A stretch of 63,888 nt of DNA, counting the filler, from Globobulimina sp. (lineage: Eukaryota), in assembly GCA_003354225.1 (NCBI GenBank). It is 46 parts of 46 records of this genome, joined end to end, with 100 filler letters (N's around TTAATTAATTAA, not from the genome) between each part and the next. Parts side by side here need not be neighbours in the genome. Positions count along the whole stretch, not along the records: positions 41,744 to 43,034 come from PIVH01019321.1; 45 more parts are not named here. One strand, given 5' to 3'. The stretch's first letter is position 1, and each line of letters opens with the position of its first letter. The translations under genes and the position numbers were made by a program. Below, one piece after another: positions 1-63,888 of the stretch. Below the pieces are notes generated by a model that was not told where the DNA came from, searched no databases, and was given only the letters and a program-made list of their open reading frames with translations.

Positions 1-98
1 AACCATTCCTTTATGCTTTCATTTTATGTTTGTGACACCATTCATATTGCTTAATAAATTAACGTCGATCATTAAAGGCAATTAAAATATATACACAA

Positions 99-380
99 TC
101 ATATCTCAACTGTTGGGAATCGATTAATAATTCTCTGTCGCAAAGCTTTTGGTAAGGGACGTTTGAAAAAACGATATAAAGGTTGATATCTGGCACATAA
201 AGGAATGGTTAGTATCCACGTTGCAAAATAACAAGCTTTGAATGTAATTAATACTTTTGGAATATCAGCAGGCGACACATTCTTTTTTTTCAGGTATTGT
301 TTTAATCTGTCAGTGATTCTAAACAATCCAAACACCATTAATATAATTAATGTTTTTTTAAAACTCAACTTAACCAACAA
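99..380 (-). CDS. Hypothetical protein, probable first exon(s), partial
   Basis: 93-aa ORF with a hydrophobic segment (ACYFATWILTIPLC); no recognisable family. Confidence 0.35.
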   Translation of the reverse strand: MLVKLSFKKTLIILMVFGLFRITDRLKQYLKKKNVSPADIPKVLITFKACYFATWILTIPLCARYQPLYRFFKRPLPKALRQRIINRFPTVEI

Positions 381-1292
381 TAAGTTTAGTAAACCAAAAG
401 AATGTATGATTTTAATTAAAGCTATATCGATATTAATTAAAATAGAATTAAAGTTTGCAAGAGATCATAGGCAATTATGATACATATTGACGAGAAAGTG
501 TGCAAGAGATCAAAATACAAATCAAGCATCAGATTAATAATATATATATATCCCGCAAAACATGTATGACAATAAAATTGACCATCTCCTGTATATATTG
601 GAATGTGTGATAAATATAGCCAAGTATTTTGGCTTTGTAATGTGTTTTACGCGACTGCTGTGACATATTTTAGAATATTAACAATATCTTAATTTATAAA
701 TTACATTTTCGAAGCATATTGATTATGATGACGAGATTTTGATTCATTTCTTTTCAATAATTCTTGGAAAATTATTTTTGAGCCTAATTGTATCAACTCA
801 AATTTGTTCATTATATACGTTTATCAAAATATGATGATAAGAGATCACAATTCTGTTCATCAAATATTTGCTGGACTTCGTCAAGAAAAAATTTGTAATA
901 ATTTCGAACCATTACAGATTTATAAGCTTGTTTGAATGAGGAAACTCTGGTTTCTCTTTTTAACCACGCAATTATTATTCTCTTTTTTTTGCCATTGGAA
1001 CATTATTATTATTATTAAGGTAGTACAGGAACTAAGCAATTAGGATTTATATGACATGATAATATAAGGCTAGATTAAAGAGAATTCAATGGAATTCAAA
1101 AATTCTTTCAACAAACAATAGCTATGATCCTCAGGTATGTTTGTACATGAAATAAATTATGTTTCTGTTGTACATGATATTCAGAAACAAAGGCAAACAC
1201 TACACGTTTTTGGGATGATTGGTTTATATATGCATCAAATTAGCTCGCAATATTAACTTTGAATAAAATTCCTTTGAGATGTGAACACATCC

Positions 1293-1392
1293 NNNNNNNN
1301 NNNNNNNNNNNNNNNNNNNNNNNNNNNNNNNNNNNNTTAATTAATTAANNNNNNNNNNNNNNNNNNNNNNNNNNNNNNNNNNNNNNNNNNNN
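1293..1392. other. Artificial contig linker N44-TTAATTAATTAA-N44 (first of 45 copies)
   Basis: Identical 100-bp spacer every 1390-1392 bp; inter-linker lengths fall 1292>1291>1290 and sum exactly to 63888. Confidence 0.99.
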
Positions 1393-2013
1393 AACAATTT
1401 CTTGCCAAATACGGCATTGTTTAGATGCATTATCCAATCATTGAAATGCAACGCATCATCGCAGCAAAATAAATAGGTTCGATATTTCATTCGTAATTCA
1501 AAGCAAAAATAACGAGTCTTCTCGAAGCTAATTAGTTTGTGGTATATGGCAAAATATATTGTGTAGAATGTAGATATTTCTGTGTTTGTTATAATCAATT
1601 AACTCAATAACAATCTCATCGCCGATTTGGTCTTCCTCATCGGCATCGCCTTCGTGTCCTTTTTTGGGCTTCTTTTGTTTTGGTGGTTTGTTTACAATTT
1701 TTACAGCGCGGACTTCGTGCATTGACAGCATGCCCATTGGGTCTTTGCCGTAAATTTCTTCAGTTTGAGAGGGCCAATAGGCCAATTTTCTGTTTTTATA
1801 AAGAACAAAATATCGTAATTTAAAGCTTCTTGCGACATTGCCAAGTTTTAATAGAGTGCCTTGCATCATTACTTCTGGGGAATTCATGCCAGAGGCAAAT
1901 CGATTGTAAAACAATGCGGCAGAATTTTGTTTGTCGTGTCTGGAACTACTCATATACGACGCCATGATTTGTGATCGACGATTTTTAAAATGATGTTTAA
2001 TGTAATTATTCAT
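1393..2013 (-). CDS. PH-domain protein, 3'-partial, intron 1528-1603
   Basis: MQGTLLKLG..RSFKLRYFVL..LAYW; removing a 76-nt GT-AG intron gives DFEKTRYFCFEL..RTYLF..FNDWIMHL, the PH C-terminal helix. Confidence 0.85.
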
Positions 2014-2201
2014 TCAGAGTGTAAATAACGTTTTTTTTGCAAACACATTCCCTTTTGCAACGAAAATGTTTCTCTCCCTACACAAAAAGAAATAGTTTAC
2101 ATAAAAAAGAAAGTCAATCCTCGGATATACGTAGGTAAACAACTATTTCTTTTTGTGGTTGATTTGAATTATTAGTTTTCCGTTTATTTGTATCACCAAA
2201 C

Positions 2202-2684
2202 ATGTCCACAATGTATCCAATACGCATGCCAGCAGCAAAAAGACAACGAACCAGTATCTCCACGGAAAATAAAATATTATATCCACTTAAATTATCGTAT
2301 ATACATAAAAACAGAAGCAATAACGATTACAAATCCCCCTCTTCATCGCCTGAATTACCGAAATGTTCCTTAGTTGTGGTGATGGATTATTTGGATACAC
2401 AGTCTCTCCATACACTCACTCAAACATCGGCCTCAATGTGCAAAGCAGCCAATAAATATAAAAAATATCAGCAAAAAGTGAATAAAAACAATACAAAAAA
2501 CATCCCGATTAATGCAACGAAAACAAACAAGGATGACATTGTTATGGACGATTTGGATATAAATACAAATGTATCTTCGCTCTCACTCTCTTTATCTGTG
2601 TCATGCGGCAATGTGCCTTCGTTATCACTCAATGTAGCATCGCAAGCTCAATCGTATGATAATAATGATGTATTTGATACGGAT
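2202..2684 (+). CDS. F-box-like protein, 3'-partial
   Basis: ELPKCSLVVVMDYLDTQSLHTLTQTSASM matches the F-box pattern; head-to-head with the PH gene. Confidence 0.5.
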
Positions 2685-2784
2685 NNNNNNNNNNNNNNNN
2701 NNNNNNNNNNNNNNNNNNNNNNNNNNNNTTAATTAATTAANNNNNNNNNNNNNNNNNNNNNNNNNNNNNNNNNNNNNNNNNNNN

Positions 2785-4052
2785 TCTATGATGGATTTAT
2801 AATAGTTTAAGGTGGATTGATTGGTTGTTTCCATATCAAATCCAGAATCAAATGAAAAGGCTAAGATTTCCATGCCAGTTTCAGCACATTGCTCAATCAT
2901 TGCATACAATGAGTTATTGCTCATATTTATAGTCTGTGTGTAAACGGGCGCTTCAGTTATGGTCGGGGACAGCAACGACATCATTCGCCGCCGAGCAAGA
3001 CCTTGCCGCTCTAACTCAAAACTTTCAAAAAACAGTTCAAATGTGCGAAAACTTTGAAAAAAGGCGTTAAGTGTTCCCGGTAAGTCTGGCGCCAAACGGA
3101 CAGCCCATTGACTTTGTTCATCCTTTGCACCATAATAAGTTATCATAGTTGGCTCATATCCGCCGTAATTAGCAGATGCAAACATGACTGCGTCGGTATC
3201 GCGCGACCATCGAATAAACGCACCCCTTTTTACATCCACATCTGTTTCAATCCACAATTTGCCTGGAAAGGGTACCATGGATAACTGTCGATTGCCCCAA
3301 TTCCAATCTTGTTCACCTACACCATACGGGATGTTTAATTTTAATTCTTCCACTTGAACATACGTCAAATATATGTCGGCAGTTTGTGATGGATTTGTGG
3401 AGCTAATAAATATTTGTTTGGAGAGCAATGGTATTCCCTGAAACATTTCATATTGAATCGTCACCGTAATCAAATTGCGTATATTTGCAGGGGCACTCGG
3501 TGGCGCTTTAAATGTGACATTTAATTGTAATCCTTTTGGCGGCCAATTTAAATATGCAAAGGAACCACGACTGCCTGGCGTCCATTTGTATAATTTATTG
3601 CATTGGGTCGAGAAGGAATAATTTTCAAAGGTCCAGGTCGTTGAATTTATTTTCAGATTCTCTCTGTTTAAAAACGATTCATCCCAAAATGCAGCGGTTG
3701 TATTTATATTATTTATATAGGAAACACCGCCAATTGAATAATTTTTATAATCGAAGCCTATGATGGCTTCCGGACTAAATGGTGAACGTAAGGCATATTC
3801 GGGTCGTGTTGACACTAAATACGAATTGTATTCAATGGTAAAAAAATTGGGTGAAATAATAAATTTGCGCGATATTAAAGTGTTTGATAATTCAATACAT
3901 TCAAATCCATTGTAATCACAGCTTGTTAATTCAACCGCGGGAAATGAGTTCAAGTCAGTGATTAACCAATCGGGTGGTTTTGAGCGACAGACATTTGGGA
4001 TGATGGAACCAATTAGAAACACAAAGGCTGTACGAAACATGCTTTTCAACAA
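2785..4052 (-). CDS. Secreted putative alpha-galactosidase-like glycoside hydrolase, 3'-partial
   Basis: Signal peptide; SFRTFEL..ERQGLARRRMMSLLSP and IEQCAETGME...SFDSGFDME motifs recalled from an uncharacterised alpha-galactosidase-like family. Confidence 0.6.
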
Positions 4053-4675
4053 CTCAGCAGTAAAGAGTTTTTCATGNNNNNNNNNNNNNNNNNNNNNNNN
4101 NNNNNNNNNNNNNNNNNNNNTTAATTAATTAANNNNNNNNNNNNNNNNNNNNNNNNNNNNNNNNNNNNNNNNNNNNCAATCACAAAAGAAGTGTCAAAAA
4201 AGAAGTGTGAACCTAAAAAGTCAATTATTAATAACGACGAATCCCCTTTGGGTCAAATATAAAATATTGATGTTGGAATCGATCAAGTTGTTCGAATTCA
4301 TTTTATGTTTCATAATTTTCTTTTTTGTACAATGGATTATATTCAATATCAGGACAACTGATAGGGATTCGTTTGTTTTGTGTTTCCCATATTTTTAAAC
4401 AACAGTAATACATTCTGTCCAAATCTTGTTGGCATCTTTCTGGTTTGGTTACATTTCTTCCCAGACAAGCAGCTGTGTGCAAAATAATATTTTATTTTCT
4501 ATCTATTCATTTTAAACATATATAACCGTGAATTCTGGCTTCTTTGTAGCACTTTCTGCGTTTGGACCAATCATCGTCTGGAAATCTGGAATTGCCTGCC
4601 ATAATTACCTAAAATTCACAACTATCATTTTCCATCTTTCAACAAATTTGAGTACAGTTTTCAATTATTTATTGC

Positions 4676-5263
4676 ATGGCTTTCAGAAAGAGAAAGAGTA
4701 AAAAACTGGGTAAAATGCAGGGAGTATATGAGGTGGGAGACTTAGTATTATTAAATAAGAAACGACAAGGAATCATTCGATATGTTGGACAATTACTTAA
4801 CAAAAATGGTGTTTGGTATGGAATTGAATTAACAGATAAAAATGAAGGAGAAAATAATGGAAATCTTGGTAAACACCAATACTTTGAATGTCAGGTTAAA
4901 GGCAAAGGAATATTTGTTAAACCAAAGCATTTGATACAAATCTTACCGAAATTACATGATTCAGACGAGATAGAAGGTGGTGGTCAGTCAAATGTAAATA
5001 TTAATTCGATGTTTATGATGTTACAAAAAGTATCCAATTCGAAAAGTGTTAGTTTAGAAAAAGATGTGTTGCGATTAAATAAGAGATTGGAAATATATAA
5101 GGATGCGGAGATTGAAGCAAAACGAATGAAAATTTTACAAGATTTGAATAATTTAAAACCCATTGAGTTAATGGAAAAATTGAGCCAATATATGCTAAAT
5201 ACGGATATGAATGTTGATAAAATACAAATGCTACAAAAGATGATCAACTGTCAATTGCAATGA
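4676..5263 (+). CDS. CAP-Gly domain protein
   Basis: VGDLV..GIIRYVG..GVWYGIEL..GENNG..QYFEC..GIFV is a classic CAP-Gly signature. Confidence 0.92.
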   Translation: MAFRKRKSKKLGKMQGVYEVGDLVLLNKKRQGIIRYVGQLLNKNGVWYGIELTDKNEGENNGNLGKHQYFECQVKGKGIFVKPKHLIQILPKLHDSDEIEGGGQSNVNINSMFMMLQKVSNSKSVSLEKDVLRLNKRLEIYKDAEIEAKRMKILQDLNNLKPIELMEKLSQYMLNTDMNVDKIQMLQKMINCQLQ

Positions 5264-5339
5264 ATTTGAGATTGTATTATTTGTCGAATCTTTTTTTTGG
5301 TGTTGTTTCGTTTAAATTAAATGTCAAACAAGAAAAACA

Positions 5340-5364
5340 GAGCCTAGGTTTCCTAAATAGTTGC
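5340..5364 (+). mobile_element. Terminal inverted repeat of a MITE-like family
   Basis: GAGCCTAGGTTTCCTAAATAGTTGC is the exact reverse complement of 57833-57857. Confidence 0.7.
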
Positions 5365-5958
5365 CGCGCAACTTTTTAGTTGATATTTCAGACCAAAAAA
5401 CGCAGGGTTTTCAAATGTTGGTTGGTTATGACAAAGCTTTATCATGACATCTTTTCTTATCATAACATNNNNNNNNNNNNNNNNNNNNNNNNNNNNNNNN
5501 NNNNNNNNNNNNTTAATTAATTAANNNNNNNNNNNNNNNNNNNNNNNNNNNNNNNNNNNNNNNNNNNNTGGCTTAATAAAGAAAATGCCCTGCAGTAGGT
5601 GGGGCAAAATGTTATTTTACCGTTATTTCGATCGATAGCGGGGTGGGTTGTCCATAAACAAAATGTAAACATTGTATGACGTTTTCCTTTTCATATAAAT
5701 GGTGTCTGAATATGTATAATTCTGGTGCTAACAGTTAAAACGGTATATTAAACTGTTTTAAAAGCATAATATTTGCCGTAATAATGCATATAAACATTTT
5801 TGATTAAATCGCTATGCGTAAATAGATTGAGAATTGTTTAGAATATGTTACATCATAATTGTCAGTCGTTTAAAAAGGGATCTGATACTGGGGATTTTTT
5901 TAATAAACCGTTATCCGGCCAAAATAATATGATTCGATAAATTATCACATTATAAAAT

Positions 5959-6282
5959 ATGAGATTTTTGTCAACTTTAGTTTTGTTTTTTTGCACGGTT
6001 CAAATGGGTAATGGTGACTGCAAGTTAACGAAGAAGTTGTACGTATGCAAAGGACCACTGACTATAGATCAATTTGTGATCGCCAATTCGGGAAGTGTTG
6101 AAAAATTCTCCCTCAAAAACCCTGATATCACCTTCTCAGTCGACCGGCCGATAGATATTAACCTTTTATTCCCTAATTTGACCTACTTATCGGTTCCGAA
6201 ACGTCTATGCAAGATGTTCTGTACCACCAAATTCATAGAAAAGCCTGGGAGATGTAACAATGTGTCGAAATGTATGCATTAA
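5959..6282 (+). CDS. Small secreted Cys-containing protein, first exon
   Basis: Signal peptide; C-x8-C-KG, LRR-like FPNLTYLSV, CxxFC; short intron-like segments follow. Confidence 0.55.
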   Translation: MRFLSTLVLFFCTVQMGNGDCKLTKKLYVCKGPLTIDQFVIANSGSVEKFSLKNPDITFSVDRPIDINLLFPNLTYLSVPKRLCKMFCTTKFIEKPGRCNNVSKCMH

Positions 6283-7040
6283 TATAATATATATATATTG
6301 ATTAATCTCTTTTTTTCGGTATTTTTAGGTTGTGGGCCGGTTGCACAATTATCAATCCCTACACTGAACGGTGTGTATCTGTAATTCAATATATTGAAGT
6401 TATGCCTGATTAAGTTTTTAAAATTTTAGATATGGGTCGATCTGTTTTTAGTGCTAATAATCTTGGTATGGTGAATAAAACGGTTCCAACAAACCAATCC
6501 GGTGTTATTGATGAAACTGTTGGTAAAATTAGTATATACCCATTTTATTTATTATGGCTTGGCAACGCTGTATTGATATAATATCAATATTAGGGCTCGC
6601 CAAATTCGCAAAATTATGTATATTCTTAACACGTAACAATACCTACCGTTACAGTCGACAATGTTAACTACTGATTTCTCCCTCCATAACGGTAGCTTTT
6701 ATGTATGTTCTAGTCATAGGTGATGCAGAGTGTCTCTAACCTGTGGGTATTTGAATGGGTGTTAGTTTATTCCACTCAATAATGGGTAATTGATAGGGAT
6801 TATACCCTTTTACCCGTTCATAACATAGACAGTTAGTAACTGATTTGGCTGAAACAATCTNNNNNNNNNNNNNNNNNNNNNNNNNNNNNNNNNNNNNNNN
6901 NNNNTTAATTAATTAANNNNNNNNNNNNNNNNNNNNNNNNNNNNNNNNNNNNNNNNNNNNTTTTTTTTTTTTTTTTTGAATAATTTTAATATAATAAATA
7001 GTTGGATTGAGAGTGATTTGGCACTGATTTGATTTGATAA

Positions 7041-7112
7041 ATATGCACATTGAGACATGCAGATTGATGGAGATATGCACATTGAGAGATATGCACATTG
7101 AGAGATATGAGA
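7041..7112. repeat. Degenerate tandem repeat (ATTGAGAGATATGCAC-like)
   Basis: About 4 imperfect copies visible. Confidence 0.6.
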
Positions 7113-8449
7113 GTGATAATATATTACAATATTCCTCTCTCTCTTCCAGCGATATGGTTTTATTTAAATAATATTATTTTATATTAATTTTTATTCAATA
7201 TTTCCTCTCTCTATCTTCCAGCGGTATTGCTCGTGTGTTTATGGTATTATTTTGTGTTTATTATACTTGTTTAGTGTTTACTTTTTATTGTAACATACGT
7301 GATATTTCTGTAAAACTCAGAAAATATCCGTTATGTTGTTACGTTTTAAAGTTATTTAAAAAATTTAGTGTTTGTTAAAAAAAAAATATTTAGTTATCTA
7401 CCAATAATATATTGTGTTTTATTGTACTTCCACAGTTATAAGGATTTCCAGGCCCTTACGTAGGGTTTCCAGGCCCTTTCGTGTCGACAGTGAACAACAA
7501 AATATTATGGTATCAACATTCAACAGCTTCATACGTTGTAACCTCACCAAAGTTATCCGTGTGTTGTTAAAAATAAATTATTATTATATAAACAAAACAA
7601 ATAAAAATTTAAGTAAACGTTATGCCGTTATCCGGCTTGTAAAACAAAGTTGGATCTATTTCTTACATTAACACAAAGACGAGACAATGTTCTCGCTGTC
7701 GTTTATTAAGCAATGTTATTATTACATACATGTAATTTTATTGGGATTGGATTGATTGGAATCATCAGCGAATATCCATAAAATAATAATTTTTAATATT
7801 ATTTTGTTTGGTTGGAATTTCTGGATATTTCTAATAAGGATTCAATAATAAATTATTATTATTTGCTGATTAATTTTTTTATGTAAAACGTTTTTCTTTT
7901 CTTGCTTTGAGTGTTGTTATAATATCATACATAATTCCATTGATGTATGTAATATCCATTTCACTCTCTTCTGTTTTGAAAAACGTTTTGTCCGAATGTG
8001 TCAATGTGATAACGTTTCCATAATTATCATTGATTGACCATTTTCCTATTCTCTTGCTACTGCTTTTCTTTTTTTTGATCGAAAGTACAGTCGGAAGGAC
8101 CAGATAAGATCGGGGTCGACGCACCATTTATGGTATACAGTGGAGTCTAGGTGGATAATGACTAGCTAGTAAATGTTAAATTAAAGTAGAAAACAGTCTT
8201 AGTTGTCAGTTTACCACATTGGATTAGAATTTTTGAATAATAGGAGTGTATANNNNNNNNNNNNNNNNNNNNNNNNNNNNNNNNNNNNNNNNNNNNTTAA
8301 TTAATTAANNNNNNNNNNNNNNNNNNNNNNNNNNNNNNNNNNNNNNNNNNNNTACCACTTACTAAATAATATTTTTTTGATCATTTCATGAATGAAGCAA
8401 TATGCCTATAATACAAATTAAAAAATACAATATTAAATACAAAAAATAA

Positions 8450-9644
8450 TTATGCTTTTGATATTAACAAATCATTGAATGATGTTGGATGCTGTGTGAC
8501 CATTAATTCCCAGTCCTTATCCAAGAATGAACCTGCATACGCGATAAATGTTTCTTTTGTACATTTAACAAAAACACCAAGTATCGTGATATTGGTCAGA
8601 TTCGTTGCATTTATGTTATCCAAAATGCTCAACAAATAATTAAAAAAATTATCAAAAACTATAACGACCTGATCTTTTTTCACAATGATGCTCTCACAAT
8701 TTTTGTATAATGTTCCTATTTCATGAAAAGGTAACAATAAATCGGAATAGTTTGATCCACTCAAATGTTCCAAAAAATTATACAAATAATTAGTATGAGA
8801 TAAATCTATTTCCACTGTTTTTTTACGTTTACAATACATATTAAATAATTTATAAATATAATCAGGATATTCATTCTCACATTTCATACCGGTGCCGAGT
8901 TCATACAATGCTAAATCAGAAATAATATTAAAATAATCTTGTATGACAATATCATTTTTATCTGTTTCGGATAACGGCGCATTGGCAATAATAATATTTT
9001 CGTAACATTCCAATGCTTTCATACAATGTTGGTAATTTTCCCATTGATTCAATTTGTTGCTAAATACTTTCAAACTATGCATTTTTAACAATTGAGCACA
9101 AAAAAACAGTTTTTCTTCTTCCATTCCATAATAACTTACAAAGGCACAATTGAAAAATTTCAAAGCTGAATAATTTTGTCTCATATCCAAAATTATTCCC
9201 TTTTGCATACCATCAAATATAACAGCTACAGTTAATTGTGAAGTTGTTGAAATCGGTGCATTTAACCTTATTAAAAATTTATTAACAAATGGTAAGGAAT
9301 CAGTTGAGTGATAAAATGATGTCAGCAGTGTTGATTGTGTATTCTCACCAAATATGTCAATACTTTCCCTTAATAACAATGACCAATGCACATAGAAACT
9401 ATGTCTTTCTTTCAATGATCCATTCGATTCATTATCTGATATTTTCGTAAAGGTTGCACGCAATGTTTGGGATAAACGGTTGTAATCAGTAAACAATATG
9501 ATACTTAATAAATGTTCTTCGGTCAATGTTATGTGATTTGATTCTATTTTATTTTCAATGTTTTTCATATGTTCTGTGTCGAGCAGTTTTTCTACTTTTT
9601 TCACACTGCATTGATAATCAAATATTGGTAATTTATCAATTATT
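8450..9644 (-). CDS. ADP-ribosyltransferase-like domain protein, 5'-partial
   Basis: FYH...PISTT.QLTVAVIF...GIIL...VSYYGMEEEKLF parallels the R / STS / ExE motifs of ARTs. Confidence 0.55.
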
Positions 9645-9744
9645 NNNNNNNNNNNNNNNNNNNNNNNNNNNNNNNNNNNNNNNNNNNNTTAATTAATTAA
9701 NNNNNNNNNNNNNNNNNNNNNNNNNNNNNNNNNNNNNNNNNNNN

Positions 9745-10536
9745 TTTGATATATTTCATGATCGGAATATTGATGTAATGACAGATATGGAGGAAGCTAT
9801 GCGTATTGCAGTTAAAAATAAATGGGGAAATTGCAAGCTACATATTTGTTTTTTCCATTATGTCCAAGCAATATTTACTAATTTAGGTAAGAAAGGTTTA
9901 TTCAGTGTGTATCGGAGCGATGGAAAAGATAATGATTATGATTTTTATGCATTTGGTCGATGTTATATGTGCTTAGCATTAATTCATCCATCGGTTGTTA
10001 TTCGAGGATGGAATTTATTGTATGACAATGTAGAGAAATTTACGCCGAGTGATTATCAATCGCGAATGTGGAAATTTGTGAGTTATCATCGTGGTTTTTA
10101 TATGAAAAATTTTGAATATATCAAGGCATGGAATGTGTATCGATTATTGATAAGAACATCAAATAGTTTGGAATGCAGAAATTTTGTAAATAATAAAAGA
10201 TTTGGCGCTCATCCTAAATGGTTTAAGTGGTGTTTAAAAACAATGGAAATGTTTGCGAATGGTTATAATGATTATATTGCATGGAAAGAAAGTGGTGTAA
10301 CGCATAGACGTGGACGGCGAGAGGTATTTAAAAATCGTAGATTGGATGAATTGTGGTATACTATGGATGTGAAAATTGTACGAATAGAATTGGATGATGG
10401 AAAGATTGAGTTTAATACCACCAAAGTTACAGATAAGGACATTTTAGATTTTCTTAATGAGGCTTCTAAAGCCATGAAAGTTGATGCTGATACATTGGCT
10501 CAAATGTGCTACAAATTTGACCTTGAAAATAGTTAG
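9745..10536 (+). mobile_element. MULE (Mutator-like) transposase, C-terminal part
   Basis: VMTDMEEAMRIAV...HICFFHYVQAI (D, CxxH) and WNV..RTSNSLE (catalytic E); ORF open from the contig start. Confidence 0.88.
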
Positions 10537-10563
10537 ATATGTATCTTTTTATTATTTATAGTT

Positions 10564-10681
10564 AGATCACAGTAAAATCACAGTCAGATCACAGTCAGAT
10601 CACAGTAAGATCACAGATCATAGTCAGATCACAGTCAGATCATAGTCAGATCATAGAGCATATAGATCATAGTGAGATCAT
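10564..10681. repeat. 11-bp tandem repeat AGATCA(C/T)AGTC, about 10 imperfect copies
   Basis: Directly visible just after the transposase stop. Confidence 0.9.
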
Positions 10682-10917
10682 GATCTCTCGATCTATCACA
10701 TGGACCTGGGAAACTGCAGTCGTGATTGTTGTAAAATCTTCATCAAAAATTTGCATCAATACATTTAAAGATGTTGTATTATGGCAGGTACTGATAGTAA
10801 TTTCATCGTATATGTCATTGAAAATGAAACTGAAATTTAATACTTTAGATCCAGCATAATTTAAACTGGACAAAGTGAATTGAGGTTGGTGAATCGTCTG
10901 AGAGTCGGCGCAATTAA

Positions 10918-11010
10918 GAGGCTGGGCGTTCTAAATAGTTACAAAATAGTTACGCCTAACTATTTTGTAACTATTTTGTAACTTTTTAGTAACTATTTAG
11001 TAACTATTTA
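10918..11010 (+). mobile_element. TIR-like end with a 20-bp perfect hairpin and GTAACTATTT(T/A) repeats
   Basis: 10918-10942 matches the 5340 TIR at 19/25; AAATAGTTACAAAATAGTTA-cgcc-TAACTATTTTGTAACTATTT at 10933-10976. Confidence 0.6.
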
Positions 11011-11213
11011 ACAATGGTGCGAAACCATTATTACTCNNNNNNNNNNNNNNNNNNNNNNNNNNNNNNNNNNNNNNNNNNNNTTAATTAATTAANNNNNNNN
11101 NNNNNNNNNNNNNNNNNNNNNNNNNNNNNNNNNNNNCCCCGATGTAGCCAAGCAGCGTTGTTGCTATGGCTAAACTGATCAGCTATACGTAAAACTTTTG
11201 ATACAACTATATC

Positions 11214-11700
11214 ATGGCAACTTCGCTTCTTATAATTCTGACAATATTGCAATATGTATTGATTGATACAAATGGGACAGTTCCGTGTTCGTGTAAATCA
11301 TACGAATGCGGTGAATATAATTCCAATTCGAACGCAAATGAATATTCTGAATGTGTCAATGGAAATGATGATTATTCCGGACTTACATCGTGTGAACATT
11401 GTGATAAGTGTTATGAAAACATATGTTCCTGTAATTCCAAAACAGAATGTGATGTAGAATTTGATTGTTGGTGTTCCTGTATTATGTGCGTGTGGATGGT
11501 GTATGTGTTGGTGTTATGAGGATGGTAATGATTGCATTATTGAATGCTGTGTCTATGATACGTTGGACACAGAAGATACTTATTTGGAGTTACAAAATAA
11601 CCACGATACGAATGAAAGGAATATAGAAGAACCACAAACAAAAACAGCACAAATGGGGGAAACTGAATATTATGCAACAAAGAATGATGAAGTTGAATAA
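11214..11700 (+). pseudogene. Cys-rich single-pass membrane protein with an apparent frameshift near 11460
   Basis: Signal peptide and Cys-rich ectodomain in one frame; TM-like LIVGVPVLCACGWCMCWC and acidic tail in another. Confidence 0.5.
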
Positions 11701-11825
11701 AAAAAAAAAAGTTGTGTGCATTGAATGTGTCTATTTGCAGTTGTTTTGTGAATGCAATATTTCAAATAACACACAAGAGATAGATAAATAGTATGAAATC
11801 ATTTGTTGTTTACATAAATAGTAAA

Positions 11826-12230
11826 TCAATCAGACGATGCATTGTTTTCTTCCTTTGCAGCAGTGACTGAATGAACGTGTGTCTCCACTAAGTGCGCTAA
11901 AGCAGCGGTCATTTCTTTTTTCTGTTGAGAGAGCTGAGCCATATTCCATTTTTTTTCAGATCTGTTCCTAAATAAATTAGTTTTCATGTCAGTAGCTGGC
12001 AAATCTCCATCTAAATCTATGCTCCTCTCCAAATCTCTTATTTCACCATCACTCAACTTATGATCCTCTAATTCCTGACAAGCATTCATTTGATCCATTT
12101 CTTGATGCATTGCTACAACTTCTTCGTCAATTTCCTTTTGTTTATCCCTCTCAAACTTGGCTTGTTCAATCGCCACGTTTTCAAATGACGCCAGCGAACT
12201 TACCGACGACTCATCATTGTCATCCTAACA
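11826..12230 (-). CDS. Hypothetical coiled-coil protein, last exon
   Basis: Charged helical ORF of about 130 aa preceded by a TTGTTAG acceptor-like site. Confidence 0.45.
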
Positions 12231-12528
12231 ACAAATATTGCGACCAACGTACCAAAGTACGTACGTACACACACAAGCGATGTAAGTTGATGTTTATCGT
12301 AATATTTTTATAGGATTTGTTATATACAAACATGTTGGTTTGTACCTGTATAAAAAGTGTAACTAAATGTATATTTTAACTTATTTGCACATCATCTTTC
12401 GATACGCATCAACTTACTGTGCACATTTNNNNNNNNNNNNNNNNNNNNNNNNNNNNNNNNNNNNNNNNNNNNTTAATTAATTAANNNNNNNNNNNNNNNN
12501 NNNNNNNNNNNNNNNNNNNNNNNNNNNN

Positions 12529-12981
12529 GCGTGTAATCGATTCGAAATATCCATTTGATCAATCACTTTCTCTACATCATTCAAATTGTTATAAGACTCT
12601 CTTTTTTCTTTAAATTCTTGCAGAAAGTCAATAATCGGCTGAAGCTTTTTTTTAAGACCTTTTGTACTAATGCTGATGAAATTGACAGGATTATTGATTT
12701 CATGGGCAATACCAGCTGCTAAAACGCCGATTGATGCCATCTTCTCCGAATGGATCAATTGAGACTGGGTGGATTTTAATTGATTCAGAGTTTCCTGCAG
12801 CTTCTTGTTATTCTGTTCCAGTTTAGCTTGATACCTTCGTAAAGATAGATGGGTTTTGACCCTGGCCAAAACTTCTGTCAAATTGAATGGTTTAGTGATA
12901 TAGTCTACTCCGCCGATTTTAAAGGCTTTTAATTTGTCAAGAGGTTCTGCTTTGGCACTGATGAAAATAATAGGTATCTCA
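12529..12981 (-). CDS. Bacterial response regulator-histidine kinase hybrid, fragment
   Basis: IPIIFISA..GGVDYITKPF (REC C-half), coiled coil, QLIHSEKMASIGVLAAGIAHEINNP (HisKA H-box). Confidence 0.93.
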
Positions 12982-13242
12982 ATAGAATATGCATGCATCG
13001 CCACAATGCTTTGTATGACCCTCTCTTATAAAATGCGGCTATATTTTTATTTAATTTTGTGCGGTATGTTATGCTTAATGTGACAACCGATGTAACCACA
13101 ATTATAATCAACACTGTGTTCTTCGCTAATATATGGCCGGTTGTTTTGCGAGAGCAAGATTTCCCCATTGCTTGCTTGCTGATCTAAACTCTAAGCTACC
13201 AACTAAAAAACACACAGTTTTAAAATTAAAACAAATCATAAA

Positions 13243-13820
13243 TTATCTTTTTAATTGCTTTACAATACAATTACCAATTATTACTCGTGTTTCTTCGTAC
13301 CCAGGATACATATCAATCATTTCCTTATCTTTATCAAAATACTTGGAATTAAATAATAACGGTTTCCTTACATATTGTGGTGTGTTGGCATCATGAAGAT
13401 ATAAACATTGATTATATCTATTCTGTCCCCATAAATAATATTTATTATCTGCTGTCTTAATAATATTATGATTTGCACCACATTTAATATCAACAATTGT
13501 TTCTTTTTTTAATGTTTCATTTGGTTGTGGTAAATAGACATTTTTAGTTGAACCATTTCCACATTGATACCCCACATTGTATCCAAAACAATATATCTTA
13601 TTTATATTTGTATATAATATGACAAAACAATATAAAAACAAAAAGATCAAAACTTTCTTATTTAATGATAGTAATACATTATGATAATAACCACAACATA
13701 TTTTACCAATTTTAATATTGTTTTGAATAAAATATTGTATTCTTGTTGGTGAATATCTATTATTATTATCCCCATGGCCTAAACTACCATAATAACCATG
13801 TCCCCACGACCAAACACCAT
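13243..13820 (-). CDS. RCC1-repeat protein, 5'-partial, intron 13597-13653
   Basis: VWSWGHGYYGSLGHG..ICCGYYH; IYCFGYN..QCGNG; IKCGANH..LWGQNRYNQC. Confidence 0.9.
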
Positions 13821-13920
13821 NNNNNNNNNNNNNNNNNNNNNNNNNNNNNNNNNNNNNNNNNNNNTTAATTAATTAANNNNNNNNNNNNNNNNNNNNNNNN
13901 NNNNNNNNNNNNNNNNNNNN

Positions 13921-14388
13921 CAGAATGACAAGAAGTTGTTTAAAAAAGATAATAATGCGTCACCATCGCCATCGCCGCCGCCGCCACATCTTGACAACAA
14001 TCGGAAGAAAAGAGACAATCCGCCTCATGATCATGTAAATAATGTAAATAATATAAATAATATTGCCAGTTATAGTGATGTTGAGTATGATATAGAATCG
14101 GAATCAGAATATGAATATGAAACGCCTGGCAATCCAAATCATCATAATAATAATAATCACAATTACAATAATAATAAGAATCACAATAATAATATCAAGC
14201 ATTTTCGACCTCAAAGTCCTGATTCTTCTGCATCTTCATCAGCATCGCTATATTTTCCAGCCAATCAGAAAGAAAAAACCAAAGGTGGACCAATACATGA
14301 AAAAGGAAGAGCGAATGATGGTGGTTTGTCCGATACAGACTCAACGTCCATTGGTTCAATTCAGAACAGGCAAAAACGACATTTTTGA
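13921..14388 (+). CDS. Low-complexity Asn/Pro/Ser-rich C-terminus, 5'-partial
   Basis: Open frame from the contig start with eukaryotic disordered composition. Confidence 0.55.
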   Translation, partial: QNDKKLFKKDNNASPSPSPPPPHLDNNRKKRDNPPHDHVNNVNNINNIASYSDVEYDIESESEYEYETPGNPNHHNNNNHNYNNNKNHNNNIKHFRPQSPDSSASSSASLYFPANQKEKTKGGPIHEKGRANDGGLSDTDSTSIGSIQNRQKRHF

Positions 14389-14685
14389 TCGAGGAAAATG
14401 CATTTTATTCGTTTCTTTTTTTTACTGTGCAAACTGTTTCAATTTTTGTCATTTCTAAGTATTTAGCTTACTATTTACAAAACGCTTTATGTATAATAGC
14501 TAATTGAAGATCTTCAAACAAAAAAAATCATGTCCAATAAGATGGATCTTTCTTTTGCCTTCAAATGCAAATCCATCGATCAGATTTCACTCATTCCAGA
14601 ATATTCATTATACTTAACTTGAATTAAAGGTTTTCACACAGAATTAAAATTTTGCAGTTATTTACCTTTTAATTCTAGCTACATC

Positions 14686-15093
14686 ATGGACCTTAACTCC
14701 ATTCTCAAAGATTTTGGAACAGTAACATTATCTTTATCAAGTCTAATCGCAATACAATTGATAATATGTGGAGTTGGAATGTTCATTGCAGGACTTGCGT
14801 TTCTATGCGTATATGAACCAAAAATAAATGGTCCGCTACAAGCAATAATTCCAATCGTTCAAATCAAATCATTAAAGAAAAAAATGAAGAAAAAGAAGAA
14901 AAAAAATCATTTAACAGTTCGCCAACAACAAGAAAGGAAAAAACGAGAAAGCAAACATTTAATGTCAGCCACCGATGTTACTGATGCTGAATATATGAGC
15001 AATAAACAAAAACAAAATATACATTCTTCACAAACAGAATCATCATCATCTGATGATGATGACGATGATCAACATATACAAGCATCGAAATGA
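14686..15093 (+). CDS. Small membrane protein with Lys-rich tail
   Basis: Hydrophobic LIAIQLIICGVGMFIAGLAFLCV then a poly-K and acidic tail. Confidence 0.55.
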   Translation: MDLNSILKDFGTVTLSLSSLIAIQLIICGVGMFIAGLAFLCVYEPKINGPLQAIIPIVQIKSLKKKMKKKKKKNHLTVRQQQERKKRESKHLMSATDVTDAEYMSNKQKQNIHSSQTESSSSDDDDDDQHIQASK

Positions 15094-15312
15094 TTAACTA
15101 ATAATTTGTGTTTTTTCAAAGTAAAGTTTTTATCCTTGCACATTGTTCACAGCAGAATATAAAATTATAAATAAATAAAACTGTGTTGGACATATTATTG
15201 TTTTTTGTCACTNNNNNNNNNNNNNNNNNNNNNNNNNNNNNNNNNNNNNNNNNNNNTTAATTAATTAANNNNNNNNNNNNNNNNNNNNNNNNNNNNNNNN
15301 NNNNNNNNNNNN

Positions 15313-16604
15313 GTTATCCAAACCCGGCATTTGTCCATAAGACGATGCCAATGCACCTAACTGTGCCTGCGAGCCATACATTTGTTTGTACTGCAACCAA
15401 TACTGATATCTCCTCCATTTGACCACGAATTGGCGCTGATAATTTTGCCAATATTGTGGTGTAATCTGTCCATTTTGCAACATCTGCCAAGTAGCTGCAT
15501 ATTGTTGCTGTGCCATTTGATATTGTTGCGCGAAATTCGATTGCTGCGCTCTATATTGCGCCCACTGAGTAGCATACAATTCTTGCGCATTCATCATACT
15601 TTTTTTGTATCTATGTCGTTTTTCTTGTATATGGCTAGCACCAGAACCCAATGCTGGAGGAGCTGGCGGCAAAATCAGTTCATCCGCATCATCATCTTCA
15701 TGTTTCTCATAAAATGGAGCGGGTGGCGGTGGTGGAAGTGCTGGCAAATCCGGATGTAATTCTACCTGTTTTTCCTCCTCTTTCTCTTCCTTCATTTCCT
15801 ATGCACATAAAATACAAATAATACGCTTACATTTTGTACAATGAATGCATTCCTATTGCTATTTACATGCAAAATGCGCATATTATTTGCATTTTATCTC
15901 ACCTTTTCTTCCTGGCCGTCGTCAGTGTGCTTCTCCAACAGTTTCTTGTGTCTCTCCCGCCGCTTCTGTTTCGCCACTTGTTTCTCCATCTCCTTCATCT
16001 GTACGCCCGGCGCCTGCTTGTTAGCAGTGTGTTGACCCAATGATTCCTTCAATAATCCAACTTTATCCATCAACTCCTTGCTCGCCTTATGCTCACTGCT
16101 CCCTCCAACCAATGCCGCCTCCTCCTCCTCCTCCAACAACCTCGTCACCTCTTCCTCGTGCTCCTCCTCCTTCTTCTTCGCAGCTAGCAAGGCCATACGC
16201 GCTGCTTTCCCGGCCTGGACATACCTTTTCAGCGAAGTCTCGTCAATGTGGACCGGCTGATAATGCAAGACACCATCATCAATGTCATACAATTTGTCAA
16301 TCAGAGCGTTAAACTCCGGTAGAAACTCCACTTTGTCGTCATAATCACTCAGAAAATATGTAAATATCTTTTTCAATACACAGACAATGTCAATATTCGT
16401 CTCCCGGTTATGCAGCGTCATAAACGTTTCCAGCTCGGACTCTGTGCGCACGCTCGATTTGCGTCGTTTTTTGTCGCCGCTGTTGCTCATACTCGAGTTC
16501 CTGCGGTGTTTGTTGCGTTTGCCCACATGAGCCATGGACGAGGCGTTTTTTCTGTGTTTGGGCGTGTTTTGCCTCCCACTGCGTTTGCGCTTTTTTTTTC
16601 CTTT
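15313..16604 (-). CDS. Hypothetical Glu/Pro/Gln-rich protein, partial, intron 15799-15902
   Basis: Two ORFs joined in frame by a GTGAGA...CATAG intron (EEK|EMK). Confidence 0.7.
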
Positions 16605-16790
16605 NNNNNNNNNNNNNNNNNNNNNNNNNNNNNNNNNNNNNNNNNNNNTTAATTAATTAANNNNNNNNNNNNNNNNNNNNNNNNNNNNNNNNNNNNNNNN
16701 NNNNATGATACACTGGGCAATGGTGCCAATGGTAATGTAGACGGAAAAGGTTACAGCTAAAAAAAGAATCATGTTTCATTGACCCAAAAG

Positions 16791-17168
16791 TCAATAACGT
16801 TTCTGTAACTGCTTCCCATATGTGACTGCAACCTTGATTTCTTTGTCCCATTCATCACATTCCGGGATGCTCATGCCCGTACATCGAAGGCACCAAGTGT
16901 CGCCTTTATCCGTTGTGACATCAATTTGAATGTCCCCCCATCGATTAGAACCGATCAGAACCATTCTCTCTCTCAAGGTGTAAACGCCAAACCGTGATTT
17001 ATATCTGTTCAATACACCATTCTGTAAATTAAAATATCGCGTCTTGTAACCCCATGTACCTCCATTAGGAGCTAAAAGCGGACCCAGTTTGCGTGTGTCC
17101 AGTGGTCCCTCTTTGTTGCAATTAACCAATGTTATGGCCAATAATAAAACGATACCCTCACGGAACAT
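16791..17168 (-). CDS. Signal-peptide protein with PH-like domain
   Basis: MFREGIVLLLAITLVNC; WGYKTRYFNLQNGVLNRYK...TWCLR...ECDEWDKEIK. Confidence 0.6.
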   Translation of the reverse strand: MFREGIVLLLAITLVNCNKEGPLDTRKLGPLLAPNGGTWGYKTRYFNLQNGVLNRYKSRFGVYTLRERMVLIGSNRWGDIQIDVTTDKGDTWCLRCTGMSIPECDEWDKEIKVAVTYGKQLQKRY

Positions 17169-18096
17169 GTCTTTATTTCTTCTCCTTTAATTTTTGATTT
17201 TTCTACAACTGCTTTGTTCAACGTATTCTTCTATTTCAATTTGCGATTATGAGTAGATACTAAGTACAAAATATTGATTTAAAATTATGAAATTGTTCTA
17301 AAACAAGTCCAAACCATGCATTTGCAGCTAGTGATGATGTCAATATTCTTGTATGGATCAGTTTACTTCCTATTGGATCTAACCCATAACTATGAAGGGG
17401 CCCATACTCATCGGCTTCTCCTTATAGTACGTCCATCCATACGTTTTTTATTTATGTATTTTATTTAAATATAACAAACAATCAAACGATCATATTTAAA
17501 TGATATGGTGCTTTTGAGTTGGTTTTAGTGTCATTGTGTATTGAATATTAATTGGAAATGCCACGTGTTTGCCTTTTAAGACTTTCATGACTAAGACGAG
17601 ATAAAGTTTTTTTGATTAATATAAATTCACTTAATGCAATCCAACCAATTCATAATCCAAAGCGTAACTGGTCTTATCATATTTTCCATAACAGAACCAA
17701 TTGAAATTAGGAGATCAGTGGCAAATACGACTCAAGAATTTGCTGTTTGGTCACTGGAAGTTGTATACAGACTCAGTCAGACTGTGGCACTGTTTTTGTA
17801 TTTTTTTATAAAATTTGTGTACAATGAATTCACTGAACTGGCTATTTTCTTGTTTAATTTGTCTATGATATTTAAATATCACTGAACTGGCTATTATTCC
17901 ATTCGTCAACTCTGACTGCAATAAATTGATCGATAGGGCAGCGATCAGTGAAATATCATAGACAAAACAATCAAAATTATACATTACTAAACATTCNNNN
18001 NNNNNNNNNNNNNNNNNNNNNNNNNNNNNNNNNNNNNNNNTTAATTAATTAANNNNNNNNNNNNNNNNNNNNNNNNNNNNNNNNNNNNNNNNNNNN

Positions 18097-19244
18097 AAAA
18101 CGTGGACCAAAAATGGCGTTTATCTGCAAACAAAGTGACACTGACCGTCGATACCAAAATTATCGGGAAAAAGGATTATTCGGTTGATGTTAATAAAGAA
18201 TTAACATTGAAAGGAACAAATCTATATAATTTCATTGCGTCTGATCTGAATGTTGCATCGGCCACAAACTCGGCAATAACATCTGTATCAAACTTACAGT
18301 TTATATCTGACAGTATATTTACATTCGTTTTACCACAAATATTAATGTCAATATACTATGATGATATATACATTTGATACGCAAAAATGTCTTCCTCTTT
18401 CTCTATGAAACCAGGACTGAATATATTATCCAACCAATCATTAATAATGGAATCAGAATCATATAATCAAGAATCATTAAACAAATTTTGTAGTAATTAT
18501 ATTTCAGGCAAAGATCAAAAAATTAGAATGCGAGGGCCGATTGCCGCAAATTCAGTGATTGATGAGGTTTTTGATGAGATTGTAATGGCCTTAGGATCTA
18601 CACAAAATATGTTAGTATTCGGTGGATTGGTGACCAGAGAATCTGAGCAAGGCTGGAAAGTTGGCTCAACAAAAAAACATGTCCGTGGCGCGTATTGCGA
18701 TGTTCTTAATACATTTGATGTTCCCATTAAAATAATAAACACGTCCGCCGTCACTTATTTGCAGGAGCCGATAAAATATCATGTGACGTTGGTTAAATTT
18801 GCCAAGGAATATGATTGCGAGACAGCAGAGTTTGCACAGTTAAATATTGGAGCCGGAATGTATAAGGATAATGCAACAAAAACATGGATAGATGTTGCAC
18901 CAAATGGTAGAACAACTTTTTTTAATATTGCTTCACCGCCAAAAGGATCAAAACCTGGCAAATGTATGGATTTATATGATTTTAGCTGTTGTTTTGCAAC
19001 GCTGAATACAGCGTATGCATGCAAATTAAATCCAGGAATACAAGAAAAAGCATCAGATGGTGAATTAAGCACTGATTATATGCCATTGGAATTACATTTA
19101 AATATGACAATGTTAATTGATAATAAGTTTGAAATGAACGTAACATATAAACAGCCTTTTTTACCACTATATTTTGGGTATGAAGTGTATGATGGATATG
19201 CAAAGGATTTATTCTTATCATGTAAATCGTTCATTTTTGAATAG
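18097..19244 (+). pseudogene. DUF3712/LEA2-like protein with one in-frame TGA at 18375
   Basis: ORFs 18102-18377 and 18387-19244 share a frame; YYDDIYI*YAK..MKPGLN..FCSNYISGKD resembles that family. Confidence 0.5.
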
Positions 19245-19487
19245 TTGTTTATTTAATTTATAATTTTGTGGTTTAAGGACTAAATTCAAATAATATGTTT
19301 TAAATTTATTTAATTTTATTTTTAAACTTAATTTAACAGTTTTAAACCCAGCAGGGGCCTAAAAAACAGCTAAATAATTCTGCCAATNNNNNNNNNNNNN
19401 NNNNNNNNNNNNNNNNNNNNNNNNNNNNNNNTTAATTAATTAANNNNNNNNNNNNNNNNNNNNNNNNNNNNNNNNNNNNNNNNNNNN

Positions 19488-20778
19488 TTGACGATGATTT
19501 GTTCCAGCTTCCTTGAGATGAGCATCGGTCCATAAGCGTGGTTCTTGCCGTCGCCGAGTGCCAGGGAACTTGAGTGGTACCATTCCATTTGTCCAATGAC
19601 CATTGTCCATCTTTTGTCGTACTTAACTGGCCTTTGTTAGCATGATCAGGGTCGAGAGCAGTATATTTGTACACGAAATATGTGCATGTGAGGGCTAGTA
19701 ATACGATAACTAGATAATGCATCAATACGAAACTTGGATTTTTATGACTATACTCGATTCTTTGTTTTGACGTGTCAATCAACTTTTCGTTGCATTTTAC
19801 CTTTTCTCTTGTTACATGTTTAACTTTTGTGACTGCGGACTCTCTATGCTCTGTTTTAGCTGCATTTTCCCGTTTACGTTTGTTTTTTACGTTTATTTTC
19901 GACGTTGACCCTACTGAACGAACAATTTGCGACTGATTGTGTGATTTTAAAATACGATTAGCTAATGAGATGGCGTTACATATTTGACCACAATAGGCCG
20001 TCTTTTCAATTGTTGCATTTAAATGTTTAGTGCCGCGAGTCAATTTTAAAATGTTGTCGTAAATTTTTTCAATTTTGATCAATAATGTTTCAGTTTCACG
20101 TCTTAACATATATAAATCGAGTTGTTCATCCATCGTTAAACTTCTGTTTTTATACGTTTTAATTTCGTTGATACATGCCTCTGACTCTTTTATTTCTCTA
20201 CTAACATCTTCTTTCCAAATTATCAACTGTGCCTCTTTCGGCGTTTTACAAAAGATACTATTCATTGTTTGTATAGACTGTATTGGATTATCGTATATGA
20301 ATGTATCTGTACTTTTATATGGCATCGTGCCTGCAAACGAGTATCCGAACTCTGTGTCGACTACATACAATCCATCATCTAATTTTTCCTTTTTTCCCGA
20401 GATCAAATCAAAACAATAATCATTTCCTATCAACATGTCTATTTCTACGATTTCCGACTCTTCAATCCATGTTTCAGCAAATTTACTATTAGCTTTTACG
20501 AGATTTTGTAAAACTGGGTATTTATTCGGATCAATAGCTACCTTTTTGATTGGATGGGTTATTGTGTCATTTACGTATGCTTCAAATGTCTTGTATTCTC
20601 CATTGCGTAATTGTAGATCTATCTTTACTCTAGCTAATACGACAGTGACTGGTTGCGTTTGTGCAAAACCTGATATTGTTACTGTATCATATGCTATTGG
20701 AATTAGACCCATTTCATCGCAAATTTTCTTTTTGACAATTGTGCACTGACTACCCGTATCCTCAAGAACTCTACATTT
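19488..20778 (-). mobile_element. BEL/Pao-type retrotransposon aspartic protease (DUF1758-like) ORF, partial
   Basis: RVLEDTGSQCT (DTG), IDMLIGND, GLYVVDTEFGYSFAG; open across the whole contig. Confidence 0.8.
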
Positions 20779-20878
20779 NNNNNNNNNNNNNNNNNNNNNN
20801 NNNNNNNNNNNNNNNNNNNNNNTTAATTAATTAANNNNNNNNNNNNNNNNNNNNNNNNNNNNNNNNNNNNNNNNNNNN

Positions 20879-21650
20879 AGTGACAATGATTTGCGATGCT
20901 TCGTATTGTCGTTAAAGTTAATTCAGATTGACTCATTACGAAAACATCATTCTGTAATATCATTGAATTGTTTACGCTTTGTTCCGTTGGTAAAGTTACC
21001 AATAGCTTTGATTTACTGTTTATAATGCCATAAATACGTAAATCAGCGGTTAATGGTTTGGAATATCCTGAAAGTTTGAGTTGGATCGAATCGATGATAG
21101 TTTGATAAGAGTCATAAGACCCTTGAGCTGCTAAGATATTATGTTTCTCATTCACTTGATTACGCAGAATATGTTCAAATGTATCACCTTTGTTCACCAA
21201 AATTCTGCAACAAAAACTGTTTATATTTAATTCTTTGTTTTGGAAACATATCCATAATGGTTTGAATATGGATTTTCCAACCATCGGATCATGATTTTCT
21301 AAAAACAACAACTGGAAATCTGTGTATTTGATTTGCGAGAAACGTGCCGGCATTTTGTATGTTTGATTCAGCCGCAAAGTATCAGGCACTTTGTTTCTGT
21401 TCGCATCCAAAATTACAAACTGTTTTGGTGTTAATGTTTGCAGCAATGATACATCCACCGCACCGCAGATATATTTTAAAATCGATCCAAAATATACATA
21501 TCCATAAATTGGATTATTTAAACAATATTTTACTATTTTTGATATTATTTGGTGAGCTTTCCAAATTTTTTTATGAATAATAGTCATTGTTAATATTGAT
21601 TTTGTATCCAAACCACTGTCATTGGGGGCAAAAAAATCAATATTAAACAT
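20879..21650 (-). CDS. Hypothetical protein, partial
   Basis: Long ORF in AT-rich DNA; no confident family. Confidence 0.5.
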
Positions 21651-22355
21651 AGCTAATCGTGATACTGCATTTTTTTGATGCTTCTGTTTTGTATTAGTAT
21701 AATATCGAAATCGCGGACATTATAAGCAACTATTTCAAATTTTATAAAGAGATATTTTCTATTACGTGAATTTGTGAATAATGTATGATTTCCAATTATA
21801 TCGTCCCAAAAACCTCTTCCTGCTGAGCCATAATCCCATTCTCTAAAATGCAATTAATATGTTAGTAAATGATTTAAATCCAATTAATATATGGCAAGAA
21901 TTTTCAGATTTTCAGAGCCATGCAATAAATCTAAAACAAGGTTGTAGGTACAACTGAAACAATATACTGCACATACTCGCAAGTCTACAAATACTGTTTC
22001 CATTTGACCCTATATTGTTTCTATCTGACAGTATAGCGTTGTCATATGACAGTATATTGTTTCTATTTGTCCATATTGTTTGCAAATCAATGGTATTTAC
22101 AGCACACTTGGTATACGTACAAAGACAGACTTTAATTAAAGGTTTGCCGTACGTATTTCTGGTTTCTTGNNNNNNNNNNNNNNNNNNNNNNNNNNNNNNN
22201 NNNNNNNNNNNNNTTAATTAATTAANNNNNNNNNNNNNNNNNNNNNNNNNNNNNNNNNNNNNNNNNNNNAAAGTTTTTTTTTCTTCAATTATCAAAGCGT
22301 TCATTGAAGAAATTAACTAAAAGCAAAAACCCTAATGTATTCGCATGTTTGATGT

Positions 22356-23507
22356 TCACCTAAGACTAAAGTCAACAATTTCAGGTGAACGATTTTCTGA
22401 CTTCATCTCAACATCTAAACTTTCTTCGACAATAGTCGACAATTCTTGCTTACAACACTTGGTCGCAACTCCAAACGAAAAGTCTAGCAGTTGGACACCT
22501 CTGACCATTTGGTCCAGATCTTCATAATGTTGGTCCACACTTTCGCTATTACTGGGAATCATTTCTCGCAATTTTTTGATCCACATGTTCTCAAAATATT
22601 TTTGAATTGATCCAAATACTAATTTGTATATATTATCTCCCAATGGAAGAAACATGAGAAATATTACTCCATCAATTAAAACACAAATAGGATTGGAGGT
22701 ATAATCGATATCATCCTTAACTAAAATCCTGATTAAAAAAAACAAAACGATTTTTAATATAAGAGAAACAATAAAAGCAGTGCATAATATAGAATGCCGA
22801 ATAACTCCACTGATCGCAGCTTTTCTTTTAGCAATTAATTCCATTGTTTTTCTAACTGAATTTATTAAGGATCTAGTTTTAAAAATGAATGCGATCCCAG
22901 CATATAATCCGGTACATACTGCTAACAAAAGACTTACGTTTCGTACATGTCCGGACGTTGAAATTTGATTAGAGATTGGAATACAAATTTGATACTTTTG
23001 AGTGTTGTTTAATTGTTCAACTTCAAAATCATTCCTTATAAACATTGTTATTGAAATACACATAAAGAACAAAGTTGTTAGCCACATTTGTAAACATTTT
23101 AAATGTTTAATAGCATAAATTTTTAAAATATTGATGAAAAATAATGATACAAAAAACCATCGAATGGAACGTAAGATCCAACTCATTTTCCCTAAAATAT
23201 CACATTGAAAACATTCTCCATTTGAACATGAATCAGAAAATGGAATAGTCAAATCGTTGAGGAACAAAACATCTACAATTCTTTCAATAATTTGTGTAAT
23301 CCATATACAAACAACAATTCTTACAATATTAATACTTGTAAAGTTTGCTGATGGTTGAGAGCTAAACAAAATGTTAATAAATATTAATCGAACCATATTG
23401 CACAGAATGAGAATAACCACAGATGACAATGCCAAAAGAGACGCAAAATACGGCAAAGGAATATGAGCCATAATTAGTTGTGTTGTGTTCACGTTTAAAG
23501 ATAGCAA
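22356..23507 (-). CDS. 7TM/GPCR-like membrane protein
   Basis: About 7 hydrophobic segments with Cys before TM3 and in loop 2. Confidence 0.6.
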   Translation of the reverse strand: MLSLNVNTTQLIMAHIPLPYFASLLALSSVVILILCNMVRLIFINILFSSQPSANFTSINIVRIVVCIWITQIIERIVDVLFLNDLTIPFSDSCSNGECFQCDILGKMSWILRSIRWFFVSLFFINILKIYAIKHLKCLQMWLTTLFFMCISITMFIRNDFEVEQLNNTQKYQICIPISNQISTSGHVRNVSLLLAVCTGLYAGIAFIFKTRSLINSVRKTMELIAKRKAAISGVIRHSILCTAFIVSLILKIVLFFLIRILVKDDIDYTSNPICVLIDGVIFLMFLPLGDNIYKLVFGSIQKYFENMWIKKLREMIPSNSESVDQHYEDLDQMVRGVQLLDFSFGVATKCCKQELSTIVEESLDVEMKSENRSPEIVDFSLR

Positions 23508-25051
23508 ATTATTTGTAATTAAAGATATAAATACCAGTAGCTGGAATTATACATTTTTTANNNNNNNNNNNNNNNNNNNNNNNNNNNNNNNNNNNNNNNN
23601 NNNNTTAATTAATTAANNNNNNNNNNNNNNNNNNNNNNNNNNNNNNNNNNNNNNNNNNNNTATCCATATTCAAAAAATGATAACGTCCATCAATACTCCC
23701 TCCTACCCTGGAAAAAAGTGATTGTCCTGAAATGAACTTTAATATAAATGACCTTTGGAGAAAACAAAAAACTTACTCTGAAAGAAAATACGAATTAAGG
23801 GAACTATTATATACTCTAATAGGGGACTGTTTAGTGTGAAAAATTGTAATGTTGTATGGTATAAAGAATAGAATGATGCGTTAGTGTAATGTAATAACCA
23901 TATTATACGTAAGGAGAAAAAACAAACTATATTCCATATTCCTAAAGTGCACTTGATTCAATAACCATAATGATTGCCCAATCCACAGTATGAGAGCCGG
24001 AGATAGCGAATAAATCGTTGGCACCGGTTGCACCGTTATGAGGCTACCATAACATATTAGTAAGTTCGAATTCTACCCAAATACAATACCACAAATAGCC
24101 ACTATCTGAAATAATAAGAAAACCTTTTAATTCATGTTAATAACAAAACATAATATTATACAAAACAAAAGTAAATAATGATACTCAACAAATGTTAGGT
24201 TCCAGCCACAGAACTTACGACCATTTCAATGTTATTCTAGCTACGATTGCATGGAATTCATGACCGACTTCACCCAACCAACCATCTAACGCCAACCAGA
24301 GGAAAACCATTGGATCTATTCACCAGATTGGAATTACTGCACCACCAAACTCCGAATCCATCCGAACATCCGCTAAACAAGGAAAATACATAAGTGTGGG
24401 GTTCACCCTCATACTGAACATGCTTTATGACAGGTTCCCTGCGTCTGTGGGGGTGTGACCATATCAAAATGACAAACTAAAATAAAAGTAGAGGTTACGG
24501 TATGGTAACAAAATAGAATATCAAAAATACACAAACAAGTCACTGTATTGGCACAGTAAAAACCAAAAAGAAAGTACATAAGTAACGCAAATCAATACCA
24601 ACTAAACGAAATATTACAGGGAAAAAGATAAAGTTGCACCGACCATATTTGAAAGGAAAGAAAAATTACTAATTATTACGATACATTACTAGAGAAATAA
24701 CTAGAAGAAAACTCAGACTAGAAAAAAAAGGGGGGGGTCTCAGAATTGCCTAATCACATAATTACTCAATAATTACCATTACCAGGCAAACTAGAAAAAC
24801 CATTGGTCACCAGATGAAAGACCATGACAAGTAACTAATAAAAACTCAGTAAAAGTGAATTTCTTTATAAGCATTCCTTCATCAGATCAGAGCCGGTCGC
24901 CATAGCATGCCATGTTCGCCCTTAGGAAAACTTTAAGAAGATCGAATATTCNNNNNNNNNNNNNNNNNNNNNNNNNNNNNNNNNNNNNNNNNNNNTTAAT
25001 TAATTAANNNNNNNNNNNNNNNNNNNNNNNNNNNNNNNNNNNNNNNNNNNN

Positions 25052-26006
25052 CAAATTGGTCGACATTGTTTGGTGGATCCAATATTCCTTCGAATAAATG
25101 TAAATACCGTCCTCTTTGATCCACTCCAGGTCCTGGTCCAAACAGAGGCCGTACTGATTCCCCCTGAATAAATCCTCTCATCCATTGCTCTGGTTTTGCT
25201 TCCACCTGTTCCCGTTCTCCTCCTTCCACATAGAACCTTGTTAACTGTACACTTGGTGATCTTTGCATATTCGCCAATATTGGGTCACGTAACAGACGAT
25301 GTACCACCGCTGTCCTGGCTTTATCGTCCCGGATTTTACTCAATGATCGACTAACGGTTGTTGCATGGCCCAAACGAAATATTTCTGTCAATTCCTTGAC
25401 CACTTCTTCAAAATTCTCCCAGTTTGGTTGTTCTGTCTGTTCCATTTCCATTGGGACCTCTCCTTCCGCTCCTTGACCAGTATCTACTTGATTTGTATCC
25501 AATCCCTCCAAATTGTTCACACAAATCATCCGAACTGCCAATGATGTTCCTGCCAAGGCATTATACACGAGTCCTCTTTGTACTTCTGGGTTTTCCCATA
25601 ATTGTCTGATTCGGTCCACTGCTTGTTCCGTTGTTTCCAACACAGTTGCTTCTCTACCGTGATCTCTCCATCCGACCTTCTCATTAGGATTCCTCACAAA
25701 TTGTAGTTGTGTTCGACCGCAACGCTGGGTTGGTGTTTGTTGGAATGGTTTCAATTCACTTGTTTCTTTGTTCCATGCAGGCATTCCCATTGGTATTTTC
25801 GCAATGCCACTTCCATACGCATTTGGTTGTTTATGTACTTGGTCCAAAAATGGGTCCAATTGATCACTGAAGTGTTTCGATTTAGGAATTCTTGTACCAG
25901 CGAACTGAATGTCATCTTCAAATTCCTCTTGTGGTCGGGGTTGATTCCATCCCTGACGACTTGACGACTGCTCCTGTCCTCTAGCAGCCATATTATTCAA
26001 ATGCAA
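25052..26006 (-). CDS. Hypothetical protein, 3'-partial (higher GC, possibly a different organism or a mobile element)
   Basis: ORF over 310 aa with composition unlike most contigs. Confidence 0.55.
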
Positions 26007-26621
26007 AAAAGAAATAGTAATAGAACACCACTATCCCGCTACTGCTAAGGAAAATGTTCCAAGACTACAGTCTCTCCGCGTTCCCTTCTCGCCGTGTTCT
26101 TCTTTCTGAAAACAAAAATCATTACGACCATTGCAGTTGGGTAGAACATTAGAACCTTCCAACTCGGCATTACAACTGTTGATTAACAAGAACCATGGGG
26201 CAATGTTGACATAGATGACCATTGAAGCTGGGTTACTATACAATTCGGTACTTCTCCACAAAAACAAAAACACCTCAATAATTTTACTTGTCATGGCATC
26301 ATTATCCTGTACAATTACAAAATTTTACACAAAAGAAAATTANNNNNNNNNNNNNNNNNNNNNNNNNNNNNNNNNNNNNNNNNNNNTTAATTAATTAANN
26401 NNNNNNNNNNNNNNNNNNNNNNNNNNNNNNNNNNNNNNNNNNAGGGAATCCCGCACCCCTTAAATAGAACACACGCCTGGAGACTTTTGAAAAATAGAAA
26501 CCAGTTATTTGATTAGAGACCCTTGTAGGGTGGAAATCTATATATAGCCCCCACCTATAAGACATTTGAAAACAATAAATCCCAGAGATTTGGTTCTATT
26601 CGAGGATATATGTACATATGT

Positions 26622-27733
26622 ACCTCTCTAACAGTTTTATCTGTACTAATATATGTAGTAGATATAGTCGTCTCACACGGCTCAAATTCAAATGTGTACT
26701 GTTGTTTGATAGCTACTTGACAATGTGATTCGAGTCGTTTTGAACGCAGCCGAAAAATAATCTTTCTACCACATGACAAATGTGTATCCTCAAACATACA
26801 TTCAGACCAAGCACCCCACTTTGCGTAACAAGGATCTGTAAGTACAATAAAAATAGTAACATTCTTATCTATCGAGGGGGCAAATGCAAAGACCAATTAA
26901 TGCACGTAAAAACAGTTTGTAGAACGTCGCGTTCCAGCATACAACATAACGTCTGGTGCATGAATTAGTCAGAGCTTTCTTTCTCTGGTCGACCAAAACG
27001 CGAATAGAGGTTAGTAATTTTTCTCAAATAAATAGAGTTTTATTATTATCAGTTTTTCTCTGGCGTTTCTTATTTTTCTTTTTGCCTTTTTTTGTAGATC
27101 GTTTAGTCGTAGTCGTTATAGAACCTATAAATTATCCACTCAGTTATTATCTATTCGCTTTTAGCCTATAAGTAATAGGCAGAATAGGCAGAATACCTTT
27201 TAGCCTATGTACACGTAATACGCAAAATATATTTATACCTTGTGTTATAGGCAGTTGATGCCGTATTACTGGTTCAGGGGTATAAATAAATATCTTCACC
27301 GTTTTTGGTGAAGATGTTGTCAAAAAGTCTATACTTGTTAAAGATGGTGTTGTTGGCTTAGTTGTAGTCTTTTGACTAGTAGTCATAGGTGTGGTCGAAC
27401 TTGTTGTCGTCAATAAAGGAGGAGTATTTGTAATCGTTGTGATCTCATCTTCTGTCGATTCGCATGGGGCTATAGATGGACAGTTAGTTGTAAATGTTGC
27501 ATTTTCATGGCAGAAACACGCACAGTACCCGATCGGTTCGATGTGTAATATTTTCAGTTTCGGATAGGAAATCAAATCATGGGTGAAACAACCCGTATAA
27601 TCCATATTAAGGAACACAATCTTGTTAACATTATAACCAATTGATTGTACAGTACCATTTGTAACAGATCCCCGACATACTCATTTTTTCGATGTATGCA
27701 CACATTGTGCAACAATTATCGGCAAGAAACAGA
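26622..27733 (-). CDS. Secreted multi-exon protein: Cys/LRR-like domain, Thr-rich stalk, TSP1-like domain; in-frame TGA at 27681
   Basis: YPKLKILHI..YCACFC; TTTSSTTP; CYAKWGAWSEC..SCG..RLRS (TSP1 WxxWxxC/RxR). Confidence 0.55.
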
Positions 27734-27996
27734 NNNNNNNNNNNNNNNNNNNNNNNNNNNNNNNNNNNNNNNNNNNNTTAATTAATTAANNNNNNNNNNN
27801 NNNNNNNNNNNNNNNNNNNNNNNNNNNNNNNNNTGTTTTTTGAAATTTGTTTTGTTTTCTTTCATACTTCATATAGTTGACACAGATATTGTTGTTGTAT
27901 TTTTACTTTTTTCTCAGCCTTCTGGAATCCTGAAAAACTTACTGGACTTTAAATGTTTTTTAATTTGGAATAAGAAATCTTTAATAAAAACCTTGA

Positions 27997-28887
27997 ATGT
28001 TGAGCATGGAGCTTTTGCGAAGTCGAGTTATGAATGAACATTATCGGTTGATACAGCAATTAGAAGCGAAATATATGGAGCAAATTGACAAACTATTAAA
28101 GCAAAAAGCTTTGGTACATTTAGCATTACAACAAACTCTTTATACCAAATTATCCGAAATCAATAACACCGCAATATCGTCCCAGCAACAATTACATGTG
28201 GCTGAAAACGCCGGCAATAATATTAATACAAACATATACAAAGACATTAAGGTTCCAAATACCGATAAAGATATTGTTTTGGACTCACGATTAGTTCAGG
28301 TACTGATCAATAATTCCACTTCGAATTCAAAACCAAGCACAACAACAAAAAATAAAGTGTTATTATTAAAATGTAATATTTGCAAAACTACATTTCAAAC
28401 ACAACATAATTATAATTTCCATAAATCCATTCACAAGCTACAAAATTCGATAATTGACAATTTCCCTGAAAATTATATGGATTTTGATAAAAATAAACGA
28501 AATAATAATCCAAAAACAGCTATTAATAATAATAATCCTCATATTAATAATTTTCAATTAAATTTGTCTCAAACAACCACCAATATATCAAACTCACCGC
28601 GTATTAATAATAGAACTAATAATTGCAATAATGGCAATTATCGACGTGGTAATATTGGTAATATTTATAGTTATAATCCCCAAAAAAAAGCCAATATACA
28701 TTTAGATTTTCGATGTAATCAATGTTCGTTTAAAACAACTGATAGAAAATCATTAATAAGACATCTAATGTCGCATAATCAAAATAAGCCATTTCAATGC
28801 AATACTTGTTATAAAAAATTTAACTCATTTCCCGTATTTCAGCAACATTCAAGACAACATCAAAAATTCCCAAATATGCAAAAGTAA
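27997..28887 (+). CDS. C2H2 zinc-finger protein
   Basis: CNIC..H..IH; CNQC..H.MSH-NQNKPFQ-CNTC..H..QH. Confidence 0.9.
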   Translation: MLSMELLRSRVMNEHYRLIQQLEAKYMEQIDKLLKQKALVHLALQQTLYTKLSEINNTAISSQQQLHVAENAGNNINTNIYKDIKVPNTDKDIVLDSRLVQVLINNSTSNSKPSTTTKNKVLLLKCNICKTTFQTQHNYNFHKSIHKLQNSIIDNFPENYMDFDKNKRNNNPKTAINNNNPHINNFQLNLSQTTTNISNSPRINNRTNNCNNGNYRRGNIGNIYSYNPQKKANIHLDFRCNQCSFKTTDRKSLIRHLMSHNQNKPFQCNTCYKKFNSFPVFQQHSRQHQKFPNMQK

Positions 28888-29224
28888 TTTTCTATCGATT
28901 TATTAATAATAATAATAGTGTACAGATGTTATAATCGTATACATTAAATATTTTCCATTTGTCTCCCCTTTAATTTGTTTTACATGGATGGCTATTTAAT
29001 GTATGGATAATTCTGAAATTAGACAAATTTAGTCTGAATTACATATTATAATATGTATTCTGACACATTTTCGATTTATTTTTTTGATTGTAACACATTT
29101 TCTATTTATAACTTTAATTAACAANNNNNNNNNNNNNNNNNNNNNNNNNNNNNNNNNNNNNNNNNNNNTTAATTAATTAANNNNNNNNNNNNNNNNNNNN
29201 NNNNNNNNNNNNNNNNNNNNNNNN

Positions 29225-30515
29225 CAATATACTGGGTATCTGTCGGTATACTGTTATTGTATGGAATGGTGTCGGCGTTGCAAATTTGGTTATACACCAA
29301 ATCCGTTCGTCAAACATTATTTCAATTTTTAGATATCGAGATATTTCATGCATTTATGATAAACTATAAAACCAAACAGAAATCAGAGAGAGACAAAGAT
29401 GAGCCGTGCCAACCACAGAAATGGATATCTGACATGGAGGCGACATTTGAATCAGTTCCGCAGTCTTGGATACAATTAATATATTTGATATCTTCTGGCA
29501 TATTTTTCAACCAATTTGGTGTTGTCCAGCTATCCTTTGTATGGTCAGTATTTGTGGTGGTACTAAGAAACAGCTCTGAGGACAAACGTTTATTTGAGAA
29601 CGCTATGACTGACCGTTTAAAAGCGAGATTAAAGGAAAATAACATTGCAAAAAGCGAATGGAAAACAGTTCCATCCAAATGGTTAATTTGTTTGCCGTTT
29701 AGATTCTGTGATATATTTTGCAGAATTGTTATTTTGTCCATTTCATATGTACTGTTAAAATGGTATATATTTGTCGCGTTGAATGCGGCTGAAATGTTAA
29801 TTTTGATATACATTGCAACCAAAACAAAAAGATGGGATCGATTGAATCATTTTATTCGCACTGAATTGGATGTAAACTTTATAAATTCGCGCATTTTGAT
29901 CAATTCTGTATGGATATTATGGATATCCGTCGCATTAAGTAAAAAACTCACCGCCAATGCATCGGATATCGGCACATTAATATTGGTAATCATTTGCATG
30001 TTATGTGTGTTATTTCTATCAGTTCTGTTTTTTGTCATTTATAAAAAGATGAAATGGTTTACACAAATGAACTTCAGATTTTTTAATGAAGTCGACATAT
30101 TTCATACTTCTCGGCGTGTTTCTGATTTGATCAAATCGCATCACTGGAATGATATTCTTGATTTAATATATTTTGGATTCGATACAACTCCAAATAAGTT
30201 AATGGAGCAACACCCGAATTTGTTGGAACTTATCAGTGAAGGTATAATAATATAATATAATATAATATAATATAATTTATATATAATTCATGATCAAATA
30301 TACAGATTTTCGCACTGGTCAAGCTTTTTTGGGTTATTTGATGGGTGGAATCGAATTAGATATTGCTAAATTTCAGGACATTTGGAATGGCACATTGCAA
30401 GCCTTCGAAAATAAAGATACTGAGTTACAGCAGGAAAACAAAGGAGATTCGAAAAAAATGAAGAAAAAACGCAAAGCATTACATGAAGAATTTGCTAAAA
30501 TTATTGAGTTTTTGA
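29225..30515 (+). CDS. XK-related-like multipass membrane protein, partial, intron 30242-30305
   Basis: EATFESVPQSWIQL motif, FRFCDIFCRI, several TM helices; splice gives SE|DFRTG. Confidence 0.6.
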
Positions 30516-30615
30516 NNNNNNNNNNNNNNNNNNNNNNNNNNNNNNNNNNNNNNNNNNNNTTAATTAATTAANNNNNNNNNNNNNNNNNNNNNNNNNNNNN
30601 NNNNNNNNNNNNNNN

Positions 30616-31906
30616 GATGACACATCATCTCCTTCAGCAAAAGATGATGCACCGGCTCCAATATCAACGGACGCGCACAAACCAGAGGAAAAGACGGCAG
30701 TTGACAATGGTGTCGACATTGAACGTTGGCAAAAAGAGTTAGCAGCGTTAGGTGGCATGGAAGAGAAAGAAGACACAGACAATACACATCTTACCATCCT
30801 TCAAAAGCTAAATAAAAAGAAACAAAGGATGGAGCTACAGAGGAAAATCAAAGAGAAACGAGATTTAGACAGAAAAAACAATGTCGATCAAGCAGCAGAA
30901 AGCCACACAACGACAATGGTTGACAACGTTGGTGAGATTGAGAAGGAAGTCAGAAATGCAGTGAACTCCTCCAACCGAGCTGCGTTAGCACCGGGTTTGG
31001 ATTTTTTCCATCCTGGCATTGAGGACAAGACTGATCAACTTTATTCAGAAGAAATTGTCAAGAAATACAGTGGAGGGAAGGTAATGGAGAAAGACATTCA
31101 AAAATATGTAATGAATAGATTGTTCTCCTCAGTTTGTATACTTTCTATGTTGTTTTGTTTTACTTTGTCATCGTTCACTGGTATCTTCACGCATTTTCAT
31201 ATAAATCATTTTATTACATTTAAACATCATCAATGAGTCAGCGATATGAATTTTCACTATTTTTTACATTTATTACTCTCTTATTTCATTATTAATATAA
31301 CATTATTTCGCATTCAGATATGATTATATATGAGAAATACAAGAAAGAAATTGATGATTTGAACAAAGAGACAACGGGCAATGTAACAAACGCAAAGAAA
31401 ATCTTTGCCAGAATCGCTTTTTATGATTTATGCACCGAAGGTGGTGCCGACATAATGAGTTTATTGAGATATTTTGCATTATGCGGAGAATTGAATTGGA
31501 GCAAATCCCATTTTAACATTGATTCGTGTATTAAAAGCTTCGTCAAATCTGATGACGCGGCGTATAAATTCATTCGAATGGTAAGTGATGCCATCAATAC
31601 ATTATCAGATGAACACAAAAAGCGTGGCACGACAGTGGATTCCATTAAAATCAGCATATATTTATACATTCAAGCATTACAATGGAAGGAGTTTGGCCGT
31701 TTCATTGACAACAATTTACGACAACATTTACGTGGCGAGAATGGTATGAAGGCATTGAATTATTTATTACTACAAAGGAAAAAAGCATTCGTTGCGAGTG
31801 GAGCATCAGCATTAAACGCAGTGAATGGAAGAATCTTCTTCAATACGTGGAAGATGGAGGTAATGGCCAAAGAGCATGAAAATACAGTAGAAACGCGAGG
31901 ATTTGA
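30616..31906 (+). CDS. Hypothetical protein, partial, probable intron about 31108-31317
   Basis: Two long ORFs separated by an AT-rich GTAATG...TTCAG segment. Confidence 0.5.
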
Positions 31907-32006
31907 NNNNNNNNNNNNNNNNNNNNNNNNNNNNNNNNNNNNNNNNNNNNTTAATTAATTAANNNNNNNNNNNNNNNNNNNNNNNNNNNNNNNNNNNNNN
32001 NNNNNN

Positions 32007-32864
32007 AACGACGAAACCAAACAATTAAAAGCCAAAATCGCGTCATCGGAGAAGGAAAATAGAGAGCTACACAATGCAAAAACGGCTAAAAATGTGTCAA
32101 AAGACGACAAAAAAAGCGATAAAGAGTTAAAAGCGAAGGTGAGTGCATTGGAGAAAGAGAATAAAAGTTTGAATAAACAGTTAAATACATCGCGTGCGTC
32201 AGAGACCAAATTAATGGCTAAAATCGTTGCGCAGCAGAATGATTATAACAAATTGCAGAAAGAGTATAAATTGTTGAAGGCCAATAAGGCTACGAAGGGG
32301 AAGGAGGCGGCGCCGGTCATGGCGGAGAAGAAAGAGAGTGTGCCGTCGTATACAAGTATCTCGAAACAGAAATCCAAGTCAAGGGAAGAGGAGAAGGAGA
32401 AGGAGGAGGACGGCGATGGCCATGCCGACAAAGGGAAGCATAAAAAGAAAGGGAGCAAATGGAATTTGTTCAAAAAGGATAAGAAAAAGGTGGAGGAGGA
32501 TGAGAAGGAGAAGGAAGTTAAAAAAGATGAGGGCAAAAATAAAAAGAAGGCGCCGCAGAAAAAAGCACCACCGAAAGGCGGCGGATTTAGGAAAAAGCCG
32601 TCGATGCCAAAGGATGAGGTCAGTGGGCCGCCGCCATCGCCGCCTAAGCCTACAAAGAGCAAAAGTAAAAGCAAGCCGGTGTCGCCCATGAAGAGCAAAA
32701 GTAAGGGTGGTGGTGGTGGTGGCAGTGATGTATGGAACGGTTATGTCCAAAAGTTTGGCTCAGCGCCAACGAGCGCGTCGCAGTTGCAAAATTATAGCAA
32801 GAAGAGTGAATTTGCTGCGTTGAATTTTAAACAAGCGCGTGAAATGTTTAATGCTAATAAATAA
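32007..32864 (+). CDS. Coiled-coil/Lys-rich protein, 5'-partial
   Basis: Heptad-rich N-part, K/E/P-rich middle, small globular C-terminus. Confidence 0.7.
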   Translation, partial: NDETKQLKAKIASSEKENRELHNAKTAKNVSKDDKKSDKELKAKVSALEKENKSLNKQLNTSRASETKLMAKIVAQQNDYNKLQKEYKLLKANKATKGKEAAPVMAEKKESVPSYTSISKQKSKSREEEKEKEEDGDGHADKGKHKKKGSKWNLFKKDKKKVEEDEKEKEVKKDEGKNKKKAPQKKAPPKGGGFRKKPSMPKDEVSGPPPSPPKPTKSKSKSKPVSPMKSKSKGGGGGGSDVWNGYVQKFGSAPTSASQLQNYSKKSEFAALNFKQAREMFNANK

Positions 32865-33945
32865 TTTTGTATATAAATTGTCCAGTATACTCTTTTTCTG
32901 GTGTCCAATGATCAGAGGTTGGTTATTTAAGCAAGTTAGCCAATGCAGTCTACGAAGGAGTACTATTCAGTGTACTGTACTAAAGTAAAAACTTGGCAAT
33001 GTCCAAGCCCGCCTAAATTAAAATCCAAAGCCCCCAGCCTATAATAATTATATCTATATGCGTATATTGAAGCGCCTGTAATGGGTTTCAGAACTGTTGT
33101 TAGAATGCAGTAAACTACTTTGTTAGAATTAGAAATTATAGCTAGTTATTTTACTTTGAAATGAGTGTGAAATTGATATACCAGTGAATATCACACCAAA
33201 CGACAGCCAATTATGCGAATATCAAATCTGACAAACCAAACTATGTTGATATATATAATTCTTCCAAAACTTTTTCTTGTCCCAAATCATCAAAATGNNN
33301 NNNNNNNNNNNNNNNNNNNNNNNNNNNNNNNNNNNNNNNNNTTAATTAATTAANNNNNNNNNNNNNNNNNNNNNNNNNNNNNNNNNNNNNNNNNNNNTGA
33401 ATTTACAGTTTTTACAGATTATTCAAAATAAAAACATTGAAAGTCAAAATTGAATTCTTAAAGGTTGTGTTTCATCGGGAACCATTAACATTTTATTATT
33501 AACCTATTTTCCTTCCTATAAACATGGTTTCAATTGACTACTGCCAATTAAGTTCTGAGCTTAAACAATCAAAAGCATGTCACCTTTACATTCACTTCTA
33601 GCCGAGATTGGATTTTTAAACTACGATAGCGGTTTCTATACGAAACATCTATGCAATATAAGCATATGCTATCTTGGTTTAAAAGCAGTCTCAAAAACAA
33701 CAGGCGATTTTGCAATAAAAATAAAAAAAAACAAAAAATTAAATAGTATATACATGTACAGTTATTATACGTGGTTTGCAGCATCAATCTGCATCATACA
33801 ATGGATAAAATTGGGAAACAAAATGTTTGTTCTTCTTTTTTTTATACTTTTTTCTGACAAAAACATTATATTAATTATATCAGATAGCACATTATATTAA
33901 CGGTACGCCGAGGAATGGGAACAAGAACAATGTGATTAGTTTATA

Positions 33946-34688
33946 TTGCACGGCACAGTGAGAGATAACATATTATTATGTTTGGGCAGTTTGGCCTATA
34001 ACCATGAGAAATATACAAAAGTGATTGAATTCAGTGCCTTGAAACAAGATTTAGCCATTTTGCCAGATAACGATCAGACTGTGATTGGCGAACAAGGCGT
34101 CACTATCTCTGGCGGGCAGAAAATGAGAGTGTCCTTTGCCAGGGCCTTATATCGCTGTGGCGATTCTGATATTTTCTTATTTGACGATCCTTCGAGTTCG
34201 GTGGATATCGATGTGGGACAAATCATGTTCAAAAATGGTATCTGCAAATTATTAAAAAATAAAACTAGAATTATTGTCATGAATTCGCATTTGTTTTATT
34301 TGAAATATTTCGATGAGATCTATGTCATTGACAAGAATGAAGAAACCAATCAAAGACCATTGCGGTAAAAGCTACGTACGATGAATTGTTGAGTAATTAT
34401 CAGCAATTTAAACATTTAATGCCATCGACATTTGACGATAATGATATTATCCATGCAAAGGAGGAAGAAAAGGAGGAAGAAAAAGAGGAAGATGATGAGC
34501 CACCTAAAGCAGAGCAGGAAGCGAAAGAAAATGATTATTTATGCGAAGGACCGGTACCTGGAGTACCTACGCGGCCCTACGATGTCTCGCGTTTATCGGA
34601 TAAGGAGAAATGTAGCACACAAAAAGAGTTCGAGACTGGCACCGTACCCTTTAATGTGTATAAGGAATTCTTTTGGAGCGCCATTCGT
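33946..34688 (+). pseudogene. ABCC/MRP transporter NBD1 and linker fragment with frameshift
   Basis: GTVRDNIL..DLAILP.NDQTVIGEQGVTISGGQKMRVSFARALY..LFDDP; frame change near 34360; ETGTVPFNVYKEF; Walker A not found upstream. Confidence 0.8.
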
Positions 34689-34788
34689 NNNNNNNNNNNN
34701 NNNNNNNNNNNNNNNNNNNNNNNNNNNNNNNNTTAATTAATTAANNNNNNNNNNNNNNNNNNNNNNNNNNNNNNNNNNNNNNNNNNNN

Positions 34789-35993
34789 AAATCATTAAAA
34801 TTTCTTGTTTTTAATACTTTTTGTATCCATAAATCTCTTTTATTTAAAACAAAATTTGGAATTAATCTTTGAAACAATATATTTTTTTCAAACTCAATCA
34901 ATAAATATGACAAATCATTTGGTGCCGAATATTTATTTTTTGTAAATGATAATATTTTATTTTTTCCAATGGTTTGAAACCACTCTCCGACTGCTCCATT
35001 TATTGATGTTTTCTCATATAAATCAGATAATGAATTTAATACTGTTTGTAATTCTGATTCGTGCAATTTTTTAATACGATCATTATATATTATTATATTT
35101 ATAATAAATGCAATCAATAAACCTATCACAGCAATTCCAAGTGACCCATACAATATTATGGCGCCAATGTTATTTTCCACCACATCTTCCACATAGAAAT
35201 ATAACACAACAGAGACATACGCAATAATTAAATAACACATAATTTGAATACAAACAAAGTGTTTTATCGATGAAAAATTATAATAATCACCAATCATTTG
35301 CTTGGAGATGAAAGGATATAAGAAATGCCATAACAACATAATAATTGATAATATGCAGCAAATTAAAAATGCATTTTTTACATTGTCATTTTTTAATATC
35401 ATTAACATTCCACAGATAACAAACAAAGATTGAAAGATTTGTAAACAATGAATAAATGCCAATGGATATTTAATATCTAAATTATCTGTTTTTGAATGTC
35501 TCATTTTGATACTTTTGTATACTAAAATTATTGACGAAGTAAACCAAAAATAAATGATAATTATTAATGATATAATACTGATTGAACCAAAGTTATATGA
35601 ATTATTGGATGATATTACCATGCATTTGGATGCATTGTTTTCGTTATCCGGTATGCATTGAAATAATTTTATCCAATTTATCAATAAAAATATAAAAAAT
35701 ATCTTTGAATAAATCCATGTTGCTTTGATCCAAATGTGTGAGTGAATAAATGTGTCACTCTTTGCAAAATGGAACAATTCCTCAACAACTAAAGGCAATG
35801 AAATGATCACTAACCACAAAAAACCAATTAATAAAAACACAATGCTTAATACCTTAAAAGTTGTCCCATTTATATTCATTAATAACACATATTCAGACAT
35901 TGTGACCATATGTTTAAATATATTATCATTTAGCGGCGCATTAAAAGCTGAATTTGATGAAATACTAAATGTATAAAATAATATTGATACCAT
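34789..35993 (-). CDS. Multipass membrane protein, partial
   Basis: About 400-aa ORF with 7-8 hydrophobic segments. Confidence 0.6.
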
Positions 35994-36321
35994 TTGAAAT
36001 GCATCAAAAAATAAAGCACATATTGTTAATACATTTGGCCATGAAAATCTTACATAACCCGCAGTATATTAAGCATTTGNNNNNNNNNNNNNNNNNNNNN
36101 NNNNNNNNNNNNNNNNNNNNNNNTTAATTAATTAANNNNNNNNNNNNNNNNNNNNNNNNNNNNNNNNNNNNNNNNNNNNAAAAGTAAAGCAATCATAGTG
36201 AAGTGTACATGATTGTTAAGCTGAGCTCAAAACTTAGCATCTCGAAAACCGTCCTAGCGTTCAATATTAGTGACAAGCGAGGTGTGAATATTGCCGTCAG
36301 TGCCCGTCACCAATTGATTAA

Positions 36322-37011
36322 ATGACTTCTGAATACCTAGCAGATAATGATTCGTCAACATTACAGCAAAATATGGCAGCGACTAAAATTCAACAATGGT
36401 GGAGAAAATCTACGATGGTATCAAAATGGAAAGATCCTGTGTTAAATGGAAATATTAAAATATTATTAATCAACACTGAACTCGCAAATCAATATTTAAA
36501 TGAATTGATTTCAGAATATTTTTTATCGGAATTTATTCCGGATTTATTAATTGAAATTCTAAGTAATGAAAATGAGGAATTTTATCAAAAAGATGTTGTA
36601 ACTCAAATAACATGGTCATATTATCAAGAAATTGAGAAAGAAATATGTAATGAGGAAATAATTAATAAAGTGGTGTTGAAAGAAACTCAATTTGTTGTTG
36701 GTGAAAGCATTGGAGAATTAATAAAGCAATATTTAATTGAATGCAAATCAATGCAACTTTATAATGAATTGCTGCCAGATATAATTGAACAAAATGTGAA
36801 GAAAACACTCATTGATTGCATACTGCAAAAGTTTTTGAATAACCTCATACAAAATATAGCAATTGAAGAATATGAAAAACATAAACAACCATTATCTCAA
36901 GAACGAAAAACCAAAGAATTTGATTTTACTGAATCGTGCTTAGTAAAATATTTATTGAATGAAGAGTTATTGAACATATTAATCAATAAACTTCAACACG
37001 ATCACAAATAA
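36322..37011 (+). CDS. IQ-motif protein
   Basis: AATKIQQWWRK. Confidence 0.65.
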   Translation: MTSEYLADNDSSTLQQNMAATKIQQWWRKSTMVSKWKDPVLNGNIKILLINTELANQYLNELISEYFLSEFIPDLLIEILSNENEEFYQKDVVTQITWSYYQEIEKEICNEEIINKVVLKETQFVVGESIGELIKQYLIECKSMQLYNELLPDIIEQNVKKTLIDCILQKFLNNLIQNIAIEEYEKHKQPLSQERKTKEFDFTESCLVKYLLNEELLNILINKLQHDHK

Positions 37012-37140
37012 TAAATGAGTAAAATATTACTTTCAAAACATTCATAGTAAGCACTGTATTTAATTGGCTGAGTCGTTGGACATTTCTTGTGGTTTTCTAA
37101 AAAATAATGACGGCAAGACTTAATAGGATATATTAATAGT

Positions 37141-37383
37141 GTGCTGCAATCAAATGAGACGTCGAATGAAAACCCAACGGTTTATCAGGAGAAGATTGCA
37201 TTTAAAATGTATTTAAATCCAGGACAAGTTAAAGAATATAAACGTAGGCATGATTTAATACCATCTCAATGGCCAAAACTAAAATCATTATTAACAGATT
37301 CAGGAATTCGAGATTATTCAATATTCTTTGATGAAGAAAATAATTTATTATTTGCTTGTTTATGGAGAAAAAAAGATAATTGA
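37141..37383 (+). CDS. rhaM: L-rhamnose mutarotase-like, truncated
   Basis: [43 protein letters not shown]. Confidence 0.8.
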
Positions 37384-37570
37384 CTTTTTAGGCTTAAACT
37401 TCTAAACACTTCTTTTGTGATTGGCAAGGTTTTTGGGTTAGCTAGAGGGGTTTTCAACCTAGTATTCGAANNNNNNNNNNNNNNNNNNNNNNNNNNNNNN
37501 NNNNNNNNNNNNNNTTAATTAATTAANNNNNNNNNNNNNNNNNNNNNNNNNNNNNNNNNNNNNNNNNNNN

Positions 37571-38310
37571 ATACGAAGTGGCAGTATCACCATGCTCTCT
37601 GTTTGCAATATATATACAATTATAGTTATTATAGTGTTGTATTGTATTATTTTGTATAAATACCTGTGTAACAACGTGATTTGAAACAATTTTCGATAAA
37701 ATAAAGTGATCAAAGATATGCCGAGAGCAATATCGATCAGCATATAAATATAAATAGTCCATTCAAAGAGGGCATGATAAGCATAAACTTGATTGAAATC
37801 ATATATTAATTGGCATAAAACTTGAATTAAAAACAATACGCTATAAATGCTCACTGCATAGATTGTAATCGAATGGAGAGTGTTTTTGAACGTTAAATGT
37901 AATCTCAATAACATGTAGATATTGAATACAATTTTATGAATTACTAAGACTGCAATTAATAGAGTTGCAGTCACTTGTTTGTTTATTTTGGGCAAACTGT
38001 CAAATGGCTCAAAATCGCCTATGTTTCATAGTTATACAAGTATAGAAGCACTGGGATGCAATAAACAAATGAAATGACGTAACGTACAAGATTCGGCCCG
38101 AAATAATATCCATGCGAGTGGCACCAAGGTGGACATACTAAAAAAGCCAACAGTAATGTATCGAATTGATTTTCTAATATGAAAGTCATGTCGGTGCGAT
38201 TCGTAATATTTGAAGATTATCATTGGAATAAACAAACAGCCAAACAACACATTGCTAATATCAGTGATGATACTAACCCAACATAATAATGCATTATTAC
38301 CAACGCCCAT
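37571..38310 (-). CDS. 7TM-like membrane protein, 3'-partial, intron 38019-38087
   Basis: GTACGT...ATAG splice joins the ORFs in frame (AES|CDFEP); multiple TM helices. Confidence 0.6.
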
Positions 38311-38432
38311 CGTTGTAAAGTGGTTTTTTTTTTTCGTTGCAAAAAAAGTAGTTTAGTTTAATTTTAAATTTAACTGTTTCATCATCCTTTCCCTTTTTAC
38401 TTTTTTTATTTTATTTTTAATTCCGCACCAAA

Positions 38433-38861
38433 ATGGCTTATGGTATGACAACAAAATTCACTGATACGAAAGGTGAAGTTACGTCCGCCGGGAACTCGGA
38501 ATTCATATTCCATTGTATTCAATTTCAGATTGTTGCCATTCTACTTAACAATATACATATTCTATGCAGGAATTTGTTTTTCTTGGAACTTCAATATCCT
38601 TTTCAGAGAAAGCATTAATTGAATTGGAACAAGAACACGATAAATTATGTGCAAAATATGTAGAAGAACTATTATCCGATGGATATTTCGAAGAAGAATG
38701 GACTGATTATTATGCTGAAACAGATGATGATGATGAAGACTGTCAAGGTTATGACGAGCATGTAGATGATGAAAAAATTGATGAATGTAATAAAGAAAAT
38801 TATGATAATAATAATAATAATGAATATGTTTTATCTCAAACCAATGTACCATTATTTTCAG
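38433..38861 (+). CDS. Small acidic hypothetical protein, probable intron about 38478-38569
   Basis: MAYGMTTKFTDTKGE spliced to EFVFLGT..; acidic tail. Confidence 0.45.
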
Positions 38862-38961
38862 NNNNNNNNNNNNNNNNNNNNNNNNNNNNNNNNNNNNNNN
38901 NNNNNTTAATTAATTAANNNNNNNNNNNNNNNNNNNNNNNNNNNNNNNNNNNNNNNNNNNN

Positions 38962-39900
38962 TCATAGTCTATCTCCTCAAATAATATTTGTTCCACGGTT
39001 GGATTATAACATTTAAATAATTTATCTACCTCAAAACATAATACTTCAGTTATTTCTACTCCATTATAAACACCACTGCGCGTAGACACAACAGAATGAG
39101 TAACTATTCCTGTCTTATTTATTGTCAATGTATTATTGTTACAGTCTGTATTATTATTGTTAAATGTTGAAGAAATACCGCAAAGCCAAAATGTATCACA
39201 TATGCCATCATCACAGCCATTATGTGACACATATAATATATGAGCAGGCTCTGTTTGTGGATCATATTTGGTCGGACTAAAAGTAGGAGTCGATGTTGTT
39301 GGTTCTAGTGCTATCAAAGTAAAACACCATATAACTCAATAAAACAACTGACAAATTATATATATATATACATACTTGGACTTGTCGAAGGAAATGGGGT
39401 GGGGAGCATGCCATTATTACAAGTGTTTGCTGCATCTGAACAGCCAAAATATGAAGAATTTGTACTTAATTCTATCCAACACGAACTTTGCAATAACTCA
39501 CCACATCTTAATAACGGTTCCGCACCTTCTCCGTAACAAACATCATTATTACTCACTTGACATTCAATGCGAACATTGGCAAATCCATCATTTGCATCTA
39601 TTACTACGAGGTCCATAGCATAATTTCCTTTAACAGAAATATCACAAACCGCGTTATTGGAATATTGAGGTCCCGCTTCACTGTCTGGTGGACAATAAAT
39701 GCCCGCATTGTACATTACCCAGTCTCCAGAGGCATTAATAAATAATTTTGATCCAACCGTACCACGGATTGATGCATCGTGCAACACATCAGTACCGTTG
39801 GCTGTGATATTACAATATTTGTTTTCAGGACATTCAATCCGTGCACGATAAAGAGAACGCAGCCCGTTTGCATTTACAAGCAATGAATTGGCAGTTTGAG
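38962..39900 (-). CDS. Cys-rich extracellular protein with PT/PS repeats, multi-exon, partial
   Basis: Repeated A.I.CP..C.I motifs, PTPFPSTSP and PTTSTPTFSPT linkers, intron about 39311-39373. Confidence 0.6.
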
Positions 39901-40700
39901 CATCTATACGCCATCATATATGTATAATAATTTGTCAATGACACAAACAAATAAATGATTGGACTCAAACATATACTCAACAAATGGATGTGAACCCACA
40001 CGCATATTCTCCATGACAATTAACAACTGCATTCGAAGCGTAAGTGTCTGAATAAAATATAACAGAATAAGGATATTTTGTTTTTTGTGTTTTTTGCGTT
40101 TTTGGAATTGCACATAAAACGCAAATATTAATGGATTACTTTCCGTGTAGACAGTCAATATAAGTCATTTTTAACCATTCTACAAAAGTATTATGACAGA
40201 ATAACAACCCACAATTAATCAGACATATAAAAAGATATTACATAACGAATGANNNNNNNNNNNNNNNNNNNNNNNNNNNNNNNNNNNNNNNNNNNNTTAA
40301 TTAATTAANNNNNNNNNNNNNNNNNNNNNNNNNNNNNNNNNNNNNNNNNNNNGCATAGTTTAACACCTTTTGTTTGTATTTTTTTATGTATCATGATTTA
40401 CATTCACTCAACGAAACACGTTACTCATCGAAAAAGTTTCATATGAATAATTTACTAATATTCCACTGCAGTCACAAATAGTGAGCTTCAACTTTTGGAG
40501 TTAATCGTTCACCACAATAAATTAGCTCAAGTTGTGTGTGCAGTGCGATCAGCGACAAAACACATAAACAAAGCAATCGTGACATTTAATTGGTTTCTAT
40601 GTAAGTTGACTTAATTTGCACATACAAATTAAAAGAAACAAAGAAAAGTACAAATTCAAATCTAAATGCAAACAGTAATCAAGATATACAAATATCACAA

Positions 40701-41244
40701 ATGGAAAAAATAACGTTTAGCGATCCTTTGGAAAAGCCAAGTCATCGCAGTATGAGTATTAAATTGGAAATGAATGGTTTGTATTTATTCCAATCTGAAT
40801 GCAAAATAAAATAATTAATAATACTTATATCAATTTGCAGAAACACCTAAAATGCGGCGAGAAATGAAACGCAAATCACCATTACGTATACAAGTTAAAA
40901 ATGAGAATAAATACCAACACAATTAATGTGAATGTGTATATCCAGACAGTTAAAGGAAAAATGATTTATATGCTTGTTGATTTCAAATAATTTATATGTT
41001 GTTATTATGAAACATGAAATACACAGATTACGATTATGACTATTTTCAATGTAAAAAGCCATTTAGAAATCCAACCAGAAAAGAATGGGCCAAACTGTTG
41101 AGATGGTAATTGGTGAAATAACTTTTTATTTTAATGTACGTTATAATTTGGCAACGTCCATAAACCAAATACACTAATCGTGATTTTTTGTTGTATACAG
41201 AGCATGAAGAAAGAGCTGCAAAATATGGATCTCTACTCGAAGTA
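40701..41244 (+). CDS. Small four-exon hypothetical gene
   Basis: MEKITFSDPLEKPSHR / TPKMRREMKRKSPL / YDYDYFQCKKPFRNPTRKEWAKLLR / SMKKELQNMDLYSK* separated by GT..CAG segments. Confidence 0.45.
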
Positions 41245-41643
41245 AACAACATACCTGCAAACAATGTTATTTGAAATACAATCGAAGATATATAAATACT
41301 GCTTCTTTATATCATTGATAAACTCATGGGGTATAATATTTCCATATCTAAACTTTGCATATGTTGATCGCATTGTAAAAGCGGAAACTAGATGTTCTCA
41401 TTCAATCATGGACCAGCTTACTGAAACTTAGTGAAAATGAAAAATGATGCCCAACATCAAGTTACTGCTTTCACTTTGCGATCAACATATGCAAAGTTTA
41501 GATATGGAAATATTATACCCCATGAGTTTATCAATGATATAAAGAAGCAGTATTTATATATCTTCGATTGTATGGTATGTCATAATAATATGTATAAATA
41601 ACATTGTTTGCAGGTATGTTGTTTACTTCGAGTAGAGATCCAT
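41225..41643. repeat. Long inverted repeat (arms 41225-41372 and 41477-41643)
   Basis: Arms are reverse complements apart from one 3-nt vs 22-nt segment; 104-bp spacer. Confidence 0.95.
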
Positions 41644-41745
41644 NNNNNNNNNNNNNNNNNNNNNNNNNNNNNNNNNNNNNNNNNNNNTTAATTAATTAAN
41701 NNNNNNNNNNNNNNNNNNNNNNNNNNNNNNNNNNNNNNNNNNNGC

Positions 41746-43034
41746 AACATTGAGGTCAATGATATCAGACATTCCGATGTTGTTTTATCAGATATTTCTA
41801 TGCAAGAAAATAATAATAATGCGGTTCGGATCAAAAATGACATTTGGAAATTAGTAGAAGATGAAAATATGAATATGGATTATGTGGAAGGTACAGAGTT
41901 AAATAATGAATATAATATTACCACTGCGAGTGTGTGGAAAAAGAAATTATTTTTACAATTTATGGCGAAAACGCGTTATAAGTCGATTCAAAGTGATATG
42001 AAGAAATTGTTTTCGTGCATAAACAGAACAAATGCCGGAGAGTATTACTACGTTGATTCAAAAACGAAAATAAAAAACAAGAATGATGGCGTTATATTTA
42101 CGCCTGAAAATAATAATTATTTTATGAATCGAGACAGCGACAATTATAATTTTGAAAATATAAGGAAATGGAAACCAAAAAAACTAAACACGATCGATGT
42201 TAAAATTACTGTCAAATTGAATTGTTTTGATTTAAAATTTGTAGATCGCTTTGGTAAAATTAAATTGTTTTCATCTGTCAAAAAACATGGGAATAATGCT
42301 GGATATCATGGTTATTATTATGAGGATGTGGGATTTGATACTATCAATGTCGGATTGCATGGAAATACGTTGACGGCATTTCAAAAAGAACAAAGAAGTA
42401 CTTTATGGAAGATTTGCAGTAAACTATCGAAGCACAATCGCAATTTTAGTTATATAATTGTTGAATGTGGCTATGACTCAGACTTTTGCAGTTGGAAAAT
42501 ACTGAAATGGAGAGATGATAAAACAAAAGCAAACACATTGAAAACATGCCAAGATACTCGAAAAAAGATCGAAGAGGATATTCAGCCAAGCGATTTGATT
42601 GCAGCTTTTCCGACAAATTGCAAAAAATATGAGATTGTAAATAATTACAATGCGAAAGCCATAAATGATAAAATGAATTTCAATCAAAGACAAAGTGGTA
42701 AAACAGGAAGTATTCGTGACATGAACAGTTGGTGCAAATATGTGTTAATATTGAAAAGTGTAAGAACAGCATACTCCGCCAATGGTGGTCAAAAGATCAA
42801 TGTATTGGATTTAGGATGCGGTAAAGGTGGCGATTTGAGGTATTTATATGTGTATTTTTGTATAGATATTTTATACATTTTGAGTTTTTGTGTGATAAGA
42901 AAATATCGAGGATGTAAAAAATATATCTGCAAATATGTGGGTATTGATTTGGCGGCGGAGTGTATTGAAAAAGCAGTTCGTGGCTACAATAATATGAAAG
43001 CGATGAGTGTGCAGTATCAAAATGCAACATATGA
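41746..43034 (+). CDS. mRNA capping guanylyltransferase fused to cap guanine-N7 methyltransferase, partial, intron 42840-42899
   Basis: GTase motifs IV DGVIFTP, V KWKP..NTID, VI WRDDKTKAN; MTase IRDMNSWCK..VLDLGCGKGGDL|RKY..YVGIDLA. Confidence 0.88.
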
Positions 43035-43236
43035 NNNNNNNNNNNNNNNNNNNNNNNNNNNNNNNNNNNNNNNNNNNNTTAATTAATTAANNNNNNNNNN
43101 NNNNNNNNNNNNNNNNNNNNNNNNNNNNNNNNNNTTACAGAGAAAAAAAAGAGGAAAGCAAACAGAAAAAAGTATAAACGATGCAACAAAAAATAGAATT
43201 AATTAAATATCTAAACCAGAGTGAAAAAAAGCAACA

Positions 43237-44163
43237 TTACAATAACATTTGACTCAAAATGATAAAAAATTGACAAATATATTTTCTACGATTTTTAAAT
43301 GCATAATAAAGCATCATTACAACCAGAAAAAACAAAGATATTTTTCTTTTTGTCTTATATTTGGGAAGTAATAAATGCAAATCTGGCGCATAACCGTCCG
43401 TGTAATAGCTATTTGGCAATATTTTATTTGCTTCAATTTGTTGGATATAATTCGATTTATTATTTTCATACTTTTTAACGCCTTCGGAATATAAACGATT
43501 CCATTTATTTGGACAATAACTTATCATCGAATCATAGATATATTTATTATCAAATCTGAATCTATATTTTATTAAAATATTTACATATTTGCCATCATCC
43601 AAAATGACATTTGGTTGCATAAAATTCCCATCGAAGGCAATATTGCCTCTGTAATATCTCATCCACGTCAGGCCAACAACAAATAAATGGGACGACGCCA
43701 TGATCGCATTTATTATTTCGTCATCACATTGAAAATTACTCTCAGTTTTAAATACAAATCGTTTTTGTGTACCATCAAATGTTGTCATTCCAATGAATAA
43801 TTTATTCGCCACCTTTTCATATCCACCATTTTCTTGCAATATTTTGCGTGTCAATGTTTCAAGATTTTTGTACCAGTGAAAGTAGCGTGTTTTGTACCAT
43901 GCATCAAATAATGATCTGAAATAATCAAAATATGGTTCAATTTGTTCTTTTTTAATTTCAAGAGCTAACATTAAAGCAACCCAACTGCCGCTAGAAACGC
44001 CAGAAAAACATATTCGACGATTTGGGTATTTCTCGCGAATGTGATGGTAAACATTCAATGCTTCGCCCATTCCCATTGGATACAATCCTGCTCCGCCCAT
44101 TACACTTATTACAACATCTCGTTTTTTGGTGCTCTCAGTTTCAGCTGCCATTATGGATACCAC
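43237..44163 (-). CDS. Patatin-like phospholipase
   Basis: GGAG oxyanion loop, GVSSG nucleophile motif, ASS, FDG; C-terminal TM. Confidence 0.88.
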   Translation of the reverse strand: MVSIMAAETESTKKRDVVISVMGGAGLYPMGMGEALNVYHHIREKYPNRRICFSGVSSGSWVALMLALEIKKEQIEPYFDYFRSLFDAWYKTRYFHWYKNLETLTRKILQENGGYEKVANKLFIGMTTFDGTQKRFVFKTESNFQCDDEIINAIMASSHLFVVGLTWMRYYRGNIAFDGNFMQPNVILDDGKYVNILIKYRFRFDNKYIYDSMISYCPNKWNRLYSEGVKKYENNKSNYIQQIEANKILPNSYYTDGYAPDLHLLLPKYKTKRKISLFFLVVMMLYYAFKNRRKYICQFFIILSQMLL

Positions 44164-44525
44164 TATAATTGAAGTAAAAACTTAACGAGGAGTTTTTTGT
44201 GTATAATCTTAGTACCAGATATTAGCTTCCTTTAAATTAGAAACATTCTAAGCCAAATAAATATATTTTAATTTTTCACGTTTATTTTTCATAGTATGAC
44301 ATCTGTATTAGACTATGCCCAACTAAGTTTTTTTCGAGACCGTTACATTTCAAGTCTACTTATGTCTAAGAGGATTGCTTGCCAGCAGCGTGGATTAATA
44401 AATAGTCCTCACTCTATTGCCTCTANNNNNNNNNNNNNNNNNNNNNNNNNNNNNNNNNNNNNNNNNNNNTTAATTAATTAANNNNNNNNNNNNNNNNNNN
44501 NNNNNNNNNNNNNNNNNNNNNNNNN

Positions 44526-45738
44526 GAACAAACAATCCAAAAAAATAAATGACTCATTTTGTAACCATTTCATATTGGGTCTAATTTTCGCTAAATCCCA
44601 TCGTTCGTCTTCGTATTTAAAAAAACATTGGAATAAATCAATCAAATCTTTATCAGCATACTCATATCGATTATATCTCCGTATTACATCTGAAATATCA
44701 CCATTTGCTTCCATGGTTTGCATAAAATCATTATCAAATTCGCTTGAAATATACCACGGAGAGCCACCGATTATCATCATATACAAACATACACCGAGAC
44801 ACCTACAACAGACAGCAAATCATAAAAACAGTATGTATTCATTTAATAATATATACATAATACATACATACCACACATCGTTTGCTTTGGCATTGAATGT
44901 GTTTTTTTTAACTGTAATCTCTGGCGAATGATACTTTTCTTTACCACAATATTTATCCGACCCACAATCTGATTCCTCTTCAAATAATGCAGCCAGCCCA
45001 AAATCAATCAGCTTAATTTGAACACCCATATCATAACAAAATGTGAATTTGCCTTTTTCAGAAACACCAAATTCAATCTGAATATCATTAATTAGCCAAT
45101 TTTCCAAACTAATATCGAAATGACAAATATTTTTAGAGTGTAGATATTCAATGCATTCAATCATTTGTTCAAATATAATTTTGGCCATTTTATGCCATTC
45201 ATTAATATTTAAATAACCATTGTTGATATGCTTATGAACATTGACAATAAAATCAAACAAATTATGCCCACCATCCTCCATAACAAGATAATAATTAATG
45301 TTGCTGTACAAATATATTTATATGTAGTTAAATGTTCTATGCGTACGTATACAGTCAACAGTACCTTTTCAAGAAATCAATATATTTTATGATTGAACGT
45401 GGGCATTTTTTATCTTTGGCTAAAGATTTTAAAAGTTGCCTTTCCATTAAAATATTTTCTGAAACCTTTATATGCGACCCGTCTCTTTTGGTAGTTATTG
45501 ACAGAGAATGCAACTCTCGATTGGCTACTTTGACGACAACATTTTTATGTGTATGTTGTTGCACCGCTTTCCACACTGAGCCTGAAAGGAGAATGATTGA
45601 TATGATTTGAGATAAAACAAAATTTAACCATGTAATTATAATAATACCTTGTAAAGCATCTGCGCATTTGGTGATGCCAATGTATCCCATATTACCTAGC
45701 AAATCTGCATTTGTATTATGTTGTGACACGTCAGACAT
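44526..45738 (-). CDS. Ser/Thr protein kinase, four exons
   Basis: ALQG|SVWKA, VVVKV, LVMED, CHFDISLEN, KLIDFGLA, CGK..YHSPE, NDVW|CLGV. Confidence 0.93.
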
Positions 45739-45916
45739 GATTTATTCTACTAGTAGTGGGGGCACATTCAGCCGGGAAGTAAGTCCGGCTCCATACTCAC
45801 CGATTGCTTAAACATCNNNNNNNNNNNNNNNNNNNNNNNNNNNNNNNNNNNNNNNNNNNNTTAATTAATTAANNNNNNNNNNNNNNNNNNNNNNNNNNNN
45901 NNNNNNNNNNNNNNNN

Positions 45917-46790
45917 CAAAATGTCCGTAAAAATTTATTAATGTATTCAATAAATCATTGCTATGCTTATATGTATCATTAATGCATTTGGCAATGATTT
46001 GTTTTCCTTTATTTTCATCATTTATAGTTATACATACTTTTATCGCCAATAAATGCGACGTATCATTTTGTAAATGGTGGAATTTATCATACATAGCTAA
46101 TGTTTTGGCGTTATAATTGTTATTCATATAACATGTCATCATTGTATTTAAACAGACTTCATTTTTAATCCGATTTGGGATTGAATAGAATGTGTTTTTG
46201 GCAGTTGTTATATCACCAAAATGTCCGTATAAATTAACCAAAGCGCATTGAATAAAAACATTATCATTCAATTGTTTCTCTGGTATTTTACAATGGATTT
46301 CTTTGCCTTTTTCAAAATTATTTGTTTTAATACACCATTTGATAAATGATGGATATGCAATAAGGCCTTTTTCCAATATGTTCTCGATATCGTTCCAAAA
46401 TAAGCAAACTTTTTCAGCTTTATTTAGCTTTAGACATAAATTCAACATTTTATTGACTGTGTGACAATTCCGTTCCTCGTCAATGTCATTATATATTCCA
46501 AATGCTTTTTGTATTATTTCTTTTTCGTACTCATGCCTATTTTTATGGATTGGTTGTTTTGCATTGTTTAAAGAATTTAATAATTGTCTTGCAATCACAT
46601 TGTTTATTTTGTTTGATGTCGAAAATGTAGCATGAGAATATTGAAATAACTGAACAACATTCCAAATGATCTTTTGGTGTCGCATAAAAGGCAATGATCG
46701 AATCTTGTCAATCCAAGCACAAACAGAAAATTCAGGAATTTGTTCAAGACTTACACAAAAAACTTCCAACAATGGCATCGCTTCCAACAA
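45917..46790 (-). CDS. Pentatricopeptide repeat protein with PLS-like motifs, 3'-partial
   Basis: KGKEIH..NVFIQCALVNLYGHFGDITTAKNTF..NEVCLNTMMTCY..LLNTLINFYGHF. Confidence 0.85.
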
Positions 46791-47636
46791 TGACGTGTTA
46801 AAAACACTTCGTTTTTAACATTCGCACATTCGTAGACTTGCGAATATTTGCAGTATATTGTTTCAGTTGTACTGGTACATACAACCTTGTTTTAGATTTG
46901 TTGCATGGCTCTGAAAATTCTTGCCATATCACGTGATCGATAGGTATACAAAATCACCGATTTGGACAAACTAATAATACTATCAACACAACAACAACAA
47001 AAACACAACAACAAAAAAAAGGCTTTTTTTTTATAAATATACTACAAATAAGGCGGATGCAAATAATACAACTGTGCAATATAAACTATTCGCGGCATCA
47101 GTATCTACTTTAGTATTTTGCGAATTTGATGGTATCTCAGATGTAGACGTCTTTGGCGCCCCAGTTGTAGGCCACTGCGCAGATTCAATTGTCGCCCTGT
47201 TTAATATNNNNNNNNNNNNNNNNNNNNNNNNNNNNNNNNNNNNNNNNNNNNTTAATTAATTAANNNNNNNNNNNNNNNNNNNNNNNNNNNNNNNNNNNNN
47301 NNNNNNNTAGGAACAATGCATTATGCAAATCCTTCAAAGGAATATGATAAAATGATTAAAGTAATCAATGATGAGACTGTTGAATTTAAGTGTTATTTAG
47401 GAAAAAAAAACGCCAATTTGATGGTTGTGTTTTCAAAAAATGGTAAAAGTATTTATGAATGGGCGTTTGATGAATGCAAGTAAAATCATACTAATATTAT
47501 GTGTCTATGCAGTGTATATAAAAAGTGAAATAAAAAGTGAAATAAAAACGTTTTTGTATGCTAAAAATTAAACCTCGCTCTTGATCATGCCGACGTTCGC
47601 CTATTAAAGCGAGTCCAAACAATACTGCTCTGGCAA

Positions 47637-48598
47637 ATGGGTTGCTTACTACCCGTTGAGGGGGAAGCATCCGCCGCAGATCAGGCACAAGCCGAAGCAG
47701 ATGAGAAAATAAACATATTAACTAAACAACAAGTAAGCAAAGCACGCATCAAATACAAGTTATTGTTACTAGGAGCTGGAGAATCTGGTAAATCGACGTT
47801 ATTGCGACAAATGAGACGCTTGCATGGCAAAGATTTCTCTAAGCGCGAATTAACGGCAACTAAGCCGCACTTAACACAAAATGTGATTGAAGCCATGCGT
47901 ACATTGGCCATCTACTCAGAAATATTACACGACCAAGGCCATGACACCAAAGTGAACGAAGAAAACGAGGCCATCCGAACGCGTGTAGCACGAATGAAGG
48001 ACAAACTGAAATTCACCAAAGAACACTGCGACGATTTGACTGCATTATGGAATGATGCGCACATAAAAAATGTGCTTGAATTTCGGCATACTTTCCAATT
48101 GTCAGATACCTGCGAATATTTGTTTGAGCGCATGGATAATTATTGGAGAGACGCTTATATTCCAACGTTTGAAGACTTGATACATTCCAGACAGCGCACC
48201 ACAGGAATTACGAAGATTAAATTCGAGTTACAGGACAATAACGGCTCTGTCAATGAGATCTATGAAATATTCGATGCTGGAGGTATTTATGTTGAATGTG
48301 CATGTTACAAATTACATATTTAATTTGCACTGTTTGTATAATATTTGTTGTCGTCTTAAGGGCAGAAAACCGAACGTAAGAAATGGATTCATTTTTTTGA
48401 CAATGCCTCGGCGATCATATTCGTGGTCGCATTGAGTGGCTTCAACCAGACATTGTGGGAAGATTCGACCAATAATAGGATGAAAGAGGCAATCGGCTTA
48501 TTTCGCGGCATTGTGAACTTGGACGTGTTTCGTGACAGCCATGTTATTATGTTTTTGAATAAATCAGACTTATTTTATAAAAAAGTCGGCAAGTATTC
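47637..48598 (+). CDS. Heterotrimeric G-protein alpha subunit, 3'-partial, intron 48283-48360
   Basis: MGC N-terminus, GAGESGKST, RQRTTG, DAG|GQ..ERKKWIH, FLNKSD. Confidence 0.96.
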
Positions 48599-48819
48599 NN
48601 NNNNNNNNNNNNNNNNNNNNNNNNNNNNNNNNNNNNNNNNNNTTAATTAATTAANNNNNNNNNNNNNNNNNNNNNNNNNNNNNNNNNNNNNNNNNNNNTT
48701 GTTCATTATTTTCTTGTTCAGTGCGACATTGTCGTATTCGTACACAAGCATCGACCGGTGGTCGGTGGAATGGTTTCATAATTCAATGTGTTTTCAATTT
48801 TAAAAGTTTTTAAAATTGG

Positions 48820-49539
48820 ATGCGTGGTTTAATTACGAGTTTAGAGGAATCAATCATAAAATATGGGCTTAATAATTACTTCCACCATCAAAATGAATTG
48901 TTGCCGTCATTGATAAAACAAATCGCAGCAATACCAAGAGAGTCCCTCGGCTCCTACGATATTCCCGAACATGCCGAAGAAAAGTATCAAGCCGCTAAAA
49001 TTAAGCCAATTGTGTGGACATCAATTTACAACGATGCAGATGATTCCTGCTCAATAACCTTATTTCGGCTATTTAAGAACAGTAAAATGCCTTTGCATGA
49101 TCATCCTGATATTTCTGGAATTAATTATTTATTATCAGGCAGCGTTGAACAGCAAACGTATGACATTATTGATGTATTGAACCGTGATAAACATCAATTT
49201 GTTGGAATAAAATATGAGGCAACCAATTTAAAAGAAAACGATGTAATGATCACATTTCCACACAAACAAAATCTTCATGAATTTATTGCGAAGGAGAATA
49301 CTGCCATTTTACAAGTGTTATTTCCTGCGTATGACCACACGACAAGAGTTTGTTCATATTTTCAAGTTGATAATAATTTGAGCGATCAAATCAAACATAA
49401 ACATTTTGTCGACATCCAAAAAAATAAAGTTATTGATGTAAATAATTTATCGATCAATGACATTGTTGGTTTGAATATCATCCCTGAGCCGCAACACAAA
49501 GTGGATGTAAATGTACCTTATGATGGACTGTTTGAATAA
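48820..49539 (+). CDS. ADO: Cysteamine dioxygenase / plant cysteine oxidase family (PCO_ADO)
   Basis: LF....MPLHDHP..SG..LLSGSV....YD; NLHEF.A....AIL.VL.PAYD...R.CSYF. Confidence 0.85.
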   Translation: MRGLITSLEESIIKYGLNNYFHHQNELLPSLIKQIAAIPRESLGSYDIPEHAEEKYQAAKIKPIVWTSIYNDADDSCSITLFRLFKNSKMPLHDHPDISGINYLLSGSVEQQTYDIIDVLNRDKHQFVGIKYEATNLKENDVMITFPHKQNLHEFIAKENTAILQVLFPAYDHTTRVCSYFQVDNNLSDQIKHKHFVDIQKNKVIDVNNLSINDIVGLNIIPEPQHKVDVNVPYDGLFE

Positions 49540-49724
49540 TTGTTAAAGAGTAGAGGAACGATTTTAATTTCTGAATGCAAATGCGGAGAGGAATTAATTG
49601 GTTCGATCCTTTCCCACACTTTCTTGTATAAATGAATTAACTGTATTCGATCTGTTACAAAAAGTCGAGTTCCAAATCAACAATCAATCCCAAAACCGTC
49701 ACTTGCGAACATCTAATAACAACA

Positions 49725-49988
49725 ATGAAAACCCTAACCGCAAGAAACAACTATAATCGACTCATGGATTATACCAAGCTCTCCAAACAAATGCAAAAAA
49801 CATATTTATCATTAAAATCGAACAATTCTATTCCGTTTAAAATTATGTCATACTGCCTATTAGTATTTGTCTTATTTTGCATGACCATTCTGCTAAACAA
49901 TCAATACAACCGTTTGAATGCCACCCAAATAGCAATAAATACTATAAACACTCGGACCATATCAACAAACAAAGAATCAGCGTCACCG
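49725..49988 (+). CDS. Type II membrane protein N-terminus, partial
   Basis: Short tail and a single TM (YCLLVFVLFCMTILL). Confidence 0.45.
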
Positions 49989-50523
49989 NNNNNNNNNNNN
50001 NNNNNNNNNNNNNNNNNNNNNNNNNNNNNNNNTTAATTAATTAANNNNNNNNNNNNNNNNNNNNNNNNNNNNNNNNNNNNNNNNNNNNATTAGGGTTTCG
50101 ATGTGAAATTGTTAAAGTTCGTTTTTTTTACATAACATCTTTGTGATGCGCCTTATTTAAATAAAATAAATTGATTGCGGTAGATTCACAACGAGCATTC
50201 TTGTCATTTACCATAAAAAGTCTAACTCTCAAAATTAATATACTTTACTATTCAATGAATAAACTTTCTTCTAATGACTGTTGCTAATTACTTTATCAAA
50301 TAATTTACTTTATTGGCATAGAAGAATAAGCTATATCTACTTCTAGATTCAGATTTCCATAATTTCGATAAATTATATCAATTGTAAAAAAATTTTTTCG
50401 ATAAAACAAAATTAATTAATAACACAATAAATCTTAATTTTTATTCAACTAAATAATAACTTTTTTATAATAACTTGTTAGTTAATATAATTTTAACAAT
50501 ATAACAATTAACTATTACAAATT

Positions 50524-51378
50524 TCAATCTTTCCAATATTTGTGTGCCCCATTATGAAAATGACGTAATGATTTAAAAAATATTTCTGTGAATATTTCTT
50601 GTGAGGAACCATAACAAGATCTGTACGAAAATTCACTCAGGTGTTGTTGTACTATTTTTATTCCACCGGATAAACCTTGCTTACTGGAAACTTTGTTTTT
50701 AAATCTTCCCCATAATCCTAAAATATCAAAACCAATTAATTAAATATTTATATTTATTTTAAATATAAATAAATATTTAACTTCGATTGCATTAGTACTG
50801 CCACCAGTTCGTTTGTCAACGAATATACGAGTTTTATGACAACATGTTCTGTGAGCAAATCCCAATTGGTTTAGTCTTGTATAAACCGAAGCAGAATCGG
50901 TATGAACACGTAAACCTGGACATATTGTTCTCATTATATATTGTGTTAGGGTTACACGTTTTACATTCGGAACCACAAACAACATACAAATTGAACCAAT
51001 CCTTGAACATATTCCAAATATAGTAACATTTTGATAAAATAGTCCAGAACAATATTTTCTTAACTTTCCAAGACTTGCTTCGTCTAAAGTAACGGCAGTA
51101 CTGTCTATTATTGTCGCAGGAAATTTTGTTGAAGTGTTATGTACCATAGAATCATAGCAGGGCATTTGATTTAATATGTTAAAATATCTCTGCTCACTTG
51201 TTTCTTTCTTGTTTAAATCCAAGCATGAACAATATTCTTTAGAATGAAATTGTATTGGTCTTAAAATCAAATGTCTATGACACACGGAACGAAAAAATCT
51301 GTATAAACGATATAACTTTGACCGTTCGATGTTATTTCGTAAGACAGATTTATAAACAATATGAGCGTCGATGTCGTT
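50524..51378 (-). mobile_element. Merlin / IS1595(ISXO2)-like DDE transposase with intron-like insertion 50718-50781
   Basis: VTLDEA, IFGI.SR, VHTDSASVYTRL, H....FVD..TG.STNAIE|GLWGRFK, HLSEFSYR. Confidence 0.88.
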
Positions 51379-51850
51379 NNNNNNNNNNNNNNNNNNNNNN
51401 NNNNNNNNNNNNNNNNNNNNNNTTAATTAATTAANNNNNNNNNNNNNNNNNNNNNNNNNNNNNNNNNNNNNNNNNNNNCGATTATATTTGGCAGCAAACC
51501 GGTTATTATTATTGGCATTTGATATGAATGTAGCATCAGATTCAAAATCCATATTAAATCTTGGAATTGAATCAATTTGCATTTTTGTAGATAATGAGTA
51601 AACAGATTTGTTTTGGACCACTTTGTTTACAATGTGTTAACAAAGGAGGCCATGCTTTGAGGAATCTGGTGTGTTGTTGCAATTTTCAAATATATTTTGT
51701 TTTTTTTCAAAAACTCTATCTTTAACTCAACTCTAAATCAGTTAATCACCCTCACGTGCTTTTTTTTTTTAATAATATATTTAATTAAATTAAATACGTG
51801 CTTTATTCAATTAAATTAATCAGTAACTATCCAAACCTTCAAATAATATC

Positions 51851-52768
51851 ATGTGTTCTCCTTTTGCGTGTTTTTCCAATAACAATACCAACGCCAACAA
51901 TTTACAACTAAACCACAGTAATAAATCCATTGAAAAACGTATGAGATCCGCGCAAAAAATGGAAGAAAAAACAATTAGATTATTATTATTAGGGCCAGGA
52001 AGCAGTGGTAAAACAACCATTGTAAAACAAATCAAAAAAATCCATTCCAAAGATGATGAATCCGACCGTCAGGACAGAGAGAAAATTGCCTCCTCTGTGA
52101 AACAAGCAGTGATTGAATATATGCAAATATTATGCCAACAATCTGTGATTTTACACGAAAACCATAATGAAAATACATTAGTCCGTCCTGAAAATGAATA
52201 TGTACGAAACGAAATGGCTGAATTAACAACGCCATGCATGTTAACACCCGATATTGCAACAAAAATGCAAATGTTATGGAATGATGATGGTATTAAACAA
52301 ACCTTATCCAAACGACATCATTTTCAAATTCATGACAATGTGGAGCATTTTTTCAATAAAATTGATCAAATATCGGCCACTGAATATGTGCCTGACTTTG
52401 ATGATTATTTAAGGTGCGACATACCAACAAATAACAAATACAGATGTCGTTATTCTTGTTTTTTTATTTTAAATATACAGATTTCGTCAGAGAACAACAG
52501 GCTTTTCTCAAACAAATGTTGTTATGAACATTGGTTGTTTTGGTGAATATCAATTTGAATTTACAGGTACGTATATTTATATTATGTGGTCAGCTCTGAC
52601 TGTCCGAAGTGTACATGCATTGAATATAACATTAACATTAATAACATACATGGACAGATGTCGGAGGCCAGCGATCTGAACGCAAGAAGTGGATGCGATT
52701 CATCTCCGAGGATATCAATGCCGTGTTGTACATATTGGCCATTTCTGACTATGATTTGACTCTTTTCG
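51851..52768 (+). CDS. Divergent G-protein alpha subunit, 3'-partial, introns 52414-52480 and 52567-52657
   Basis: [44 protein letters not shown]. Confidence 0.95.
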
Positions 52769-53082
52769 NNNNNNNNNNNNNNNNNNNNNNNNNNNNNNNN
52801 NNNNNNNNNNNNTTAATTAATTAANNNNNNNNNNNNNNNNNNNNNNNNNNNNNNNNNNNNNNNNNNNNACATTTTCCCCATCAAACCTTTTGATCAAGGA
52901 ATTTGTAATTTTCGAACCTATTGAAAATCGCCACTGCGCGATACCCGCAATCGACCATTACATTGATTACAACGCTATAGAATCGTTGCTACAGCCATAC
53001 CTAAAAAAAAACAACAAACAAATCCAAACAAAATCTAAAAACAAGTAACATAAAACACAAAACAAAGTCATCAAAATAAAAA

Positions 53083-54158
53083 ATGACAGACATACTAGCA
53101 ACACCAGACGAGACATCCAATATAAACAACAAACCCCCGCTCTCCAACGGGTCGCCCTCTGTGGCCACCACCATCTCATCCTCTCCATCCTCCGACAAAC
53201 AAGCCACCAAACCCACCACCATGCCGGTTTCACGCAAAATAAGATTACAACAAATGTTATGGCACAGTTTAATGGAAGCCAAGGGTGAAATTGTGGGCGT
53301 GACCAAAACCAATGGCGATACCTATTCAGGCGTCCTATTTGCCATAGAAGCCGCCGATAACGACACCATTGACGACCCAAATGCCATTGACAACGACACT
53401 GAAAATACCAACGCCGCCTGGAAATACATCGTATTGAAATATGTACAAAAAATGTCAGACCCAAACATGAATCCATCAGAGCGTATCCGTGCGCCGTTCG
53501 AGGAGGAATTGAAAATCCCCGCCAGTGATTTCGCAGCGTTGTCTGCTATAAATATCACCGACCACACCAACAGTTATCGCCGTAGTAACCGCCAAGCCTT
53601 CAACGATGCGTCGGGCACCAAATTGCATCGCAAACAGCGAGAGTTGGTGCGGTGGGAAGCCATTGATGCGGATGCCGGCGACTTGGAGAACGAGGACGAT
53701 TTGAATGATTTACGCAACGGTGATTATGACCAATTCAAAGCAAACGAGAAATATAATATCAACGCGACCTTTGATGAAAATTTGTACACTTCTAATTTAG
53801 ACAAAACTAACCCGAATTATTCAAGGAATTTGAAGGAAGCGAAGATCCGCGAACAGCATATTATGTCGCAAGCCACGGATAATAAGCACGTGGCGGACGA
53901 CCGAGCGTATTATAATGCGCATAATCAGCACAATATGCATATGGATAAAGATGAGGATGAGGAAGATGCGTATTCGAGGGTGTTGCATGAGGCGTCATTG
54001 TCGAAGCAGTCATTGAAGGACTCAAAGAAGAAGAATTCCTACGTCGCTCCTCATATGCGAGGGAAACCAAATAGTAACACACAGGTTTTGTTTATTTATC
54101 CTTGCACTCACATGATTTGATAAAAACGCATGAATACATACATAGAATCAAGGCAAGA
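53083..54158 (+). CDS. Ataxin-2/Pbp1 family protein (Lsm + LsmAD), 3'-partial
   Basis: NGDTYSGVL; RELVRWE; YDQFKANEKYNINATFDENLYT.LDK..H.ADDR..DEEDAYSRV. Confidence 0.9.
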
Positions 54159-54258
54159 NNNNNNNNNNNNNNNNNNNNNNNNNNNNNNNNNNNNNNNNNN
54201 NNTTAATTAATTAANNNNNNNNNNNNNNNNNNNNNNNNNNNNNNNNNNNNNNNNNNNN

Positions 54259-54506
54259 CCATAAGTGTTAGATCGTTCAGCATCGACCTCTTCAATGGAT
54301 AATACCCATCTTGTCGATATTCGCCAGACTTTTAATGGTAGAACAGCAAGATATAAATATACATTTCCACTGTACCCTCCATCCCCTCCATAAAATTTCA
54401 AATACCATTGGAAACCACATAAATTAAATATTGGACTTTGAACTTTACCTTTTTTCAGTTTACGTAGAGTTCCATTTTTTATTTGCCATGTATAAACTTC
54501 AGACAT
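54259..54506 (-). CDS. MATH-domain protein, 3'-partial
   Basis: YTWQI..SPIFNLCGFQWYLKFY..VYLYL. Confidence 0.75.
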
Positions 54507-54626
54507 TTGTGTGAAAAAACTTCTTACTGACTACTAAATTAAAACTTCATTTTTTTCCTCCTACTACTATCCACTACACCAGGTCAGGTGACCACATGGT
54601 AACAAGTTAATCGGTATAATATCATA

Positions 54627-55548
54627 TCACATGTTTCTAAACCACTTGTCTTCAACTGGTTTGATTGCGAAATTCGCCAAAGCACCAATACCCAACACAC
54701 ATCCCATTGCTTGAAATGCAGAATTGTAGAGATACGGTGTTGGGTCTATCACATTATCGTTACATATTTCTAACACGGACGATATTTTTATAGCATTTGC
54801 ATCAATCAATGACTGTATATCCTTTATTCCGATACCAAATTTATCCATAAATGCTTGCTGGTCACATTTATTGCCTAAATCTATAATTGCATTTATCTCT
54901 CGTTTCTCTCTTAATTTTGAAAATATTGTTGGTCCAGCAATTGCAGCAATACTCGTTGCAATCATAACTCGGCCATGAATTGATGCAACATTTTTCAGTC
55001 CGAACAAATCGCCTTCGTATGCTGGCATTGTTGAATAGCCCGCACCAAAAAAGCTGATAATTAACATTGTTGATGTATAGAACATAACAATTGGAGCAAA
55101 TGACGCCGTATTACTCACAGAATAGGACACAATCCATGGCAATAATACATACAATGGAGCACCAATGCATGTAAACATAGCAAATGTATTTTTCCTTCCA
55201 ATTTTATCAGACATTGAGGCCCAAATAAATCTACCACTCACATTGCCCACACTTAATAACTGTACGTAGCTGGCAGCAAATGCAGCGATGCCAATTCCAT
55301 TCAAATTGCATTGTACAAAACATGTATTCAACACATCCTTAGCACACGACATCAATCCCATACCTACAGTACCTGTCGACAACAACGTAGTAAAAACCAA
55401 CCAAAATTGTGGCGTTTTCATCACATCATCAACAGACACAAAGATATCTGCTTTTGCAGACTTTGCAGCATCACTTTGTGCAGTAACAACTGTCGAGTGA
55501 GGCAATTTATACATTGCTGCACTGATCAACATAGTCACCAAATATCCT
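54627..55548 (-). CDS. MFS transporter (oxalate:formate antiporter-like), 5'-partial
   Basis: KTPQFWL, NVSGRFIWASMSDKIGRK, PAYEGDLFG.KNV.SIHG. Confidence 0.88.
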
Positions 55549-55648
55549 NNNNNNNNNNNNNNNNNNNNNNNNNNNNNNNNNNNNNNNNNNNNTTAATTAA
55601 TTAANNNNNNNNNNNNNNNNNNNNNNNNNNNNNNNNNNNNNNNNNNNN

Positions 55649-56628
55649 TCTGTTGTATTCCCATCGAATATATGATCGAAATATAATGGATCTTCAAATC
55701 TATTTTTAATTTTGTAATAAATATAAAAAAATATCAATAAATATGTAATCTCTTCGTATATTGGATAATTGTCATCATTATAAGAATGATGCAACGCAAA
55801 CGATAACAAATCAGATTGTAATCGTAAGTCAGAGTGCAATATAAAATGTGGTGATATCAATAACCGAGATACAATGTTGATGGTTGGAATTGAATATTGA
55901 TAAAATTCAGTGATTTCGAAGAAAAAATCATCAAATTGATTTTGATGGGGATACGAACACGAACGCCGTCCAAAAATGCGATCAATTACGACTTGAAATG
56001 TGGATAAAAATTCGAACCATGGATCTTCCATAAAATCGACGATCATCAATGCAATATCATCAATCACTAAATTTTGTATTTCTTTAATAATTAAAGTTCT
56101 TCTACAAAAAAATTTGTATTTCATCTTTGTACCGTATTTCTTAAGTTGCTCAATATAATTATCCATAAAATATAACAACATTTTATTCTTTTTATCTACC
56201 TCATTCATAACAATTCTACCATGATACAATGAGCCTAAACATGAAAATATGGTGAAATACATGACTATTTTCATAAAATGTCTGTAATATTTCTTCCATA
56301 AAACGCAATTTATTACATTTAACGCATCATTGGCAATATCAATCAAAGCCAAAATATACCACACTGCTATATCGAGTTCAATTTTACCATTACCGACAGC
56401 ATCAAATATTTGCATAATTTTATTGTTGATAATGTTTACAATTTCATTTTCCTTCAAATTAGTAGCAGTAAACTCGTTTGATTTTTTAAATGCGATGGTA
56501 TCACCATGTTTGTTGCCAAGAGTCGAAATACAACATTTTGTGTGGTATTCTCGTGGTATAGGAGAGGAATCCACCAATCTCTCATGACTCACCAATTGAT
56601 ATCCTGCATTTTGGGAAGACATCATCAA
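55649..56628 (-). CDS. Hypothetical membrane protein, 3'-partial
   Basis: ORF of about 325 aa with hydrophobic segments. Confidence 0.55.
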
Positions 56629-57038
56629 ACTAAAGTTTTTTGTAGTAGATACTTGACTGAATGTTTTGACTTAAGTGCAACAGATAAAATGAAGGTAAAT
56701 ATATCACTCACAAAAGCAAACAGATAAATTACTGTGAAATACAAATCAAAATATCGAATTATAAAAAGAAAAAAAAAGTAGAAAAAAACATACAAAATAG
56801 CGAAATGAAATAAACAGTACATAACATACATAATATTAATACAATTAATCAAAAATAAAATAATATAAAAATATCAATCATTGTCTTTAACATTAATTTT
56901 TGTCCTCCGCGTTATTTTCGAATTCCTTTTTGGTTTTCNNNNNNNNNNNNNNNNNNNNNNNNNNNNNNNNNNNNNNNNNNNNTTAATTAATTAANNNNNN
57001 NNNNNNNNNNNNNNNNNNNNNNNNNNNNNNNNNNNNNN

Positions 57039-57350
57039 ACCACCATTCCCAACACATTAACAACAATTCAAAATAAGGTAAATACTGCAGTCACCGACGT
57101 TGGAACCACCATTCCCAACACATTAACAACAATTCAAAATAAGGTAAATACTGTAGTCACCGACGTTGGAACCACCATTCCCAACACATTAGCAACAATT
57201 CAAAATAAGGTAAATACTGTAGTCGCCGACGTTGGAACCACCATTCCCAAAACATTAGACGACATAGTCACCGACGTGCGCTCAACAATTCCCAACACAT
57301 TAGACGGCATAGTCACCGACGTTGGAACCAGAATTCCCAACACATTAACG
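57039..57350 (+). repeat. Coding tandem repeat: three 66-bp units then 45-bp units
   Basis: Units start at 57039, 57105, 57171, 57237. Confidence 0.95.
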
Positions 57351-58304
57351 TCAATTACCGGTAAGATCGAGAGTGTTGCAACCGATGTGGTAACCGGTGT
57401 GGCGGATGAGTTAGGAAATCTGTTTACTGATTTTACGGATGCACTCGATGATATGAGCGGGTTTTTTAATAATATTGTAGGCGACGTCCAATCACAGATA
57501 AATAAATTAAAAGGCGAGTTTAAGGATTTGGCTACTGTTTTTGATACAAATTTAGGTAATATCGATATAGATCCATTCCTTAAATCCATCTTAAATTCAA
57601 ATGTGTTGCCCCAGGAATGGTTGGATCTCATACCAGATATTGTTCAATTTCTTGCAGATAATGCGGGCCAGTTACTCGATTCCAGCATTCCATCGGTTGT
57701 CAGAAGAAGACGGCGGTTAAGCAGCAGATCACGAACAAGTCAGGTTATTATTATTATATTACGCAATTAATTATATACAAAAACGAGCGTAGGTTTCCTA
57801 AACATACAAAAACGAAATTGGGCAACTATCTAGCAACTATTTAGGAAACCTAGGCTCATAAAAACCGCACTAATTTTCAAATAATTTTTTTCTGTTACAA
57901 CAAAAGCAGAGACGATTACAAGGCGAATGTGTGTTTGGCGGGAACTCTATTTGCAGCGAAACCACTGCTGAATACTCATCAGGAATAACTTATTCCGGCT
58001 ATGTAACTGATTTGGTGCATATTGGGACGATTTTAATGTCGCTAAAAAACTTTATTCGAATGGTCAGATTTACACTGTGCTGAAGCTCTATGCCCGAATA
58101 TTTAGTATAATCAGAGACTATGTAGACATAGCGGATGATCTTTTGGAATCTTGCATTACACTCAAAGAAGGTAAATGCGCCATTCATGTGGTAACAAAGG
58201 GAGTGTTGATTGGACTCTTTAGCACTGCTATATGGGTCGTGGAGTTTTTCTCGGAAGCTTATGATATTCACGACGGCATGTTGCAGGCCACCCAAAGGAC
58301 ATAG
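57039..58304 (+). CDS. Repeat-containing protein, 5'-partial, intron about 57744-57909, possible frameshift about 58020
   Basis: Open frame TTIPNTLTTIQNKVNTVVTDVG repeats, RRRRRL motif, splice to RRLQGECVFG. Confidence 0.6.
57785..57857. mobile_element. 73-bp MITE-like element inside an intron
   Basis: 18-bp TIRs GAGC(G/C)TAGGTTTCCTAAA, flanked by ACAAAAAC / ATAAAAAC (8-bp near-TSD). Confidence 0.75.
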
Positions 58305-59103
58305 AAACTGTTTTTTTTGATCCTACTGNNNNNNNNNNNNNNNNNNNNNNNNNNNNNNNNNNNNNNNNNNNNTTAATTAATTAANNNNNNNNNNNNNNNN
58401 NNNNNNNNNNNNNNNNNNNNNNNNNNNNATAAATAGTAATAAAGTGTCCATCAAACAATTAAATATATACACAAATTATTGGTATATACATGGCAGTACT
58501 TTGCACCGTACACATACTCACTGATCGAATTTGTTTAAAGCAAAGTTGGTTAAACAAGTTAGCAAATCAATTGATGTCAATGTGATATCAGATGAGTATG
58601 TGGTGAATTTGTCGAAAGATGTAATAAGCAATGGTTGGATATGACGATTAAGGGCAATTTATATTCTTTGGAATTGGCGTTGCTGTCAAAATTGATGGTG
58701 AATGAAAGTAGTATTTGTAAAATCAATTGGCAACAATATATGCTCTCTGAATCTGAAGCTATTCATCGATTATTTGCAGAAACTCGTGATCTTAAAGGAA
58801 ATGAAATGCATACAAGTTTTCCTAATATATCAGATCCCTATGAATACAGAAAATAATGACTCAAGAATAAAAACTGATATTGATTAAAGTTCAATGTCTA
58901 AAAATAATGACTAAAAACTCAGAAAATAATGACTAAAGTTCAATGTCTGAGAATGAAACTGATATTGATTGGAATAAACAACACATTGATGTGTGGCAAA
59001 TGAGAGTAAAAATTATATAATTGTAGTGGCCAACCCTTGACTCTTACCGAATTTGTAGATGTTAGTTGTTTAACTGACAAAAACCTCCCAGCAAACTATT
59101 TCA

Positions 59104-59718
59104 ATGATGGACAGACGGAGACTAAATTCCCAATCATTTGCTAGTAATAAAAACTGTAGCAACAATAACCAGCTCCACAGTCATAATAATATTCACAGCG
59201 GCAACAAAAACAGTAATAATAATGAATACAAAGATTGTGTTGTTCATATCACAAACAACATTGTTTTAACAGATGGGCAAAATAAAAAATTGCTTGACAT
59301 CTTAAACACAGTCACCACGCCACACCGCATACGACATCGACATCAACGACATAGAAACACAAAATCAAAATCAACAAACAAAAGAAAACGAAAACGGCAT
59401 ACAATTTCGGAGTGTAATGATTCTGACTCTGATTCTGTAAATGTACCAAACCGAGCTCCACCCAAAAAAAGACAAAAAGTGGCATCAAACGATGCAACAA
59501 CTGATGGTGATGATGATTTAATGTCAGAATTTGCAAAAACAAATCAAAAGAAGGATATTGAATGTAGTTGCGGCCATCCATTAATAGAAACAGATTCCAA
59601 GCATTATTATGAAGCCATTTGTGACTTATGTTGTAAAGAGAAATTACAATATTTTTATCATTGCCCATCAGAGGAGAACCATGAGGATGGATATGACATC
59701 TGTTATCATTGTGTATCA
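59104..59718 (+). CDS. Protein with C-terminal ZZ-like Cys/His zinc finger, partial
   Basis: CSCGHPL..ICDLC..FYHC..H..GYDICYHC. Confidence 0.65.
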
Positions 59719-59818
59719 NNNNNNNNNNNNNNNNNNNNNNNNNNNNNNNNNNNNNNNNNNNNTTAATTAATTAANNNNNNNNNNNNNNNNNNNNNNNNNN
59801 NNNNNNNNNNNNNNNNNN

Positions 59819-60114
59819 TCAAATTGTATTTGCATTGTTGCAATTATGTCGGTTCCTAGTCTCGATATTTCAAATAATGCATCATATATTGACTTCTCTT
59901 TGTTTTTGTATAATAAGATTTTCCATTCAAAATGTGTTTGGTAGAATAATAAACATAATGCAATTATGTCTGTCGGTATTATTACATTATAGCCATCACT
60001 GTGTTTTTGAATATAACCATATACTATTAATTCTTGACGCAATTTATCTGCTGCTTCAGTATCATCTGGCAATAATTCTGTTGCTCTCGATGTTTCCGCT
60101 AGTTTGTTGCCCAT
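59819..60114 (-). CDS. Hypothetical protein N-terminus
   Basis: MGN myristoylation-like start; LIVYGYIQ..IPTDIIALCLLFY motif. Confidence 0.55.
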
Positions 60115-60336
60115 GGTATGGTTTATTGATTTGAGAGGTAGAAGTAAGAAAATGTAGTTTTAACAAAGGAAACCAATTAACCAAACAAACAGAGTTTCAT
60201 TAATCCACAATGTAGAATCAATTATATGTAATGATCAAAACACAACACAAAAGTTTTTAAAAAACACAACACAAAAAAAAGACAGAAACAGATAACTGTA
60301 CAAGAACAAAAGAAATTTATTAAAACGGGTTCGAGC

Positions 60337-61108
60337 TCAATTTACACCCCGATTACTAGCCATATCACGCATAGCCTCTGAAACACCCGTCAATTTCGCA
60401 AACGCCTCCGGTCTGTTTTGTTTACACGCAGCTGGATCTTCAGCAAAACATACAAATATAGCCACAACGCCACTGGCTACAACCAATAATATAATAACCA
60501 CCACATAATATCCAAAAATACCGCCCAAAAACGCCAAATAAATGGATAAATACAAATCCTGATAATATGCTTGCGCCACAAAGAAACCAGCAACAGCACT
60601 CACAACCATACCCAATACAGCGCCACACGTAAGAGCTAAGCCGGATAAATCATCATTAATCAACGCCGAAAGTCCGTTACTCATAAATAAATCCCATGTT
60701 GCTTTCGCAGACTGCCAATACGAAGAACCATAAATAGCTGTGTAGAATTCATATATAATTCATATGTCTGATACGTATACATATATATATACATACCACA
60801 TTGGGCAAATGCATATTTATTGAAGTATCGCATCATTCGTTCAATACAGCCCAATATACAGGCAACGATGCAGCCACCTCTGCCGCCATTCGCTTTAAGC
60901 ATAGCACGAATGGCTTGCAAAATGGCCACCAATAATGAACCAAAACATACACTGCCAAAGGAGGTGGTCATCGTACGAATATATGCTGCTTTACTTGGAT
61001 TGAATAATACTCCGCTGTTAAAATACCAGGCGGCTGCTACGCCGCAGGTGGTTGTATGCGACACATTTCTCCATACATTGACACCCCAATACAATGATAT
61101 TAACAATA
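60337..61108 (-). CDS. Choline transporter-like / PNS1 family, 5'-partial, intron 60738-60796
   Basis: TTSFGSVCFGSLLVAI, YFNKYAFAQC|AIYGSSY..SAKATW, ALINDDL, FVCFAEDP. Confidence 0.92.
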
Positions 61109-61542
61109 NNNNNNNNNNNNNNNNNNNNNNNNNNNNNNNNNNNNNNNNNNNNTTAATTAATTAANNNNNNNNNNNNNNNNNNNNNNNNNNNNNNNNNNNN
61201 NNNNNNNNAGCATTATTTCGAAGCTGCATAAATTGCTGATGTACAATAGTACTTTGCTCCAGAAAATCCTGATGAAGTGAAGATAATGTAGTGCTTTGAT
61301 TCATAGGATTGCGTAACCCATTATTTATGTAATAATTGTTGATTTATTGCATTATATAATTTATATTATAGAGATTGTCAGTTGAATATTGATCTAATAT
61401 ATGGATCTAATGCTGTTCCGAAATTGAATATAATCAAATGATGATGTTATCGTTCCATATACTTTTATTGTTATCATTCCCACAGACTATAGTGTTTTAT
61501 ACTTCACTTCACAGTTGAAAACATCAATTTCATCTTTAAATC

Positions 61543-62498
61543 ATGTCGTTCACAAAGTTCAACTACACAAAAGAGAAAGTACAATGTCAAAAAAATGGAT
61601 CATGCATTGTGAATGTTGAGAAAGATGAGGTTTTAATGTTTAGTGGTTATGTTGAAATTCAATTAAAAACTGGCCGAATTGCAATTAATGGATATGTAAT
61701 TGATGCAAATGAATCAAAATCTTATAAGCTTTATAGTTCGCCATTTTGGAAACATAATTGTTTATCGATTGAATGTGTGGAAAACGCTCAAATTCTTTTT
61801 TCCCCATTTGACTTCAAATCAAAATATCGAATGAAACAATCGAAAACATGCGATCCTATTTTTAAAATTACTGGCTGTCATTTTATAATTAATAATGATA
61901 AACTTGACAATGGATATAAACCTTTATTAGTACCATTATCGTGGAAGAACGCCAGTACTCATTTGATGCAATCTCCTTTGTCGCCAAATGTAATAATGAT
62001 TTGTGGTCACACTCAAAGTGGGAAATCAACATTTTCTCGTTATTTAATAAACTGTTTCTTAAATAAATATCCAATGATTGCGTTTTTAGATTGTGATGTT
62101 GGACAAAGTGAGTTTTCCGCAGAAGGGATAGTATCAATTACAATGATTAAGCAGCCATTATTTGGAGCAGCGCACACACATTTACACCATATGAAGAACA
62201 GTGATAATTTCCAATGTTTTAAATCGTATTATTTTGGTAGTAATAATGCAATGGACGACCCATCATTTTATTTACAATGTATTCATAAATTATATTCAGA
62301 TTTTCATTCATTAAATGACACTGCGAATATTCCATTAATTGTAAACACAAACGGTTGGACCAAAGGTTTGGGCGCAAATATGTTGTCCTCGTTAATTATT
62401 CATTTATCACCAAATCATTTAATCGAAATTTACCTGGAAAATCAAGCATTATTTGCTGGCGTTGAGATGGATTATTTATATCAAGCAAAAAAAATCTT
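61543..62498 (+). CDS. NOL9: Polynucleotide 5'-hydroxyl kinase NOL9/Grc3 (Clp1 family), 3'-partial
   Basis: ICGHTQSGKSTFSRYLIN, LDCDVGQSEFS, PLIVNTNGWTKGLG. Confidence 0.88.
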
Positions 62499-62598
62499 NN
62501 NNNNNNNNNNNNNNNNNNNNNNNNNNNNNNNNNNNNNNNNNNTTAATTAATTAANNNNNNNNNNNNNNNNNNNNNNNNNNNNNNNNNNNNNNNNNNNN

Positions 62599-63053
62599 CA
62601 ATAAGTGTAGTTATCCACATAAAATGGCAAATTATCATCACTCAAAGGTATGATTGTCCAATCTGCATTGAAATACTTCCATGATTTCAATACAATTTGT
62701 GGTATTTTTGGCGCATTCTGCCATCCCTGAAACCATAATATCCATATTATTTTGATGCTATGTTCAGGTTTGTTTGGTATATTGTAGTCATTGTACACAT
62801 TGTTTTGCTGATCGATGAGTTTCTTTTGTGTCAGTAGTAAATGTTGCAACTCTTCAATTTGTGCATTCGCTTCATTGTATTGTGTGCGTAAGAGTTGCAT
62901 GTTTGATTTCAATTGTTTTATTAACTTGTTATCATTTGCTGGAGTCAAGTCAAACTTTTCTTGCGAGTAGACATGTTTACACTGCCGGCTACTGCTCAAA
63001 CAAGTTTTCGTAATATACAGTGACAATGACACCAATTTTCGCAAAACCACCAC
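62599..63053 (-). CDS. Capsular-polysaccharide-synthesis/GT32-like glycosyltransferase, partial
   Basis: KIIWILWFQGWQNAP..LKSWKYFNADW.I..L.DDNL. Confidence 0.8.
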
Positions 63054-63073
63054 AAAATGATGCGGGATAATCC

Positions 63074-63108
63074 TTGGGACAATGACACCACTTGGGACAA
63101 TGACACCA
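63074..63108. repeat. 17-bp direct tandem duplication CTTGGGACAATGACACC(A)
   Basis: Two adjacent copies plus a partial copy at 63022. Confidence 0.8.
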
Positions 63109-63551
63109 AGTGTTCCCGCCGGGATTCAAATTGCATATTGCAGTTGATTTTGGAACAGACGGATTGGGTATGAAATATGACTGATTTTTTATGCAAACAT
63201 GTGACACTCTCAGTGTCTTTATCGATGAATATTTAACCAAATGAAGCAGGAACAACGCCAAAAAATCTACAATATAACTTTCCCAGCATATTCATTTAAA
63301 ATATTTAAATATTACAATGTTTTATTTGTAGTATATATATAATATATATCAACTGCATCAAACATGGATGCTTCAAAATGGATTGATATATTGAAGATAA
63401 TTAATAGTGATTTGTTAGATTTTTTTGGCGTTGTGTGGTCTGTCGTTTGTTTAAAATATTTGGTAAAAATTATTACCTGAATATACAGTTTTTTATAGAT
63501 TCCGTTTTTTATAAAGTCATGAATATAAAAAATTGTTAATATAATATATAG

Positions 63552-63829
63552 GTTTGGCATTTGCTGTTGACGATAAAGTATTTGTTCACAGTAAATGGAA
63601 TTCTGATAAATATAGAGATGTTATAAAACCGAAAACAATCATTTTATTGGATAAAGATGGAAATGTTGATGCATTTGGTTTAGATGCAAAAGAAATGTTT
63701 AGTATATGTATGATTTTGTTTTGTAAGTTATCAACAACTTTAAAAATATAATATTGTTTATCAGATATATGAAATTGAAATCAAAAAAGGATCATATGCT
63801 ATTTGAGAGATTTAAAATGATGTTATATG
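63552..63829 (+). CDS. HSPA12-like Hsp70 exon fragments
   Basis: AFA..KPKTIILLD....AFGLDAKE / LFERFKMMLY. Confidence 0.6.
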
Positions 63830-63888
63830 GTTTCGTTCTTTTCATATTTTTTAACATCAATTAATGATAATATCTAAATATATAAAAT

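Follow-up and report, generated by a model that had tools for sequence, protein, structure and literature searches.

At positions 41744-43034 on the plus strand, the window analyzed here (the whole stretch of 63,888 nucleotides, linkers included) holds part of a gene in which sequence of an mRNA-capping guanylyltransferase (GTase) runs almost directly into sequence of a cap guanine-N7 methyltransferase (MTase), with a probable 60-nt intron in the second half. The window is composed of 46 unrelated contigs of 1290-1292 bp each, joined by 45 linkers of N's and TTAATTAATTAA. The gene fragment occupies a single contig, so the adjoining window sequence is not its genomic context. This contig measures 1291 bp and belongs to a very fragmented assembly of a protist genome rich in AT. 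Its frame is open from 41746 to 43034 without closing at either contig end, and the gene is cut off on both sides; motifs I, III and IIIa of the GTase and ~270 MTase residues fall outside the contig. In the list below, A1, A2 and A4 are alignments, and X1, X2, X6 and X8 are public runs whose contigs cover the gene.

41744..43034 (+): entire gene-bearing contig, with N runs and TTAATTAATTAA linkers on both sides and unrelated contigs as neighbors
41746..42839 (+): exon A, 5'-open, 364 codons, comprising the end of the nucleotidyltransferase (NTase) domain, the OB domain, the junction and the MTase start up to GGDL (run contigs without gaps; tblastn)
41746..42186 (+): GTase nucleotidyltransferase domain, C-terminal portion (aligns with 4pz6 and 3kyh; A1, A2, A4)
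42085-42105 (+): motif IV, DGVIFTP (aligns to the same motif in 4pz6 and 3kyh)
42166-42177 (+): motif V, KWKP (aligns to the same motif in 4pz6 and 3kyh)
42187-42198 (+): NTID (sequence motif)
42187..42600 (+): OB-fold C-terminal domain of capping GTase, aa 148-285 (PF03919)
42511-42534 (+): RDDK..KAN of motif VI, WRDDKTKAN, with RDDK at 42511-42522 (aligns to RFRDDKRDAN of 4pz6)
42601..42633 (+): fusion junction, linker of ~5 residues (alignment A1; bridged by four of four runs)
42634..42839 (+): cap guanine-N7 methyltransferase domain, N-terminal portion encoded by exon A (PF03291; alignment to 1ri1; A1)
42724-42738 (+): NSWCK part of IRDMNSWCK (sequence motif)
42802-42837 (+): SAM motif I, VLDLGCGKGGDL (VLDLGCGKGGD; aligns to 1ri1 and six relatives)
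42840..42899 (+): probable intron, 60 nt, GT..AG, in frame, no stop, GC 0.20 (skipped in X1, X2, X6 and X8)
42900..43034 (+): exon B, 3'-open, MTase continued (RKYRG...; VGIDLA at 42937-42954); the contig ends within the domain

Domains, junction and intron

The first half displays features of capping GTases of the covalent nucleotidyltransferase superfamily (PF01331 + PF03919), namely a PF03919 OB domain with motif VI (RxDK) together with motifs IV (DGxIF) and V (KxKP). The OB domain matches PF03919 (mRNA_cap_C) over the full length of the profile (2-115/115) at 42.4 bits, against a cut-off of 26.5, while the Pfam scan of the fragment gave no PF01331 match on the truncated nucleotidyltransferase part. 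G115 and K143 are invariant in a 30-row alignment of GT rows only (A4), and the relatives P0004, P0009 and P0010 carry EKSDG and DGE, the motif I region being off the contig here. The tblastn alignment of P0004 on exon A runs from 41773 to 42612. Among solved structures, the GTase half matches 4pz6 (E 6.4e-10) and 3kyh (E 2e-5) by sequence. Fold prediction used A4; a mixed alignment of GT-only and MT-only rows (A3) was dropped, its MTase rows being 7-14% identical. The resulting AF2 model has pLDDT >90 over about aa 80-290, with the OB domain mostly >90, and low values for aa 1-70; residues 1 to ~70 form a poorly conserved, clade-specific region. The best nine Foldseek matches (E<=0.001) are all mRNA guanylyltransferases (Pce1, Cet1-Ceg1, 1p16 and human).

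The second half reaches 42.3 bits with PF03291 (mRNA_G-N7_MeTrfase) from aa 297 (cut-off 26.6; profile 14-78/315), and its start matches 1ri1 (E 5.9e-4) and RNMT chains (~1e-3). The AF2 model of aa 295-364 has pLDDT below 60 and is uninformative. The remainder of the Rossmann-fold domain, with the cap-binding residues (profile positions ~110-315), lies beyond the contig end; run contigs extend 682-841 nt past 43034. A single frame carries both domains above their Pfam cut-offs. This frame is under constraint. Among the listed codon differences, 16/30 in X6 and 8/10 in X2 are synonymous, with ~18% expected by chance, and none creates a stop; two small indels near 41751-41759, of 9 and 3 nt, each keep the frame. 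Its GC3 is 0.30, compared with a median of 0.288 for the 29 other window ORFs of >=200 aa. Across the window, Rfam gave no matches, and tblastn with six relatives (P0004, P0009, P0014, P0006, P0008 and P0013) over the 46 contigs revealed no second copy and no further piece of the gene, the remaining matches on the other 45 contigs reaching only E 0.079 and 0.15.

In alignment A1, all five GTase relatives have their stop opposite query aa ~289-292 (DLIAAFPT), and MTase homology begins at about aa 297 (IVNNYN), which leaves a linker of just ~5 residues. The MTase relatives, for their part, start with a Met and extensions not shared with the query. The frame is open through 42592-42651, and the junction is bridged in four of four public runs from four studies (X1 record 2, X2 record 4, X6 record 5 and X8 record 7), with the GTase N-terminal to the MTase in one frame, the order seen in Cgm1. 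Downstream, the probable intron interrupts a GDL|RKY segment directly after SAM motif I, and exon joining gives GDL|RKY. Contigs from all four runs skip exactly 42840-42899 and none contains the 60 nt; the 20 residues that this stretch encodes are also missing from 6/6 aligned MTase relatives. The exact GT..AG skip in every run supports a spliced intron, and its precision suggests that the run contigs are RNA-derived. In these runs, maximum record length is 4.8-13.9 kb, and the contigs on this gene measure 0.15-2.6 kb, one of ~2.56 kb coming from X2; such sizes are compatible with transcript assemblies but are no proof of them. The frame of GTase motifs IV-VI followed by an RNMT/Abd1-type SAM motif, and the 60-nt GT-AG intron that restores GDLRKY, had both been proposed in a preliminary description of this DNA, and both are borne out here.

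It is exceedingly unlikely that the contig is an artifact, whether two genes mis-joined in assembly or DNA of another organism in the sample. A contig of just 1291 bp in so fragmented an assembly invites that suspicion, but the same junction occurs on independent contigs in four runs from four studies, which rules out an assembly chimera, and the composition is like that of the other contigs; contamination by a related eukaryote is conceivable but would leave the identity of the gene unchanged. The preliminary description had regarded the fusion as open to doubt if nothing spanned the domain junction, and on this point the fusion stands. The 60 nt might instead be an in-frame insertion in the assembled individual, with the runs representing DNA of insertion-free alleles or strains, in which case the fusion would still be real. 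Its length is a multiple of three, it is free of stops and found in none of the four runs, and the run type is recorded only as '?' or 'RNA?', all of which would suit an insertion. We nevertheless find this distinctly improbable, since the boundaries are precisely GT..AG, GC falls to 0.20, and an insertion would place 20 hydrophobic residues after SAM motif I, where none of the six relatives has any.

Relatives of the two halves

A phmmer search against 1.84 billion representatives returned 87 hits. Domain labels were taken from Pfam for 75 of the 87 and for P0096, and 12 short hits were labelled GT-only or MT-only because they had no phmmer match with the other half of the query. The closest relatives of each half are 28-52% identical to it, unfused, and different proteins for each half; the best ten MTase relatives are all MTase-only. 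No protein in this library is >52% identical to the query, so very close relatives, fused or unfused, lie outside the sample. The alignment-A1 homologue search gave nine proteins, with P0011 coming from EukProt and P0005 from MERC, while word-indexed homologue searches with the fragment gave nothing at near or longer lengths and scans of JGI metagenomes found no relative.

Trees place both halves among unfused proteins. The query lies in a clade with five GTase-only rows in the GTase trees (99*/100*) and in a clade with ten MTase-only rows in the MTase tree (100/98*), and at least two of the unfused clade members come from eukaryote catalogues. The first GTase tree kept 62 rows and omitted 12 of 74 phmmer hits: P0069, with repeat-like spurious hits, and proteins covering <150 query positions, five of them P0015, P0038, P0053, P0056 and P0082 and the other six fused (P0046, P0052, P0075, P0077, P0083 and P0085). 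The second GTase tree restored the six fused proteins, along with P0096, by Pfam coordinates and used 38 of the 62 earlier rows.

AU tests rejected a clade of the query with nine fused proteins, both for the GT part (p 0.0066) and for the MT part (p 0.0014), for groups that were defined after the trees were inspected, with an MTase segment of 123 columns only and a fused set of nine library proteins without taxon labels, in which kinetoplastid Cgm1 is not included by name. The corresponding result for P0046, the single TTM-GT-MT protein, was marginal (p 0.044). Furthermore, the fused proteins, including P0046 (E 1.2e-5), match the query at E>=1.5e-6, compared with 1.8e-33 for GT-only relatives. 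Trees and AU tests thus gave no support for common descent with other fused GTase-MTase proteins.

Origin of the fusion

We consider it probable that the contig represents the middle of a nuclear gene that contains an intron and encodes a bifunctional capping enzyme, a native fusion specific to this lineage in which a cellular-type GTase and a cellular-type N7-MTase were joined head to tail. Judging from the relatives, a GTase gene and an MTase gene of the host, once separate, would have fused end to start, with deletion of the GTase stop codon and of the low-complexity N-terminal extension of the MTase, and the event would have occurred independently of the other GTase-MTase fusions in the protein library. 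Origin within the host lineage is suggested by the catalogue sources of the relatives and by their eukaryote-like low-complexity N-termini.

The preliminary description had offered two explanations, either a capping architecture that is unusual but native to this lineage or a domesticated giant-virus gene. The first fits the unfused relatives, the trees and the AU tests. The second, by which an NCLDV capping gene was endogenised in the nucleus and afterwards acquired a spliceosomal intron and the composition of the host, appears very improbable to us. A GTase followed by an Abd1/RNMT-type MTase on one chain is indeed the architecture of poxvirus D1 and the trifunctional enzymes of giant viruses, as reported in the available portions of PMC4615557 and PMC13351356. 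The domains adjoin almost without a linker, as they do in the TTM-GT-MT protein P0046 (508 to 530 by Pfam coordinates). In addition, an ESM-Atlas feature search, which is alignment-free and here had a recognition (1858) below the trust level, ranks Nucleocytoviricota-labelled cap_C+MTase clusters first, with scores of 0.90, 0.88 and 0.87. This search is the sole lead toward viral capping enzymes, to which our tests found no sequence affinity. Both halves fall inside strongly supported unfused clades, grouping of the query with the fused set is rejected in the AU tests, and the fused proteins are far weaker matches than the GT-only relatives. The structure 1ckm, which we take to be the PBCV-1 (chlorovirus) enzyme, has a sequence match of only E 0.033 and comes 15th in the fold comparison, with Pce1, Ceg1 and human GTases first; the vaccinia D1 chain is not among the matches listed at E<=1. 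Scans of IMG/VR with P0002, A2, P0046, P0075 and P0052, which reach close relatives only, found no relative, and the composition is typical of the window's other contigs. Viral enzymes also carry an N-terminal TTM triphosphatase; the N-terminus of the query is off the contig, but its closest full-length relatives (P0004 and P0009-P0011) have only low-complexity N-termini ahead of the GTase, and P0046, the sole TTM-GT-MT protein found, is not joined to the query by trees or AU tests. Domestication of a viral gene thus lacks support, in view of the unfused clades, the AU rejection and the structure matches to cellular GTases.

The native fusion that we favor can also be compared with cellular capping enzymes. 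Like Trypanosoma brucei Cgm1, it places a guanylyltransferase and then a cap N7-methyltransferase on one cellular polypeptide, and TbCGM1 was reportedly described as a bifunctional GTase-MTase by Takagi et al. in 2007. The likeness appears to be architectural only, as sequence comparisons do not support a shared origin: the AU test gave p 0.019 for grouping the query with P0035, P0075, P0083 and P0096, presumably a euglenozoan group (a guess based on their lengths and on a P-loop domain in P0096), and by Pfam coordinates the linkers of these four proteins exceed 200 residues, compared with ~5 in the query. Cgm1 differs as well in its spliced-leader capping role, which is not indicated for the query. 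By sequence and by fold, the solved structures that match best are those of fungal Ceg1/Pce1/Cgt1 (4pz6, 3kyh and 1p16), and the MTase start aligns to yeast Abd1-type proteins (P0090-P0093) and to 1ri1, which we take to be Ecm1 of Encephalitozoon. The query has GTase motifs IV-VI and SAM motif I in common with the fungal GTases and Abd1 and with microsporidian Ecm1. Fungi, unlike the query, keep GTase and MTase on separate polypeptides, and the query's clade has a long nucleotidyltransferase insert relative to fungal GTases, the Pfam match of P0004 being broken between residues 234 and 451. Metazoan and plant RNGTT resemble the GTase half in fold (3s24 and 8w8f), and RNMT chains match the MTase start, but the partner fused in RNGTT is an N-terminal cysteine-phosphatase triphosphatase whereas that of the query is a C-terminal methyltransferase; the only DSPc-GTase hit, P0064, is distant from the query in the tree.

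Proposed function and significance

From the families to which the domains belong, we infer both enzymatic activities. A separate triphosphatase would make ppRNA, the GTase part would form a lysyl-GMP intermediate on the motif I lysine (off the contig here) and pass the GMP on to give GpppN, and the tethered MTase would use SAM to convert this to m7GpppN. The final two reactions of cap-0 synthesis would thereby reside on one polypeptide, recruited as a single unit. That the triphosphatase is separate, with no triphosphatase domain at the N-terminus of the fusion, is suggested by the nearest full-length relatives, which are without PF02940; the longest run contig reaches 511 nt upstream.

Tentatively, and with an expectation somewhat short of even, we propose that the fused protein is the organism's only GTase and only N7-MTase, so that housekeeping cap-0 formation would depend on one recently fused polypeptide. 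It could instead be a specialised paralogue that serves one RNA class, as Cgm1 does for spliced-leader RNA, with a separate housekeeping GTase and MTase elsewhere in the genome. TbCGM1, which has both activities, coexists with monofunctional TbCE1 and TbCMT1 according to the available part of PMC6057678, and our search for further copies covered the contigs of the window rather than the rest of the genome. Still, this seems unlikely, as the query branch is short (0.4-0.57) within the sole clade of close unfused relatives, both GT-only and MT-only, unlike that of a divergent extra copy, and no second copy is present on the window's 46 contigs, a tiny sample of the genome.

Eukaryotic groups differ in the division of the three capping activities among polypeptides, a classical marker. 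In the available portion of PMC2904801, microbial eukaryotes commonly have three separate capping enzymes, the metazoan and plant arrangement being a fusion of triphosphatase and GTase. TbCGM1 is the cellular GTase-MTase enzyme named in the part of the bifunctional capping enzyme literature available to us (PMC6057678). A literature search on a Reticulomyxa capping enzyme found none, and in a search for guanylyltransferases of Foraminifera the titles among the matches listed were unrelated.

Our findings provide no evidence for giant-virus gene capture at this locus. A GTase-MTase fusion of cellular-type parts with unfused closest relatives would show repeated origins of this architecture. It would also allow a natural test of whether tethering an MTase to a CTD-binding GTase replaces the MTase's own recruitment segment. 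If the fused protein is indeed the organism's only GTase and only N7-MTase, it would add one more independent origin of a GTase-MTase enzyme, in a cellular eukaryotic lineage separate from kinetoplastids and from giant viruses, and the fusion could be used to mark a subclade as a rare genomic change.

The contig and its reading frame

The window of 63,888 bases consists of 46 length-sorted contigs of 1290-1292 bp, not of one genome piece, with linkers of 44 N, TTAATTAATTAA and 44 N between them and per-contig GC values from 0.25 to 0.456. Any "context" read across its contigs is meaningless, and because the sequence flanking 41744-43034 belongs to unrelated contigs, the fusion gene has no genomic context. 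Its GC3 is 0.30 vs a median of 0.288 for the 29 other ORFs of at least 200 aa on the window's contigs, and composition gives this contig no foreign mark. The features in question are as follows.

41744-43034 (+), contig of 1291 bp, GC 0.314, carrying the capping fusion; gene cut at both ends
42085-42105, DGVIFTP
42166-42177, KWKP
42187-42198, NTID
42511-42522, RDDK
42802-42837, VLDLGCGKGGDL, SAM motif
42840-42899, intron of 60 nt, starting GT and ending AG, in frame and free of stops

A single frame stays open from 41746 up to the end of the contig, giving P0002 (429 aa) when translated straight through and P0001 (364 aa) from exon A, and every one of the five motifs that the preliminary description had read there lies in it at its position. 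In Pfam this one frame matches both PF03919 (mRNA_cap_C; aa 148-285, 42.4 bits, full profile covered) and PF03291 (mRNA_G-N7_MeTrfase; aa 297-366, 42.3 bits, positions 14-78 of a 315-position profile), each above its curated cut-off; PF01331, a domain of which the contig can carry only the last third, is unmatched. The motifs of the query, the protein read from the gene fragment, line up with those of solved capping enzymes (4pz6, E 6.4e-10; 3kyh, 2e-5), and the start of its methyltransferase (MTase) part aligns to 1ri1, presumably Ecm1 (E 5.9e-4). An AlphaFold2 model of P0001, built from the 30-row alignment A4, has pLDDT >90 across roughly aa 80-290, and all nine of its Foldseek matches at E<=0.001 are mRNA guanylyltransferases (GTases), namely Pce1, the S. 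cerevisiae Cet1-Ceg1 entry, 1p16 and human GTase/RNGTT; 1ckm, which we take to be the PBCV-1 enzyme, ranks only 15th (E 0.01). Within the stretch covered by the contig, the protein shows every feature of the GTase and N7-MTase families.

Other contigs of the window hold features of separate interest. Long ORFs with GC3 of 0.53-0.63, against the window median of 0.29, occur on contigs 15313-16604, 32007-33297 and 52869-54158, which may be another organism's DNA in the assembly or carry oddly biased genes. Contig 40353-41643 has nested inverted repeats at 41225-41643, extending to the contig end, that may represent a fold-back element or else a hairpin artefact of the assembly or the library.

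41276-41396 and 41453-41573, arms of inverted repeat 1, 121 nt, 95% complementary, spacing 56 nt
41225-41272 and 41596-41643, arms of inverted repeat 2, 48 nt, 100%
43240-44181 (-), next, unrelated contig; open frame of 314 aa resembling patatin-like phospholipase (PF01734, 27.3 bits, just below the Pfam cut-off of 27.7; E 4.9e-6)
44823-45317 (-), protein kinase domain fragment (PF00069, 70.6 bits), carrying on in a second ORF at 44478-44819 (-); the sequence suggests an intron or a frameshift between the two

Splicing, the domain junction and constraint

A search of public runs found eight with the sequence, in four studies and none on record as RNA, and one run per study was compared.

X1 record 2, spanning 42103-42837
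X2 record 4, spanning 41744-43034
X6 record 5, spanning 41760-43034
X8 record 7, spanning 42418-43023

Contigs of all four runs skip exactly 42840-42899 ("GT..AG, cut +2"; shorter side 62-137 letters). The 20 residues that this segment could encode have nothing opposite them in any of six MTase relatives (alignment A1), its GC is 0.20 vs 0.31-0.36 in the flanking exons, and its excision restores GGDL|RKYRG; the 60-nt GT-AG intron of the preliminary description, said to restore GDLRKY, is thus borne out. The kinds of run are not on record, and it is from the precise, splice-like skip that we infer the run contigs to be RNA-derived.

The contigs that skip the 60 nt also cross the GTase/MTase junction unbroken in all four runs. 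Transcripts spanning that junction had been proposed as a check on the fusion, which comes through it unrefuted, and since the junction is bridged in four of four runs, an assembly chimera is ruled out. At the junction itself, A1 places the end of all five GTase relatives at query aa ~289-292 (DLIAAFPT) and the onset of MTase homology near aa 297, so that the linker spans about 5 residues.

The fusion frame is under constraint. Divergence between run contigs and window is 1-3.5%, and the listed differences change 30 codons in X6 (16 synonymous, 14 nonsynonymous) and 10 in X2 (8 and 2), where random change would give a synonymous share of about 18%; these codon classes cover about 33 differences out of 43 in X6 and 10 out of 12 in X2. 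No stop arises from the listed X6 and X2 codon changes. Amino-acid replacements concentrate in the poorly conserved codons 53-87, which take most of those in X6 and correspond to an insert of the query's GTase clade, noted in the window at 41746-41950. Two loose ends at 41760 come down to short in-frame indels against the window sequence (X1, 9 nt; X6, 3 nt), and in those contigs the reading frame continues further upstream.

Relatives and origin of the two halves

A HMMER search of 1.84 billion cluster representatives (E<=1e-3) gave 87 matches, the top two of them GTase-only: P0003 (1.8e-33, 44% identity) and P0004 (2.3e-33, 52%). The latter has 572 aa, a Met start and Pfam matches that finish at residue 566; P0009-P0011 (585-617 aa; P0011 from EukProt) share its architecture. 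The N-termini of P0004 and P0009-P0011 are extended by about 150 Q/N/H/R-rich residues, and this clade carries a long, poorly conserved insert within the nucleotidyltransferase domain, the P0004 Pfam match being interrupted between residues 234 and 451. The best second-half matches are MTase-only, each with its own Met and N-terminal extension (P0005, from MERC, P0006, P0007, P0008 and P0013). When each half was compared by phmmer with all 94 library proteins, 8 matched both; with P0096, added by Pfam, the fused set numbers nine (P0034, P0035, P0046, P0052, P0075, P0077, P0083, P0085, P0096), all weak matches to the query. P0046 also carries a TTM triphosphatase. P0096, a EukProt Trinity ORF of 905 aa, joins a P-loop domain (AAA_18), GTase and N7-MTase in one chain, a three-part architecture that we did not find described in the available portions of the literature on bifunctional capping enzymes.

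The fusion gene is very unlikely to be a giant-virus capture, the alternative raised in the preliminary description, for which there is one weak lead. In an ESM-Atlas feature search the three top clusters carry cap_C and an N7-MTase domain (scores 0.90, 0.88, 0.87), and two of the three are labelled Viruses/Nucleocytoviricota, the phylum being known for one member each. The recognition value of the query (1858) is below the tool's trusted level, the comparison is of features rather than alignments, and protist transcriptomes are probably missing from that Atlas; we read the result as an architecture match. Five IMG/VR and two metagenome scans, which reach close relatives only, returned no relative. 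Among solved structures, the full-length relative P0004 matches 4pz6 (2.5e-12), 3s24/3rtx (6e-9) and 3kyh (7e-8), and 1ckm at only 0.028, and P0013 matches cellular cap MTases (9mg5, 6.7e-11; 1ri1, 1.3e-10; RNMT entries, about 1e-8); the vaccinia D1 chain is absent at E<=1 from the structure-sequence comparisons of query, P0004 and P0013.

The trees speak against viral capture, in that both halves group with unfused proteins and AU tests reject their union with the fused set. In a quick-search GTase tree of 63 rows, the query and five GTase-only relatives form a clade with support 99, within a clade of 13 rows, all GTase-only, with support 95; in a second tree of 46 rows that includes all nine fused proteins, the six-row clade has support 100. 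In the MTase tree (careful search, 29 rows, a short segment of 123 columns) the query falls with ten MTase-only rows in a clade of 11 (support 100/98). Placing the query and the nine fused proteins in one clade is rejected for the GTase part (delta lnL 52.7, p 0.0066) and the MTase part (p 0.0014), as is, for the MTase part, a union of the query with P0035/P0075/P0083/P0096 (p 0.019) and, marginally, with P0046 (p 0.044); the groups were chosen after the trees were viewed, and no row of the trees bears an organism name. These tests do not bear out common descent with the other GTase-MTase fusions. The other reading in the preliminary description, an unusual native capping architecture, agrees with the position of the halves nearest to GTase-only and MTase-only proteins.

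A probable bifunctional capping enzyme

This is a real, spliced and constrained fragment of a GTase-MTase fusion gene, most likely the central part of a nuclear gene that encodes a bifunctional capping enzyme. On this reading, a GTase and an N7-MTase of cellular type, both native to the lineage, fused head-to-tail, and the GTase stop and the MTase N-terminal extension were lost. As run contigs extend at least 511 nt upstream and at least 841 nt downstream of the fusion contig, the spliced transcript measures no less than about 2.58 kb, which would be enough for the absent GTase motifs and the remaining MTase and would leave little room for a TTM triphosphatase, though the contigs may be incomplete; the query's nearest relatives likewise lack that domain in Pfam. 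By family knowledge, the GTase part would cap ppRNA via a lysyl-GMP intermediate, the MTase tethered to it would use SAM to methylate N7, and the triphosphatase would be expected as a separate protein.

Trypanosome Cgm1 has the same architecture; it is reported to combine guanylyltransferase with cap methyltransferase activity and to coexist with monofunctional TbCE1 and TbCMT1 (PMC6057678). The literature examined on bifunctional capping enzymes names TbCGM1 as the cellular example of a GTase-MTase enzyme, and in poxvirus and giant-virus enzymes, as far as the available text describes them, it is the C-terminal two-thirds that match (PMC4615557, PMC13351356). We found no literature report of a GTase-MTase fusion in foraminiferan-type organisms (Foraminifera, Reticulomyxa). 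The fusion is an independent origin of an already known architecture, and the gene is of moderate interest to specialists in capping and in protists.
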